Source of the DNA: Pseudomonas sp. PIC25
Lineage (GTDB): Bacteria > Pseudomonadota > Gammaproteobacteria > Pseudomonadales > Pseudomonadaceae
Assembly (NCBI RefSeq): GCF_002286785.1
Contig: NZ_MUJY01000041.1
Location: 46,710-110,709 of the forward strand
Length of the DNA stretch: 64,000 bases
Reading direction: 5' to 3'
Within the stretch, counting starts at the first letter, position 1, and the number at the start of each line of letters is the position of its first letter. Below the pieces are notes generated by a model, which saw only the letters and a list, made by a program, of their open reading frames with translations, had not been told where the DNA came from and ran no database searches. Below, one piece after another: positions 1 to 64,000 of the stretch. The position numbers and the translations under genes were made by a program.

Positions 1-549
1 GAAGTCATGGTCGACGTGCGCATCCTCAGCGCCACGCACAAGGATCTGGCAGCGGAAGTCGCCGCCGGACGCTTCCGCCAGGACCTGTATTACCGCCTGA
101 ACGTCATCGAGCTGCGCGTACCGCCCCTGCGGGAGCGTCGCGAAGACATTCCCCTCCTGGCCGATGTCATGCTCAAACGCCTCGCCGAAGGCACCGGCCA
201 ACCTCCGGCAAAACTTACCGCCGAAGCCCTGGAGAAGCTGAAGAACTACCGTTTCCCCGGCAACGTGCGCGAACTGGAAAACATGCTGGAACGCGCCTAC
301 ACCCTCTGCGAGGACGACCTGATCCAGGCGCCGGATCTGCGTCTGGCCGACGCATCCGGTGCTGCGGAAAGCGGCGAGGCCAGTTTGGCCCAGATCGACA
401 ATCTGGAAGACTACCTGGAAGAGATCGAGCGCAAGCTGATCATGCAAGCGCTGGAAGAAACCCGCTGGAACCGCACCGCAGCAGCCCAACGCCTGGGGCT
501 CACCTTCCGTTCGATGCGCTATCGCTTGAAGAAACTGGGGATCGATTGA
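1..549 (+). CDS. pilR: Sigma-54-dependent response regulator, C-terminal part (5' end cut by the window edge); PilR-like
   Basis: Reading frame is open from base 1. It contains the C-terminal part of an NtrC-type AAA+ domain and a Fis-type HTH (AAQRLGLTFRSMRYRLKKLG). Its position next to the minor-pilin cluster fits pilS-pilR. Confidence 0.65.
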   Translation, partial: EVMVDVRILSATHKDLAAEVAAGRFRQDLYYRLNVIELRVPPLRERREDIPLLADVMLKRLAEGTGQPPAKLTAEALEKLKNYRFPGNVRELENMLERAYTLCEDDLIQAPDLRLADASGAAESGEASLAQIDNLEDYLEEIERKLIMQALEETRWNRTAAAQRLGLTFRSMRYRLKKLGID

Positions 550-565
550 TCCCCTTCGCTAAGCG

Positions 566-1657
566 TTAACCAAGCCTTCCGGCTGGTGCATATGGCGCCG
601 GATCGACAATTGGCGGACGCCCCAGCATCAGGTCTGCCAACAGCCGGCAGGAAGCAGGTGCCAGCACCAGCCCATTCCGGTAGTGCCCGCAATTCAACCA
701 AAGTCCTTCGAAACCGGGCACCGGGCCAATGAACGGAATCCCCTCCGGCGAGCCCGGGCGCAACCCCGCCCAATGCCCGGCCACCTCGGCCTCCGCCAGA
801 GCCGGCAGCAACTCGGCGGCCGAAGCTTTCAAGCTCTCCAGCGCCTCCTTCGTCGGCGTCTTGTCGAACCCCGCATGCTCGAGCGTGCTGCCCACAAGGA
901 TATGGCCGTCACGCCGGGGAATGGCATAGCGCCCCTTGGCCAGCACCATGCTAGGCAGAAAATCCTCCGCACACTTGTACAGAATCATCTGCCCCTTGAC
1001 CGGCTCGACCGGTAACACAACGCCAAGCTTGCCCAGCAATTCGCCACTCCAGGCGCCGGCGGCGACGAGAACGCGATCTGCGGGGATATTTCCATGAGAC
1101 GTCGTGACAGAATTCATTTTGTCACTTTTAAGGACGAATCCAGTTACCTCGCAATCTTCCAGCAAAACAACATTTTGCATTTTGCCAAGCGAGTCGCGTA
1201 GCGCTTTGGCCATGCGGGGATTTCTGATATTCGCGACGCCAATCATATGGATAGCATGAGTGAAGCCCCCACCTAACTCGGGCACTGCCGCTCGGACAGA
1301 TTCGATATCTACTGGCGATAGTGGACGCCCATTTTTTCTAGCCCACGCAAGCGCCTCTGCTTCGTCATCCAAGTCCAGCCAATACAAACCCGTGGCATAA
1401 ACCTCGGGATCAATTCCTGTCTGCTTGTACAACCAGTCACCAAAATCAGGATAGAAATCTTGAGACCAATGTGCCAAGGCAGTAACAGCGGGGCTATAAC
1501 GCCAGGGATATAGCGGCGAAACTATCCCTCCTCCCGCCCAAGTGGATTCTTTACCGCTCGCCCCTCGCTCCAACACAGTGACATCTAGCCCTTCTTCGGC
1601 CAGAAAATGCGCAGAGAGCAAACCAATAACACCTGAACCGACGATCACAACCTTCAC
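566..1657 (-). CDS. FAD-dependent oxidoreductase, glycine or D-amino-acid oxidase family (ThiO-like)
   Basis: GTG start preceded by a GGGGGA RBS. A Rossmann motif (VVIVGSGVIG) sits at the N-terminus and the protein has the DAO-family layout. The track ORF begins at an upstream TTG. Confidence 0.75.
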   Translation of the reverse strand: MKVVIVGSGVIGLLSAHFLAEEGLDVTVLERGASGKESTWAGGGIVSPLYPWRYSPAVTALAHWSQDFYPDFGDWLYKQTGIDPEVYATGLYWLDLDDEAEALAWARKNGRPLSPVDIESVRAAVPELGGGFTHAIHMIGVANIRNPRMAKALRDSLGKMQNVVLLEDCEVTGFVLKSDKMNSVTTSHGNIPADRVLVAAGAWSGELLGKLGVVLPVEPVKGQMILYKCAEDFLPSMVLAKGRYAIPRRDGHILVGSTLEHAGFDKTPTKEALESLKASAAELLPALAEAEVAGHWAGLRPGSPEGIPFIGPVPGFEGLWLNCGHYRNGLVLAPASCRLLADLMLGRPPIVDPAPYAPAGRLG

Positions 1658-1717
1658 GAAATCCCCCAAAGAAAACAGGCCGCATCAAGCGGCCCGTTAT
1701 ACAACAGAGGGCGTGCC

Positions 1718-2143
1718 TTACCAACAATCGGTCACCGATTTGGTGTTCGTACCTGTAGCCAACCCACGCACCCCAGACTGGGTCAGAGTGAAATCACCAC
1801 AGGCATCCGAACCCATCGGGGTTTGACGAGTGGCCTTGAGCGTGAACGTTGTCGCGGTCGGATTGCCAGTTACAGCAATCACATAGTTAGTGGTCCCACT
1901 TGCAGGTACGTTCGCCGTAAATACCGCAGCAAGACTTCCGTTAGCCCCCAGATATGTATTGTTAACGGAATAATACCTTTCCAGTGCTTGAGCAGCTTCT
2001 AATAGAGCAGCGGTGGCTTCTGCTCGCTTGGCCCGATTCACATACTCGGTATAACTCGGATAGGCGATCGCAGCCAGGATACCGATGATCACCACAGTGA
2101 TCATCAGTTCGATCAGAGTAAAGCCCATACTATTCCGTTTCAT
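1718..2143 (-). CDS. pilE: Type IV minor pilin PilE
   Basis: Prepilin leader MKRNSMG followed by the FTLIELM motif, 141 aa. Its ATG overlaps the pilY1 TGA as ATGA. Confidence 0.8.
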   Translation of the reverse strand: MKRNSMGFTLIELMITVVIIGILAAIAYPSYTEYVNRAKRAEATAALLEAAQALERYYSVNNTYLGANGSLAAVFTANVPASGTTNYVIAVTGNPTATTFTLKATRQTPMGSDACGDFTLTQSGVRGLATGTNTKSVTDCW

Positions 2144-5100
2144 TGAATTTGCCGCCATGACATTCTTCCAGGTTTACCGCCACTACCAGCAGCAGTGTTT
2201 TGCTCAATTCCGCCATCACCAAGGCCGGAACTGTAGAGCGAATCGAACCCATCACCAAAGATAGCCCCCGGCGAGTCCAAGGTACCATCCCCCAGCTTGA
2301 AGCCACTGGCATCACACGAATTACCACCGCCACATCCAAGCATGTCGGATGTATTGAAGTATCCATCACCATTGACATCGAAAACTGTGGTATCGAGCCT
2401 TCCACCTGTTAAAACATTAAGTCCCAAAATCCAGCTTTCACCACCGGAAAGGCACGGATCGGGAAGAGGCGTGAAAGTGGAAACAAGCATGCGGTCCTTG
2501 TTCACCAGCGGCATACTGATCACTCTTTCACCTGCATTCGTGGTACCGACTCGCAAATCTAGGTACCAACCGAACTTGGTAGTCCAGTCCACACTATTCT
2601 GCGATACGATTCGGAATTCTCGACCATTACTAGTGGTTTCGGAAGAAATCGTTTGCTGAACTAACGTACTCACCAACACAGTTCCGTCATTATTTCGCCC
2701 TCGGTCCCAGATTCCATAGAGAGACTGAAGAGCAGTATTGGTTTTGTCGCCGGTTTCCAGATACTTACCTGTACCGAAAACAACCAGTCGTCCCTGAGCA
2801 GGGTGGCTGATAACACGCACCTTACCGGTGATCGGCTGCCGAACCGTGCCTTTCTTGGCCTGAAAAAGCAGTGAACCTTCCCAGTTGTTGGCATTGCTTG
2901 CTGTCAAGTCGAATTTCCAAAGATTACCCTGAATATCACCGCCATAAATGTATGTGATACGCCTGTTGGCATCCAAAAAAGCCGTAACGGCTGATAATCC
3001 ATTGTTCAATGTCTCATCGGAGTCACTGACTACGATCTTCTTGATCAAGGCGCCAGTCGTAGCATTAACAATATACAAAGCAGCCTTGCCTCTATTACTG
3101 GCATATCCGTTACCGAAAATCGCCACCCAAGTATCATTTTGAGTCCGGGCGATTGTGGGTTCGCCAAACACATAACCTAGGTCATTCCAATCCGCTTCCG
3201 AGCCACTTGTGGTATTGCTATCCGGTGCCGTGTGCTCCCAGAGTACATCTTCCGCTCCGAAACTGGCACGATCCGTCACATCGAGAGCAAACACCCCCCG
3301 ACCACCAGAGCCCAACCCGCCTGCAAGGTAAGTTTTCCATGCAGAACCGTTATAAACATCGCCTAAGCCAAAAGAGCCATCTGCATAAAACTGATGATCG
3401 TAATCAGACTCCATCAACGCGATTAGGCCTGGCGTTGCCCCAGGGCTGATTGTGCGCTTCTTGAACAAAGTAGAGGGCACATAGGCAAAGGCCTCTTCGC
3501 CTGTACTGCCATTAAAGGCATGCACCATACCATCGTTAGCCCCTACGATGACCAACGGCGTTCTATTAGCTTTGGCCGTGAGGTACTCGAAATAGCTATC
3601 CGCCGGCTCACCCGTAGCGTCAGTATTAGGGACGTTATATCCATTGTTTTGCGCACCAACAAACTTCGGATCCGAGTTGATGATGTCGCCCAATGGCAGA
3701 TTTCTCGAGCGGAGCCTAATACTTTCATAAGGCGTTCCAAGAGCTACCCCATCATTCTCACCTCTTAGCCACCCCAGTCGAAGACGAGCATTTTCCTCCG
3801 TATCGGTAACAGCACTAGTGGTCTTAAATAGGCTTTCACGCTGATCTGTGGTTAGGTTATCCCAAACCAATGAGCGACCAGACGTTCCGTTGTATGTAAA
3901 TATATTTCGAGAAGAGGCGTTTGGAATCTTACCTTGAGTAGAAGTCGTCCATGCCAAGCTACCAACATCACCGTTTTCTTCTACGTTGAAGGCCCTGACC
4001 TCGCCCGTCCAATCCGCGCTATTAAAGCGGGCCTGATAAATCAGGGTATCTTCCTGAATGCGGGTAGAGTTCGCAGTGATCGCTGATGCAGAGCTGGTTT
4101 GCTCTCGAATAGATTGCAAAGCTGAGTTCATAGCTGCAGCCAAGCTATCAGCATCATTGGCAGTATAATATGAACCATGCCCATACTCGGCTGCATCACT
4201 CAGCATCTGATTGGACTCAGCAAAACCAACTGTAAAGGTCTGTAGATTTTGCTTAACGAAGCCGAGGGAATTATAGCTTTTACCCGCCAAATCGTTTCCA
4301 CTTTTCATCATGTCGATGTCATAAGAAAACTTAGCAATATCATCTAGATATAGAGTATACCCTTCATCCTCTTCCGTAACTCCTTGCGGCTGATAACCAT
4401 CCGAATATTTTGGCGAGGGTGTAAGGCTCGCTGTCGCAGGTGCGAGGCCATCCCAGTTAGGCAGGGATGCAGACGTATCCGCCACATCGTCCGGGTCGTT
4501 AGAAGGGAATGTAGTGTCATAAGTGGGCAAGCCATCCGTTATCACAATTCCAAAATTCTTCTGACAACGATACTGAATTGGGCTGGTGTAAGTACCAGTT
4601 TGCCCACTGCCTTTGGACAGGCCTCTAAAATAGCGACTAACCTCATAATAGGCCTCAGCCAATGGAGTGGAAGTATTGGGGGTTAATGCATCGATTTTTG
4701 TATTCAGCGTACTTTGAGTAGAACCAACAGCGGCCTCCAACTCACCACCAGTTTTCCCAATAAAACTAAAAAGCCCGAAACGCATAGAAGAATTATTAGC
4801 GATTACGTTTTTAGCAACGGACTTAGCCACACTCATGCGAAAATCTTTTGGAAACCCTTCAAGAGCTGTGAAATCAGTTCCCGTTTCGTATTTTCCTACT
4901 AGATACGCTATGTAGTTTTGAACAAACCAAGTATTCCCTCCACCAACAGGATCAGGAAACCTCAAGCATTTTGTAGAAACACCATTCAAGCGAAAACTAG
5001 AGAAGTCAGTAGCGCACCCACCTTGCTTCATGTCACTCTTCGTAATATAAGTACCACTTTCTGACGCCAAGTCCTGCCACCGACTACCATTCCAAAAATC

Positions 5101-5319
5101 TACAGAACCACCCTGAAAATAATTAACATCATTATCATAGCCCTGTTCCCAGATGATATGCCGCATACTTCCCGAATCATCCATCAACAGCATGACATTT
5201 GGAGAAACAGCTGAAGACAGGTACAAGGGCTGGTTCGGGAAAGGTCCAATAGCATAGGCAGGGGATGCCACGTAAAGGGCAAATGCTGCCCCTATGAGGA
5301 CACTCTTGATATTACGCAT
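2140..5319 (-). CDS. pilY1: Type IV pilus tip adhesin / biogenesis factor PilY1 (PilC family)
   Basis: Signal peptide MRNIKSVLIGAAFALYVASPAYA with a GAGGA RBS. N-terminal vWA domain carries a MIDAS motif (DDSGS). C-terminal beta-propeller region carries an EF-hand-like calcium loop (DVNGDGYFNTSD). About 1059 aa. The track ORF is extended upstream. Confidence 0.85.
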   Translation of the reverse strand: MRNIKSVLIGAAFALYVASPAYAIGPFPNQPLYLSSAVSPNVMLLMDDSGSMRHIIWEQGYDNDVNYFQGGSVDFWNGSRWQDLASESGTYITKSDMKQGGCATDFSSFRLNGVSTKCLRFPDPVGGGNTWFVQNYIAYLVGKYETGTDFTALEGFPKDFRMSVAKSVAKNVIANNSSMRFGLFSFIGKTGGELEAAVGSTQSTLNTKIDALTPNTSTPLAEAYYEVSRYFRGLSKGSGQTGTYTSPIQYRCQKNFGIVITDGLPTYDTTFPSNDPDDVADTSASLPNWDGLAPATASLTPSPKYSDGYQPQGVTEEDEGYTLYLDDIAKFSYDIDMMKSGNDLAGKSYNSLGFVKQNLQTFTVGFAESNQMLSDAAEYGHGSYYTANDADSLAAAMNSALQSIREQTSSASAITANSTRIQEDTLIYQARFNSADWTGEVRAFNVEENGDVGSLAWTTSTQGKIPNASSRNIFTYNGTSGRSLVWDNLTTDQRESLFKTTSAVTDTEENARLRLGWLRGENDGVALGTPYESIRLRSRNLPLGDIINSDPKFVGAQNNGYNVPNTDATGEPADSYFEYLTAKANRTPLVIVGANDGMVHAFNGSTGEEAFAYVPSTLFKKRTISPGATPGLIALMESDYDHQFYADGSFGLGDVYNGSAWKTYLAGGLGSGGRGVFALDVTDRASFGAEDVLWEHTAPDSNTTSGSEADWNDLGYVFGEPTIARTQNDTWVAIFGNGYASNRGKAALYIVNATTGALIKKIVVSDSDETLNNGLSAVTAFLDANRRITYIYGGDIQGNLWKFDLTASNANNWEGSLLFQAKKGTVRQPITGKVRVISHPAQGRLVVFGTGKYLETGDKTNTALQSLYGIWDRGRNNDGTVLVSTLVQQTISSETTSNGREFRIVSQNSVDWTTKFGWYLDLRVGTTNAGERVISMPLVNKDRMLVSTFTPLPDPCLSGGESWILGLNVLTGGRLDTTVFDVNGDGYFNTSDMLGCGGGNSCDASGFKLGDGTLDSPGAIFGDGFDSLYSSGLGDGGIEQNTAAGSGGKPGRMSWRQIQ

Positions 5320-5330
5320 ATTTTCATTCC

Positions 5331-5837
5331 TCAACGGCTGTAGGTTGCTTGTAGCAAAACCACAGCATCGGTCGAACCACCCACGGCCCGAGCCGTAATG
5401 CGGTATGAATTGACGACAGAAACTTCGATTTGATCGGATGGGCCAGTGGCTTGCGTCGTAAGCCACTCAATGACATAGCGTGGAACCGAATTCACCCCTG
5501 CCAGACTGGCGCCTGCACGCGAGCGACTTGCCCAAGGATAGTTTGCCGCGGTAGGTTTCGCACCGGTGTAATCCGGACTGAGCAGCCCTCCGGTTCCACT
5601 GGCGGTAAAAGTTGGGCTCTGCTCTCGCAGAAAAGCCTCACCTTCACGCAAAGCAGCCTCCGCCGCTTGGAAAGCCAAATTACGATCTCGCTCGTTACCT
5701 GCCATTCGCTCTTGTAACGTCGAGTCTTGAATGGAGGAAACACCAATCATGGTTAGCAACAGTAAAAAGACCAAACTGATAATCAGTGCAGAACCACGCT
5801 GACGCATGAAATCGACTTTTTCATGATTCTTCTTCAT
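5331..5837 (-). CDS. pilX: Type IV minor pilin PilX
   Basis: Hydrophobic N-terminus (QRGSALIISLVFLLLLTMIG) typical of PilX. The ATG at 5837 overlaps the pilW stop as ATGA; an alternative start is at 5807. Confidence 0.7.
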   Translation of the reverse strand: MKKNHEKVDFMRQRGSALIISLVFLLLLTMIGVSSIQDSTLQERMAGNERDRNLAFQAAEAALREGEAFLREQSPTFTASGTGGLLSPDYTGAKPTAANYPWASRSRAGASLAGVNSVPRYVIEWLTTQATGPSDQIEVSVVNSYRITARAVGGSTDAVVLLQATYSR

Positions 5838-6865
5838 CGCACACGATTCCTAATCGCTACAGCCGATCCGAAAACCTGGCGAAGTCTCCCATCAGCAGGA
5901 ACGGCAGCACCGTTGAAAGTTAACTGCTGTGCGGCAGCACCGCTGCCTACTACATTTCCTTCAGTGCTTTGCATCAGCAGACTAAACCGAACGCTTACAA
6001 CTTTCGACCAATCAGTGACGTTATTTGCTGTCTGATAACTATTGGCAATCATACTGGCTCCCGTCGCAACGCCATATTCGATCTGCATATCTTGCACACC
6101 CTCAACCAACTCCACCGGATTGGCACTAGCATCGCTCCGATTAGCAAATTTTTTCGTCACCCACAAAGCCCGGATAGGATCACCGGATGCAGTAGCACGC
6201 CCGGTATCACGAATAAAATAGTCAATACTTTCAAACGCAAACAACTCGGCATCATCTCCATAGGCTTTACTCAGCCTATTGCTTGTATTGTAGTTATTTG
6301 CGTGAGCTATCGTCTCATGAGAACTCCCACTCGACACGTTGGTTGCCCTGAAGATATCCGCCGAGAGACAATCTGATATGAACAGCGCATCCCCTGCGAC
6401 CAACTCCAAGGTATTGGTTTCGATCTGAATATTGGCATTGTCGGTCGACATATTCCCGACCAACCCAACCCCGGCATTGGATGCCTTGCGTATCGAAAGA
6501 ACATCAGTACCCGCCACTGCATTCCAAGAGTTGGTGGCGGCGATGTTATTCACCCCCCCAATAATTTGCCCTAGAGGATTAGCCACATCGATTGGCGCCG
6601 GATTTGCGATCACATTAATAGCGATTTCATCGATATTGCCACATCCCATAAAACCAGCCATACGAATGTCCTTGGCAAGGAAACCTACCGCGAACCGGCC
6701 ATTTTCCTGAACTCGTGCCATGGAATCTTGCAATCGATGACTGGATTTGCTGGCCAGAAACATTTGAATGACCGCGGCCCCAATAATCAGGCTCAACGCC
6801 ATAGCCACCAGTAACTCAACCAGACTCAAGCCTTTACTGCGATAAAAAGAAAATGACCGACTCAT
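5834..6865 (-). CDS. pilW: Type IV minor pilin PilW
   Basis: Prepilin-like N-terminus (KGLSLVELLVAMALSLIIG). The ATG at 6865 overlaps the pilV stop as ATGA. Confidence 0.7.
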   Translation of the reverse strand: MSRSFSFYRSKGLSLVELLVAMALSLIIGAAVIQMFLASKSSHRLQDSMARVQENGRFAVGFLAKDIRMAGFMGCGNIDEIAINVIANPAPIDVANPLGQIIGGVNNIAATNSWNAVAGTDVLSIRKASNAGVGLVGNMSTDNANIQIETNTLELVAGDALFISDCLSADIFRATNVSSGSSHETIAHANNYNTSNRLSKAYGDDAELFAFESIDYFIRDTGRATASGDPIRALWVTKKFANRSDASANPVELVEGVQDMQIEYGVATGASMIANSYQTANNVTDWSKVVSVRFSLLMQSTEGNVVGSGAAAQQLTFNGAAVPADGRLRQVFGSAVAIRNRVR

Positions 6866-7287
6866 AAGCAATTCTTCTCGCACAGTCGGGTTTCAAAGGT
6901 GAATTGCTGCGCACCTTGCCCCCCTACCTTTGATTCGTCCCATTGCACGATCACTCGTAGTGTCTGTCCACTTCGAGAGATTGCCCCAGTCCCTGCCGGC
7001 AATTGGCTGCTTAATGCAGCTTTCCACGTCCGAAGATCCTGATCGGCAATGGAAGTGCCGGTTGATGCCGCTGCGGTCAAAGATATGTCATAAGACCCTG
7101 CTAAGGCTGCGGGAGTATTAGCACGCATTCGATCAACGATGTCATAGGCAAGGAACGTTGCCTGCGATCTCACCGAAGCCGTTTGATTGACTCTCATCGC
7201 ATTCAGTTGAAGCCCGACCATCCCCAAGATGCCTATACCCAGCACCAACATGGAAATTAGTATTTCAATAAGACTGAAGCCTTTCAT
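6862..7287 (-). CDS. pilV: Type IV minor pilin PilV
   Basis: MKG followed by the FSLIEILISMLVLGIG prepilin motif. Start is uncertain (alternative GTG at 7314). Confidence 0.7.
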   Translation of the reverse strand: MKGFSLIEILISMLVLGIGILGMVGLQLNAMRVNQTASVRSQATFLAYDIVDRMRANTPAALAGSYDISLTAAASTGTSIADQDLRTWKAALSSQLPAGTGAISRSGQTLRVIVQWDESKVGGQGAQQFTFETRLCEKNCL

Positions 7288-7304
7288 GGTATTGCGACTC
7301 GGCA

Positions 7305-7802
7305 TCACTGGCACTCCTTGCGCTTGACGGTGGCGCGCCCCACCGCATTTATGGTGATGATCCGTTCATAGCGGCAGTAGCTAGTTCCTACGTTGAGACT
7401 GAAATTGGTATCCGTTCCTGCGGTGACACCGCTCAAACGACCATCAGAAGAGAAAATCACTTGGGAAGTCTGTGATGTAAGAGTATTGGAAGCAGTCCAG
7501 GCAGGGAAAAGGCGCAGCAACTCGCTATCGTCGAAAGTATTATTACCGTTCGAATCCACCCAGACTCGCCATCCCTGATGCCAGTTTCCGTTATTCAGTG
7601 CCGATACGCGAACTGCCGCACCCCGCTTGATTGCTTCACTTCGCGCCAAATTAAAAGCATTGGTGAGAAGATTCGTCTGTGTCTGGGTGCGGTTGGATCG
7701 GATCAGATCCTGAAAGCTTGGCACTGCGAACGAGAGGATGACCGCCAATACGGCAATGGTCACCATCATCTCAATGAGCGTAAAACCTCGTGAGGATTGC
7801 AT
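7305..7802 (-). CDS. fimU: Type IV minor pilin FimU (GspH-like pseudopilin)
   Basis: MQSSRG followed by the FTLIEMMVTIAVLAVIL prepilin motif, 165 aa. Confidence 0.75.
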   Translation of the reverse strand: MQSSRGFTLIEMMVTIAVLAVILSFAVPSFQDLIRSNRTQTQTNLLTNAFNLARSEAIKRGAAVRVSALNNGNWHQGWRVWVDSNGNNTFDDSELLRLFPAWTASNTLTSQTSQVIFSSDGRLSGVTAGTDTNFSLNVGTSYCRYERIITINAVGRATVKRKECQ

Positions 7803-7941
7803 GGAAAAACTCTCTGTTTCAGTGCGGTCAACCATAGGGGGCTCAATCACCGCTGTCATGAGGAAGCGGATGACCGCTCAAGGAATGGCGACAACCGGAC
7901 ACCCCTCAGTAAACCGAACGGATACAAAAGGTAGGATACCC

Positions 7942-8451
7942 ATGAAAAACGTGAATGGATTCACGCTACTGGAAGCTATTACCTCGACTATGGTGCTGAT
8001 TATCCTGGCATCGCTCGCAATTCCCTACTTCGGAAATCTGCTACGAATTCAGCAGCTCGAGAGCAGCACTCAAGCCATGCAGACGAGCCTATCGCTCGCA
8101 CGACAGGAAGCAATTAAGCAAGGGAAGAGTTTTACGTTGGCCCCAACAGGAATGACATGGGCCGATGGATGGACGCTATTTCAAGATGCCAATAGAAACG
8201 GGGCACCCGACTCTGGAGAGCTCGTCTTCAGAAGTTTTCCTCCATTACCAAATGGAGTGATTCTCGTGGGAAATGAAAACGTGAGCGAATACATCCAATA
8301 TACACCTGATGGGCGAACCACTCTATTGAATGGCGGATTTCAGGCGGGAACATTAACTCTGTGTCGGCAGGGAACTACGATTAGTTACGAGCTCATCCTA
8401 AGCAAGAGCGGAAGAGTCCGTCGGAATAAACAGCAACACACCTGCCCATAG
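7942..8451 (+). CDS. fimT: Type IV minor pilin FimT-like (GspH family), divergent from fimU
   Basis: MKNVNG followed by the FTLLEAITSTMVLIIL prepilin motif. RBS GGTAGGA 8 nt upstream. Sits on the opposite strand to the rest of the cluster. Confidence 0.7.
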   Translation: MKNVNGFTLLEAITSTMVLIILASLAIPYFGNLLRIQQLESSTQAMQTSLSLARQEAIKQGKSFTLAPTGMTWADGWTLFQDANRNGAPDSGELVFRSFPPLPNGVILVGNENVSEYIQYTPDGRTTLLNGGFQAGTLTLCRQGTTISYELILSKSGRVRRNKQQHTCP

Positions 8452-8467
8452 AAGCAGCCGGTTGATG

Positions 8468-9415
8468 CTACCCCAAAACCCGCACCCTCAACTCCTTCGG
8501 CATGGAGAACGTAATATTCTCCTCACGCCCGCTCAATTCCGAAACTTCTCGGGCGCCCCATCCGCGCAGGCGTTCGATGACGCCTCGTACCAGTCTTTCC
8601 GGGGCAGAGGCGCCAGCGGTGATGCCGATGTTGCGGACGCCGTCGAACCAACCTCGCTGCAGGTCTTCGGCACCATCGATGAGGTAGGCTGGCGTTCCCA
8701 TGCGTTCGGCCAGTTCGCGCAGGCGGTTGGAGTTGGAGCTGTTGGGGCTGCCGACCACCAGTACCACATCGCACTCGTCAGCAAGCTGTTTGACGGCATC
8801 CTGGCGGTTTTGCGTGGCGTAGCAGATGTCGTCCTTGCGCGGTCCGCCGATGTTGGGGAAACGCTTGCGTAGCGCGTCGATGACGCGGCTGGTGTCGTCC
8901 ATCGACAGGGTCGTCTGGGTGACGAACGCCAGCGAGTCTGGGTCCCGTACCTGAAGACGCTCGACATCCTCTTCGTCTTCGACCAGATAGATGGCGCCAC
9001 CATTGCGCTCATCATACTGACCCATGGTGCCCTCCACTTCGGGGTGGCCGGCGTGACCGATCAGGATGCATTCGCGACCGTCGCGGCTGTAACGCGCCAC
9101 TTCCATATGGACCTTGGTTACCAGTGGACAGGTGGCATCGAAGACTTTCAGGCCGCGTCGATCGGCCTCCTGACGCACAGCCTGAGAAACTCCGTGCGCA
9201 CTGAAGATAACGATGACGTTGTCCGGTACCTGGTCCAATTCCTCTACGAAGATGGCACCGCGGGAACGCAGGTCTTCGACGACGAATTTGTTATGCACCA
9301 CCTCATGCCGCACATAGATGGGCGGCCCGAAGACTTCCAGGGCGCGGTTGACGATTTCGATGGCGCGGTCGACGCCAGCGCAGAAGCCGCGGGGGTTGGC
9401 AAGTTTGATGAGCAT
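8468..9415 (-). CDS. ispH: 4-hydroxy-3-methylbut-2-enyl diphosphate reductase
   Basis: Full-length IspH/LytB ([22 protein letters not shown], 315 aa). Last gene of the ileS operon. Confidence 0.9.
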
Positions 9416-9496
9416 GGCGTTGTCTCGGCGCGCAGAGGCAGGTTTTGCGGAGTTTAACGCGTTTCCTCTTCCAGCATGGGGAGAGGAAACATGGCG

Positions 9497-9934
9497 TCAG
9501 AGCGGACGTACTTCGAGAATATCCACTTCGAAGTTCAAGGCCTTTCCGGCCAGGGGATGGTTGAAGTCGATGGTGACCTGCGTTTCGTCGAAGGCTTTGA
9601 CGATGCCGGGAAGCTCGGTGTTTGCCGCATCGTTGAAGATCACCAGCAGCCCTTGCGACAAGTCCATGCCTTCGAACTGGCTTCGCGGCATGATCTGTAC
9701 ATTCTGCGGATTGGGCTGGCCAAAACCCTGCTCCGGTTCGATCGGCAGCACACGCTTGTCGCCAGCCTTCAGGCCGTAGAGCGCTTGCTCGAATCCGGGC
9801 AGCAGGTTGCCATCGCCCACCTTGAACGTTGCTGGCTTCTTATCGAAGGTACTGTCCACCACCTCACCGTTTTCCAGCTTGAGGGCGAAATGCAGGGTGA
9901 CTTCCTTATCCGGGCCTATACGCTGTTCAGTCAT
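9497..9934 (-). CDS. fkpB: FKBP-type peptidyl-prolyl cis-trans isomerase (FkpB/SlpA-like)
   Basis: FKBP domain with an insert-in-flap region, 145 aa. Conserved position between lspA and ispH. Confidence 0.8.
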   Translation of the reverse strand: MTEQRIGPDKEVTLHFALKLENGEVVDSTFDKKPATFKVGDGNLLPGFEQALYGLKAGDKRVLPIEPEQGFGQPNPQNVQIMPRSQFEGMDLSQGLLVIFNDAANTELPGIVKAFDETQVTIDFNHPLAGKALNFEVDILEVRPL

Positions 9935-10430
9935 GGGCGGGTTCTCCGGATTTCTTACTCTTTAACATATCCAGCGCCAGCATGACGGCGCCAACGGTGA
10001 TGGCGCTGTCGGCCAGGTTGAACGCAGGGAAATACCAGCGGCTCTGCCAGTGCACCAGAATGAAGTCGACCACATGGCCATAGGCGATGCGGTCATAGAG
10101 GTTTCCCAAGGCACCTCCCAGGACCAGTGCCAATGCGATTGCCAGCCAAGTCTCGTCCGTCTTGAGACGTTTGAGCCAGACCAGCAGCACGGCACTGACG
10201 ACAACGGCGATCAAGGCGAACAGCCAGCGCTGCCAGCCAGACTCTCCGGCGAGGAAGCTGAAGGCCGCGCCGGTGTTGTAGGCCAGGGTCCAGCTGAAAT
10301 AGTCAGGGATCACCACGATCTGCTGGTACAGGCGCAGCGTATCCTCGAAATAGAACTTGCTGGCCTGGTCAAGCACGACGACCAGCACGGTGAGCCAGAG
10401 CCAGGAAAGCTTGCCGAAGCGAGACGTCAT
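9927..10430 (-). CDS. lspA: Lipoprotein signal peptidase II
   Basis: Four hydrophobic segments and A8-peptidase motifs (NTGAAFSF, FNLAD). The true start is at MTSRFGKLSW, inside the track ORF. Confidence 0.85.
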   Translation of the reverse strand: MTSRFGKLSWLWLTVLVVVLDQASKFYFEDTLRLYQQIVVIPDYFSWTLAYNTGAAFSFLAGESGWQRWLFALIAVVVSAVLLVWLKRLKTDETWLAIALALVLGGALGNLYDRIAYGHVVDFILVHWQSRWYFPAFNLADSAITVGAVMLALDMLKSKKSGEPAHD

Positions 10431-10463
10431 ACCGTCACCTCGACAGCCATAAAGCAACGTGCC

Positions 10464-13295
10464 TCAGGCATAGTGCCGGACCTCACCCTGCCCTTCGATG
10501 TTCTCGACGCAACGGCCACAGATTTCCGGATGGGCCGGGTTGACCCCGACGTCCTCGCGGTGGTGCCAGCAGCGGCCGCATTTGGCGTGCTCGGACTTGC
10601 GCACCAGCAACTTGAGTCCAGCCAGCTCGCTGGCTACCGCATTGGCCGGCGCATCGGCCAGCGGCGCCAGGGTCGCCGTCGACGTAATCAAAACGAAGCG
10701 CAATTCATTGCCCAGTTTGGCCAGATTCGTAATGAGCGACTCTTCGGCGTAGAGAGTAACCTCCGCCTGCAGGTTGCCACCGATAGCCTTGGCGGTACGC
10801 TGATTCTCCAGCTCCTTGTTCACGGCGGCCTTGACTTCCATCACGCGCGCCCAGAAATCTCGGCCCAGCTCTGCATCGCTCGGCAGCGAGCCAAGCCCCT
10901 GGTACCAAGTATTCAGCATCACCGACTCGTTACGCTTGCCTGGCAGATACTGCCAGATTTCCTCGGCAGTGAACGCCAGGATCGGCGCGATCCAACGCAC
11001 CAGCGCCTCGGCGATATGGAACAGGGCCGTCTGGCAGGAGCGCCGGGCGACGCTGTCGGCCGCCGTGGTGTATTGACGGTCCTTGATGATGTCGAGATAG
11101 AAGCCGCCCAACTCCTGAACGCAGAAGTTATGGACCTTCTGATAGACGTTCCAGAAACGGTAGCTACCGTAGGCCTCTTCGATCTCGCTCTGGAGCAACG
11201 CCGCACGGTCCACGGCCCAGCGGTCCAACGCCAGCATGTCATTGGCCGCGAGTAAATCCTTGGCCGGGTCGAAGCCGTTCAGGTTGGCCAACAGGAAACG
11301 CGCGGTATTACGGATACGCCGGTAGGCATCCGCACTGCGCTGCAGAATTTGCTGGGAAACCGCCATTTCGCCGGAGTAATCGGTTGCCGAGACCCACAGG
11401 CGCAGGATGTCCGCCCCCAGGCTATCGGTGACTTGTTGCGGGGCGATCACGTTGCCCAGCGACTTGGACATCTTGCGGCCGTTCTCATCCACGGTGAAAC
11501 CGTGGGTCAGCAACGCCTTGTACGGAGGATGCCCGTCGATGGCGCAGCCGGTCAGCAATGAGGAATGGAACCATCCGCGATGTTGGTCGGAGCCTTCGAG
11601 GTAAAGGTCGGCACGCGGCCCCTGAGCATGACCGAGCGGGTGCGAACCACGCAGTACATGCCAATGCGTGGTGCCCGAATCGAACCAGACATCCAGGGTG
11701 TCGCTGATCTTGTCGTATTGCGCAGCCTCATCACCGAGCAACTCGGCGGCGTCGAGTTTGAACCAGGCTTCGATACCCTCTTTCTCGACACGTTGGGCTA
11801 CCGCCTCCATCAGCTCCGGCGTGCGCGGATGCAGTTCGCCGCTGGCCTTATGCAGGAAGAAGGGGATCGGCACCCCCCAGTTGCGCTGACGCGAGATACA
11901 CCAGTCCGGACGGCCGGCAATCATGCCCTGCAGACGCGCCTGGCCCCAGGAAGGAACGAACTCGGTCTGCTCGATGCCGGCCAATGCACGCTGACGCAGG
12001 GTATCGCCCTGGTTCGGCTGCTTGTCCATGCCGACGAACCACTGCGCCGTTGCGCGATAGATCAGCGGAGTCTTGTGGCGCCAGCAGTGCATATAGCTGT
12101 GGCTGATGCTTTCGTGTTTCAGCAGGCAACCGACCTCGGCGAGCTTCTCGACGATCTGCGGGTTGGCCTTCCAGATGAACTGCCCGCCGAAGAACGGCAG
12201 GGAATCGACATAGACACCGTTGCTCTGCACCGGATTGAGGATGTCGTCGTTATGCATCCCATAGCGCTTGCAGGTGACGAAGTCGTCCTCGCCATAGGCC
12301 GGCGCCGAGTGAACGATCCCCGTACCGGCATCCAGCGCCACGTATTCGGCCAGGTAAACCGGTGACAGACGCTCGTAGAGCGGATGACGGAAGTTCAGAT
12401 TCTCCAGGCGCTCGCCCTTGGTCGTGGCGACGACCTGCCCCTCGAGGCCATAGCGTTTCAGGCTGGCCTCGACCAGCTCAGCCGCCAGCACCAACAACTT
12501 GTCGCCGATGTCCACCAGGGCATAGTCGAATTCGGGGTGCGCATTTAGCGCCTGGTTAGCCGGGATGGTCCAGGGTGTGGTGGTCCAGATCACGATGCAG
12601 GCGGGCTTGCCCAGGGAGTCGAGCCCGAATGCCTCTGCCAGAGCCTTGTCGTCGGCACTTGGGAACGCCACGTCGATGGCATCGGACTTCTTGTCCTGAT
12701 ATTCGACCTCGGCTTCCGCCAGTGCGGAACCGCAGTCGAAACACCAGTTGACCGGCTTCAAACCTTTGAACACGAACCCTTGCTTGACCATCTCAGCCAG
12801 CGCGCGGATTTCCCCCGCCTCGTTGGCGAAATCCATGGTCTTGTATGGATTATCCCAGTCGCCGAGCACACCGAGACGAATGAAGTCGGCCTTCTGCCCT
12901 TCGATCTGCTCGGTCGCGTAGGCACGGCAAAGTTCGCGGGTCTTGTCGGCGGGCAGGTGCTTGCCGTGGGTGGTTTCCACCTTGTGCTCAATGGGTAGGC
13001 CATGGCAGTCCCAACCCGGCACGTAGGGTGCATCGTAACCGGCCAGAGTCTTCGAACGGACAATGATGTCCTTGAGAATCTTGTTGACCGCATGACCGAT
13101 GTGAATATTACCGTTGGCATACGGCGGGCCGTCGTGCAGGACGAACTTCGGGCGCCCCTCGCCGATCTGCCGCAGCTTCCGGTACAGGTCAATGCTGCTC
13201 CAGCGCTGCAGCATCTCCGGCTCGCGCTGGGGCAGGCCGGCCTTCATCGGAAACGCCGTTTCCGGCAGGTTGAGGGTCGCTTTGTAGTCGGTCAT
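10464..13295 (-). CDS. ileS: Isoleucyl-tRNA synthetase
   Basis: HIGH motif ([11 protein letters not shown]), KMSKS motif, and a C-terminal zinc finger (CGRCWHH...CGRC). The true start [13 protein letters not shown] is at 13295; the track ORF is extended to 1133 aa by GC-rich open frame. Confidence 0.95.
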
Positions 13296-13309
13296 GTCGT
13301 TCAGGCTCT

Positions 13310-14251
13310 TTATTGAAGCGGTTGACCGAGCCAGTAGGCCCGGGCGGCGGCGATGTCCGCATCGATCGCCGTCTTCAGCGCCTCCAGGGAGGCGAAACGC
13401 TGCTCGTCTCGCAGCTTGTGGTGGAATGCCACCGTCAGGCGACGGCCATACAGGTCGCCGGCAAAATTCAGCAGATGTACTTCCAGGTGGGCCTGTCCGT
13501 CGCCCTTCACGCTCGGGCGGACACCGATATTGGCCACACCCTGCAGGCGCCGCCCATCGTCCACCCTGGCACTGACCAGATAGACGCCGGACAGCGGAAC
13601 CCGGCAGCGCTTGAGCTGCACGTTCGCAGTCGGTGCGCCCAACTGACGACCGAGCTTCTGGCCATGCAACACCCGTCCAGTGATGCAATACGGCCGGCCC
13701 AGCAAGCGCTCGGCCAAGACGAAATCGCCCGCCGCCAGCGCTTGGCGGACACGTGTGCTGCTGACACGCTCGCCATCCAGTTCGACGGTTGCCGCCGCTT
13801 CGACCGTGAAACCCTCGCCAGCGCCGGCCTGTTGCAGAAACTCGAAATCGCCGGCACGATCGCAACCGAAGCGGAAATCGTCACCGACCTCCAGATGCTT
13901 CACTCCCAGCCCCTCCACCAGCACCGCATGCACGAACTCGGCCGCGCTGAGTTCACGCAAACGTCGGTTGAAAGCCAGACATAGCACCCGATCGACGCCC
14001 TCGGCAGCCAGCAGCTCGAGCTTGTCGCGCAGGCGCGTCAAACGGGCCGGAGCGCTATCCGGAGCGAAGTACTCCCGCGGCTGAGGCTCGAAGATCACCA
14101 CGCAACTGGGCAAACGCAACTCCGCCGCACGTTCGCGCAGTCGCTTAAGGATCGCCTGGTGACCACGGTGCACCCCATCGAAATTACCGATGGTGGCAAC
14201 ACAGCCCCGATGCTGGGGAAGCAGGTTATGAAGACCTCGGACCAGCTGCAT
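13310..14251 (-). CDS. ribF: Bifunctional riboflavin kinase / FMN adenylyltransferase
   Basis: FAD synthetase N-domain ([14 protein letters not shown]) plus a riboflavin kinase C-domain. First gene of the ribF-ileS-lspA-fkpB-ispH operon. Confidence 0.85.
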
Positions 14252-14351
14252 AACACGCATCTTGCTCACAAAGTGGCCGATTATACGCACACCCGAGGCC
14301 CGGTAACAGTTCGGCCGGACCTCGCATCAAGCAGGCGCTGCCGCGCGCAGG

Positions 14352-15890
14352 TCAGGAAACCGCTCGCCGGGAAAAATCCCTGAGCCGGAAGCCCAGTAGC
14401 AGCAACATACCGAAGTAGGCGAATACTCCGACCGTCACCAGTCCACCGAGACGCAACAGGCGTGTCAGCATCACACCCTCGTCCCAGGCCGGCATGACCT
14501 GCATTAACCCGAACAGTGCCGCAGCCATGACCAGCACCGCCACAACCAGCTTCGTCAGGAACAGAACCCACCCCGGCTGCGGCTGGAACAGCCGCTGCGC
14601 GCGCAGTTTCCAGTAAAGCAGGCCGGCATTCAGACAGGCACCCAGGCCAATGGCCAGAGCCAGACCGGCATGCTGCAAAGGAAAGATCAGCGCCAGGTTC
14701 AGCAATTGCGTTACAACCAGGGTGAATACAGCGATACGCACCGGTGTCCGGATGTTCTGCTGAGCATAGAAGCCCGGCGCCAGCACCTTGACCAGAATGA
14801 TACCCAGCAGACCGACCGAATAGGCAATCAGGGCACGCTGGGTCATCAGGGCATCGTGGGCCGAGAACTTTCCATACTGGAACAACGAAACCGTCAGCGG
14901 CTCGGCGAGCAATGCCAGAGCGACCGCACAGGGCAACACCAACAGGAAGCACAGCCGCAGGCCCCAATCGAGCAGCCGCGAATATTCCTTGCGGTCCTGG
15001 CTGGCATAAGTCTTGGCCAATGACGGCAGCAGAATGGTGCCCAGCGCCACCCCCAGCACGCCGGATGGCAGCTCCATCAGGCGATCGGCGTAATACATCC
15101 AGGATACCGAGCCGGCCACCAGAAACGATGCGAAGATGGTATTGATGATCAGCGAAACCTGGCTGACCGAAACCCCCAGGATAGCTGGCAACATCTGCTT
15201 CAGAACACGCCAGACGCCCGTATCGCGCAGATTTAGTCGAGGCAGGACGAGCATGCCGATCTTCTTCAACGACGGCAGCTGATACAAAAGCTGGAGCAGC
15301 CCCCCGGCCAACGCAGCCCATCCCAGCACCATGACGGGAGGATCGAAATAGGGCGTTAGGAAGAGTGCGAAACCGATCATGCTGACATTCAGCAGTGTCG
15401 GTACGAACGCCGGCACGGAAAAACGGTTCCACGTGTTGAGGATAGCGCCGGCCAGCGACGACAGCGAAATCAGCAGAATGTAGGGAAAGGTTACCCGCAG
15501 CAGCGAGGTCGTCAGTTCGAACTTCTCCGGCTCGTCAGCGAACCCCGGCGCGCTGATCCAGATGATCCAGGGAGCCACAAGCACGCCTAGCAAGGTGACC
15601 AGAGCCAGCACGAGCGTGAGCAGGCCGGACACATAGGCGATGAACGTACGCGTCGCCTCCTCGCCCTGCTGGGTCTTGTATTCCGCCAGGATGGGCACGA
15701 ATGCCTGGGAAAACGCCCCCTCGGCAAAGATGCGCCGCAACAGATTGGGCAACTTGAAGGCGACGAAGAAGGCATCCGTCGCCATGCCGGCACCAAAAAT
15801 ACGGGCGATGATGGTATCGCGCACGAAGCCCAACACCCGCGACAGCATGGTGATGGAGCTGACGGCTGCCAGCGACTTGAGTAGATTCAT
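14352..15890 (-). CDS. murJ: Lipid II flippase MurJ (MviN)
   Basis: Polytopic MOP-superfamily membrane protein of about 512 aa, starting [25 protein letters not shown], which is typical of MurJ. Confidence 0.85.
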
Positions 15891-16118
15891 GGCATTGATC
15901 GCTACTGTATTTTCTGGCCACTCGGTCGACGGCAAAGATGGACGTCGGAGCGAAGCCGCCGAGTGTAGAGGCCGCCCGCGAATAAATCATCCAGCGCCAG
16001 CGGACACGCTCGTCGAACGGCGCCTGAGAAGAATGCCGCCACCCTTGACAAGCCAGGGGGAGGTCGGCATGATTCGCGGCCTTATTTGTTTGTATCCCTG
16101 TTTTCGAGGAGCTTGACG

Positions 16119-16397
16119 GTGGCCAATACACCTTCTGCCAAAAAACGCGCCAAACAGGCTGAGAAGCGTCGTAGCCATAACGCCAGCCTGCGCTCCATGG
16201 TTCGTACCTACATCAAGAACGTGGTCAAGGCGATCGACGCCAAGGACCTGGAAAAGGCTCAAGCCGCCTACACCCTGGCTGTGCCGGTAATCGACCGCAT
16301 GGCCGACAAAGGCATCATCCACAAGAACAAGGCAGCTCGCCACAAAGGCCGTCTGAATGCCCACATCAAGGCACTCAGCGAAGCCGCTGCCGCCTAA
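16119..16397 (+). CDS. rpsT: 30S ribosomal protein S20
   Basis: GTG start (V)[17 protein letters not shown] with a GAGGAG RBS 8 nt upstream. Classic S20 sequence. Confidence 0.9.
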
Positions 16398-16414
16398 GCG
16401 CAACGGATGCTGCA

Positions 16415-16444
16415 CAAAAAACCGGCCAAATGGCCGGTTTTTTA
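16415..16444. terminator. Bidirectional rho-independent terminator between convergent rpsT and creA
   Basis: An A6 run, the hairpin ACCGGCC-aaat-GGCCGGT, then a T6 run. Confidence 0.7.
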
Positions 16445-16489
16445 TTGCCTTCTTCTTTGCGGATCGTCAGCGACAACCCGCAAAGACCG

Positions 16490-16945
16490 TTACTTCCAAG
16501 GCAGGATCGGAATGGCCGTCACCGCGTTCTGCGGACTACCCTCTATTACCCGGTCGCTATAGACCAAATAAACCAGGGTATTGCGCTTTCGATCGAAGAA
16601 TCGCACGACCTGCATGGTCTTGAAGACCAGCGAAGTGCGCTCCTTGAACACTTCCTCCCCTTCCTTCAGCTCGGCTCGAAAGCGGATAGGCCCCACCTGA
16701 CGACACGCAATGGAGGCCTCCGCACGATCCTCGGCCAGCCCAAGCCCACCCTTGACACCACCCGTCTTGGCACGGGACAGATAGCAGGTCACGCCTTCCA
16801 CCTTGGGATCATCGAACGCCTCGACGACGATTTTGTCGTTCGGCCCCACCCACTTGAATACGGTGGACACCTCACCTATCGGCTCGGCCGCCGCCACGAG
16901 CGGAAACAGTAGCACACCACACAGCAATCCTTTGAACGCCGGCAT
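16490..16945 (-). CDS. creA: CreA family periplasmic protein
   Basis: Signal peptide followed by the conserved CreA core ([45 protein letters not shown]). Confidence 0.7.
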
Positions 16946-16962
16946 TACAAACTCCCGAGAAA

Positions 16963-18081
16963 TCAGACCAGAATCAGATTGTCGCGATGAACCAGCTCCG
17001 GCTCATCCACATAACCCAGCAACTTCTCGATGGCATCGGAGGGCTGCCCGATAATTTTCTGAGCCTCGACGGCACTGTAGTTGGCGAGACCCCGCGCAAC
17101 TTCGCGACCATCCGGCCCCACGCATACCACCATTTCGCCACGCCGGAAGTTACCCTGCACCCCCTTCACTCCGACCGGCAGCAGGCTCTTACGATCCTGC
17201 ACCAGCGCCTTCACCGCGCCGGCATCCAGAGTCAGCGTGCCGCGAGTCTGCAGATGCCCCGCCAGCCACTGCTTGCGTGCCGCCAGCAGGCCCCGCTCGG
17301 GCGCCAGCAAGGTTCCCAGGCGCTCGCCCGATTTGAGCCGATCCAGCACTCGCTCGATCTGCCCACCGACGATAATGGTGTGCGCCCCGGAACGCGCCGC
17401 GAGGCGCGCCGCACGCAATTTGGTCTGCATCCCTCCCCGCCCGAGCGCACCACCGGTACCCCCCGCCACTGCATCCAGCGCCGGATCATCGGCACGCGCC
17501 TCATGGATCAGCTTCGCATCGGGATTGCTTCGCGGATCGGCATCGAACATGCCGTCACGATCAGTGAGGATGACCAACAGGTCCGCCTCCACCAGGTTGG
17601 CCACCAGCGCCGCGAGGGTATCGTTGTCGCCGAAGCGGATCTCGTCGGTGACGACGGTATCGTTTTCGTTGATCACCGGAACCACCCCCAGCTCCACCAG
17701 GGTGCGCAGGGTGCTGCGTGCGTTCAGGTAGCGCTTGCGATCGGACAGATCGTCATGGGTCAGCAGGATCTGGGCGGTATGCTTGCCGTGCTCGGCGAAA
17801 CTGGATTCCCAGGCCCGGATAAGACCCATCTGGCCGATTGCGGCAGCAGCCTGCAATTCGTGCATCGCCTTCGGGCGAGCCGTCCAACCCAGCCGACTCA
17901 TGCCCGCCGCCACGGCGCCGGAAGACACCAGCACCAGCTCGACGCCCGCTTCGCGCAGGGCCACCATCTGCCGGACCCAAACCGCCATGGCCGCCCGGTC
18001 CAACCCGCGCCCATCGGCGGTCAGCAGGGCACTACCGATCTTGACTACCCAGCGCCGCGCGCCGGTCACCTTGTCCCGCAT
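16963..18081 (-). CDS. proB: Glutamate 5-kinase
   Basis: Amino-acid kinase domain plus a C-terminal PUA domain, 372 aa. Confidence 0.9.
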
Positions 18082-18145
18082 TTCTCAACCCCAAGCCAGT
18101 CAGAACAACGCCGCTATGAAAGCGGCGCTGAACGATACCTCATTG

Positions 18146-19384
<1,239 letters not shown>

Positions 19385-19429
19385 CTAGGGCGGGCTGAGT
19401 AAAAACGAAGAACTATAGGATACAGAAAC

Positions 19430-19455
19430 AAAAAAGCCCCGTCGCATGACGGGGC
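19430..19455 (-). terminator. Rho-independent terminator/attenuator after rpmA
   Basis: On the minus strand, the hairpin GCCCCGTC-atgc-GACGGGGC is followed by a T6 run. Confidence 0.65.
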
Positions 19456-19474
19456 TTCTTCAGCAAGGCCGGAC

Positions 19475-19732
19475 TCAGGCAGTCACGACGCTCACGTATT
19501 TGCGACCGAAAGCGCCCTTGGTCTCGAACTTGACCACGCCATCCACTTTCGCGAACAGGGTGTGATCCTTGCCCAGACCAACGCCGTAACCGGCATGGAA
19601 CTGAGTACCGCGCTGACGCACGATGATGTTACCGGCCTTGATAGCCTGGCCACCGAACATTTTCACGCCAAGGCGTTTACTTTCTGAGTCGCGACCGTTG
19701 CGGGTAGAACCGCCAGCTTTTTTGTGTGCCAT
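19475..19732 (-). CDS. rpmA: 50S ribosomal protein L27
   Basis: [24 protein letters not shown]. Confidence 0.95.
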
Positions 19733-19767
19733 GAGTTCAATACTCCAAAAAGGGGATCAGGTAGTGC

Positions 19768-20079
19768 TTACGCCTGAATACCGGTGATTTTGATCTCAGT
19801 GAACCACTGACGGTGGCCCTGACGCTTCATGTGGTGCTTACGACGGCGGAACTTGATGATACGCACTTTGTCGTGACGGCCTTGGGAAACCACTTCGGCC
19901 ACGACCTTGGCACCATCGACGACCGGAGCACCGATCTTCACGTCATCGCCATTGCCGACCAGCAGCACGCGGTCGAAAGTGACGGCTTCGCCGGTGGCAA
20001 CTTCGAGCTTCTCGATCTTGAGGAACTCGCCTTCGGCGACTTTGTATTGCTTGCCACCGGTAACAATTACTGCGTACAT
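19768..20079 (-). CDS. rplU: 50S ribosomal protein L21
   Basis: [25 protein letters not shown], 104 aa. The track ORF is extended upstream. Confidence 0.9.
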
Positions 20080-20323
20080 GGAATATCTCCGTTGATCCTG
20101 CTCACCCAGCGCTTTATAGAAGGAGTGATCGGCTGGCATGGCTGCATGGGGCCGGATGGGACGCCCGTGCATTTGCGTAAGGCAGGGAAATGCCCAGGGA
20201 AGTTCAGGGGCCGCGATTGTACGCAAGGCGCCGCATCTCCGCAAGCGCCGCAGGGCTTTGCCTTGACAGCCCCTACCCTGCCCCCTAGCATGCCGCGCAA
20301 CCTACGAGGAGCACGTAACGCTG

Positions 20324-21292
20324 ATGCAACCCCAGGCCTTCTATAGCGTGGTGGCGGATGATTTTACCGCTGTCGATGGCATTATCCGCAAGCAGCTCGT
20401 TTCGCGCGTTCCCCTCGTGGAAAAGATCGGGGACTACATCATTTCCGCCGGCGGCAAGCGCCTTCGCCCCTTGCTGGTGCTGCTCTGCGGCAAGGCACTG
20501 GGACGTCAGGACGACGACCTGCGCCTGCTTGCCGCCACCATCGAGTTCCTGCATACCGCTACGCTGCTGCACGACGACGTAGTCGACATGTCCGGCATGC
20601 GCCGCGGTCGCTCCACTGCCAATGCGTTGTGGGGTAATGCCCCCAGCGTCCTGGTCGGCGATTTCCTCTATTCGCGCTCCTTCGAAATGATGGTGGAGCT
20701 CGGCTCCATGCCGGTGATGCGCATCCTTTCCAAGGCCACCCGGGTGATCGCCGAGGGCGAGGTCCTGCAGCTCTCCAAGGTGCGCGATGCCAGCACCACC
20801 GAAGAGACCTACATGGAAGTCATCCGCGGCAAGACCGCCATGCTTTTCGAGGCTTCGACCCACAGCGCCGCCGCCCTGGCCGGTGCCAGTCATGAGCAGA
20901 GCGAAGCGCTGCGCACCTTTGGCGATCATCTGGGCATTGCCTTCCAATTGGTCGACGATCTGCTCGACTACCGGGGAGATGCCGAGACACTGGGCAAGAA
21001 CGTTGGCGACGATCTGGCAGAAGGCAAGCCCACCCTGCCGTTGATCCATTGCATGCGCGAGGGCACTCCTGAGCAAGCCGCCTTGGTTCGCCAGGCGATC
21101 CAGAAAGGTGGTATCGAGGATTTGGAAAGCATCCGTGCCGCAGTGGAGGCCGCCGGCGCGCTGGATTACACCGCCCGCCTGGCTCGCGATTACGCCGAAC
21201 GCGCCATTGCCTGCCTCGACGCGCTACCCGCCAGCGAACACCGCGACGCCCTCGTCGAATTGAGCCGCTTCGCCGTCGCTCGCACCCACTGA
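20324..21292 (+). CDS. ispB: Octaprenyl diphosphate synthase
   Basis: Trans-prenyltransferase DDxxD motifs (LLHDDVVD, QLVDDLLD), 322 aa. Confidence 0.85.
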   Translation: MQPQAFYSVVADDFTAVDGIIRKQLVSRVPLVEKIGDYIISAGGKRLRPLLVLLCGKALGRQDDDLRLLAATIEFLHTATLLHDDVVDMSGMRRGRSTANALWGNAPSVLVGDFLYSRSFEMMVELGSMPVMRILSKATRVIAEGEVLQLSKVRDASTTEETYMEVIRGKTAMLFEASTHSAAALAGASHEQSEALRTFGDHLGIAFQLVDDLLDYRGDAETLGKNVGDDLAEGKPTLPLIHCMREGTPEQAALVRQAIQKGGIEDLESIRAAVEAAGALDYTARLARDYAERAIACLDALPASEHRDALVELSRFAVARTH

Positions 21293-21438
21293 TTTTCCCT
21301 GCCTGAATGGCCCGCACTCGCGCGGGCCCTCTCCATAGTTCTTCGGATAACCGCAAGACGCCCGCTCATGCAGCGAGTGTAATGCCACACCTTTTCCCGT
21401 CGCCCGACGAAAGGTCAAATCAGAGCTTGCCATTTCAC

Positions 21439-21457
21439 GAATAAGAATTATTCTCAA
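21439..21457 (+). promoter_or_regulatory. Fur-box-like AT-rich operator overlapping the promoter of the small ORF at 21483
   Basis: GAATAAGAATTATTCTCAA contains tandem NAT(A/T)AT-like hexamers and a partial dyad. It lies about 25 nt upstream of the RBS. Confidence 0.3.
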
Positions 21458-21482
21458 CAAAACTTATTCAAGGAGATGCGCC

Positions 21483-21728
21483 ATGACCTATCTGATTGAC
21501 GCTTGGCTGGACCGCCCACACCCTTATCTACGCATCCTGAACCGGGACACCGGGGAGGTGTGCGCCATGCTGGAAGAAGATGCCATCGACGAGCTGCGCG
21601 ACCTCGGCGAGCTCGATTTCGCCGGACTGAGTTCCAGCGAACCCGGTGTACTCAAGGAGCTGGTACGCAGCCTGTTCCTCTTCTGTTACGCGCGGGCATT
21701 GCGCCCAACCGGCCACGATCCGCACTGA
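21483..21728 (+). CDS. Small conserved hypothetical protein (81 aa)
   Basis: AGGAG RBS 7 nt upstream of the ATG. Acidic, helical sequence. Confidence 0.55.
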   Translation: MTYLIDAWLDRPHPYLRILNRDTGEVCAMLEEDAIDELRDLGELDFAGLSSSEPGVLKELVRSLFLFCYARALRPTGHDPH

Positions 21729-21857
21729 CCGAGCAAACGGCGCAAGGAAGCGCCAGGGCAGCCGTCGCCCGGGAGCCGGCTGCATGACGGGGGCAACGAC
21801 GCTCTCGCGCCGGCCCTCGAGCGGAAACGGACTACCGTTCGAGGGCCACCCTTCGAA

Positions 21858-22475
21858 TCAGAGGATTTCCAGCAGCTCGACGTCGAACACCAACACGCTG
21901 TGCGGCGGAATGCTGCCCACTGCCTGACCACCATAGGCCAGCTCGCTGGGCACATGCAGGCGCCACTTGCTGCCGGTATTCATCAGTTGCAGGGCTTCGA
22001 CCCAGCCGGCGATCACACCGCCAACCGGGAATTCGGCCGGCTGGCCGCGCTCATAGGAGCTGTCGAACACACTGCCGTCGATCAGCGTGCCATGGTAATG
22101 GGTACGCACGTGATCCTCGCGGGACGGCTTGGCACCCTCGCCGGCCACCAGCACTTCATATTGCAAACCGGACGGTAGCACCGTGACGCCTTCACGCTTG
22201 GCGTTCTGCTCCAGGTACGCCCGTCCCGCACCGGCTGCGGCGTCAGCCTTGGCCTGAGCCTCGACTTGCATGCGTTCGCGGATCACACGGAAGCTGGCTG
22301 CCAGGGCGGTTTGCTCGACCCGGCTCGGCTGGCCGGCGAAAGCATCGGCCAACCCCGCCAGTACGGCGTCCAGGCTGACGCCCGGAGGTGGGTTGTCGCG
22401 CAACTGGTCGCCGAGCTGACGGCCGATACCGTAACTGACACGGGTTTCGTCGGTGGAAAGGTTGAGTTCGGACAT
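21858..22475 (-). CDS. fklB: FKBP-type peptidyl-prolyl cis-trans isomerase FklB
   Basis: N-terminal dimerisation helix plus a C-terminal FKBP domain (GSKWRLHVPSELAYG). Starts at MSELNL. Confidence 0.8.
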   Translation of the reverse strand: MSELNLSTDETRVSYGIGRQLGDQLRDNPPPGVSLDAVLAGLADAFAGQPSRVEQTALAASFRVIRERMQVEAQAKADAAAGAGRAYLEQNAKREGVTVLPSGLQYEVLVAGEGAKPSREDHVRTHYHGTLIDGSVFDSSYERGQPAEFPVGGVIAGWVEALQLMNTGSKWRLHVPSELAYGGQAVGSIPPHSVLVFDVELLEIL

Positions 22476-22561
22476 CGTCTCGGCTCCGCAGGACAAAAAA
22501 GGGCCGCCAGACTAGCACAGTCCTCCGCCAGCCATGGCCGGCACACGCGCCGAGGCCGAAA

Positions 22562-22867
22562 TCAGCCAGGCAACGAAAGCGAAATGGGGACGCAAACGAT
22601 CTCGCCGTTATCCTCGCGGATGCCGCACATCTCGTCGTGCACCATGGTGTGGACCAGATTGCAGGGCAGCGTCGGCAGTGCATGCAGCAGTTCCCTGGCA
22701 TGCTCGACGGAGCGCAGATGCATCGTGTGTCCCTGGTTATCGCTGAGCGGATGGGCGCCATCGTCCATCCGCGCCTCCAGGATGTATATGCCGCCTTCCA
22801 GGGAAATCAGATTCAATTCCTGGACATGCCCGGCGCGGGCATGGCTGGACAGATCATGCAGGTTCAT
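22562..22867 (-). CDS. Hypothetical protein (101 aa)
   Basis: GAGGTG RBS 6 nt upstream of the ATG. Coding-like composition. The track ORF is extended upstream. Confidence 0.5.
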   Translation of the reverse strand: MNLHDLSSHARAGHVQELNLISLEGGIYILEARMDDGAHPLSDNQGHTMHLRSVEHARELLHALPTLPCNLVHTMVHDEMCGIREDNGEIVCVPISLSLPG

Positions 22868-22992
22868 AGCATCACCTCGCACCGATCCTCGTCGGTTTCT
22901 ACAGTCTTCGTAGAAAACCCTGGGAAGTACAAGGCCAAGGGACAATCGCCCGTCCATTTCCGGACGGGCGGACCTGAAGGATGCGAAGCGGG

Positions 22993-23481
22993 TCAGTGCT
23001 TGGTCAGCTTGTCCAGATAGCCCATTGCGAACGCCGAGGCCACGAACGTCATGTGAATAATCACGTACCACATCAGCTTGGTGTCATTGATGTTTTGCGC
23101 ATCCATGAACACCTTGAGCAGGTGGATCGAGGAAATCGCCACAATGGAAGCGGCCACCTTCATCTTCAGGGAGCCGGAGTCCATCTTGCCCAACCAGTTG
23201 AGCTTCTCCTTGCCTTCGTCGATATCCAGTTGGGAGACGAAGTTCTCGTAACCGGAAATCATCACCATCACCAGCAGACCGCCTACCAGCGCCATGTCGA
23301 TAAGAGACAAAAGGACGAGGATCAGGTCGGCTTCGGCCATCGAGAAGATCGCCGGCAGCACATGGAAGATTTCCTGGAAGAATTTGATCGCCAGCGCCAG
23401 CAGGGCGAGAGACAGACCGAAATAGATCGGTGCCAGCAACCAACGGGAGGCATACATCGCGTTTTCGATAAAACGTTCCAT
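22993..23481 (-). CDS. YqhA/UPF0114 family inner-membrane protein
   Basis: [37 protein letters not shown] is the typical YqhA N-terminus. Confidence 0.7.
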
Positions 23482-23587
23482 GGGATCTCGCAGTTGAGTC
23501 GAACCGGCGCGGGAGTATACCAGCGTGTCGTGCAGGACCAAGACCGGACAGGGCGTTGGAAATACGCGTTAAAGATTGCGAATCGAG

Positions 23588-23620
23588 TTATCCCCGTGGA
23601 CTGTGGATAAAGCTGTGAAT
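23588..23620. promoter_or_regulatory. DnaA-box-like inverted-repeat motif, copy 1 (yqhA promoter region)
   Basis: TTATCCCCG-N5-TGTGGATAA-AG-CTGTGAAT. TGTGGATAA is the exact reverse complement of the DnaA box TTATCCACA. Confidence 0.4.
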
Positions 23621-23696
23621 CAGCACGGGAAGAATCTCTGCCACCGTGCAACCACGCAGTCTTCCTCGGGTTGCACAAAAGCTGAGCAGCCTCGTT

Positions 23697-24038
23697 TCAG
23701 CTCTCGGGCCGGAACTGGTAGTCGCCCAGATGCCGGCAGCGCTCGCCGTTCAGGCGGCGCAGCTCGGCCTGCAGATGCAGGCGCCAGATCATGGGTTCGG
23801 AGCAAGCTTCATAGCCTTGAACGGCCAGGCTTTCGGCTATCGCATCGAGTACGCCTTCGGCCACGAAAGGCCCGTGGAATGGGCCTTGGGACTTGATTGC
23901 GGAAGGTTGGGAGCCGGACATGCCAGCCGCGCAGAGAAGGGTCCAGAGCCCTCGCTCGCCGGCCAGAGGCAACACCACACATTCGATGCGCGTCACCAGT
24001 CCCAGGCATTGGCGGGTAAGACAGAGGCTGCGCGGCAT
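23697..24038 (-). CDS. Hypothetical protein (113 aa; start assigned at MPRSLCL)
   Basis: ORF lies between the two copies of the motif. There is no recognisable domain. Start is uncertain. Confidence 0.4.
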   Translation of the reverse strand: MPRSLCLTRQCLGLVTRIECVVLPLAGERGLWTLLCAAGMSGSQPSAIKSQGPFHGPFVAEGVLDAIAESLAVQGYEACSEPMIWRLHLQAELRRLNGERCRHLGDYQFRPES

Positions 24039-24105
24039 GGCGGCGTTCCTCACAGGGTCCGGTCTCCAGCCTACACCCCGACAGGCTGCCGAGGGAAGGC
24101 TCGGG

Positions 24106-24138
24106 TTATCCCCGGCAGCTGTGGATAACACTGTGGAC
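24106..24138. promoter_or_regulatory. DnaA-box-like inverted-repeat motif, copy 2
   Basis: TTATCCCCG-N5-TGTGGATAA-CA-CTGTGGAC. Same architecture as copy 1, located 518 bp away. Confidence 0.4.
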
Positions 24139-24233
24139 GACGCGGGGGTAGATCGCCACGCGCGCCGCCCAGCGTGGCCGTCTTGCCACTGCTCACTGGC
24201 TGACCAGCTAGCAGCGGCATCGCAACCCGTGGT

Positions 24234-26735
24234 TCACGCCGCCCCGGAGCCCTTCGGCTTGGGCGTACCCGGTTCCTTGGCCGGGCCTTTGCGGGTGGGC
24301 TTCTTCGCCGCCACCGCCGTGTTGATTTCCTCGGCGAGGGCCTTGGCCGGCCCCTTGTCTTCCTCTTCCATGCCCATCTCGGCGATTTCACGCAGGCGCT
24401 GCACCACCCGGGCATTCACACTGCCCTCGGGGAACTGCCCCTTCTCATCCGGAGTGCCGGCCGCTTCGCCCACCAGCAGCCCGAGCGCCTCGTCGACCTG
24501 GCGCACCGCGTAGACGTGGAAACGCCCTTCGCGCACAGCCTGCAGTACGCGATCGTCGAGCATCAGGTTGGTGACGTTGGCATAGGGAATGATCACCCCC
24601 TGTTCGCCCGTCAATCCTCGCGCCTCACAGAGGCGGAAGAAGCCTTCGATCTTCTCGTTGACCCCACCGACTGCCTGCACCTCGCCGAACTGGTTGATCG
24701 AGCCGGTGATGGCGAAGCACTGCTTGAGCGGTGTGCGCGACAGCGCGGAAATCAGTGTGCAGACTTCGCCCAGCGAGGCACTGTCGCCGTCGACGTAACC
24801 GTAGGACTGCTCCAGGGCGATGCTGGCGGAAATCTCCAGGGGAAACTCCTGGGCGTAGCGGCTGCCAAGGTAGCCGGTCAGGATCATCACCCCCTTCGAG
24901 TGGATCGGCTGACCGAGATTGACCTCGCGCTCGATGTCGACGATGCCGCTACCGCCCGGATAGACAGTGGCGGAAATCCGCGCCGGCACGCCGAACGCCG
25001 AATCACCCACCTCCAGCACTGTCAGGCCGTTGCATTTGCCGATGGCGGCGCCTTCGGTGTCGATCAGAATGATGCCTGCCAGCATGTCGTCGAGAATCCG
25101 CGCCGACACACGCCCCGTCCGGGTGGCCTTGGCCTTGAGCGCACGCTCGATATGGCCGACGTCGGTCACCGTGTCGCTGGCCAGTTGGCGGACGAAATCG
25201 GCTTCGCTGACCAGCTGGAAGAGATCGCCGATGCGTGCCGACAAGCGCCCCTGGTGCTCGGCCAGACGCGCGCTGTAGGTCGCCAGCCGGGCAACGGCGG
25301 CGGACGTCAGCGGTGCCATCCCTTCCTCCGAAGTGCGCGTCTTCAGCAATTGGGCGAATTGCTCCAGGCTGTCTTCGGCCAGCGGGATTTCCTCATCGAA
25401 GTCCACCAGGACGCGGAACATCTCCTGGAAGTCCGGATCGAGGTCCTGCAGCGTGTAATAAAGCTGGCGGGAGCCAATGATGATCACCTTGATCTGCAAC
25501 GGGATCACCTGCGGCGTGAGCGTCACTGTCGCCAGGCGCCCCAACTCGGCCAGCGGCGATTCCATTTTCAACTGCCGCGAATGCAGGGCACGCTTGAGGG
25601 CATCCCAGACGAACGGCTCGCCGAAGAGTTTCTCCGCTTCCAGCACCAGGTATCCGCCGTTGGCGCGATGCAGCGCCCCCGGACGCAATTGCCGGTAGCT
25701 GGTATACAGCGCGCCCTGGTCGGTGCTGTATTCGATGCGGCCGAACAGGTTGTCGTAGGTCGGGTGCGACTCGAACACCACCGGAGCCCCACCGCTGGCA
25801 TGGTGACCGACGATCAGGCTCGGGCTGTACTGGTCTTCCAGCATCTCGCGGCGCTGGGCATCCAGCTTATCGTCCAGCAACTGATCGACCACCGTTTTCA
25901 GCAGATTCACCTGCATGGCCTGGAGGTAGGCGCAAACTCCAGCGCACTCGGCATACTTTTCCGACAGAGGGGCCAGCAACGGCTGAAGCGCCAGGGTGAT
26001 GGTCTCCTCGTTGAGCTGGCGCAACTGGTTGCTCGACTCGCGCTTCCATTGCGGCAGGCTGGCCAGCTCTTCGTTCAAGCGCTCTTCCAGCACCGCGATA
26101 TCGCTATGGAATCGTTCGCGTTCGGCCTCCGGCAACTGAGCGAATTCGGCCTCGTCTAGCGCCTTGCCGTCCTTCATTGGCGTAAAAGCGATATTCGCGC
26201 TGTCGCGGTAAAGAGCGATGCCCTTCTCCAGCGACAACCGTTCGATCACGTCCAAAGCGCGGTCGTAGCGCTGGTTGAAGGCGCGATCGATGGCATTCTT
26301 GCGCTGCTGGTAGGTGGGATGTTCGAACACCGCCGGGAAGGTGGACAGCAGGTTGTCGATCAACTGGTTGACGTCGGCGATGAAATCGCTCGCGGTGCCG
26401 GCCGGAAGCTCCAGCACCTTGGGCTCCCGGGGCTCGTCGAAATTGTTCACATAGACCCAGTCGACCGGGGTCTCCAGACGCTTGGCTTCCGCCTTCAGGT
26501 AGCGCTGGACGAAGGAAAAGCGGCCGGTTCCCGGCTCACCCATGACGAACACGTTGTAGCCGGGGCGCGGCATCGCCACGCCGAACTGCAGCGCCTCGAC
26601 CGCACGCTCCTGGCCAAGCACGCCACGGAAGGGCTCCAGATCATCGGTGGTGGTGAAGGCGAACTGGGAGGGATCGAAGGGGCGGGTCAGGGCGTCGGGT
26701 GCCAGGCGCAAGCCGGCAGCGAAAGGATCGGGCAT
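24234..26735 (-). CDS. Lon-like ATP-dependent protease (AAA+ ATPase plus S16 peptidase domain; no Lon N-domain)
   Basis: Walker A (GEPGTGRFS) and a C-terminal Lon proteolytic domain (VDGDSASLGEV...ITGSINQFGEVQAVGGVNEKIEGF). The true start MPDPFAAGL is at 26735; the track ORF is extended. Confidence 0.85.
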   Translation of the reverse strand: MPDPFAAGLRLAPDALTRPFDPSQFAFTTTDDLEPFRGVLGQERAVEALQFGVAMPRPGYNVFVMGEPGTGRFSFVQRYLKAEAKRLETPVDWVYVNNFDEPREPKVLELPAGTASDFIADVNQLIDNLLSTFPAVFEHPTYQQRKNAIDRAFNQRYDRALDVIERLSLEKGIALYRDSANIAFTPMKDGKALDEAEFAQLPEAERERFHSDIAVLEERLNEELASLPQWKRESSNQLRQLNEETITLALQPLLAPLSEKYAECAGVCAYLQAMQVNLLKTVVDQLLDDKLDAQRREMLEDQYSPSLIVGHHASGGAPVVFESHPTYDNLFGRIEYSTDQGALYTSYRQLRPGALHRANGGYLVLEAEKLFGEPFVWDALKRALHSRQLKMESPLAELGRLATVTLTPQVIPLQIKVIIIGSRQLYYTLQDLDPDFQEMFRVLVDFDEEIPLAEDSLEQFAQLLKTRTSEEGMAPLTSAAVARLATYSARLAEHQGRLSARIGDLFQLVSEADFVRQLASDTVTDVGHIERALKAKATRTGRVSARILDDMLAGIILIDTEGAAIGKCNGLTVLEVGDSAFGVPARISATVYPGGSGIVDIEREVNLGQPIHSKGVMILTGYLGSRYAQEFPLEISASIALEQSYGYVDGDSASLGEVCTLISALSRTPLKQCFAITGSINQFGEVQAVGGVNEKIEGFFRLCEARGLTGEQGVIIPYANVTNLMLDDRVLQAVREGRFHVYAVRQVDEALGLLVGEAAGTPDEKGQFPEGSVNARVVQRLREIAEMGMEEEDKGPAKALAEEINTAVAAKKPTRKGPAKEPGTPKPKGSGAA

Positions 26736-26821
26736 CGGACATCCTTGAATCGGGCGGCAACAGCCGCGGGGGTGTTGCCTGCATTCTGGCGCTGCCCGTG
26801 CGCTCCTGGCAAGGCGTTCAC

Positions 26822-27145
26822 TCAGCCGGCCCGATCCGCGCATTGCAGGCAGAATTCGGCCACCGGAAGCGCCGCCAGCCGCCGCTCGTCGATTGGTTCG
26901 CCGCAACGCTGGCAGTATCCGTAGCGTCCTTCGGCAAGGCGCAGCCTGGCCAGACCGACCTGACGCAAACCGGACTCGGCCTCCGCCAGCAGGGCCTCCA
27001 ACACCTCGTCGTTCTCCCGCTGCGTCGCCTGCTCGGCGAAGTCGGGCGAGTGGCTGCACGCCAAGTCGCGGCGGATCGCCGCGGCGCGGGCCGCATACTC
27101 GGCAGCCAGGTTATCCAGGGCGGATCGGGGGTCGAACGAGGTCAT
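26822..27145 (-). CDS. TraR/DksA family C4-type zinc-finger protein
   Basis: CQRCGEPIDERRLAALPVAEFCLQC four-Cys finger, 107 aa. RBS CAGGAG. Confidence 0.75.
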   Translation of the reverse strand: MTSFDPRSALDNLAAEYAARAAAIRRDLACSHSPDFAEQATQRENDEVLEALLAEAESGLRQVGLARLRLAEGRYGYCQRCGEPIDERRLAALPVAEFCLQCADRAG

Positions 27146-27316
27146 GACGGACTCCTGGGAACGATGGCCCGGCCGGCCGGGCTCTTCGGTAACCAGTGTG
27201 TCGCCTTCGCCGCAATGGGCACTGATCCACATCAAGGAGGACGCAGGCCATCTGCCACTCGCTTGACAGCCCCGTCGACCTATCCAAAGCTCGACCGGAC
27301 CAAGAGAAGAAGAAGA

Positions 27317-29157
27317 GTGACCTTGAAACGGATTTTGCCGTACCTCGCACTGAGTCTCTGCTCCCCGCTGCCTGCCGCTTCCCTGCCCTCCGGCGACCAT
27401 CTCGACACACTCGCCGAAGCGCCCTATTGGCTCGCCCTCGGCCATTACGAACGCGGCAAGCTGGGCGGCTGGCGCAGTTATGTGGACGACGCCGGTTTCT
27501 TCCTCGCCGCCGAGGGCGACAGCGATCCCGCCGCCGAACTGCGCGCCACCGTCGAGGCGTTGTATGCCCCTGCCAGCCTCGGCGACAAACACGCGCAGTG
27601 CGTCTATCCGGCCCGCACCCGCTGGCTGCGCGAACAGTTGCGACTGGCTGACCTGCCCGAAGCGGCATGCCAGGAATACCGCACCTGGTATCAAGACGTG
27701 AATCCGCACAGTACGGTGCTGGTGTTCCCCGCTGCCTACCTGAACAGCCCGTCATCGATGTTCGGCCACACCCTGCTGCGCATCGACCAGGCTGACGTCG
27801 ACAGCCATGGCACCGCCCTGCTCAGCTACGCACTGAACTTCGGCGCCTACATCGAGGGCATGGACAACAGCCTGCTCTATGCCTGGAAAGGCCTGATGGG
27901 TGGCTATCCCGGCCTGTTCGCCCTGGTGCCCTACCGCGACAAGCTGGGCGAATACAGCCGCCTGGAAAACCGCGATCTCTGGGAATACCGCCTGAACCTG
28001 ACGCCCGAAGAGACCGGGCGCATGGTGGAGCACGTCTGGGAACTCAAGCAGGTCCGCTTCGATTACTACTTTTTCGACGAGAACTGTTCCTACCGCCTGC
28101 TGGAACTGCTGGAGGTCGCCCGCCCCGGCATCGAACTGACCGACGACTTTCCTCTGACCGCCATTCCCACCGACACCGTCCGGGCCGTGGTGGACGCCGG
28201 GCTGGTCGAGCGAATCGACTATCGCCCCTCGCGCGAACGCGAACTGTTGGCACGCGCCGAGCCGCTCGAACGCGACGAGCAGAACTGGGTCCTGCGCCTC
28301 GCCGACGACGAATCGCTACTGGGCGACCCCGCGTTCCTGGCGCCCTGGCCCAGGACGCCGCCTTCCGCCTGGTGCGCTACCGAGCGACCGGCGAAGAGCG
28401 CAACCGTACCATCGCCACGCGCAGTTTCCGCCTGTTACAGGGCATCAACCGTAACCCACCGCCAACGCTGGACATCGAACGCCCCGGCCTGCCCGAACAA
28501 GGTCATCGATCACGGACCTGGCAGCTCGGCCTCGGCAGCCGCGACGAGCGGGCCTTCGCCGAGTATGGCCTGCGCATGGCCTATCACGACCTCAACGACA
28601 ACCTGCACGGCTTCCCGCTGGGCGCGCAGATCGAAATCCTTCAGCTCAAGATGCGCCAGTACGAAGGCAATCACTGGCAGCTACAGCGTCTGGATCTCGC
28701 CACCATCCGCTCGCTGACGCCACGCAATCACCTGCTCCAGCCCTGGTCCTGGCAGGTCGCCGGCGGGCTCGAGCGCGTGCCCGGCGAAAACGGCGACGAG
28801 CGTCTGGTCGGCCACTTCAATGGAGGCGTGGGCGGCACCTGGAAACTGAGAGAAGACCTGCTCGGCTTTGCCCTCGCCACCGCGCGCATCGAGCACAACC
28901 CGGACTTCGCCGCCGCCATCGCTCCGGCGCTCGGCTTCGATACCGGCGTGCTCTGGCGCAACCCCGTTGGCAACCTGACCCTGGAAGCCAAGGGCGACTA
29001 CTTCCACAACGGCGAAGTCCGTCGCAGTCTCGGCCTGACCCAGCAATGGGAAGCCTCCCCCCGCCTGGGCTTGCGGCTGAGCGCCGAACGCCAGTTCAGC
29101 AGCCTGACGCCCCCGGAGAACGAGCTGATGCTGCAACTGCGCTGGTATCACTACTAG
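27317..29157 (+). pseudogene. DUF4105-like periplasmic protein, interrupted by an apparent -1 frameshift at about 28343-28345
   Basis: A signal peptide after a GTG start. The 5' part (27317-28342) and 3' part (28345-29157) are both coding-like but sit in different frames, switching within GCGCCCTGGCCC. Confidence 0.55.
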
Positions 29158-29158
29158 C

Positions 29159-30778
29159 TCAGCCCTCAGGATGCGAAACCACGGCGCCCCACTCCAGCCC
29201 GAACCGCGCCAGGTACTTGCGCAACCGGTCGGCGTCGTTGGGATTGGCCTTGCCTTGGCGCGACACAGCGAACAGCCGCCGACCGGCATCCGACAGGCTG
29301 CGCGCCTCGCGGCAAACGCCGATCACGGACTCCAGTTGCAGCCGGTCGAAGAGGTCCAGCCCAGCCAGTGTCTCGTCGCCCAGTAACGCACGCAGCGGGG
29401 TCGCGTCGGGTCCATCGCTTTGCCAGGCGCGCCGCAACCGTTGCAGTTCCTCCTCCACCAGTGTTTCGTCGATCCGGCCGCTGTCGGCCAACGTCGCCAT
29501 TCGCGTGACGGAGGCCGACAGTTCGCGGAAATTGCCGGCCCAGCGCGCCTCCGCCGAAGTGGCGAACGCCAGGTAGCGGCGCCGCGCCTCGACGTTGAAA
29601 CGCACCTGCCGACCCAGCTCGCGAGCATGCCGTTCCAGCTCGAAATCGATGTTCGGCTCGATGTCCTCGCGCCGCCCGGCGAGACCGGGCAGCTCGAACG
29701 TCCATAGATTGATACGGGCAAACAGGTCCTCGCGGAACAGCCCGTCCGTCACCCGACCGCGCAGGTCTCGGTGCGTGCCGGCGATCAGGAGGAAGTCGCT
29801 TTCCACCTCCCGGTCGCTGCCCAACGGGAAGAAGCGCCGTTCCTCGATGGCCTTGAGCAGCATGGCTTGCTCGTCCAGGCCCAGTTCGCCGATCTCGTCG
29901 AGAAACAGCATGCCGCCGTCGGCCGCCCGCAACAGGCCATCGCGCGCATTCTGCGCTCCGGTGAAAGCACCTTTGACATGGCCGAACAACGCGGACATGG
30001 CACCATCGCCGCGCAAGGTCGCGCAGTTCACTTCGACGAAGCGGCCTTGGATCTGATGCCGTGCACGCTTCAGCTCGTAGATTCGCCGTGCCAGGAACGA
30101 CTTGCCCGCCCCCGTGGGCCCCACCAGCAGCATGGGCGCCCTGGAGCGAATGGCGACCCGCTCGATCTGCTCGACGGAACGGTTGAACGCCGCGTTGCGC
30201 GTGGCGATACCCGACTTGAGAAAGGCCAGCGTCTCTTGGCGCTCGCGGCGAAAACGCGAGGCGATGCGGTCGTAGCGCGACAGGTCGAGATCGATCAGGG
30301 TGTGGATGCCACTGGCCTTCCGCTCGGTATCCAGGCGCCGGGCCGGTGACGTCTGGACCAGCCGCGCAGGCAGATAACGCGCCTCGGTGAGCAGAAACCA
30401 GCAAATCTGCGCCACATGGGTCCCGGTGGTGATGTGCACCAGATAATCCTCATGCTCGGTATCGAAGGCGTAGCCCGAGGTGAAGTCGTGCAGAGCCCCG
30501 TAGACCTCTTCGAAATCCCAAGGATCGCGCAGTTGCATCGCATGCAGACGCACCTCGGTTTCCGGCGATACCTGGGCGATGTCATCGCGGATGCGCTCGG
30601 CCAGCCCCCGGTCGCGGGCATCCTCGCAGTGGATCAGCTCCAGGCGATGGATCAGCAGGTCGGGCTGCTGGCATAAGCCGACCGTGGGGCGCCATTTTCT
30701 CCAGCGTTCCGCGCCCTTGCCCACCCGGTCGAGAGTCGTTCCGAGAAAGCCGATGGCCACGGTTTGCCTTTCCGTCAT
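29159..30778 (-). CDS. rtcR: Sigma-54-dependent transcriptional regulator RtcR (N-terminal CARF-like sensor, AAA+ domain, HTH)
   Basis: Walker A (GPTGAGKS), the GAFTGA motif and a C-terminal HTH, 539 aa. Divergent from the rtcB operon. Confidence 0.9.
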   Translation of the reverse strand: MTERQTVAIGFLGTTLDRVGKGAERWRKWRPTVGLCQQPDLLIHRLELIHCEDARDRGLAERIRDDIAQVSPETEVRLHAMQLRDPWDFEEVYGALHDFTSGYAFDTEHEDYLVHITTGTHVAQICWFLLTEARYLPARLVQTSPARRLDTERKASGIHTLIDLDLSRYDRIASRFRRERQETLAFLKSGIATRNAAFNRSVEQIERVAIRSRAPMLLVGPTGAGKSFLARRIYELKRARHQIQGRFVEVNCATLRGDGAMSALFGHVKGAFTGAQNARDGLLRAADGGMLFLDEIGELGLDEQAMLLKAIEERRFFPLGSDREVESDFLLIAGTHRDLRGRVTDGLFREDLFARINLWTFELPGLAGRREDIEPNIDFELERHARELGRQVRFNVEARRRYLAFATSAEARWAGNFRELSASVTRMATLADSGRIDETLVEEELQRLRRAWQSDGPDATPLRALLGDETLAGLDLFDRLQLESVIGVCREARSLSDAGRRLFAVSRQGKANPNDADRLRKYLARFGLEWGAVVSHPEG

Positions 30779-30780
30779 AG

Positions 30781-30840
30781 CGATACCTAAAGATAAATAG
30801 CGATACAAAAATATAGCGTTTATCGTCATTCTCGATACAG
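30781..30840. promoter_or_regulatory. AT-rich upstream region with CGATAC repeats; candidate RtcR/IHF upstream activating region
   Basis: CGATAC at 30781, 30801 and 30833, plus an inverted TATCG at 30821. The tract is about 35% GC in a roughly 65% GC genome. Confidence 0.3.
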
Positions 30841-30926
30841 CCGGATTACTTCCATCTCGCCTCACCCAGAAATAATTTCTTTAATTTCAAATAGATAAGA
30901 AATAAAGCGAAGCGACAGAGCACTCC

Positions 30927-30942
30927 TGGCACGCCACTCGCT
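30927..30942 (+). promoter_or_regulatory. Sigma-54 (RpoN) promoter of the rtc operon
   Basis: TGGCAC-gccac-TCGCT, close to the consensus TGGCAC-N5-TTGCW. Sits downstream of the AT-rich region and points towards rtcB. Confidence 0.65.
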
Positions 30943-31058
30943 ATATCCCTTCCGACCGCATCGCCATGCAGGCCGACGGGCCGGGAGTTCCTCCCGCCGG
31001 TGCGCGGGCCCACCCTGGTGTTGGCGCCGCGTATGCCGCCGCAGCAATGATCGGTCGA

Positions 31059-31127
31059 TGCCTGGTGGCTCAGTCGGTAGAGCAGTCGCCCGAGGCGGCC
31101 GTCGCAGGTTCGAGTCCTGCCCAGGCC
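31059..31127 (+). ncRNA. tRNA-like RNA module 1 (acceptor-like stem, canonical D-arm and T-arm, anticodon arm replaced by a 6-bp triloop hairpin)
   Basis: D-arm GCTCAGTCGGTAGAGC and T-arm GCAGGTTCGAGTCCTGC are present. A 6-bp acceptor pairing TGCCTGG/CCAGGCC flanks them. The hairpin GTCGCC-CGA-GGCGGC sits where the anticodon arm would be. Confidence 0.55.
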
Positions 31128-31196
31128 TTCGATAGCTCAGTCGGGTAGAGCAGCCCTCGCAGAGGGCCTGTCGCGGGTTCGAGTCCCGCTCGAATA
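31126..31196 (+). ncRNA. tRNA-like RNA module 2, directly abutting module 1
   Basis: U8-A9 junction, D-arm GCTCAGTCGGGTAGAGC, T-arm GCGGGTTCGAGTCCCGC and a 5-bp acceptor pairing TTCGA/TCGAA. A GCCCTC-GCA-GAGGGC triloop hairpin replaces the anticodon arm. Confidence 0.55.
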
Positions 31197-31427
31197 CCTG
31201 CCCTTCCAAGGCAGTTCACACATGAGCAGTACCCGCTGGCGTGGCAAAGGGAAGGACCCGATGCCACCGCCGATCCGCCCGGCACCGAAGCCGCGCGACG
31301 GGCAGGACACGCATTGCAGCCGCAGGACGCGGCGCCGGATCAGGATGATCGCGATGCGGGCCGCCCCGACGTGCCGCGATGGACGCCCGGCGGATCGGCG
31401 AACGCCAGCACTGAAAGGAGAAGAAGA

Positions 31428-32573
31428 ATGAAAATGCTGAAGCGCTTTGTAGTGAAGAAGAACGAACGCGGCCTGTTGTTTTCCGAGGGCGACTTCCAGT
31501 CCGTCCTGGAGCCTGGCCTGTACCTGCGCTTCGACCCGTTCAACCGGCTGGCGGTAGAAACCTGCAGCCTCAATGCCCCGTTGTTCGAGCACCGCATCGC
31601 CGGTTACCTGCGCAAGAACGAGCCCGCCCTGATCGAGCGCCACTTCGCGCGCATGGATCTGGGCGAGCACGAAGCCGGCCTGCGCTACGAAGACGATGTA
31701 CTGGTGGAAATTCTTGCGCCGGGCGCCCGTCGTCTGTACTGGAAAGGCCAAGCCGACCAACGCCTGGAGCGCATCGGCCTGCGCCACGGCTACCGGCTGG
31801 ATGCGGCGCTGGTCTCTGTGCTGACCCAACCCAGCCTGCGTAGCCAGGGCCTGGTGGGCCTCGACGCGATACTACTGGTGCAGGTACCGGCGTTCCAGGT
31901 CGGCGTGCTCAAGGTCAACGGCGATGTGGCAGAGCTGCTCCCGTCCGGTCAGTACGGCTTCTGGCGCTTCAACCGGCAGATCGGCGTGGAATTGGTGGAT
32001 ACACGGCTCCAGACACTGGAAGTCGGCGGCCAGGAAATCCTCACCCGCGACAAAGTCAGCCTGCGCCTGAACTTGGCCGCCAACTGGCGCTACAGCGATG
32101 TGCTGCTGGCTCATGCACGACTGGCGAAGCCGCAGGAACACCTGTATCGCGAGCTGCAGTTCGGTCTGCGTGCAGCGGTGGGTACCCGGACGCTCGACGA
32201 ATTGCTGGAGAACAAACAGATCATCGACGAGACCGTGAGTGCTCACCTTGCTCGCAAACTGGCGGATACCGGCCTGGAAGTCAGCAGCCTCGGCGTGCGT
32301 GACATCATCCTGCCCGGCGAGATGAAGGCCCTGCTGGCCCAGGTGGTGGAAGCCGAGAAAGCGGCCCAGGCCAACGTGATCCGCCGGCGCGAGGAAACCT
32401 CGGCGACCCGTTCGCTGCTGAACACCGCCAAGGTGATGGAAGAAAACCCGACGGCACTGCGCCTGAAGGAACTGGAAACTCTCGAGCGGGTAGCCGAGCG
32501 GATCGACCGGATTTCCGTTTTCGGCGGCCTGGACCAGGTGCTGAACGGTCTGGTGAATATCGCACCGCGCTGA
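31428..32573 (+). CDS. SPFH/band-7 (stomatin-prohibitin-flotillin-HflK/C) domain protein with no obvious TM segment
   Basis: AAGGAG RBS. The C-terminal half is a clear SPFH domain (LARKLADTGLEVSSLGVRDIILPGEMKALLAQVVEAEKAAQANVIRRREE). Confidence 0.8.
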   Translation: MKMLKRFVVKKNERGLLFSEGDFQSVLEPGLYLRFDPFNRLAVETCSLNAPLFEHRIAGYLRKNEPALIERHFARMDLGEHEAGLRYEDDVLVEILAPGARRLYWKGQADQRLERIGLRHGYRLDAALVSVLTQPSLRSQGLVGLDAILLVQVPAFQVGVLKVNGDVAELLPSGQYGFWRFNRQIGVELVDTRLQTLEVGGQEILTRDKVSLRLNLAANWRYSDVLLAHARLAKPQEHLYRELQFGLRAAVGTRTLDELLENKQIIDETVSAHLARKLADTGLEVSSLGVRDIILPGEMKALLAQVVEAEKAAQANVIRRREETSATRSLLNTAKVMEENPTALRLKELETLERVAERIDRISVFGGLDQVLNGLVNIAPR

Positions 32574-32659
32574 TCAAAGTCTGTAAGGAGCGACGCCATC
32601 CGCTCACCCGAACATCCGACGGGCTGGTCGATCCAGACCGCGCAAAGAAGGACATGAAC

Positions 32660-33880
32660 ATGAAAGAACACAGCTACCAACTGCTGGAAGTCGCCAACGG
32701 CAAGCCGATCAAGCTTTGGACCCAGGGTGTACCGGTGGAAGAGGACGCCAAGCAGCAACTGACCAACACCGCGAAGATGCCGTTCATCTTCAGTCACCTG
32801 GCAGTCATGCCGGACGTACACCTGGGCAAGGGATCGACCATCGGCAGCGTGATTCCCACCGTCGGTGCGATCATTCCGGCCGCCGTCGGCGTGGACATCG
32901 GTTGCGGCATGATCGCCGCGCGCACCTCGCTGGTGGCCGCCGACCTGCCGGACAACCTGCACGGCCTGCGCAGCGCCATCGAGAAAGCCGTACCCCACGG
33001 CAAGACCTTCGGCAAGCGCGACCAGGGCGCCTGGGCCAATGTGCCGGACCAGGCCGATCACGCCTGGAAGGCCCTGGCCGGCCGCTTCAAGGCGATCACC
33101 GACAAGTACCCGAAGCTGGAGAAAACCAACAACCGTAACCACCTGGGAACCCTGGGCACCGGCAACCACTTCATCGAGGTCTGCCTGGACGAGGCGCAGC
33201 GCGTCTGGGTCATGCTGCACAGCGGTTCGCGCGGTGTGGGTAACGCCATCGGCAACACCTTCATCGAACTGGCCCAGGCCGACATGCGCCAGCACATCGC
33301 CAACCTGCCGGACCGCGACCTCGCCTACTTCGAAGAAGGCAGCAAGCACTTCGACGACTACGTGGAAGCGGTCGGCTGGGCGCAGGACTTCGCCAAGCAG
33401 AACCGAGCCTTGATGATGCATGCGGTGATCGAGGCGGCGCGCAAGGTCATCGGCAAGCCGTTCGAGGCCAACCTGGAAGCGGTGAACTGTCACCACAACT
33501 ACGTGCAGAAGGAGCGCCACTTCGGCCAGGAGGTCCTGGTGACCCGCAAGGGCGCGGTGTCGGCGCAGAAGGGCGAGCTGGGCATCATCCCCGGCTCCAT
33601 GGGAGCCAAGAGCTACATCGTGCGCGGCCTCGGCAACGAGGAGGCGTTCTGCTCCTGCAGCCACGGCGCCGGCCGGACCATGAGCCGGACCAAGGCGAAG
33701 AAGCAGTTCACCGTGGAAGACCAGATCCGCGCCACCGCTCACGTCGAATGCCGCAAGGACAAGGACGTGATCGACGAAATCCCGATGGCTTACAAGGACA
33801 TCGACGCGGTGATGGAGGCCCAGCGCGAGCTGGTGGAAGTGGTGCACACCCTGCGGCAAGTGGTGTGTGTGAAGGGATAG
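32660..33880 (+). CDS. rtcB: RNA-splicing ligase RtcB
   Basis: PFIFSHLAVMPDVHLGKGSTIGSV, the metal-ligand histidines and a C-terminal HGAGR motif. ATG at 32660 (alternative 32654). Confidence 0.95.
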   Translation: MKEHSYQLLEVANGKPIKLWTQGVPVEEDAKQQLTNTAKMPFIFSHLAVMPDVHLGKGSTIGSVIPTVGAIIPAAVGVDIGCGMIAARTSLVAADLPDNLHGLRSAIEKAVPHGKTFGKRDQGAWANVPDQADHAWKALAGRFKAITDKYPKLEKTNNRNHLGTLGTGNHFIEVCLDEAQRVWVMLHSGSRGVGNAIGNTFIELAQADMRQHIANLPDRDLAYFEEGSKHFDDYVEAVGWAQDFAKQNRALMMHAVIEAARKVIGKPFEANLEAVNCHHNYVQKERHFGQEVLVTRKGAVSAQKGELGIIPGSMGAKSYIVRGLGNEEAFCSCSHGAGRTMSRTKAKKQFTVEDQIRATAHVECRKDKDVIDEIPMAYKDIDAVMEAQRELVEVVHTLRQVVCVKG

Positions 33881-33884
33881 GCAA

Positions 33885-35228
33885 ATGACGAATCCAAAGG
33901 ACTGGCTGGAGCGGCTGAAAAGCCGCCCCGCCACGGGCAACTACTGGCAAGACTATCGCCAGCGTGAAGCCGTGGCGGTTCTGGAGGCCAATGAAAACAA
34001 TGGCGACTGGGTCGCCCTGAGCGCCTATGGGAACGGTTTCGTACGTGAAGCGGCCGTGCGCAGGCTGCTCGAAAGCCCCTCGCCGCAGGCCCTGGCGGCA
34101 CTGTTGGAGCGCCTCAATGACTGGGTTCCACAGGTTCGTGAGCTAGCCATTGAAGGCGTACGGCCGTATCTGGTGCAGACACAGGCGGAAGCGCTGCTGT
34201 ACGCCCTGAAACCCTTGATGGCCTTGGCCAAGCGCCAGCGTACCGATCACGCCCCGATCCTGGCGGCAGCCCGTGCCGCGCTGCTAGCGCCGGAGGTGCG
34301 CGTCACCCTGGAGAACGCCTGGCGGGACTCGCGTGGCTCGGAAGCACGCTTTTTGTTCGAATTGCTAGTGGAAGATCTCGAACACCGCCCGCAATTGCTT
34401 CGATGTGCCGTGTCCCACGCTGATATGAGCGTACGACGGATGGCCGTTCAGACCTGTGGCGAACTGCCGGCCGAGCAAGCCGTGCCACCTCTGGTCCGAG
34501 CGCTGGAGACACCCGGCGCCAGTGTACGCGTCATGGCCTTGCGCGCCCTACTGGGCCACTCCACCGAGCCGCACCCCTATCTGCAAAAGGCTCTGCTGGA
34601 TGCATCCACAGCCGTGCGCGCTCTGGCGCTCTGGGCGGCACCGCGCTGGAACCTGGATCCCCGCTCAGTGCTACGCGAACGCCTGCGACTGGCGCCACCA
34701 CAGACCAAGCGAGCTTGGCTCGGCATACTCGGCCTGGCGCATGACCTGAAAGAGACGCTGGATGAAGCCTGGCTAACTGCAGCCCAAAACGCCGGCCCGG
34801 CAGCCGTACGTCTGGCTTCGCTCGAGTGGCAGGCGGATAACATCCCAATGCTGGTCACGGCACTGAACGACGGCTCGAAAAGAGTCTTTCTGCGAGCAAC
34901 GGAACTGCTGCGAAAACAATCTTGGGCGGAAGTGCAAACATCGCTGGACGAACGGCTGGTCGAGGCCATGGACAGCGGTCGCCGGGATGCCCTGGTTCGC
35001 CTGAGACCGGGCTGGCAGCAACTCGCCTACCTGTTGCGCCGTCTGGATGCCGCTTCTCCGGAGGAGCGTGCAAGCACGCTGGAGCGTTTGAGCGACTGGT
35101 GCCTGGGGCAGTATCTGATCGTTGATCCGATGACACCGAAACCCCAACGCGATGCCCTACTTGCACGTGTCAGGGAGTTGGAAATGAGCGGCACCCTGCC
35201 TACCGGTTGCACCGAACGACTGAAGTAA
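33885..35228 (+). CDS. HEAT/PBS-lyase-like repeat protein (447 aa) between rtcB and rtcA
   Basis: Repeated Ala/Leu/Arg-rich helical units (AVRRLLESPSPQALAALLERLNDWVPQVRELAIEG; MSVRRMAVQTCGELPAEQAVPPLVRALETPGASVRVMALRALLGH). Coupled to the next gene through a TAA-AGGAGAG-ATG junction. Confidence 0.7.
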   Translation: MTNPKDWLERLKSRPATGNYWQDYRQREAVAVLEANENNGDWVALSAYGNGFVREAAVRRLLESPSPQALAALLERLNDWVPQVRELAIEGVRPYLVQTQAEALLYALKPLMALAKRQRTDHAPILAAARAALLAPEVRVTLENAWRDSRGSEARFLFELLVEDLEHRPQLLRCAVSHADMSVRRMAVQTCGELPAEQAVPPLVRALETPGASVRVMALRALLGHSTEPHPYLQKALLDASTAVRALALWAAPRWNLDPRSVLRERLRLAPPQTKRAWLGILGLAHDLKETLDEAWLTAAQNAGPAAVRLASLEWQADNIPMLVTALNDGSKRVFLRATELLRKQSWAEVQTSLDERLVEAMDSGRRDALVRLRPGWQQLAYLLRRLDAASPEERASTLERLSDWCLGQYLIVDPMTPKPQRDALLARVRELEMSGTLPTGCTERLK

Positions 35229-35238
35229 GGAGAGACCT

Positions 35239-35856
35239 ATGCTAGTCGTCACGGAACAAGCACGCAGCGAAGCGCTGCGCGTACGGATGGATGCAAGCGG
35301 TTGTGTATTCCAGTTCGTCGTGCTCGCCCTCGAGGGCGACGCGACAGTGGACGAGACCCTGCACCGCCAGGCTCTGTGGGCCATGCACGAACAGTTGATG
35401 GCCGAATTGCACGCCTGGCACCGACAACTCGTGGCGAACCCTGCCTACGTCAACCAGCCGGCCCCGAGCATCGACTGGCACCCGGAGCGCGCCCTTGCGC
35501 GCCGACTGGCTGATGATGAAGTCGCTGGCCTGAGACGGACCGAGCAGCCCTTCTATCGTGCCTTTCGCAAACCGCCCTACGACACGCGGTTCCTGGGTGG
35601 GGAGGCCGAAGCCCAGGCCTTGTTCCATGAATGGCTGGACCTGCTCGGGCTTGTGGATGGCGAGCAACCGGAAGTCATCGACTGGACTTCGAACCTGTCC
35701 GCCGACGGGACAAGCGAGGCCCTCGATGCCGCATCAAGCGAACCCTGGAGCGACTATTTCGATGCAGGCCTGGAGTGGTGGGGTGTTTGGTGCCTGACCA
35801 TCTGGAATCCACAGCGCAGAACCCTGAGCGTCGTGGGAGCCAGTACGACCGACTGA
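35239..35856 (+). CDS. Hypothetical protein (205 aa), acidic C-terminus
   Basis: Strong AAGGAGAG RBS 5 nt upstream of the ATG. No recognisable motif. Confidence 0.6.
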   Translation: MLVVTEQARSEALRVRMDASGCVFQFVVLALEGDATVDETLHRQALWAMHEQLMAELHAWHRQLVANPAYVNQPAPSIDWHPERALARRLADDEVAGLRRTEQPFYRAFRKPPYDTRFLGGEAEAQALFHEWLDLLGLVDGEQPEVIDWTSNLSADGTSEALDAASSEPWSDYFDAGLEWWGVWCLTIWNPQRRTLSVVGASTTD

Positions 35857-35906
35857 TGGAAGCCACCTGATGCATCAAGAACAAACGATTTGGATTGGAC
35901 GAGGAA

Positions 35907-36023
35907 ATGAATAAGGAAGAACGACATCCACTCCCCGCCCCGATGCGGGCACGGGTGCTGGAAGAACTGGCGCGCCTGGAACGCATCGAGCGGCAACTGG
36001 CCCATTCGGGAGAACAACCATGA
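35907..36023 (+). CDS. Possible 38-aa upstream ORF overlapping the rtcA start (ATGA)
   Basis: Encodes [38 protein letters not shown]. The stop overlaps the rtcA ATG. The RBS is poor. Confidence 0.2.
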
Positions 36024-37043
36024 TGGGCGACTACCTGGAAATCGACGGTTCCATCGGCGGCGGCCAGATCCTGCGCAGCGCCTTGAGCCTGTCGATGGTC
36101 AGCGGGCGGCCGTTCCGCATCCACAATATCCGCTCCGGTCGCAGCCGGCCCGGCCTGCTGCGCCAGCATCTCACCGCCGTGCTGGCAGCAGCGGAGGTGT
36201 GTGGAGCGGAGGTGGCAGGCGCCCAGCTCGGCTCGCAGACGCTGGACTTCCAGCCCGGCGAGATTCAGGCAGGCGACTATCGCTTCAATATCGGTAGCGC
36301 CGGAAGCGCCACCCTGGTGTTGCAGACGTTGTTCCCGGCGCTGCTGGACGGGCCGGCGGCCAGCCGGGTACGCATCTTCGGCGGTACCCATAACCCGGCC
36401 GCGCCACCGGCCGATTTCATCGAGCGCAGTTGGTTGCCGCTGTTACGCCGGATGGGCGCTCAGGTGGACTTCCGCCTGCTGCGCCATGGCTTCGCGCCAG
36501 CGGGTGGCGGTGAGATCGAGTGCGAGGTGGTGCCGGCCCGGGACGCCGCTGCATCTCGAAGCACGCGGCGAAGTACTGGAGCAGCGTGCCCTAGCCCTGA
36601 TCGGCAATCTGCCCGGCCATATCGCCGAGCGTGAGCTGCAACGGGTAGCGCGCCGACTGCGCTGGCCGCAAGAGCAGTTGCACCAGCGCGCGGTGGCGAG
36701 CGCCGGGCCGGGCAATATCCTCCTGCTGGAGATCGCCTGCACCGATGTCTGCGAGCTGTTCAGCGCCATCGCCCAGACCGGCGTCCGTGCCGAGCGGGTG
36801 GCCGACCAGGCCATCGACGAAGCCCGCGCCTGGCTGCTCAGCGAAGCCGCGGTGGGCGAGCACCTGGCCGATCAGTTGCTGCTGCCCCTGGCGCTCGCCG
36901 GTGGCGGCAGTTTCACCACGCACCGGAGCAGCGCGCATCTGGAGAGCAACATCCAAGTCATCCGTCAGTTCCTGCAGACGGATATCCGCGTGGAGCCGTT
37001 GAGCGATGCCCGGCTGCGGGTGACGATCGGTAGCAGCGCTTGA
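36020..37043 (+). pseudogene. rtcA: RNA 3'-terminal phosphate cyclase RtcA with an apparent +1 frameshift at 36533-36542
   Basis: The N-terminal part (36020-36538) carries [14 protein letters not shown] and [12 protein letters not shown]. The C-terminal part (36537-37043) carries RGEVL...HIAERE...AAVGEHLADQLLLPLALAGG in the other frame. The switch falls in CCGGCCCGGG. Conceptual length is 340 aa. Confidence 0.75.
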
Positions 37044-37103
37044 CGAATTTCTCACATTCGCTGACCTAGAGTACGCGGTATCCCGTCTCCCGGACGATGC
37101 CGC

Positions 37104-37460
37104 ATGCCACGCTTGTTTTTCTCCCTGGTCCCCCTTCTCGCCCTGCTCGGCGGATGCCAGTCCTACCATGACTACCTACTTGCCCAAGGCTATCCGCCCG
37201 CGTACGCCGACGGCTTCCAGGACGGTTGCGGCAGCGGCAAGCAGGCCGTGGAGGGCATCGGCCGTTTCCGCAAGGATGTGCCGCGCTACCTGCGCGACCC
37301 GCTCTACGCGGAAGGCTGGGGCGATGCGTTCCACCAGTGCCAGACGGAAGCCGAAGCGGCCGAACGGCGCACCTATCTGGAACAGCGGAGCGAACGCGAC
37401 GAAGCGTGGGAGGAGCACGAACGCAACGCCTTCGCCCACGCGCTTACCGGGAGGAGGTAA
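37104..37460 (+). CDS. Putative lipoprotein (118 aa)
   Basis: Signal peptide ending LLALLGGC (lipobox-like). Confidence 0.5.
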   Translation: MPRLFFSLVPLLALLGGCQSYHDYLLAQGYPPAYADGFQDGCGSGKQAVEGIGRFRKDVPRYLRDPLYAEGWGDAFHQCQTEAEAAERRTYLEQRSERDEAWEEHERNAFAHALTGRR

Positions 37461-37592
37461 GCCGTTCGACCATGCCGACACAGACAGCGCAGACGACGTG
37501 TCCGGCCATCGAAAGAACTGCGCCTTACACCATCCAGCCCTCTTATACTGTCAACTACGCCACAACTCACCAAAGAGGCGACAGACATCGCT

Positions 37593-38519
37593 GTGAAAAA
37601 CTTTCGTTCGGCTTCCCGCCTGCTGGCCTTATGCGCAGGCTTAGCCCTTTCGCTGCACGTCCAGGCAGCGGACCCGGTAAAAAAACCCAAAGCCCTCGAA
37701 CTGGCCTCCGGCAGTGCCCTGGTGGTCGATTTGCAAAGCAATGAGATTCGCTTCGCGCAGAACCCTGATCTGGTGATGCCGATCGCCTCGATCACCAAGC
37801 TGATGACCGCCGTGGTGACGCTGGATGGCAAGCAGCCGCTGGACGAACAGCTCAGCGTTTCCAACCACGAAGCGGCGGCATTGCGCAGTGTGTTCTCGCG
37901 GGTACGGGTCAACAGTCAGTTGAGCCGCCGCGAGTTGCTGCAACTGACTCTGATGGCCTCGGAAAACCGCGCCGCCGCGACCCTGGCCCATCACTATCCG
38001 GGCGGCACCGCCGCTTTCGTCACGGCGATGAACGCCAAAGCCAAGGCCCTGGGCATGGCCAGCAGCCATTTCGTCGAACCCTCCGGGCTGGACAGCGGGA
38101 ACGTATCCACCGCACGCGACCTGTTGGCACTGCTGAAGGCCGCCCGCCAGTATCCGCTGATTCTGCAGATGAGTACCACGCGCCAGCAGCAGGTCACGTT
38201 CAGCCACCCCCGCTACAGCCTCGGTTTCTCCAATACCAATCCGCTGGTCAGGAACGGCACTTGGGACGTCCAGTTGAGCAAGACTGGCTTCCACAGCGAG
38301 GCGGGACGCTGCCTGGTGATGATCACGACCATGGCCAACCGGCAGGTGGCCATGGTCCTGCTCGATGCCTTCGGCAAGTACACCCACGTAGCCGACGCCA
38401 ACCGCCTGCGCCGCTGGCTGGAAACCGGCGTGAGCACTCCGGTACCGGCGGCAGCCAGGAACTATCGGCAGCAGCGCGACCTGTTGATCAGGCAGCAGAC
38501 GGCCCAGGCGCCCGAGTAA
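37593..38519 (+). CDS. pbpG: D-alanyl-D-alanine endopeptidase (PBP7/PbpG-like, S11 family)
   Basis: GTG start, signal peptide, and the SITK active-site motif (PIASITKLMTAVV), SxN and KTG boxes. Confidence 0.8.
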   Translation: MKNFRSASRLLALCAGLALSLHVQAADPVKKPKALELASGSALVVDLQSNEIRFAQNPDLVMPIASITKLMTAVVTLDGKQPLDEQLSVSNHEAAALRSVFSRVRVNSQLSRRELLQLTLMASENRAAATLAHHYPGGTAAFVTAMNAKAKALGMASSHFVEPSGLDSGNVSTARDLLALLKAARQYPLILQMSTTRQQQVTFSHPRYSLGFSNTNPLVRNGTWDVQLSKTGFHSEAGRCLVMITTMANRQVAMVLLDAFGKYTHVADANRLRRWLETGVSTPVPAAARNYRQQRDLLIRQQTAQAPE

Positions 38520-38651
38520 GGGCGCCCTTTCAGCGCTCGCCACGGAAAGGCGATTCTGTGAAGCGCAGCTCAGAAAGAGATCTCCCGTCGGCGGGCCGAA
38601 CGCTGCGTTCGAGCCCTCCAGCCGCTATGCTCGCGGCTCCCTGCCCCGAGC

Positions 38652-39623
38652 GTGCATATGGATATCCGACGCGAAAAACCCCTGCCCTTTTCCGCCTGGC
38701 TACCGTTCCTGGTTGGCGGAGCCTATGGCTTGCTGCTACGACTGCTGTTTTCCGGTCACGGCCCGATGCCTGATGCGATGGCCGGCGCCTTCGTCTATGG
38801 CATGCCGTTCGCCGTGGGAGCCGTCACCGTCTACCTGGCGGAGCGACAAAGCCGTCGCGGCTGGCTGTATTACTTCTTCGCCCCCTGGCTGTCGGTGACC
38901 CTGTGCGTCGTCGGCGCCGGCCTGACGCTGATCGAGGGGCTGATCTGTATCGCCATGGCCCTGCCGCTATTCGTCATGATCGGCTCGGTAGCCGGCCTGG
39001 TGACGGGCCTGCTGTGCCGCCAGCTCAATCGTCCACTGCGCTCCGTGCAGGGGCTGACCCTGCTACCACTGTTGCTGGTGCTGGGCGAAGGACTGATTCC
39101 CGGCGGCAATGGCCTCGACCGTATCGAGCGCAGCGTGCATATCGACGCTTCGCCTGATGCGGTCTGGAAACTGCTGCTCAACCCCAGCGACATCCGTCCG
39201 GAAGAAGTACGAAGCGGTCTGGCCTATCGCATCGGCGTTCCCGTCCCGGTACAGGCCCGGACCCTGGATGAGCGAATAGGTGGCATACGCCGTTCGACTT
39301 GGGCACGCGGCGTATATTTCGACGAAGTCATCACCGACTGGCAGCCCGGACGGCAGATCGCCTGGCGCTATGCGTTCCACCCGGACTCCTTCCCGCCCGG
39401 AACCATGGATGATCATGTGGTGATCGGCGGTCAGTATTTCGACCTGCTGGACACGACCTACCGGCTCACCCAGGAGAAAGGCGGCACCCGGCTGGATATC
39501 GAAGTCGGCTTCCGTACCAGCACCAAATTCAATTGGTACGCGATGCCAGTAGCCAAGCTGATGATCGGAGACACCGCGGAAACCCTGCTGGGCTTCTACA
39601 AAGGACGCCTGGAAACGAAGTGA
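38652..39623 (+). CDS. Membrane protein with a C-terminal SRPBCC/START-like domain
   Basis: Four to five TM helices, followed by VHIDASPDAVWKLLLNP, which is typical of polyketide-cyclase-like SRPBCC folds. Confidence 0.5.
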   Translation: MHMDIRREKPLPFSAWLPFLVGGAYGLLLRLLFSGHGPMPDAMAGAFVYGMPFAVGAVTVYLAERQSRRGWLYYFFAPWLSVTLCVVGAGLTLIEGLICIAMALPLFVMIGSVAGLVTGLLCRQLNRPLRSVQGLTLLPLLLVLGEGLIPGGNGLDRIERSVHIDASPDAVWKLLLNPSDIRPEEVRSGLAYRIGVPVPVQARTLDERIGGIRRSTWARGVYFDEVITDWQPGRQIAWRYAFHPDSFPPGTMDDHVVIGGQYFDLLDTTYRLTQEKGGTRLDIEVGFRTSTKFNWYAMPVAKLMIGDTAETLLGFYKGRLETK

Positions 39624-39679
39624 ATCACGGATAGACACGCCCCTTTCCCGCCAGGGAAAGGGGCTGTCCGAAGCGGCGG

Positions 39680-41344
<1,665 letters not shown>

Positions 41345-41531
41345 GGATGACCTTGGTTCTGTGACGAAAACATGAAACGGAGGGCGGGGACGCTGGCGGC
41401 GCTCCCGCGCGCGTGCGGCAAAGCTACCGGAATGCGCCCCGGAGGGCAAACGACGCTCGTCGGCAGAGCTGGCACTTTGCCAGTTTTCTAGGCATGCTAA
41501 CTTCCCCGCGCGTGATCCAGGCACGTGCGTC

Positions 41532-44500
41532 ATGCCGTTACGCAGGACTCTGTTTCCCGTGCCGAAGTCTCCGTCCACACCGCCGCGAACCTCCGACGAG
41601 ACTCCGCTCCCTGCGCGCGGCTCGGTCAAGGGTGTGCTGGTGGTCCTGCTGCTGCTCATGCTGGGCCTGTTGCTCTGGCAACTGCAGCAGGAATTCGGCC
41701 AGCAACGCGAAAGCCGACGCCAGCGCAGCCTGGAGTACAGCAGCCAACTGGCCGGTCATCTGACGCTCACCCTGGAACTGAAAGCCCACGCGGCCCTCGC
41801 CCTGCTGCGCCAGAGCGCCTTGCTCCCACCCCCTCGGGGTGAGAACCGCGAAGCCCTGATCCGCAGCCTCCGTCACCTGTTTCCAGGGCTGCGCAGCCTG
41901 GCCTGGCTGGATGCCCAAGGGCGGTCTTTCGTCGATAGCGCAGCCGGGGGCGACGACGCCGCGTTCCTCGCCGCGCTGGTCGAGCGCAACCGGGATCATC
42001 CCTACCACTTCGCCTTCGATAACCGCGGCGACGGGCAGTTCTACCTGCTCCTGCGCCAGTCCTCGAAGAACGGCGCCAGCGACTACTGGGTGCTGCGCCT
42101 GCCCGCACGCTCGATGGCCGACTGGCTGCGCGACCTGCACAGCCAGGAGCACCGCTGGCTGATCGAGGACCGCCTGAGCCAGCTCGTCATCGCTCGCCGC
42201 CCGCAGGCGCCGGGGCAGCCAACGCTCGCCACGCTGACCGCCGAAGAGCAAGCCCAGAGCATCCTGGTATCGCCGCTGGACGGCAGCGACTGGCAACTGC
42301 GCGCCCTGTTCGATGAACGCAAGCTCGGCAGCGAAGTCCTGCCGGGCCTGGCCGGCAAGCTGCTGCTGTTCCTGTTCTGCAGCGCCCTCGCCTGCGTCGC
42401 CCTGTTCGGACTGCAACGCGAACAACGCATCCTGCATGAACTGAACGCCGCCTCGCGACGCTCGTTGCGCTATGCCGCCAGCGCCCTGCGGGCCATCGAG
42501 GAGCGGGTCCTGGTCACCCGTGTCGATGGCCAGCTCATCTACCTCAATCCGCAGGCCGAGCAGCTGTTCGGCCTGAGCGGCGGCGAAATCCAGGGACACC
42601 ACCTGCTCGACCTGCTGCCCGATCTCGACCCGTTGCTCCTGCACGGCGCCACCTTCCACAGCGATCTCGACCCGGACCTGGTGGAAGTGACCCAGCACGG
42701 CATGCGCCGGCTGTTCGCCGTGACCCGCAGCGATCTCGGCGACGACCATGCCCGCTCGGGCTACGTCTGGGTGCTGCGCGACGTCACGGAAAAACAGCAG
42801 GCCATGCGCGTGCTGCACGAAACCCGCCGCCGCTACCAGGACATCTTCGAAGGCACCGGCATCGCCCTCTGCGTGCTCGACCTGGCCGGCCTGCGGCGCT
42901 TCCTGCTGCAACAGGACCTGCGTGGCAGCGAAGCACTGGCCGACTGGCTGGCCGCCCATCCGCAGCGCCATCAGGAACTGCTCCAGCACCTGCGCTTCAC
43001 CGAGGCCAACCAGGTGGCGCTGCGCCTGCTCGGCGTCTCCACCACCGAACAGGTCTGGCACCATCTGGTGGACAGCGGCCCGCTGCGCCCCGGCGGTATC
43101 CGCTTCCAGTTGATCGCCGCCGTGCTCGGCGAACAGAACCATCTGGAGATGGAAACCCGGATCGTCACGCCGCAGGGCGTGGAGCGCCACCTCTGGCTGG
43201 TCCTGCGCCTGCCGGAAATGATCCAGGACTACCACGCGGTTACCCTGAGCATCAGCGACATCACCAGCCGCAAGCGCATCGAGCTGTCGCTGATCGAGCG
43301 CGAGCGTTTCTGGTCGGAAGTCGTCCGCGCCGTTCCGGACACGCTCTACGTGCACGACATGAGCAGCAAGCGGGTGATGTTCAGCAACCACCACCTGGGC
43401 CTGCGCCTCGGCTACGACAAGGACGAGCTGAAGGAAATGGGCGAGCACTTCTGGGAGCGCATCCTGCACCCGGACGATTTCGAGTACTACCGGCGCATCC
43501 GCAACCTGCAGCAGGTGGTCGGCCAGAACGTGCTGCTCGAATCCATCCTGCGCTGGCGCCACAAGGACGGAAGTTGGCACTGGTTCAGCATCCGCGAACA
43601 GGCGCTGTCGCGCGACGAGGCAGGCCGGGTCAGCCGCCTGATCGGCGTGGCCAAGGACATCACCGAGCAGATCGAGGCCAGCGACTCGCTACGCGAAAGC
43701 GAGCGCCGCTATCGCCTGCTGGCGGAGAGCATCAGCGACGTGATCTTCTCCACCGACAGCGAGCTGGAACTGAACTACGTCAGCCCCTCGGTGCAACCGG
43801 TCCTCGGCTACAGTGCCGACTGGGTGCTGGCCAACAGCTTCCAGCGGCTGGCCGCCAATCCGCGCCAGTTGGCGGAACTCTACGCCATGCTCAACCGCGT
43901 GCGCGGTGCCCTGGGCGATCCGCAACGGCTGGCCGAGCTGCGCAACCAGTTGCCGACCCAGCCGCACCTGTTCGACTGCCTGCGCGCCGACGGCCGCAAG
44001 ATCCCCGTGGAGCTGCGCCTGGTACCGATGTGGGACGAGCACGGCCGCTTCGAGGGCATGCTCGGCGTCGGCCGCGACGTCAGCCAGCAGCGCCGCGCGG
44101 AAAAGGAACTACGCATGGCGGCCACCGTATTCGCCCACTCTACGGCGGCGATCCTGATCACCGATCCGGCCGGCTACATCGTGCAGGTCAACGAGGCGTT
44201 CTGCCGGATCACCGGCTACGACAGCGCCGAAGTCCTCGACCAGTTGCCGAACCTGCTCACCGCCGACCGCCAGCAGGCCAACCACCTGCGCTACATCGTC
44301 AAACAGCTCGACCAGCGTGGCAGTTGGGAGGGCGAGATCTGGCTCAAGCGGCGCACCGGCGAAAGCTATCCGGCCTGGGTCGGCATCACCGCCGTGCAGG
44401 ACGGCGAAGGCGATCTGGTCAGCTACGTGTGCTTCTTCAGCGACATCAGCGAGCGCAAGGCCAGCGAGCAGCGCATCCACCGCCTGGCCTACTACGACGC

Positions 44501-45797
44501 CCTCACCCACCTGCCCAACCGCACGCTGTTCCAGGACCGCCTGCACACCGCCCTGCAACATGCCGAGCGGCATGACGAATGGGTGGTGCTGATGTTCCTC
44601 GACCTCGACCGCTTCAAGCCGATCAACGACTCCCTCGGCCACGCCGCCGGCGACCGCATGCTCAAGGACGTGGCACTACGCCTGGCCGCCTGCGTCGATG
44701 AGGACGACACCGTGGCACGCATGGGCGGCGACGAATTCACCCTGTTGCTGCAACCGCGTGCCACCCGCGAAGGCGCACTGAACCGGGCCATCCACGTCGC
44801 CGAGCAGATTCTCGCCAGTCTGGCGCGGCCGTTCATCCTCGAGGGCCGCGAATTCTTCGTCACCGCCAGCATCGGCATCGCCCTCGGCCCGCAGGACGGG
44901 CAGGAGCTGAGCCATCTGATGAAGAACGCCGACACCGCGATGTATCACGCCAAGGAACGCGGCAAGAACAACTTCCAGTTCTATCAGGCGGAAATGAACG
45001 CCAGCGCGCTGGAGCGTCTGGAACTGGAAAGCGATCTGCGCCATGCCCTGGACCTGGGCGAATTCCAGCTCTATTACCAGCCGCAGTTCTCCGGCGACGG
45101 CAAACGCCTCACCGGCGTCGAGGCGTTGCTGCGCTGGTACCACCCACGGCGCGGCCATGTGCCACCGATCGACTTCATCCCGGTGCTGGAAGAGCTCGGC
45201 CTGGTGGTCCAGGTGGGCGATTGGGTGCTGAGCGAAGCCTGCCGCCAACTCAAACGCTGGCACATGGCGCGGGTCCGGGTGCCGAAGATTTCGGTGAACA
45301 TCTCCGCCCGGCAGTTCGCCGATGGCCAGTTGGGCACCCGCATCGCCCACATCCTCCAGGAGAGCGGCATTCCGCCGGCCTGCCTGGAGCTGGAGCTGAC
45401 CGAGAGCATTCTGATGCGCGACGTCGGCGAAGCCATGCAGATCCTCGCTGGCCTCAAGCGCCTGGGCCTGTGCATCGCGGTGGACGACTTCGGCACCGGT
45501 TACTCGTCGCTGAACTACCTCAAGCAGTTCCCCATCGATGTGCTGAAAATCGACCGCAGCTTCGTCGACGGCCTGCCCTACGGCGAACAGGACGCGCAGA
45601 TCGCCCGGGCCATCATCGCCATGTCCCACAGCCTGAACCTGGCGGTGATCGCCGAAGGCGTGGAAACCCAGGAACAGCTCGACTTCCTTCGCGAACACGG
45701 CTGCGACGAGGTGCAGGGCTATCTATTCGGCCGGCCGATGCTCGCCGAACAGTTCCAGCACCACTTCGGCGGCGCCGCCCTGTTCGTTCTCAACTGA
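41532..45797 (+). CDS. morA: MorA-like membrane-anchored multi-PAS GGDEF-EAL protein
   Basis: N-terminal TM segments, several PAS/PAC domains, an intact GGDEF (RMGGDEF) and EAL (ELELTES...DDFGTGYSSL...EGVE) motifs. Start codon is uncertain. Confidence 0.8.
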   Translation: MPLRRTLFPVPKSPSTPPRTSDETPLPARGSVKGVLVVLLLLMLGLLLWQLQQEFGQQRESRRQRSLEYSSQLAGHLTLTLELKAHAALALLRQSALLPPPRGENREALIRSLRHLFPGLRSLAWLDAQGRSFVDSAAGGDDAAFLAALVERNRDHPYHFAFDNRGDGQFYLLLRQSSKNGASDYWVLRLPARSMADWLRDLHSQEHRWLIEDRLSQLVIARRPQAPGQPTLATLTAEEQAQSILVSPLDGSDWQLRALFDERKLGSEVLPGLAGKLLLFLFCSALACVALFGLQREQRILHELNAASRRSLRYAASALRAIEERVLVTRVDGQLIYLNPQAEQLFGLSGGEIQGHHLLDLLPDLDPLLLHGATFHSDLDPDLVEVTQHGMRRLFAVTRSDLGDDHARSGYVWVLRDVTEKQQAMRVLHETRRRYQDIFEGTGIALCVLDLAGLRRFLLQQDLRGSEALADWLAAHPQRHQELLQHLRFTEANQVALRLLGVSTTEQVWHHLVDSGPLRPGGIRFQLIAAVLGEQNHLEMETRIVTPQGVERHLWLVLRLPEMIQDYHAVTLSISDITSRKRIELSLIERERFWSEVVRAVPDTLYVHDMSSKRVMFSNHHLGLRLGYDKDELKEMGEHFWERILHPDDFEYYRRIRNLQQVVGQNVLLESILRWRHKDGSWHWFSIREQALSRDEAGRVSRLIGVAKDITEQIEASDSLRESERRYRLLAESISDVIFSTDSELELNYVSPSVQPVLGYSADWVLANSFQRLAANPRQLAELYAMLNRVRGALGDPQRLAELRNQLPTQPHLFDCLRADGRKIPVELRLVPMWDEHGRFEGMLGVGRDVSQQRRAEKELRMAATVFAHSTAAILITDPAGYIVQVNEAFCRITGYDSAEVLDQLPNLLTADRQQANHLRYIVKQLDQRGSWEGEIWLKRRTGESYPAWVGITAVQDGEGDLVSYVCFFSDISERKASEQRIHRLAYYDALTHLPNRTLFQDRLHTALQHAERHDEWVVLMFLDLDRFKPINDSLGHAAGDRMLKDVALRLAACVDEDDTVARMGGDEFTLLLQPRATREGALNRAIHVAEQILASLARPFILEGREFFVTASIGIALGPQDGQELSHLMKNADTAMYHAKERGKNNFQFYQAEMNASALERLELESDLRHALDLGEFQLYYQPQFSGDGKRLTGVEALLRWYHPRRGHVPPIDFIPVLEELGLVVQVGDWVLSEACRQLKRWHMARVRVPKISVNISARQFADGQLGTRIAHILQESGIPPACLELELTESILMRDVGEAMQILAGLKRLGLCIAVDDFGTGYSSLNYLKQFPIDVLKIDRSFVDGLPYGEQDAQIARAIIAMSHSLNLAVIAEGVETQEQLDFLREHGCDEVQGYLFGRPMLAEQFQHHFGGAALFVLN

Positions 45798-45948
45798 TCG
45801 CTTTCTGCTCGCTTGCCGCTTGAAGCCGCTTTTTTCTGATGAACCCCGCTTGTCTGTCACATGACCGACCTTCATATGCCTGCCAGCGACGGATGGGGTA
45901 GAATCTGCGCCCTCTCACTACCGCCCAGCTGATTCTCAGGGGATTGCC

Positions 45949-47205
45949 ATGTTCAGCCGTGATTTGACCCTCGCCCGCTACGATGCCGACCTGTTCGCCG
46001 CGATGGAGCAAGAAGCCCAGCGCCAGGAAGAGCACATCGAGCTGATCGCCTCCGAGAACTACACCAGCCCGGCGGTGATGGAAGCCCAGGGCTCCGTCCT
46101 GACCAACAAGTACGCCGAAGGCTATCCGCACAAGCGCTACTACGGCGGTTGCGAGTACGTCGACATCGTCGAGCAACTGGCCATCGACCGTGCCAAGGAG
46201 CTGTTCGGCGCCGACTACGCCAACGTCCAGCCGCACTCCGGCTCCCAGGCCAACAGCGCGGTGTTCCAGGCGCTGGTCAAGCCGGGCGAAACCGTCCTCG
46301 GCATGAGCCTGGCCCACGGCGGCCACCTGACCCACGGCGCCAGCGTCAACTTCTCCGGCAAGATCTACAACGCCGTGCAGTACGGCCTGAACCCGGAAAC
46401 CGGCCTGATCGACTACGACGAAGTCGAGCGCCTGGCCGTCGAACACAAGCCGAAAATGATCATCGCCGGCTTCTCCGCCTACTCCCAAGTCCTGGATTTC
46501 CCGCGTTTCCGCGAGATCGCCGATAAGGTCGGCGCCTACCTGTTCGTCGACATGGCCCACGTGGCCGGCCTGGTCGCCGCCGGTGTGTACCCGAACCCGG
46601 TGCCGTTCGCCGACGTGGTCACCACCACCACCCACAAGACCCTGCGCGGCCCGCGCGGCGGCCTGATCCTGGCCAAGGCCAACGAAGAAATCGAGAAGAA
46701 ACTGAACTCCGCCGTGTTCCCCGGCGGCCAGGGCGGCCCGCTGATGCATGTGATCGCGGCCAAGGCGGTGTGCTTCAAGGAAGCCCTGTCCCCCGAGTTC
46801 AAGACCTACCAGGAGCAGGTGGTGAAAAACGCCCAGGCCATGGCCCAAGTGTTCGTCGACCGCGGCTTCGACGTGGTCTCCGGCGGCACCCGGAACCATT
46901 TGTTCCTGCTCAGCCTGATCAAGCAGGACATCACCGGCAAGGATGCGGACGCCGCCCTCGGCCGCGCCTTCATCACCGTGAACAAGAACGCCGTACCGAA
47001 CGACCCGCGCTCGCCGTTCGTCACCTCGGGCCTGCGTATCGGCACCCCGGCCGTGACCACCCGCGGCTTCAAGGAAGTCGAGTGCCGCGAACTGGCCAAC
47101 TGGATCTGCGACATCCTCGACCACATGGGCGATGAGTCCGTGGTCGACCGCGTACGCGAGCAGGTTCGCGCCGTCTGCGCCAAGTTCCCGGTGTACGGCA
47201 AGTAA
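45949..47205 (+). CDS. glyA: Serine hydroxymethyltransferase
   Basis: Full-length SHMT (418 aa) with the PLP-lysine region [14 protein letters not shown]. Confidence 0.95.
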
Positions 47206-47218
47206 GCGAAGCGTTGAC

Positions 47219-47251
47219 GAAAAAAGCCCGGCCATGAGTGCCGGGCTTTTT
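47219..47251. terminator. Bidirectional rho-independent terminator (glyA / convergent DUF3015 gene)
   Basis: An A7 run, the hairpin GCCCGGC-catgagt-GCCGGGC, then a T5 run. Confidence 0.8.
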
Positions 47252-47273
47252 CATTCGCGATCGGTGGATACCC

Positions 47274-47780
47274 TCAGGCAGGCTGCCTGGCGTAACGCGC
47301 CAACTGCTTGTCGCGGCTCATCACGTCCAGCGTCGCGGCCAGCACCTGCTCTCCGGTGACGTCGGGGGACGAGAAAATCCGGTCGAAATTCTCCTGGGTC
47401 ACCTTGGCGAAGTGAGCCCGGTCGGCCTGCTCGATTCCCAGCAGCGTGGCATAGGCATCCAGCGCTTCGCCCTGCCCCAACGCCATGTCTTCGGCAATGT
47501 TGTCGAGCATGCCGTTCATGGCCAGGATCGAACGTCCGCCGTAGCCCAGCTTGACGTTGGTGTCGCAGCCATTGGTGCCGGAGGTCATGCCGAAGGTGGC
47601 ATTGCCCGAGGTGCCGTTGGTGGTGGTGGCCAGCAAGTGGGGGATCAGGCCGCGCTGGCCCTCGAACAGCATGTTGCCCCAGCCGCAGCCGTTGCCACCG
47701 GCCGCATCCGCGTGAGCTGCCACGCTGGCCATGCTCATCAGACCGAAGATCAGACCCTTGCCTAACAGTCGCTTGTCCAT
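47274..47780 (-). CDS. DUF3015-like secreted protein
   Basis: Signal peptide MDKRLLGKGLIFGLMSMASVAAHA with a GGAG RBS. Gly/Thr-rich mature part. Confidence 0.5.
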   Translation of the reverse strand: MDKRLLGKGLIFGLMSMASVAAHADAAGGNGCGWGNMLFEGQRGLIPHLLATTTNGTSGNATFGMTSGTNGCDTNVKLGYGGRSILAMNGMLDNIAEDMALGQGEALDAYATLLGIEQADRAHFAKVTQENFDRIFSSPDVTGEQVLAATLDVMSRDKQLARYARQPA

Positions 47781-47902
47781 ATTGCGCTCCGTCATTTTTA
47801 GGAAACAAAACCGCCTAAGGAGCTTTGGCGACACTCCCCTCCCTGTCAAACCGAAGCCGGAAAGCCCTACACTGCGCCTCATGTCATCGCCAGGAGGCCC
47901 CC

Positions 47903-48364
47903 ATGGCTGCCCGCTCCTCCGGAGTCACCCTCGCTCCGCCGCTGATCTACCTGATTTTCATCCTCTTCGCCTGGGCCCTGAGCCGCCAGTTGCCGATCCC
48001 GCTGCCGGACAACGACTGGACACGGTACGCCGGCTGGGGCCTGATCGATGCGGGGCTGTTGCTGATGATCTGGGCCGCCTTGCTGATGGCCCGCCACAAG
48101 ACCACCATCAACCCGTTCCGCAAGCCGCAGCAATTGCTGGAAAAAGGCCCTTTCCGCTTCTCGCGCAACCCCATCTACCTGGGCGATACGCTGATCTATT
48201 GCGGCATCGGCCTACTGCTCGCCAGCCTCTGGCCCTGGCTGTTGCTGCCCTTGCTGATTGTCTGCATGAATCGTGGGGTCATCCGCTACGAGGAAAGCCT
48301 GCTGACCCGGCTGTTTGGCGACACCTATCGGGCCTATCAGGCCCGCGTTCGCCGCTGGCTTTAA
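47903..48364 (+). CDS. Isoprenylcysteine carboxyl methyltransferase (ICMT)-family membrane protein
   Basis: Four TM helices and a C-terminal RYEESLLTRLFGDTYRAYQARVRRW motif. Confidence 0.55.
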   Translation: MAARSSGVTLAPPLIYLIFILFAWALSRQLPIPLPDNDWTRYAGWGLIDAGLLLMIWAALLMARHKTTINPFRKPQQLLEKGPFRFSRNPIYLGDTLIYCGIGLLLASLWPWLLLPLLIVCMNRGVIRYEESLLTRLFGDTYRAYQARVRRWL

Positions 48365-48467
48365 GCCAAACCTTGCCGCCAAGAAAAGGTCCCATGTTTT
48401 GCGGAGCACGCGCCGGGTGGGTCTCGACCAGCTTGGCTATAGTGGATAGAACCCGCAGAGGAACCCC

Positions 48468-48839
48468 GTGATGAACGAGCCTGCCAATGAGCGTCGACGT
48501 TTCCACCGCGTCGAGTTCGATGCCGATACCGAACTGAGCCAGGGCGACCGGCGCTGGAAGGTCGTCTTGCACGACCTGTCGCTGAAAGGCCTGCTGGTGG
48601 AACGCCCGCAGGGCTGGAACGGCGACCCGAACCAGCCCTTCCTGGCGGACATCCGCCTGAGCTCCGATATCCACGTACGGATGGAAGTGGTCCTGACCCG
48701 GACCCAGAACGAGCAGCTCGGCTTCGTCTGTCGCCACATCGATCTCGACTCCATCAGCCACCTGCGCCGGCTGATCGAACTCAACCTGGGCGACGAAGAC
48801 CTGTTGGAGCGCGACCTCGCCGCCCTGGGAGAAACCTAG
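48468..48839 (+). CDS. Stand-alone PilZ-domain c-di-GMP-binding protein
   Basis: RxxxR (RRRFHR) and DxSxxG (DLSLKG) motifs, 123 aa. Confidence 0.8.
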
Positions 48840-48941
48840 AAGCGGCGGCAAGCCGCAAGAAAAAGCAGCATGATCGAAGCCTTACCCCAGCGTCAGGCAC
48901 CACTCGACCTCCTCTTGCCGCTTGATGCTTGTGGCTGCTTT

Positions 48942-50300
48942 TTACTCAAAAAGCGCATCCAATGCCTGTTCCAGGCGTGTCACCGCGATCACCTGTAAAC
49001 CGGCCGGGGCTTCCTTGGGGGCGTTGCCCTTGGGCACGATGGCGCGCTTGAAGCCATGTTTGGCGGCCTCCTTGAGGCGCTCCTGGCCACTCGGCACCGG
49101 GCGGATTTCGCCGGACAGGCCGATCTCGCCGAAGACCAGCAGGTCGTGCGGCAACGGCCGGTTGCGCAAGCTGGAGATCACTGCGGCCATCAGCGCCAGG
49201 TCCGATGCGGTTTCCAGCACCTTCACCCCGCCGACGACGTTGAGGAACACGTCCTGATCGTAAGTGGGAATGCCGCCATGCCGGTGCAGCACGGCCAGGA
49301 GCATGGCCAGGCGGTTCTGGTCCAGGCCCAGGGTCACCCGGCGCGGGTTGGCCAGGTGACTGGTGTCCACCAGCGCCTGTACTTCCACCAGCATCGGCCG
49401 CGAACCTTCCCAGGTGGCCATGACCACGCTGCCGGGCACCGACTCCTGGGCACGGGTGAGGAAGATCGCCGACGGGTTGGAAACTTCCTTGAGACCCTTG
49501 TCGGTCATGCCGAACACACCCAGCTCGTTGACCGCGCCGAAACGGTTCTTCACTGCCCGCAGCAGGCGCAGGCGGCCATCGGACTCGCCTTCGAAATACA
49601 GCACCGTGTCCACCATGTGCTCCAGCACGCGCGGCCCGGCCAAGGCGCCTTCCTTGGTCACGTGGCCGACCAGGAACACCGCGGTGCCGCTCTGCTTGGC
49701 GAAGCGCACCAGCAACGCAGCGCTTTCGCGCACCTGGGCGACGCCGCCGGGGGCGGACTGGAGCTGTTCGGTGAAGATGGTCTGGATCGAGTCGATCACC
49801 ATCACCTTGGGCTGCTCGCGCCGGGCGGTGGCGATGATGGTTTCGATGCAGGTCTCGGTCATTACCTTCAACCGATCCTGCGGCAGGTCCAGGCGGCGGG
49901 CGCGCATCGCCACCTGCTGCTGGGATTCCTCGCCGGTGACGTAGAGCGCCGGGAAGCGCTGGGCGATGTTGCAGAGGGTCTGCAGGAGGATGGTGGATTT
50001 GCCGATGCCGGGGTCGCCGCCAATCAGCACCACCGAGCCATCGACCAAGCCGCCGCCGAGCACACGGTCCAGCTCACCGGACGCGGTGGAAAACCGCGGC
50101 ACCTCTTCGACGCTGACTTCCGCCAGGGTCTTGATCTGCGCCTGATCGCCGGCCCAGCCGGTGCGCCCGGAGGGGGTCGCCCCCTCCACTACGGTTTCTA
50201 CCAGGGTGTTCCACGCGCCGCACTCGCCGCACTGACCGGCCCATTTGGGGAAGGTGGCGCCGCACTCGGTGCAGCCGTACATGCGCTTGGCCTTAGCCAT
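48942..50300 (-). CDS. radA: DNA repair protein RadA/Sms
   Basis: C4 zinc finger (CTECGATFPKWAGQCGECGAW), RecA-like Walker A (GGDPGIGKST), the KNRFG motif and a Lon-like C-domain. Confidence 0.95.
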   Translation of the reverse strand: MAKAKRMYGCTECGATFPKWAGQCGECGAWNTLVETVVEGATPSGRTGWAGDQAQIKTLAEVSVEEVPRFSTASGELDRVLGGGLVDGSVVLIGGDPGIGKSTILLQTLCNIAQRFPALYVTGEESQQQVAMRARRLDLPQDRLKVMTETCIETIIATARREQPKVMVIDSIQTIFTEQLQSAPGGVAQVRESAALLVRFAKQSGTAVFLVGHVTKEGALAGPRVLEHMVDTVLYFEGESDGRLRLLRAVKNRFGAVNELGVFGMTDKGLKEVSNPSAIFLTRAQESVPGSVVMATWEGSRPMLVEVQALVDTSHLANPRRVTLGLDQNRLAMLLAVLHRHGGIPTYDQDVFLNVVGGVKVLETASDLALMAAVISSLRNRPLPHDLLVFGEIGLSGEIRPVPSGQERLKEAAKHGFKRAIVPKGNAPKEAPAGLQVIAVTRLEQALDALFE

Positions 50301-50357
50301 CGCGAACTCCTGTCGGAAAGACGAAAGCTCGCATGATAGCTGCAGGCGGCGCGGGGA

Positions 50358-50630
50358 TCAGCCTCCGCAGCAACCGCAGCAGGCGCCGCCGGCCTTTTTC
50401 TTCAGTTTGCGCGCCAGTTCGTCCTTGAGCAGCACGCGCTGCTGCTTGAGCGCGGACAAGCCGGCATCGTCGAGCGTTTCGGTGCCCTCCTCGATGCGGC
50501 AGATGCGCTTGTCCAGCGCTTCGTATTCGTCGGCCTGCTGGGCGAAGTGGCTGTCGGATTCACGCAGGCTGTGCAGTTGCTCGCGCAGCTCGGGGAAATC
50601 CTTGATCAGCGGATGGTGTTCGACGTGCAT
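50358..50630 (-). CDS. DUF465/YdcH-family small protein with a Cys/Gly C-terminal tail
   Basis: HHPLIKDFPELREQLHSLRESDSHFAQ...; C-terminus GGACCGCCGG. Confidence 0.55.
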   Translation of the reverse strand: MHVEHHPLIKDFPELREQLHSLRESDSHFAQQADEYEALDKRICRIEEGTETLDDAGLSALKQQRVLLKDELARKLKKKAGGACCGCCGG

Positions 50631-50697
50631 GGAAAAGCTCCTCAAGCGAAAGAGCCTCCAGCCTAGCCGCGCCCTCCGCCACCCCCATTGACGCCGA

Positions 50698-50955
50698 TCA
50701 AGCGTCCTTCACGCCACCGACCTGCTTGAGACAGGCGGCGATCTCGTCCTTGAGGATCACCCGCTGCAGCTTCAGCCCCTGCAGCGACAGGTCGTCCAGG
50801 GTCTCTCGACCGTCCTCGATCAGGTAGATGCGCCGGTCCAGCACCTGGTACTCCTCCGCCAAGCGGGAGAAGTTGACCGATGTCTGCAGCAACTGCCGCA
50901 TTTCGCTGTGGTACTCCGGAAATTCGCGCGACAAAGGATGATGCTCGAGTGGCAT
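50698..50955 (-). CDS. DUF465/YdcH-family small protein (paralog)
   Basis: MPLEHHPLSREFPEYHSEMRQLLQTS...; same fold signature as the neighbouring gene. Confidence 0.55.
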   Translation of the reverse strand: MPLEHHPLSREFPEYHSEMRQLLQTSVNFSRLAEEYQVLDRRIYLIEDGRETLDDLSLQGLKLQRVILKDEIAACLKQVGGVKDA

Positions 50956-51066
50956 TGGCTGTCCCTCCGGTCCATTGCAGTACTCAGCCTAGCGCAGCGA
51001 CGGCGAGATGGCCTGCGGCCATCGATTCGGCCCCCGGTTTTCCGCCGCGCGGCCGGCACACCGGTT

Positions 51067-51612
51067 TCAAGGTTGCGGTCGGGTACGAATTTCTCCTTCG
51101 GCCAGGCTTCGCGCGCTGTTCCCGAAGGCGTCGTGTGCCTGCAGGTCGGCGCCTCGCGCCTGGAGTGCGGCAAGTAGCTCCTCGCGCTGGAACAACGCCG
51201 CGTACATGGCGGCGGTCTGGCCGCTGGCGTTGCGCTGGTCCGGGGCGCAACCGGCATCCAGCAGGCGTTTGGCGATGGCCAGCTCACCCTTGAAGATCGC
51301 CCCCATCAGCGCCGTGTTGCCGCGCTTGTCCTGGACACAGGGATCGGCTCCGGCTGCCAGCAGCCGGTCGACCAGCTCGCCGTGGCCGTGGTAAGCCGCC
51401 AGGATCAGTCCGGTATAGCCCTTATCGTCCCGGACGTTCAGGTCGAAGCCGGCCTTGACGAACGCCTCCATCATTTCGTCATCGCCGCTGCGGGCCGCCT
51501 CGAAGTAGTAGCGGCGCAGCTCGGCCTGCACGCCGGCAGGGTCCGATGGCGGCTCGGCAGCCACCGTCCAGCCCGAGAAAAACAGCAGGCAGATCAATCC
51601 CCGGAGACGCAT
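51067..51612 (-). CDS. ankB: Ankyrin-repeat protein AnkB, downstream of katB
   Basis: Signal or anchor peptide followed by four ankyrin repeats (TGLILAAYHGHGELVDRLLAAGAD...). Confidence 0.8.
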   Translation of the reverse strand: MRLRGLICLLFFSGWTVAAEPPSDPAGVQAELRRYYFEAARSGDDEMMEAFVKAGFDLNVRDDKGYTGLILAAYHGHGELVDRLLAAGADPCVQDKRGNTALMGAIFKGELAIAKRLLDAGCAPDQRNASGQTAAMYAALFQREELLAALQARGADLQAHDAFGNSARSLAEGEIRTRPQP

Positions 51613-51714
51613 ACCACCTCCATGTCACGAATAAAGGAAGGATGAAGAGCGTCGCTGCCGGGCAGCACGGGGAGTTGGAAACCCGCACCGCCCGGCAACG
51701 ACGAACCCGGTGGA

Positions 51715-53250
51715 TCAATCGGCCAGCTTGGCGGCCAGCGCCTGGACACGCTTCAGGTCGCCCTTGGCTACCTTGGTCAGCCCCGCGCCGTACTCGGCAT
51801 CCGCCTTGTAGAAGAACGACAGCATGATGTGCTTGCTCTCGTCATCGACATCGGCCAGGGCGCCGCCCAGGCTGGCGATCAGGTCCTGGCGGTCCTTCTG
51901 GCTGTAGGAGCGGTATAGCTCGCCGGCCTGCTTGAAGTTCTGCTCGCGTTGGATCTTCGCCTGCTGGGTGGTGCCGGTCAGCGGCAACCGGCTGTAGCGC
52001 GCATGGGCAGTTTCCTCACGCGGCATCAGGCGGCTCGGCTGGTAGTTGACGCCGCTGGTGCTGTGGCCGCTGTTCATCGCGCCATCCTGGTTACCGTTGT
52101 TCACCTCCACCTTCGGCCTGTTCACCGGCAATTGCAGGCCATTAGCGCCGAGGCGATACATCTGGGTATCGGCATAGGAGAACACCCGGCCCTGGAGCAG
52201 GCGATCCTCGGAGGGTTCTATGCCCGGCACCAAGTTGGCCGGCGCCATGGCGACCTGCTCGGTTTCCTGGAACACGTTGTCCGGATTCTTGTTCAGCACC
52301 ATCTGGCCGATCTTCCGCTCGGGCACGTTCGGCCAGATCTTGGTGGCGTCCAGCGGATCGAAGTCGAAAGTGGGCAGGTCCTCCGGCTTCAGGATCTGGA
52401 TGTACAGGTCCCATTTCGGGAAGTCGCCCTTGTCGATAGCGGCGATCAGGTCGCGGGTCATGTGGCTGTAATCCTGCGACTGGACCTGGGCCACTTCACG
52501 CGGATCGAGGTTCTTCTGGCCTTGCAGGCTCTTCCAGTGGAACTTGACGTAGTGCACCTCACCCTTGGCATTAACCAGCTTGTAGGCATGCACGCCGTTG
52601 CCGTCCATCTGCCGGTAGCTGGCCGGGGTGCCTTCATTGGAGAAGAGCTGGGTCAGGGTGCGGGTAGCTTCCGGGATGTGCGAGAAGAAATCGAAGGTCC
52701 GTGCGTTGTCGTCCAGGTTGGTCTGCGGGTTCGGCTTGAACGCATGGACCATGTCAGGGAACTTGATGGCGTCGCGGATGAAGAAAGTCGGGAAGTTGTT
52801 GCCGACCAAGTCCCAGTTGCCTTCGGCGGTGTAGAACTTGGTGGCGAAGCCGCGCGGATCGCGCAGGGTTTCCGGCGAATGGTTGCCGTGCACCACGCTG
52901 GAGAAACGTACGAAGACCGGTGTCTTGCTGCCTTTCTCGAAGACCTTGGCGACGGTCAGATCGGAGATGTCGGCGGTGGCGACGAATTCGCCGCGGGCCC
53001 CGGTACCACGGGCGTGTACCACGCGTTCTGGAATGCGTTCGCGGTCGAAGCGTTGCAGCTTCTGGATCAATTGCACGTCCTGCAACAGGGTCGGACCGCT
53101 GGCACCGGCGGTCTGCGAGTTCTGGTTGTCCCCCACCGGGGCGCCGTTGTCACGGGTCAGCGGGGCGGCCTGGATGGCGCAGGCCAGGAGGCCGGCCGCC
53201 ACGCCCGTCAGCAGACGGCTGGGCATGAAGGCACGCAAGGCAATGGTCAT
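51715..53250 (-). CDS. katB: Periplasmic monofunctional catalase KatB
   Basis: Signal peptide, then a haem-catalase core (RERIPERVVHARGTGARGEF...). Forms an operon with ankB. Confidence 0.9.
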   Translation of the reverse strand: MTIALRAFMPSRLLTGVAAGLLACAIQAAPLTRDNGAPVGDNQNSQTAGASGPTLLQDVQLIQKLQRFDRERIPERVVHARGTGARGEFVATADISDLTVAKVFEKGSKTPVFVRFSSVVHGNHSPETLRDPRGFATKFYTAEGNWDLVGNNFPTFFIRDAIKFPDMVHAFKPNPQTNLDDNARTFDFFSHIPEATRTLTQLFSNEGTPASYRQMDGNGVHAYKLVNAKGEVHYVKFHWKSLQGQKNLDPREVAQVQSQDYSHMTRDLIAAIDKGDFPKWDLYIQILKPEDLPTFDFDPLDATKIWPNVPERKIGQMVLNKNPDNVFQETEQVAMAPANLVPGIEPSEDRLLQGRVFSYADTQMYRLGANGLQLPVNRPKVEVNNGNQDGAMNSGHSTSGVNYQPSRLMPREETAHARYSRLPLTGTTQQAKIQREQNFKQAGELYRSYSQKDRQDLIASLGGALADVDDESKHIMLSFFYKADAEYGAGLTKVAKGDLKRVQALAAKLAD

Positions 53251-53549
53251 GGTTTTCCCTCTTTATTGGTCTCGAATGGCGCGTTCCAGAGCCGTTGGAT
53301 CTCTCTGGCAGGCGCTACGCAAGGCTAGGCGCGGCCGGACTGGTTTCTAAATTGAAAAAGCCCAAGGCGGCCATAGGGAGATTCCATGGGAAAACGGGAG
53401 GTACGACACGGCGAGACGCGACCAATTCGGGAACCACGCCAAGGCGGCCGGGTCATTAACTCGGGCCGACGTGCCGGCAGCGAGCCGGCAGACCGCGTCC
53501 GGCTGGATTAAACTGCCCGGCATCTTCAGTCAAAACAGGGAGTCCCCGC

Positions 53550-53966
53550 ATGAGTCTGCTCAGCGAATTCAAGGCCTTCGCCGTACGCGGCAACGTGGTC
53601 GACATGGCGGTAGGTATCATCATCGGCGCAGCCTTTGGGAAGATCGTGTCGTCCTTCGTCGGCGACGTGATCATGCCGCCACTGGGCATTCTCATCGGCG
53701 GAGTGGACTTCTCCGACCTGGCCATCGTGCTCAAGGCCGCCGAAGGCGACGCCCCCGCCGTGACCCTCGCCTATGGCAAGTTCATCCAGACGGTGGTGGA
53801 CTTCATCATCATCGCCTTCGCTATCTTTATGGGCGTTAAGGCGATCAACCACCTCAAGCGCAAGGAAGCCGAAGCCCCTAGCGCCCCGCCTGCGCCGAGC
53901 AAGGAAGAACTCCTGCTGACGGAAATCCGCGATCTGCTGAAGGCGCAGAACGACCGCCAAGGCTGA
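53550..53966 (+). CDS. mscL: Large-conductance mechanosensitive channel
   Basis: [46 protein letters not shown]. Confidence 0.9.
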
Positions 53967-53984
53967 CGGCCCTACTCCACGCGT

Positions 53985-54761
53985 CTACCAGTAGTTTTCC
54001 ACCGCCACCTGCCCGGGCCGCCGGGTCAGGCTGAGTTGCATGCCGCGGGTCTTCAACAATGCGCGGCAGTCCTCGATCATCTGCGGGTTGCCGCACAGCA
54101 TCAGCCGCGAATGCTGCGGGTCCAGCGACAGGCCTGCGGCGCGCTCCAGCTCGCCGCTCTCGATCAGCGTGGTGATACGTCCGCGCAGCGCACCGGGCAC
54201 TTCTTCCCGGGTGACCACCGGCAGGTAGGCCAGCTTGCGGCCCGCGCCTTCCAAGTAGTCGCGCGTGGGTATCTCCCGGATCAGCGCCTGATAGGCCAGC
54301 TCGCTGGCAGTGCGAGCGCTGTAGACCAGCAGGATGCGCTCGAAGCGCCTCCAGACCTCCATGTCCTGCAGGATCGAGAGGAACGGCGCCAGCCCGGTGC
54401 CGGTGGCCAGCAACCAGAGGTCGCGCCCGTCGGGGAAGCGGTCCAGGGTGAGGAAGCCGAAGGCCTGCTTGTCCACCAGCAGCGGATCGCCGGCGCGCAG
54501 ACGGCTCAGTTCGCTGGTGAACTCACCGCCCGGGACCACGATGGAAAAGAACTCGAGGTAGTCGTCATGGGGTGCCGAGACCATCGAGTAGGCACGCCAG
54601 ACCACATTGCCGTCGGCCTTGCGCACGCCCAGGCGGGCGAACTGGCCGGCACGGAAGCGAAATCCGGAGGCCCGCGTACAGCGCAGGCTGAACAGGTTCG
54701 GCGACCAGGTATGGACGTCCAGTAGCGTCTCGCGGGTGTACTTGTCTTCGCTGGCTGTCAT
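53985..54761 (-). CDS. fpr: Ferredoxin-NADP+ reductase
   Basis: FAD-binding motif (RAYSMVS) and NADP-binding motif (LLATGTGLAPF), 258 aa. The track ORF is extended upstream. Confidence 0.8.
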   Translation of the reverse strand: MTASEDKYTRETLLDVHTWSPNLFSLRCTRASGFRFRAGQFARLGVRKADGNVVWRAYSMVSAPHDDYLEFFSIVVPGGEFTSELSRLRAGDPLLVDKQAFGFLTLDRFPDGRDLWLLATGTGLAPFLSILQDMEVWRRFERILLVYSARTASELAYQALIREIPTRDYLEGAGRKLAYLPVVTREEVPGALRGRITTLIESGELERAAGLSLDPQHSRLMLCGNPQMIEDCRALLKTRGMQLSLTRRPGQVAVENYW

Positions 54762-54883
54762 GTCCGCCCCCAGGGGATTCGACTCGACGGTGGCACGACC
54801 GGCAACGCTGCCGGCCCTGCCGAGCCCATCCAGTGTCCCCCAAAGCGCGCGCAGCAAACACCCTCGGACAGCAGGGCCTTATA

Positions 54884-56143
<1,260 letters not shown>

Positions 56144-56200
56144 TCATGCCAGTTCTAACCTTTCGTCGGAAAACCCCGATCCAGACGCACAGAGCCCTCG

Positions 56201-57331
56201 ATGTCCCTACTCACCTCGCCGTTCGCCCAGCTCGACCTGATCCGCCAGCCCGAGCAACCGAACGATCCGTTGCAAGCCTTCGACGCCGCCGACGAATACC
56301 TGCTGAGCCAGCTCCATGCCCAGGCGCTGCCCGCCGACATCCGCATCCTGGTGTTGAATGACAGCTTCGGCGCCCTGGCCGCGTCCCTCGCCACACAGAT
56401 GCAGGTGACCAGCAGCGGCGACTCGCACCTGGCGCACCTGGCATTGGCCAAGAACCTCACGCGCAACGGCCTGCCCGTCGATGCGGTGCGTTTCGTCCCG
56501 GCCAACGAAATCCTCGCCGGCCCCTTCGACCGGGTGTTGGTCCGGGTGCCGAAGACCCTGGCGTTGCTGGAGGAGCAACTGATCCGCCTGCACGGCCAGT
56601 TGGCGCCAGGCGCGCAAGTGGTAGCCGGTGCCATGATCAAGCACCTGCCACGTGCGGCAGGCGATCTACTGGAAAAGTACATCGGCCCGGTCCAGGCCTC
56701 GCTGGCGGTGAAGAAAGCGCGCCTGTTACAGGCCATGCCAGAGGCAAGGCCGACGCCGGTCTCGCCCTACCCCAGCCGCTACCGCCTGGAACAACCGCGC
56801 CTCGAACTGCTCAACCACGCCAACCTGTTCTGCCGCGAAGGCCTGGACATCGGCACCCGAGCCTTCCTGCCGCATCTGCCGACCGATCTGGGCGATGCCC
56901 GGGTGGCCGACCTCGGCTGCGGCAACGGGGTGATCGGCATCGTCTGTGCGCTGGCCAATCCGAACGCACACCTGACCCTGGTGGACGAGTCCTACATGGC
57001 GGTGCAGTCGGCCAGGGAAAACTGGCAGGCCGCGTTGGGCGACCGCCCGGCGGATATCCGCGCCGACGACGGGCTGGCCAGCCAAGCGGAGGATTCGCTG
57101 GACCTGGTGCTGTGCAATCCACCGTTCCATCAGCAGCAGGTGGTAGGAGACTTCCTTGCCTGGCGCATGTTCCAGCAGGCCAAGGCGGCGCTGGCGAAAG
57201 GCGGCGAGCTACGTATCGTCGGCAACCGCCACCTGGGCTATCACCTCAAGCTCAAGCGCCTCTTCGGCAACGTCGAGCAGATCGCCGCGACGCCCAAGTT
57301 CGTCATCCTCGGCGCGCGCAAGCGCACCTGA
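56201..57331 (+). CDS. rlmG: 23S rRNA m2G1835 methyltransferase RlmG
   Basis: Two-domain methyltransferase with an RlmG-like N-terminus (LQAFDAADEYLLSQL) and an NPPF catalytic motif. Confidence 0.75.
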   Translation: MSLLTSPFAQLDLIRQPEQPNDPLQAFDAADEYLLSQLHAQALPADIRILVLNDSFGALAASLATQMQVTSSGDSHLAHLALAKNLTRNGLPVDAVRFVPANEILAGPFDRVLVRVPKTLALLEEQLIRLHGQLAPGAQVVAGAMIKHLPRAAGDLLEKYIGPVQASLAVKKARLLQAMPEARPTPVSPYPSRYRLEQPRLELLNHANLFCREGLDIGTRAFLPHLPTDLGDARVADLGCGNGVIGIVCALANPNAHLTLVDESYMAVQSARENWQAALGDRPADIRADDGLASQAEDSLDLVLCNPPFHQQQVVGDFLAWRMFQQAKAALAKGGELRIVGNRHLGYHLKLKRLFGNVEQIAATPKFVILGARKRT

Positions 57332-57904
57332 TCAGGCGAGCGCCGCCGGCGTGTCCGCATCGCGCAGCACGCCGTGGTCATCCACCTCGAGCCCGAGCCA
57401 GGCTTCCTCATGGTCCTCCAGCACCCGGCGCGCGCCCTGGCCGGTGAGGGTCATCATTTCCTGCCAGTAGCGACGGCCGAACAGCACCGGATGGCCGCGC
57501 TGGCCGTCATGCAGCGGAAAAACGATGCGGTCGACGTCGGCCGACTCGGCCAGATGGCGCAGGCTGGCGTCGGCGATCCAAGGCATGTCGCCCAGCATGA
57601 CCGCAATGGCACGGAAGCGCTCCTCGACCAGCGCCGCCACCCCCGCCGCCAGGCTGTGACCCATGCCGAGATCGGCATCGGCGCAGCGGATCACCCGCAC
57701 GCCAGACGGCACACCCAACGCCTCGGCCTCGTCGTCGGAGCGCAGCACCACCGCCACCTCGGGAAAATTGCGCTGGGCTAGCGCCAGGGTAGCTGCCAGC
57801 AGCGGCAGGCCGTCCGGCAACCGGGCGGCGCGCTTGTCGCTGCCGAAACGGCGCGAACGACCGGCGGCCAGGACCAGGGCGATGACCTGCGGCAAGGCAT
57901 GCAT
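57332..57904 (-). CDS. MobA-like nucleotidyltransferase (molybdenum cofactor cytidylyltransferase MocA-like)
   Basis: LVLAAGRSRRFGSDK N-terminal NTP-transferase motif. Adjacent to the molybdo-oxidoreductase genes. Confidence 0.65.
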   Translation of the reverse strand: MHALPQVIALVLAAGRSRRFGSDKRAARLPDGLPLLAATLALAQRNFPEVAVVLRSDDEAEALGVPSGVRVIRCADADLGMGHSLAAGVAALVEERFRAIAVMLGDMPWIADASLRHLAESADVDRIVFPLHDGQRGHPVLFGRRYWQEMMTLTGQGARRVLEDHEEAWLGLEVDDHGVLRDADTPAALA

Positions 57905-58248
57905 ATCGAATCTCCGAAACGTGAAAACGCTAATAGAGCCTAGCCGAACGCGAGATGTCGATGTCTTGATGCCGGGCCTGGCTTATAGGGTCGAATTCGT
58001 TCGACCAAACCCATCATCGCCGGGCGGATGAATTCGCCCCGGCGCGCACTGGCTTTTCGTAGGAGCCAGCTCTGCTGACGAAGCTTTTGCGCGCCCCATC
58101 GCGAGCAGAACTCGCTCCTGCACGGGGACCAAATCGATTCAAAAAGCTTGACCATTCGATCAGCGAACGCTCTGTTGCACCGATGCAACCACTCCCCCTA
58201 TTCAGGCGTGCTAACCTCGCCCGCTTCTCTCCTGTCTATCGAATCCGC

Positions 58249-59493
58249 ATGTCCACCCACGGCAAACTGCTGCTGCGTCATCACCGTCCGTTCCTCGCAT
58301 TCTGGCTCGCCCGCGTCTGCACGGCGAGCGGCTTCCAGATGCTCACCGTGGCCATCGGCTGGCATCTGTACGCATTGACCGGCAGCGTGCTCGACCTCGG
58401 CCTGGTTGGGCTGGTGGAGTTCCTGCCGCGTGTGCTGTTCATGCTACACACCGGCCATGTGGCGGATCGCTACGACCGGCGTCGGATCGCCGCGCTCTGC
58501 CAGAGCGCCCAGGCGCTGATCGCCATTGCGCTGGTGCTGGGCAGCGCCAGCGACGCGGTGACCCGCGAGATGATCTTCGTCCTTGCCTTTCTCCTCGGCG
58601 CGGCCCGTGCCTTCGAGATGCCGACCACCCAGGCGCTGCTGCCAAGCCTGGTGCCGGCGGCCCTGTTTCCCGCCGCCGTAGCCGCATCGGCCTCGGCGAT
58701 ACAGGCGGCGACCATCGTCGCCCCGGCCCTCGGCGGCCTGCTCTACGCCTTCGGCGCCTTTTGGGTGTATGTACCGACGGCGCTGCTCTACATCCTCGCC
58801 TGCGCCCTGATGCTCGGGCTGCCTAACCATCACGTGCCGCGCAAGGCCGAACCCGCCACGCTGCACAACCTGCTCGGCGGCATCCGCTTCATCCGCAGCC
58901 GGCCGGACATCTTCGGCGCCATCTCCCTGGACATGTTCGCCGTGCTGCTCGGCGGCGCCACCGCGCTGCTGCCGGTGTTCGCCAAGGACATCCTGCTCAC
59001 CGGTCCCTGGGGCCTCGGCCTGCTGCGCTCGGCGCCGGCGGTGGGCGCGTTGCTGATGTCGTTCTGGCTGGCGCGCTTCCCTATCGAGCGCCAGGTCGGG
59101 CGGACCATGTTCATTTCGGTGGGTATCTTCGGCGTCGCGACTATCGCCTTCGGCCTGTCCACCAGTTTCTGGTTCAGTCTGCTGGTGCTGGCCATCCTCG
59201 GCGCGGCGGACATGATCAGCATGGTCATCCGCGGCGCCTTCGTGCAATTGGAGACACCGGACGAGATGCGCGGCCGGGTCAGCGCGGTGAATGGCCTGTT
59301 CATCGGCGCATCCAACCAGCTCGGCGAGTTCGAGTCGGGCGTCACCGCCGCCTGGTTCGGCACCGTGCCGGCGGTGGTGCTGGGCGGAGTCGGCACGCTG
59401 CTGGTGACCGGCCTGTGGATCAAGCTGTTCCCGACCCTGGCGCAGCGGGATCACATGCAGCGCCCCGAGGCGGGGCGAGCCACTGAGTCATAG
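58249..59493 (+). CDS. MFS transporter
   Basis: About 12 TM helices in an MFS_1-like arrangement, 414 aa. Confidence 0.7.
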   Translation: MSTHGKLLLRHHRPFLAFWLARVCTASGFQMLTVAIGWHLYALTGSVLDLGLVGLVEFLPRVLFMLHTGHVADRYDRRRIAALCQSAQALIAIALVLGSASDAVTREMIFVLAFLLGAARAFEMPTTQALLPSLVPAALFPAAVAASASAIQAATIVAPALGGLLYAFGAFWVYVPTALLYILACALMLGLPNHHVPRKAEPATLHNLLGGIRFIRSRPDIFGAISLDMFAVLLGGATALLPVFAKDILLTGPWGLGLLRSAPAVGALLMSFWLARFPIERQVGRTMFISVGIFGVATIAFGLSTSFWFSLLVLAILGAADMISMVIRGAFVQLETPDEMRGRVSAVNGLFIGASNQLGEFESGVTAAWFGTVPAVVLGGVGTLLVTGLWIKLFPTLAQRDHMQRPEAGRATES

Positions 59494-61695
59494 GAGTTTG
59501 TCCAGGGTGATCGGCAGCTCCCGCACCCTTCGCCCGGTAGCGTGGTAGACGGCATTGGCCACCGCCGCGGCGACTCCGACGATACCGATCTCGCCGACGC
59601 CCTTGGAGCCCAGGGCGTTGACCACCGGGTCCTCTTCCTCGACGAAGAGCACCTCGATCTCGCCAATGTCGGCATGCACCGGCACGTGATACTCGGCGAG
59701 GTCGTGGTTCATGTAGCGACCGAGCCGGTGGTCGATCAGGGTTTCCTCCTGCAGCGCCATGCCGATGCCCCACACCACGCCACCGAGGATCTGGCTGCGC
59801 GCGGTCTTCGGGTTCACCACACGGCCGGCGGCGACCGCGCTGACCACCCGGCTGACCCGCACCCGGCCGAGCGCCTCGTCCACCCGTACCTCGACGAACA
59901 CCGCCGAGTGGGTGGCGCTGGAGAACGCCTCGCGGCGAGGATCGGGCTTGGCGTCCACACGCGCCTCCAGCGGGGCGCCGCTGCCGATCAGATCGCTCAG
60001 TTCGATGGCCTGGTCAGGATCGTCGCGCCGGTTCAACCGGCCTCCGGCGAAGCACACCTGCTCCAACGTCAGCCCAGTGAAGGCCGAACCGGGTCGCTGG
60101 CGGGCGATGTCGAACAGCTTGTTCTTCAGCGCCGCGCACGCCTGCTGCACCGCCGTACCCACCGACGACACCGTGGCGGAGCCGCCTTGCAGTGGCGCGG
60201 TGGGCAGGCTGGAGTCGCCCAGGCGGAACGCCACGCGCTCCACCGGCAGGCCGAATTCGGCGGCGGCAATCTGGGTCATCGCCGTGTAGGTGCCAGTGCC
60301 GATATCGGTGGTCGCACTACTCACCCGCAGGATGCCGTCGCCCCCCAGGCTGGCCTTGGCGCTGGCCGGCATCTGCAAGGCCTCCCAGACGCCACCGGCC
60401 ATGCCCCAGCCGATCAGTTCATGGCCGTCACGCAGACTGCGCGGCTCCAGCGGGCGCCGGCTCCAGCCGAAGCGCTCGGCGCCCTGCCGGTAGCAATCGC
60501 GCAGAGCCTTGCTGGAGAACGGTTTGCCTTCGTTCTGGTTGGTTTCCGCGTAATTCAACAGGCGCAGTTGCAGCGGGTCGATGGCCACCGCGCAGGCCAG
60601 TTCGTCCATCGCGCATTCGAGGGCATACAGGCCCAACGCGGCACCGGGGGCGCGCATGTCCAGCGGGGTATGCACGTCCAGCGGCACCAGGCGGTAGTCG
60701 AGGCGGACGTTGTCGCACTGGTAGAGCATGCCGGACCACTCCACCACATGCTCGGTGAAATCCTCGAAGCGCGAGGTCTGCCCGATCGCCAAGTGTTCGA
60801 TCCCCTGTAGCCGCCCGTTGGCAGCCGCTCCCAGACGCAAGCGCTGGATGGTGCGCGGCCGGTAACCGAAGGTGAACATCTGCGAGCGGCTGAGCACCAC
60901 TCGCACCGAGCGGCCGAGCTTGAGCGCAGCCATCACCGCCAGCGTCAACTGGTACTGCGGCCGCAGCCCGGAGCCGAACGCACCACCGACGAAGGCGGCA
61001 CAGACCCGGACGCGCTTCGGGTCCAGGCCGAACACCTGGCAGATGTAGCCCTGGCTGTTCTGCGTGCCCTGGGTCTTGTCGTGTATCAGCAGGCTGCCGT
61101 CGGGCTGCACCAGCACCGTCGAAGCATGGGGTTCGAGCGGGTTGTGATGCTCCACCGGCGACAGGTACTCCACCTCAATGCACAGCGCCGAGCCGGCCAG
61201 CGCGGCGTCCGCATCACCGCGTGCCGGCGGCAGCTTGGCCGGTGCGGCGTGGGCATGCTCGAGCAAGCTGCACAGGTCGGTCTCGTGCGCCTCTTCTTCA
61301 TACTCCACATGCACCAGGGAAGCGGCGTAGCGCGCCAGCTCCGGGGTGTCCGCCACCACCAGGGCGACCGGTTGCCCGCTGTAGAGAATGCGTTCGTCAT
61401 ACAGCGGGCGGAACGGCGAGCCCTCGGCGGCATCGGCATCCTCGTAGCTTTCATCGTCGGCGGCCATCCGTGGGCGGTTGCGGTGGCTGAGCACCAGGTG
61501 CACCCCGGCGACGTCCATGGCGTCCTCGGCGTCGATGGCTAGGATGCGTCCCCGGGCGATGCGACTGCCCAGCACACAGCCATGCAGCAGACCGGGTTCC
61601 GTGAACTCGGCGGCATAGCGCGCCTGGCCGGTCACCTTGCTCACTCCATCGACACGATCGAGGGGCTGCCCCAGGGGCGAACGGACGACAGTCAT
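59488..61695 (-). CDS. Xanthine dehydrogenase/aldehyde oxidase family molybdopterin-binding subunit
   Basis: 735-aa large subunit with Ald_Xan_dh_C-type motifs. Coupled to the upstream FAD subunit by an ATGA overlap. Confidence 0.8.
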
Positions 61696-62678
61696 GGGCG
61701 GCCACCTCCAATGGCATCGCTCAGGGCGCGGACGATGCAGCGCCGCGCCAGTTCGATCTTGAAGCCGTTGTGCGTCAGCGGCTGCGCGTCGCGCAACAGG
61801 ATGTCGGCGGCAGCATGGAAACTCGCCTCGACCGGCGGCTGGCCGATCAGCGCGACCTCCGCCGCGCTGTCACGCCAGGGCTTATGGGCCACCCCGCCGA
61901 CAGCGATGCGTGCCTCGCGAATGAGCCCGCCGTCCAGCTCCAGCAACGCCGCCACCGAGACCAAGGCGAAGGCATAGGACGCCCGGTCACGCACCTTGAG
62001 GTAGGTGCAATGCGAGGCGAAACCGGCCGGGGGCATCTCGACCGCAGTGATCAGCTCCCCCTCCTCCAGGTTGTTGTCCTGGTGTGGTGTGTCGCCGGGC
62101 AGGCGGTGGAAATCGGCGAACGGGATACGCCGCTCGCCCTCCGGCCCGGCCACTATCACCCGCGCCTCCAATGCCGCCAGGGCCACGCACATGTCCGAGG
62201 GATGAGTGGCCACGCAGTGCTCGCTGGCACCGAGAATCGCATGGGTGCGGTTGAGCCCGTCGCGGGCCGCGCAGCCGCTGCCGGGCTCGCGTTTGTTGCA
62301 GGGTGTGGCGGTGTCGTAGAAGTAGTAGCAGCGGGTGCGTTGCAGCAGGTTGCCGCCTGTGCTGGCCATGTTGCGCAGTTGCGGCGAGGCACCGGCCAGG
62401 ATCGCCCGGGACAACAGCGGATAACGCCGCAGCACTTCGGGGTGCCGGGCCAGTTCGGCGTTGCTCACCAGCGCGCCGATCAGCAAGCCGCCATCGCCGG
62501 TAGGGGCGATGCCTCGCAACGGCAGGCCGGTGATGTCGATCAGCAGCTTCGGACGCAGCACGTCCTGCTTCATCAGGTCGAGCAGGTTGGTGCCGCCGGC
62601 AATGAAACGCGCGCCGGGCCCGGCCAGCGCCAGGGCTTCGTCCAGCGCGGCGGGCTTGCGGTAGGCGAACGGGCTCAT
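61692..62678 (-). CDS. Molybdo-oxidoreductase FAD-binding subunit (CoxM/PaoB-like)
   Basis: FAD_binding_5 motif ([14 protein letters not shown]), 328 aa. The track ORF is extended upstream. Confidence 0.75.
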
Positions 62679-63193
62679 TCCGGCCTCCGTTCGTCGTCGG
62701 CCAGCACCTGCTCGATGGCGGCGAGGATGTTGGGATAAGCGCCGCAGCGACACAAGTTGCCGCTCATGGCCTCGCGGATCTGGTCGGACGTGCGCGCCTC
62801 GCCTTCGACAATCAGGCCGAGCGCCGAACAGATCTGGCCTGGCGTACAGTAACCGCACTGAAACGCATCATGTTCGATGAACGCTGCCTGCAACGGGTGC
62901 AGGGCATCGCCCTCGGCCAGCCCTTCGACGGTGATCACCTCGGCGCTTTCGTGCATCACCGCCAGGGTCAGGCAGGCATTGATCCGGTGGCCATTCACTA
63001 GCACCGTGCAGGCGCCGCATTGGCCGTGGTCGCAGCCCTTCTTGCTGCCGGTCAGGCCGAGCCGGTCACGCAACAGATCGAGCAACGTGACCCAGGGCTG
63101 AACCTCGACCCGCCGGCGCTGGCCGTTGACGGTCAAGGTGACGGGATGAGCGGCGAAGCGGCCTTCGTCCTCGTCCGTGGCGGTCGCGTTCAT
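62675..63193 (-). CDS. Molybdo-oxidoreductase 2Fe-2S ferredoxin subunit (CoxS/PaoA-like)
   Basis: [11 protein letters not shown] and CGYCTPG iron-sulfur motifs. Confidence 0.8.
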
Positions 63194-63366
63194 AGGCACC
63201 TCGGCAGAAGGCATCGGTACGGCGACAAACCAACCAAGCGCCGGCAATCGCCCCTAAGGTACGACTGCCCGAGGAAAACAAACGTTCAGCTCAGGGAGTA
63301 ACAAGACGGCAGCCCCCAAGATAGAGAGGCTGCGAGAAAAAACGGAGTGGGACGATAGTACCCGTA

Positions 63367-63918
63367 CTACGCCAACAGCCCCTTGGCGACCTCGTGGCGC
63401 TTGCCCTTGCCGGCCAGCCGCTCGACCAGGGCGAGGGCGAAGGCCATGGCGGTTGCCGGGCCCTGGCTGGTGATGCAGTTGCCGTCCACCACCACCGGCT
63501 CGTCGACGAATACGCAGCCGGACAGGCGGTCGCTGAACGACGGGTAGCAAGTCATCCGCCGCCCTTTGAGCACGCCGTAGGTCTGCAGGGCCAGCACCGG
63601 CGCCGCGCAGAGGGCGGCGTAATCCTTGCCGGCGGCGGCCTGCTGGCGCACCCGCTCGGCCAGCGGCTGATGGCCGCCGAGGCGTTCGGCGCCGGTTCCG
63701 CCGCCGGGCAGGACGATCAGGTCGAAGTCCTGGGCCAGCACGTCGAGCAGCATGGCATCGGCGGTCAGGCGCGTCCCCCGGGCGCAGGTGATCATGCGCC
63801 GGTCCTCGATACTGGCCACCAGCACCTCGACCTCGGCCCGGCGCAGCACGTCGAGGATGGTCACGGTTTCGATATCTTCCACGCCGTCGGCGACGGCGAG
63901 CAGGGCTCGGGCGGTCAT
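63367..63918 (-). CDS. DJ-1/PfpI family protein
   Basis: DJ-1 fold with the nucleophile-elbow cysteine in AALCAAPVLAL. Confidence 0.7.
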   Translation of the reverse strand: MTARALLAVADGVEDIETVTILDVLRRAEVEVLVASIEDRRMITCARGTRLTADAMLLDVLAQDFDLIVLPGGGTGAERLGGHQPLAERVRQQAAAGKDYAALCAAPVLALQTYGVLKGRRMTCYPSFSDRLSGCVFVDEPVVVDGNCITSQGPATAMAFALALVERLAGKGKRHEVAKGLLA

Positions 63919-64000
63919 GGCAATTCCTCCATCGGTAAACGTTTGCTGCTCGTCCGGTCAGAAATTCTCCGCCACCGGGCAAGCTGGTATCATGCGCCGC

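Follow-up and report, generated by a model that had tools for sequence, protein, structure and literature searches.

An RtcR/sigma-54-controlled RNA-repair operon of the Pseudomonas indica group with accessory modules, partly decayed in strain PIC25

We find that the locus described here is an RtcR/sigma-54-controlled RNA-repair operon of Pseudomonas sp. PIC25, a member of the P. indica group; it has gathered accessory modules and, in this strain, has partly decayed. Directly behind rtcB it encodes a HEAT-repeat protein and a 205-amino-acid protein (p205), and we tentatively propose that p205 is a non-catalytic partner of RtcB, with the HEAT protein as an optional adaptor. What bacterial RtcB does is a matter of continuing debate, and we know of no protein partner of the Rtc-type enzyme; a widespread, unnamed family encoded right behind rtcB is a concrete candidate for one.

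Layout and decay of the operon

All coordinates are positions in the window, the 64,000-nt stretch of Pseudomonas sp. PIC25 DNA that was analysed. The features are as follows.

29159-30865, minus strand: rtcR, sigma-54 enhancer-binding activator with a CARF-like RtcR domain (Pfam RtcR 1.5e-86, Sigma54_activat 1.5e-48)
30927-30942, plus strand: predicted sigma-54 type promoter element TGGCAC-N5-TCGCT, read from the sequence
31058-31130 and 31126-31198, plus strand: two tandem tRNA-like elements in the leader (ARAGORN; Rfam tRNA)
31428-32573, plus strand: SPFH gene, 381 aa (Band_7 2.7e-29)
32654-33880, plus strand: rtcB, 3'-phosphate/5'-OH RNA ligase gene, full length (Pfam RtcB 1.1e-132)
33885-35228, plus strand: HEAT gene, 447 aa (HEAT_2 1.6e-11)
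35239-35856, plus strand: p205 gene, 205 aa, acidic, RtcB-linked family, predicted Maf1-like fold
35907-36023, plus strand: relic of rlaP, an RNA 3'-nucleotidyltransferase gene, 38 codons, an in-frame deletion derivative whose stop overlaps the rtcA ATG
36020-37043, plus strand: rtcA, frameshifted, two ORFs matching NCBIfam NF003246

The true start of rtcR is likely the ATG at 30778, and rtcR orthologues are present in all rtc-type loci. The HEAT ATG lies 4 nt from the RtcB stop, and the junction between the HEAT and p205 genes reads, from the HEAT stop, TAA-GGAGAGACCT-ATG. Neither a sigma-70-like promoter nor a plus-strand terminator-like site was found in 30800-37300, and from this and the close gene spacing we infer that the operon is co-transcribed. 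Of the marks of an RtcR-regulated rtcBA operon, the divergent RtcR and the sigma-54 promoter element are present and RtcB is intact (profile positions 1-426 of 426 covered), but RtcA is not. The gene order given in the first-pass annotation is real and conserved in related genomes, except that its "uORF" before rtcA is a relic of rlaP and that rtcA is frameshifted.

Both changes were traced by comparison with P. indica, the nearest relative, which keeps an intact 268-aa RlaP. An in-frame deletion of 690 bp relative to P. indica (L006 12101-12801, replaced by 11 nt in the window) removed the RlaP core. The 38-codon ORF left behind, first taken for a small upstream ORF, joins residues 1-26 of RlaP to its last 8 through four residues of new sequence; over the first 26 codons it shares 96% identity with the N-terminus of P. 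indica RlaP, and it lacks the Pol-beta type catalytic core (RlaP nucleotidyltransferase, PF10127). The rtcA gene, which the first-pass annotation lists simply as RtcA, is split over two frames (ORFs 36020-36634 and 36201-37043), 2 bp having been lost between 36541 and 36542 (GCCCGG--GACGCC versus GCCCGGTTGACGCC in P. indica). [quoted passage not shown] Read from one assembly, the disruption of rtcA is either a pseudogene or an assembly error; a search of the contig index with the exact p205 sequence, made for an independent assembly of the strain, returned no gene record. The 3' end of the operon is decaying in this strain, while purifying selection acts on the SPFH, RtcB, HEAT and p205 genes, all of them intact (dN/dS 0.11 for SPFH versus P. 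indica, 0.07 for rtcB, and 0.26 and 0.41 for the HEAT and p205 pair). From the decay of rlaP and rtcA it can be seen which parts of the operon a natural strain can do without.

Across relatives (79 species-level genome loci and 80 metagenome loci) the operon has a slot structure: rtcR comes first; the next slot holds Ro60 plus YrlA, SPFH plus two tRNA-like RNAs, or no module at all; RtcB follows, then optional HEAT, p205 and RlaP, and finally RtcA. The module that alternates with Ro60 and YrlA is SPFH with its tRNA-like pair, not HEAT. Relatives' operons with Ro60 carry YrlA RNAs (Rfam RF02553, 71-83 bits). The tandem tRNA-like pair, with varying or abnormal anticodon loops, was seen in 5/5 SPFH-type relatives scanned and in none of the scanned Ro60-type or plain operons; in the window its first element scores 44.5 bits against Rfam tRNA. 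The SPFH protein has a Band_7 domain (match to residues 152-323) followed by a coiled coil, as in the SPFH/stomatin family, and stomatin chains match its residues 190-376 at 5e-18. A hydrophobicity scan bore out the earlier description of the protein as lacking a transmembrane segment: there is no membrane anchor and no hydrophobic segment outside the SPFH domain, the most hydrophobic window, residues 142-161, being the first beta segment of that domain. The P. aeruginosa SPFH protein PaFlo8 is encoded in the rtc locus (PMC13086221), and the protein of the window is its soluble, stomatin-like counterpart; in it, tRNA-like RNAs may have a second type of partner.

The HEAT and p205 families

The p205 protein is acidic (pI 4.6) and has no match in Pfam, NCBIfam, PADLOC or PHROG. 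It was originally described as having no recognisable domain, which holds for these databases but not for its predicted fold (see below). Its family comprises at least 614 clusters, with no Pfam model and no name, although both it and the HEAT family may already be contained in the RNA-repair neighbourhood survey of Burroughs & Aravind 2016. Among 124 diverse members W149 and D205 are invariant, and P112, P113, F174, G177, W180, W181, G182, A201, S202 and T204 are at least 90% conserved. The protein shows an invariant aromatic/glycine motif, a conserved C-terminus, A-S-x-T-D-COOH, with an invariant final Asp, and no catalytic signature. The persistence of invariant residues across these members suggests that p205 has a conserved partner. 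No relatives were found in viral contigs. The idea that p205 is a divergent RlaP was rejected, since P. protegens and numerous other genomes carry both.

In 42/60 informative metagenomic loci p205 lies downstream of rtcB, with or without HEAT (22 across a gap of 13-212 nt, 15 with HEAT in between and 5 with some other insert); the other 18 have no rtcB nearby. Adjacency with tight spacing recurs where RtcB is 69-90% identical to that of the window, including loci at only 69-71% (L089, L127-L135, L144-L146), and most deep branches of the p205 tree have the gene next to rtcB. For HEAT, 31/79 species-level genome loci have the gene behind rtcB, 18 of these 31 with p205 directly after it, whereas 48/79 have no rtcB nearby. 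These counts agree with the expectation of the first-pass annotation that the accessory genes are kept next to rtcB. The insertion point of HEAT and p205 is always directly after rtcB. The two genes adjoin in both orders (HEAT first in Pseudomonas, p205 first in the distant locus L140), which fits the earlier suggestion that they act together. p205 can do without HEAT: many operons have rtcB followed directly by p205, and among nearly identical p205 genes some have HEAT beside them and others do not. Extra co-oriented ORFs in rtc operons were already recorded by Das & Shuman 2013 (PMC3854526), and such operons gather inserts of many kinds; L140, for instance, holds an MBL-fold gene and two zf_Tbcl genes.

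The HEAT protein is basic (pI 8.9) and consists of tandem helical hairpin repeats fitting HEAT models (a HEAT/PBS-lyase-type alpha-solenoid). Its structural matches are generic solenoids and scaffolds only, and PADLOC and PHROGs gave nothing useful for it or for p205. In agreement with the first reading it has no vWA/MIDAS domain, and no TROVE domain either. The likeness to Ro60 drawn at that stage did not survive: only HEAT-type Pfam matches were obtained, and a true Ro60 (TROVE plus vWA_Ro60) is a separate gene that shares the operon with HEAT, along with YrlA, in most relatives. A bilin lyase was likewise set aside as improbable (NCBIfam CpcE and NblB matches well under their cut-offs, 20.7 bits against 330); pseudomonads, to our knowledge, lack phycobiliproteins, and the database name "PBS lyase" is therefore probably a mere label. 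HEAT is present or absent between close relatives and often stands alone. Orphan HEAT genes have no conserved neighbours, only antisense shadow ORFs and assorted genes, and hmmsearch found no p205-like gene beside them; by sequence reading, several of their neighbours resemble a LysR-type regulator, an amino-acid permease and a thioesterase.

Structural searches assigned neither protein to an unrelated housekeeping role; such an assignment had been named beforehand as evidence against an accessory module. The p205 model has a predicted Maf1-like fold, alpha/beta with a central antiparallel sheet flanked by helices as in Maf1 (PDB 3nr5, 6tut, 5u4z), and Maf1 was its only significant structural match, found by two independent programs. 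Maf1, a repressor of RNA polymerase III, is known to us from eukaryotes alone. Unlike Maf1, p205 is bacterial and RtcB-linked, is not known to be tied to a polymerase, and has its own invariant C-terminal A-S-x-T-D. Sequence comparisons did not join the two families: Pfam Maf1 (PF09174) had no match in p205 or the 124 family members at E up to 1, the p205 family HMM matched no Maf1 chain among PDB sequences, and hhalign gave P 0.011-0.019 and a probability of 2.5-3.7%, not significant, with Maf1 alignments of 3 and 22 sequences (a shallow profile, as the last large search returned plant Maf1 only). The weak hhalign alignment nevertheless pairs S-D-x-F, G-x-x-W and [YW]-N, the top conserved motifs of both families. 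The Maf1 signature boxes (PDYDFS; WSxxYFFYNKKxKR) correspond only partially, PDYDFS at best loosely to F-x-x-P-P-Y-G. We regard it as rather doubtful that the RtcB-linked p205 family is a bacterial homologue of Maf1. If it is, the eukaryotic repressor of tRNA synthesis would go back to a bacterial binding module that served in the response to RNA damage, and p205 would also be the first partner protein dedicated to RtcB of the bacterial Rtc type. The predicted fold ties a bacterial RNA-damage operon to a eukaryotic regulator of tRNA synthesis and offers a lead on the origin of Maf1.

A candidate partner of RtcB

The fold comparisons point to binding modules rather than enzymes, because Maf1 is the sole strong match of p205 and the HEAT protein matches scaffolds only. 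Within an RNA-repair operon, p205 is then a candidate non-catalytic partner of RtcB and HEAT an optional adaptor, a reading that we prefer while holding it to be somewhat short of an even chance. RNA damage would activate RtcR, so that HEAT and p205 are made together with RtcB; p205 would contact RtcB or the RtcB-RNA complex, most likely as a cofactor or regulator, its invariant acidic C-terminal tail being a candidate to reach into a conserved site of the partner; and HEAT might bind p205 and/or RNA. The two proteins could thereby help RtcB to find, hold or seal broken tRNA or rRNA. This reading is favoured by the recurrent rtcB-p205 adjacency and the mostly rtcB-adjacent deep branches, by the occurrence of HEAT and p205 side by side in both orders, by the complementary charges of the two proteins, and by their preservation under purifying selection although rlaP and rtcA have decayed. 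It is weakened by the p205 (18/60) and HEAT (48/79) loci that lack a nearby rtcB, by dN/dS values of 0.26-0.41, high for a housekeeping cofactor, by the fact that the rtc operons of E. coli and P. aeruginosa work without either protein, and by one p205 clade in Rhs toxin loci, where immunity genes lie.

This last clade suggests that p205, and perhaps HEAT, could instead be immunity-like neutralisers that bind RNA-cleaving toxins (Rhs, CDI, T6SS or colicin-type) and do not act on RtcB, in which case the operon would pair nuclease blocking with RNA repair. In thirteen loci (L093-L103, L108, L154) p205 has an Rhs protein encoded upstream of it (RHS_repeat 5.3e-55), and all share one putative C-terminal toxin domain. 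RtcB is viewed as a counter-measure against RNase toxins in pseudomonads (PMC11888443), catalogues of polymorphic toxin systems include Imm-HEAT proteins (PMC3482391), p205 resembles known RNase inhibitors in its small size and acidity, many orphan copies of both genes sit in variable contexts, and their dN/dS exceeds that of rtcB. However, the Rhs-linked genes form one derived clade nested within rtc-linked ones, most of the family being linked to rtcB. Moreover, p205 is the second gene after the toxin: in the 9 of the 13 loci that could be resolved, a same-strand ORF of about 120 aa occupies the canonical immunity position (neither it nor the toxin domain has a Pfam or PDB sequence match). 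Immunity families also rarely retain invariant motifs and a C-terminus over hundreds of clusters, and no PADLOC or Pfam Imm model matches. We therefore judge immunity unlikely, though a serious contender.

That HEAT and p205 are passenger cassettes in a permissive operon, with no share in RNA repair, would accord with the gain or loss of HEAT in near-identical p205 backgrounds (L123 versus L124), the orphan copies, the visible decay in this strain and the accumulation of inserts as in L140. It is improbable given the constant insertion point, the tightly spaced rtcB-p205 adjacency over RtcB identities of 69-90% and the purifying selection on both genes. Least probable is that p205 is a true Maf1 homologue that binds RNA polymerase and curbs tRNA and rRNA synthesis during repair, because, despite the structural match in two programs, the paired motifs at equivalent positions, an order of secondary-structure elements that presumably fits Maf1 topology and a shared tie to tRNA homeostasis under stress, the profile comparisons (hhalign, Pfam Maf1 and family HMM) lend no support, bacteria lack Pol III and in genomes p205 is tied to RtcB rather than to transcription genes.

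Comparison with known systems

Like the rtcR-(rsr-yrlBA)-rtcBA operon of Salmonella and E. coli, the locus groups RtcB and RtcA in one unit and has a divergent RtcR and a sigma-54 type promoter, and Ro60 with YrlA RNAs, as in Salmonella, occurs in the window's relatives. Unlike that operon, the window has SPFH and two tRNA-like RNAs in the upstream slot, HEAT and p205 after rtcB, a deleted rlaP and a frameshifted rtcA. The rtc locus of P. aeruginosa and P. fluorescens has an RlaP gene between rtcB and rtcA (PMC12776372); the window shares with it the SPFH gene before rtcB and keeps the start and end of rlaP, but differs from the P. aeruginosa locus as published (PMC13086221, PMC12776372) in carrying HEAT and p205 and in an RlaP cut to 38 codons. 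As their slot-like layout shows, rtc operons gather interchangeable RNA-binding and protein-binding modules, and any of HEAT, p205 and RlaP may be present or absent. Some immunity proteins of polymorphic (Rhs/CDI) toxin systems have HEAT repeats, as the HEAT protein does, and one p205 clade lies downstream of Rhs toxins; unlike immunity genes, orphan HEAT genes have no toxin neighbour, and p205 is not first after the toxin and is unusually conserved.

In other lineages RtcB uses a separately encoded acidic cofactor, Archease. Like this RtcB cofactor of archaea and eukaryotes, p205 is small, acidic and encoded next to rtcB; it has no Archease fold or sequence, and its role would be analogous, not shared by ancestry. 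Archease is described as not encoded by all RtcB-encoding organisms (PMC4604427), and p205 could fill its role in bacteria that lack it.

Anatomy of the rtc operon

The rtc locus in the window comprises the following features.

Features of the rtc locus (window coordinates)
29159-30865, minus strand: rtcR (Pfam RtcR 1.5e-86, Sigma54_activat 1.5e-48)
30927-30942, plus strand: predicted sigma-54-type element, TGGCAC-N5-TCGCT, read from the sequence
31058-31130, plus strand: tRNA-like element 1 (ARAGORN; Rfam tRNA 44.5 bits)
31126-31198, plus strand: tRNA-like element 2, overlapping element 1 (ARAGORN)
31428-32573, plus strand: SPFH protein, 381 aa (Band_7 2.7e-29)
32654-33880, plus strand: RtcB, full length (1.1e-132)
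33885-35228, plus strand: HEAT-repeat protein, 447 aa (HEAT_2 1.6e-11)
35239-35856, plus strand: p205, 205 aa (unmatched in Pfam, NCBIfam, PADLOC and PHROGs)
35907-36023, plus strand: 38-codon ORF, rlaP relic (comparison with P. indica locus L006)
from 36020, plus strand: rtcA, in two frames (NCBIfam NF003246)

The expanded gene order described by the first-pass annotation is real, since the gene junctions are short (4 nt between RtcB and HEAT, 10 nt between HEAT and p205) and a scan of the window revealed no sigma-70-like promoter or plus-strand terminator-like site inside the rtc unit. The same gene order, at 94-95% nucleotide identity, is found in P. indica NBRC 103045 (locus L006), the closest relative. 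As judged from this comparison, the genes for SPFH, RtcB, HEAT and p205 are intact and under purifying selection (dN/dS 0.11, 0.07, 0.26 and 0.41, respectively). p205 matches a Pseudomonas sp. PIC25 protein at 100% identity. Elsewhere in the window, 21734-21852 scores as the small RNA RsmW in Rfam (52.8 bits, gathering score 52), which fits a Pseudomonas origin.

The SPFH protein, the counterpart of P. aeruginosa PaFlo8, had been described as lacking a transmembrane segment, and the hydrophobicity of its sequence indeed revealed no membrane anchor. Residues 190-376 are stomatin-like (5e-18 to stomatin chains), and the first ~35 residues (FVVKKNERGLLFSEGDFQSVLEPGLYLRF) look like the usual start of a Band_7 domain. 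Residues 1-150 (window 31428-31880) gave no family match; the Band_7-like start hints at a degenerate duplicated segment. Deletion of PaFlo8 has caused no phenotype in assays reported so far (PMC13086221).

The 38-codon ORF had been read as a possible uORF of rtcA, but alignment to P. indica identifies it as a relic of rlaP rather than a regulatory ORF. A recent study showed that RlaP, a nucleotidyltransferase, extends RNA 3′ ends by one or two nucleotides (PMC12776372). The P. indica locus carries intact RlaP (268 aa) and RtcA (341 aa), and 11 nt in the window stand for its positions 12101-12801, an in-frame loss of 690 bp. The remnant codes for the first 26 residues of RlaP, four new ones and its final eight, and it ends at the original stop, which continues to overlap the rtcA ATG; it is the retained ends and the preserved stop that mark the ORF as a gene relic. 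The rtcA gene itself is without two bases between 36541 and 36542 (GCCCGG--GACGCC in the window, GCCCGGTTGACGCC in P. indica), and its halves, matching profile positions 3-177 and 176-335 of NF003246 (RNA 3′-terminal phosphate cyclase), lie in different frames. Putting the two bases back in silico gave a full-length protein. Since the site lies outside any homopolymer run, this deletion, seen in a single assembly, is likely a real mutation rather than a sequencing error. RtcR activation in E. coli reportedly requires RtcA as well as RtcB (PMC9650030); given this requirement, induction of the window's operon might differ.

Variable slots across relatives

We scanned one genome per species for HEAT and found a relative encoded in 302 genomes; 80 loci were kept, and their layout was determined by tblastn of all operon proteins. 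By gene content the rtc operon is modular: rtcR is followed by Ro60, SPFH or nothing, then by RtcB and HEAT, variably by p205 and RlaP, and by RtcA. The accessory genes are, as the annotation's view of an rtc-associated module implied, kept beside rtcB in relatives, with HEAT directly 3′ of rtcB in 31 of 79 loci and p205 next after HEAT in 18 of these 31.

Operons of the Ro60 type carry YrlA Y RNAs (Rfam RF02553, 71-83 bits), likewise present in the Salmonella rtc operon. Between rtcR and the SPFH gene, the window and 5/5 SPFH-type operons scanned have a tandem tRNA-like pair; its anticodon loops vary, and some are abnormal. No such pair was found in the Ro60-type or plain operons scanned.

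Positions of the tandem tRNA-like pair
window: 31058-31198
L006 (P. indica): 7174-7314
L066: 6754-6895
L069: 6796-6937
L073: 7157-7297
L074: 6759-6902

This restriction of the pair to SPFH-type and of YrlA to Ro60-type operons suggests that SPFH with the tRNA-like RNAs, and not HEAT, is the unit that alternates with Ro60 and YrlA. The HEAT protein had been loosely likened to the Ro60 ring, a likeness that fails, because domain searches found neither a TROVE nor a vWA domain in it and a true Ro60 is encoded alongside it in most relatives. The protein is basic (pI 8.9), 92% identical to its P. indica counterpart, and confidently modelled by AlphaFold as all helical (pLDDT 91.8).

In 48 of the 79 loci HEAT is an orphan lying more than 10 kb from any rtc gene, and we found no neighbour shared among these copies. 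Neighbour joining places the rtc-linked copies at the base of the tree and groups the orphans into three derived clades, one large and two small. Since HEAT accompanies one of two near-identical p205 genes (L123) but not the other (L124), we take it to be an optional cassette, quickly gained and lost. One orphan, in Stutzerimonas stutzeri DSM 10701 (L005, 1-15317), has hypothetical genes around it and large DEAD/UvrD-type helicase genes on the flanks; the region is possibly a variable or defence island. Directly downstream of a distant RtcB-HEAT-RtcA locus (L002), on the opposite strand, is a Tai4/Tae4 T6SS immunity-effector pair (3408-4270).

Linkage and predicted fold of p205

A metagenome scan gave 60 p205 loci whose upstream sequence was long enough for a call. 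In 22 of them rtcB is directly 5′ of p205 (gaps of 13-212 nt), in 15 the order is rtcB-HEAT-p205, in 5 a different insert of 0.6-1.3 kb separates the two genes, and 18 are without rtcB. Read from gene order, the linkage of p205 to rtcB is independent of HEAT. The pair also occurs where RtcB is only 69-71% identical to that of the window, for example in L089 (rtcR, a 269-aa ORF at 3945-4754, RtcB, p205, RtcA). A 278-aa ORF follows p205 in L086 (6678-7514) and L087; neither ORF has a Pfam match. A distant locus, L140 (3700-12600), is expanded further, to Ro60, a 267-aa ORF, RtcB, a treble-clef zinc-finger protein (zf_Tbcl), p205, a 457-aa HEAT, a second zf_Tbcl protein, an MBL-fold protein with a weak tRNase Z-like match, RlaP and RtcA. 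HEAT and p205 thus adjoin in both orders.

A word-indexed search with p205 returned 77 relatives, mainly from Pseudomonas; the family profile, run exhaustively in HMMER, picked up at least 614 clusters at E<=0.001 (239 at E<=1e-10). Among the matches listed, most are of 170-270 residues and nearly all end in A-S-x-T-D. Across 124 diverse members, none of which matched a shared Pfam family, W149 and the terminal Asp are invariant, and conservation is 90% or more at P112, P113, F174, G177, W180, W181, G182, A201, S202 and T204.

The first reading of p205 as a protein with no recognisable domain stands as far as domain databases go, but not for its predicted fold. AlphaFold models the protein with confidence (pLDDT 88.6, pTM 0.86), and in an independent Foldseek search seven Maf1 chains came top (human Maf1 E 3.4e-3, prob 0.99), every non-Maf1 match having E>1. 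The family HMM gave no match to Maf1, and hhalign of the two was weak (P 0.011-0.019, probability 2.5-3.7%), although its alignment is topologically sensible and sets the best-conserved residues of the two families against each other.

Positions paired by hhalign
p205 S171-D-x-F174 with Maf1 S127-D-x-F130
p205 G177-x-x-W180 with Maf1 G134-x-x-W137
p205 W189-N190 with Maf1 Y144-N145

The structural match lacks significant sequence support, and we therefore speak of a predicted Maf1-like fold and claim no homology.

Possible roles of p205 and HEAT

We found no catalytic signature in HEAT or p205, and the two, one basic and the other acidic, look like binding modules. The recurrent tight rtcB-p205 adjacency, together with the conserved motif and C-terminal Asp, are the strongest signals pointing to a conserved partner of p205, for which RtcB or an RtcB-RNA complex is the obvious candidate. 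Given this adjacency and the deep conservation, we tentatively favour, at somewhat below even odds, the view that p205 is a non-enzymatic partner of RtcB, acting as its cofactor or regulator, and that HEAT is an optional adaptor.

The main rival, that p205 and HEAT block toxins as immunity proteins do, we consider unlikely. It would account for 13 orphan p205 genes on metagenome contigs (L093-L103, L108, L154) located 3′ of a gene for an Rhs protein (RHS_repeat 5.3e-55), and it is in keeping with the many orphan copies, the raised dN/dS and the known Imm-HEAT proteins (PMC3482391). All 13 loci have one C-terminal toxin domain of ~190 aa in common; in 9 of them, however, a ~120-aa ORF is detectable between the toxin gene and p205, which does not directly follow the toxin. 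Neither the domain nor this ORF has a Pfam or PDB sequence match. The Rhs-linked genes, moreover, form a single derived clade nested inside the rtc-linked p205 genes of Pseudomonas, and p205 is unusually conserved for an immunity protein. That HEAT and p205 are purely hitch-hiking is more improbable still, because the adjacency recurs and both are under purifying selection. Least probable, by a clear step, is that p205, for all its predicted fold, acts on RNA polymerase as Maf1 does.

Extra co-oriented ORFs in rtc operons were already noted in 2013 (PMC3854526), RlaP (PMC12776372) and the SPFH gene (PMC13086221) of rtc loci have been described, and Ro60/YrlA is a known component. The literature searched gave neither an account of the HEAT and p205 families as members of rtc operons, which an earlier survey may mention, nor any bacterial protein said to fold like Maf1; both are apparently new, and the p205 family is the part of the locus most worth following up. 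As a putative partner of RtcB, p205 would resemble Archease in role only, the two folds being unrelated.
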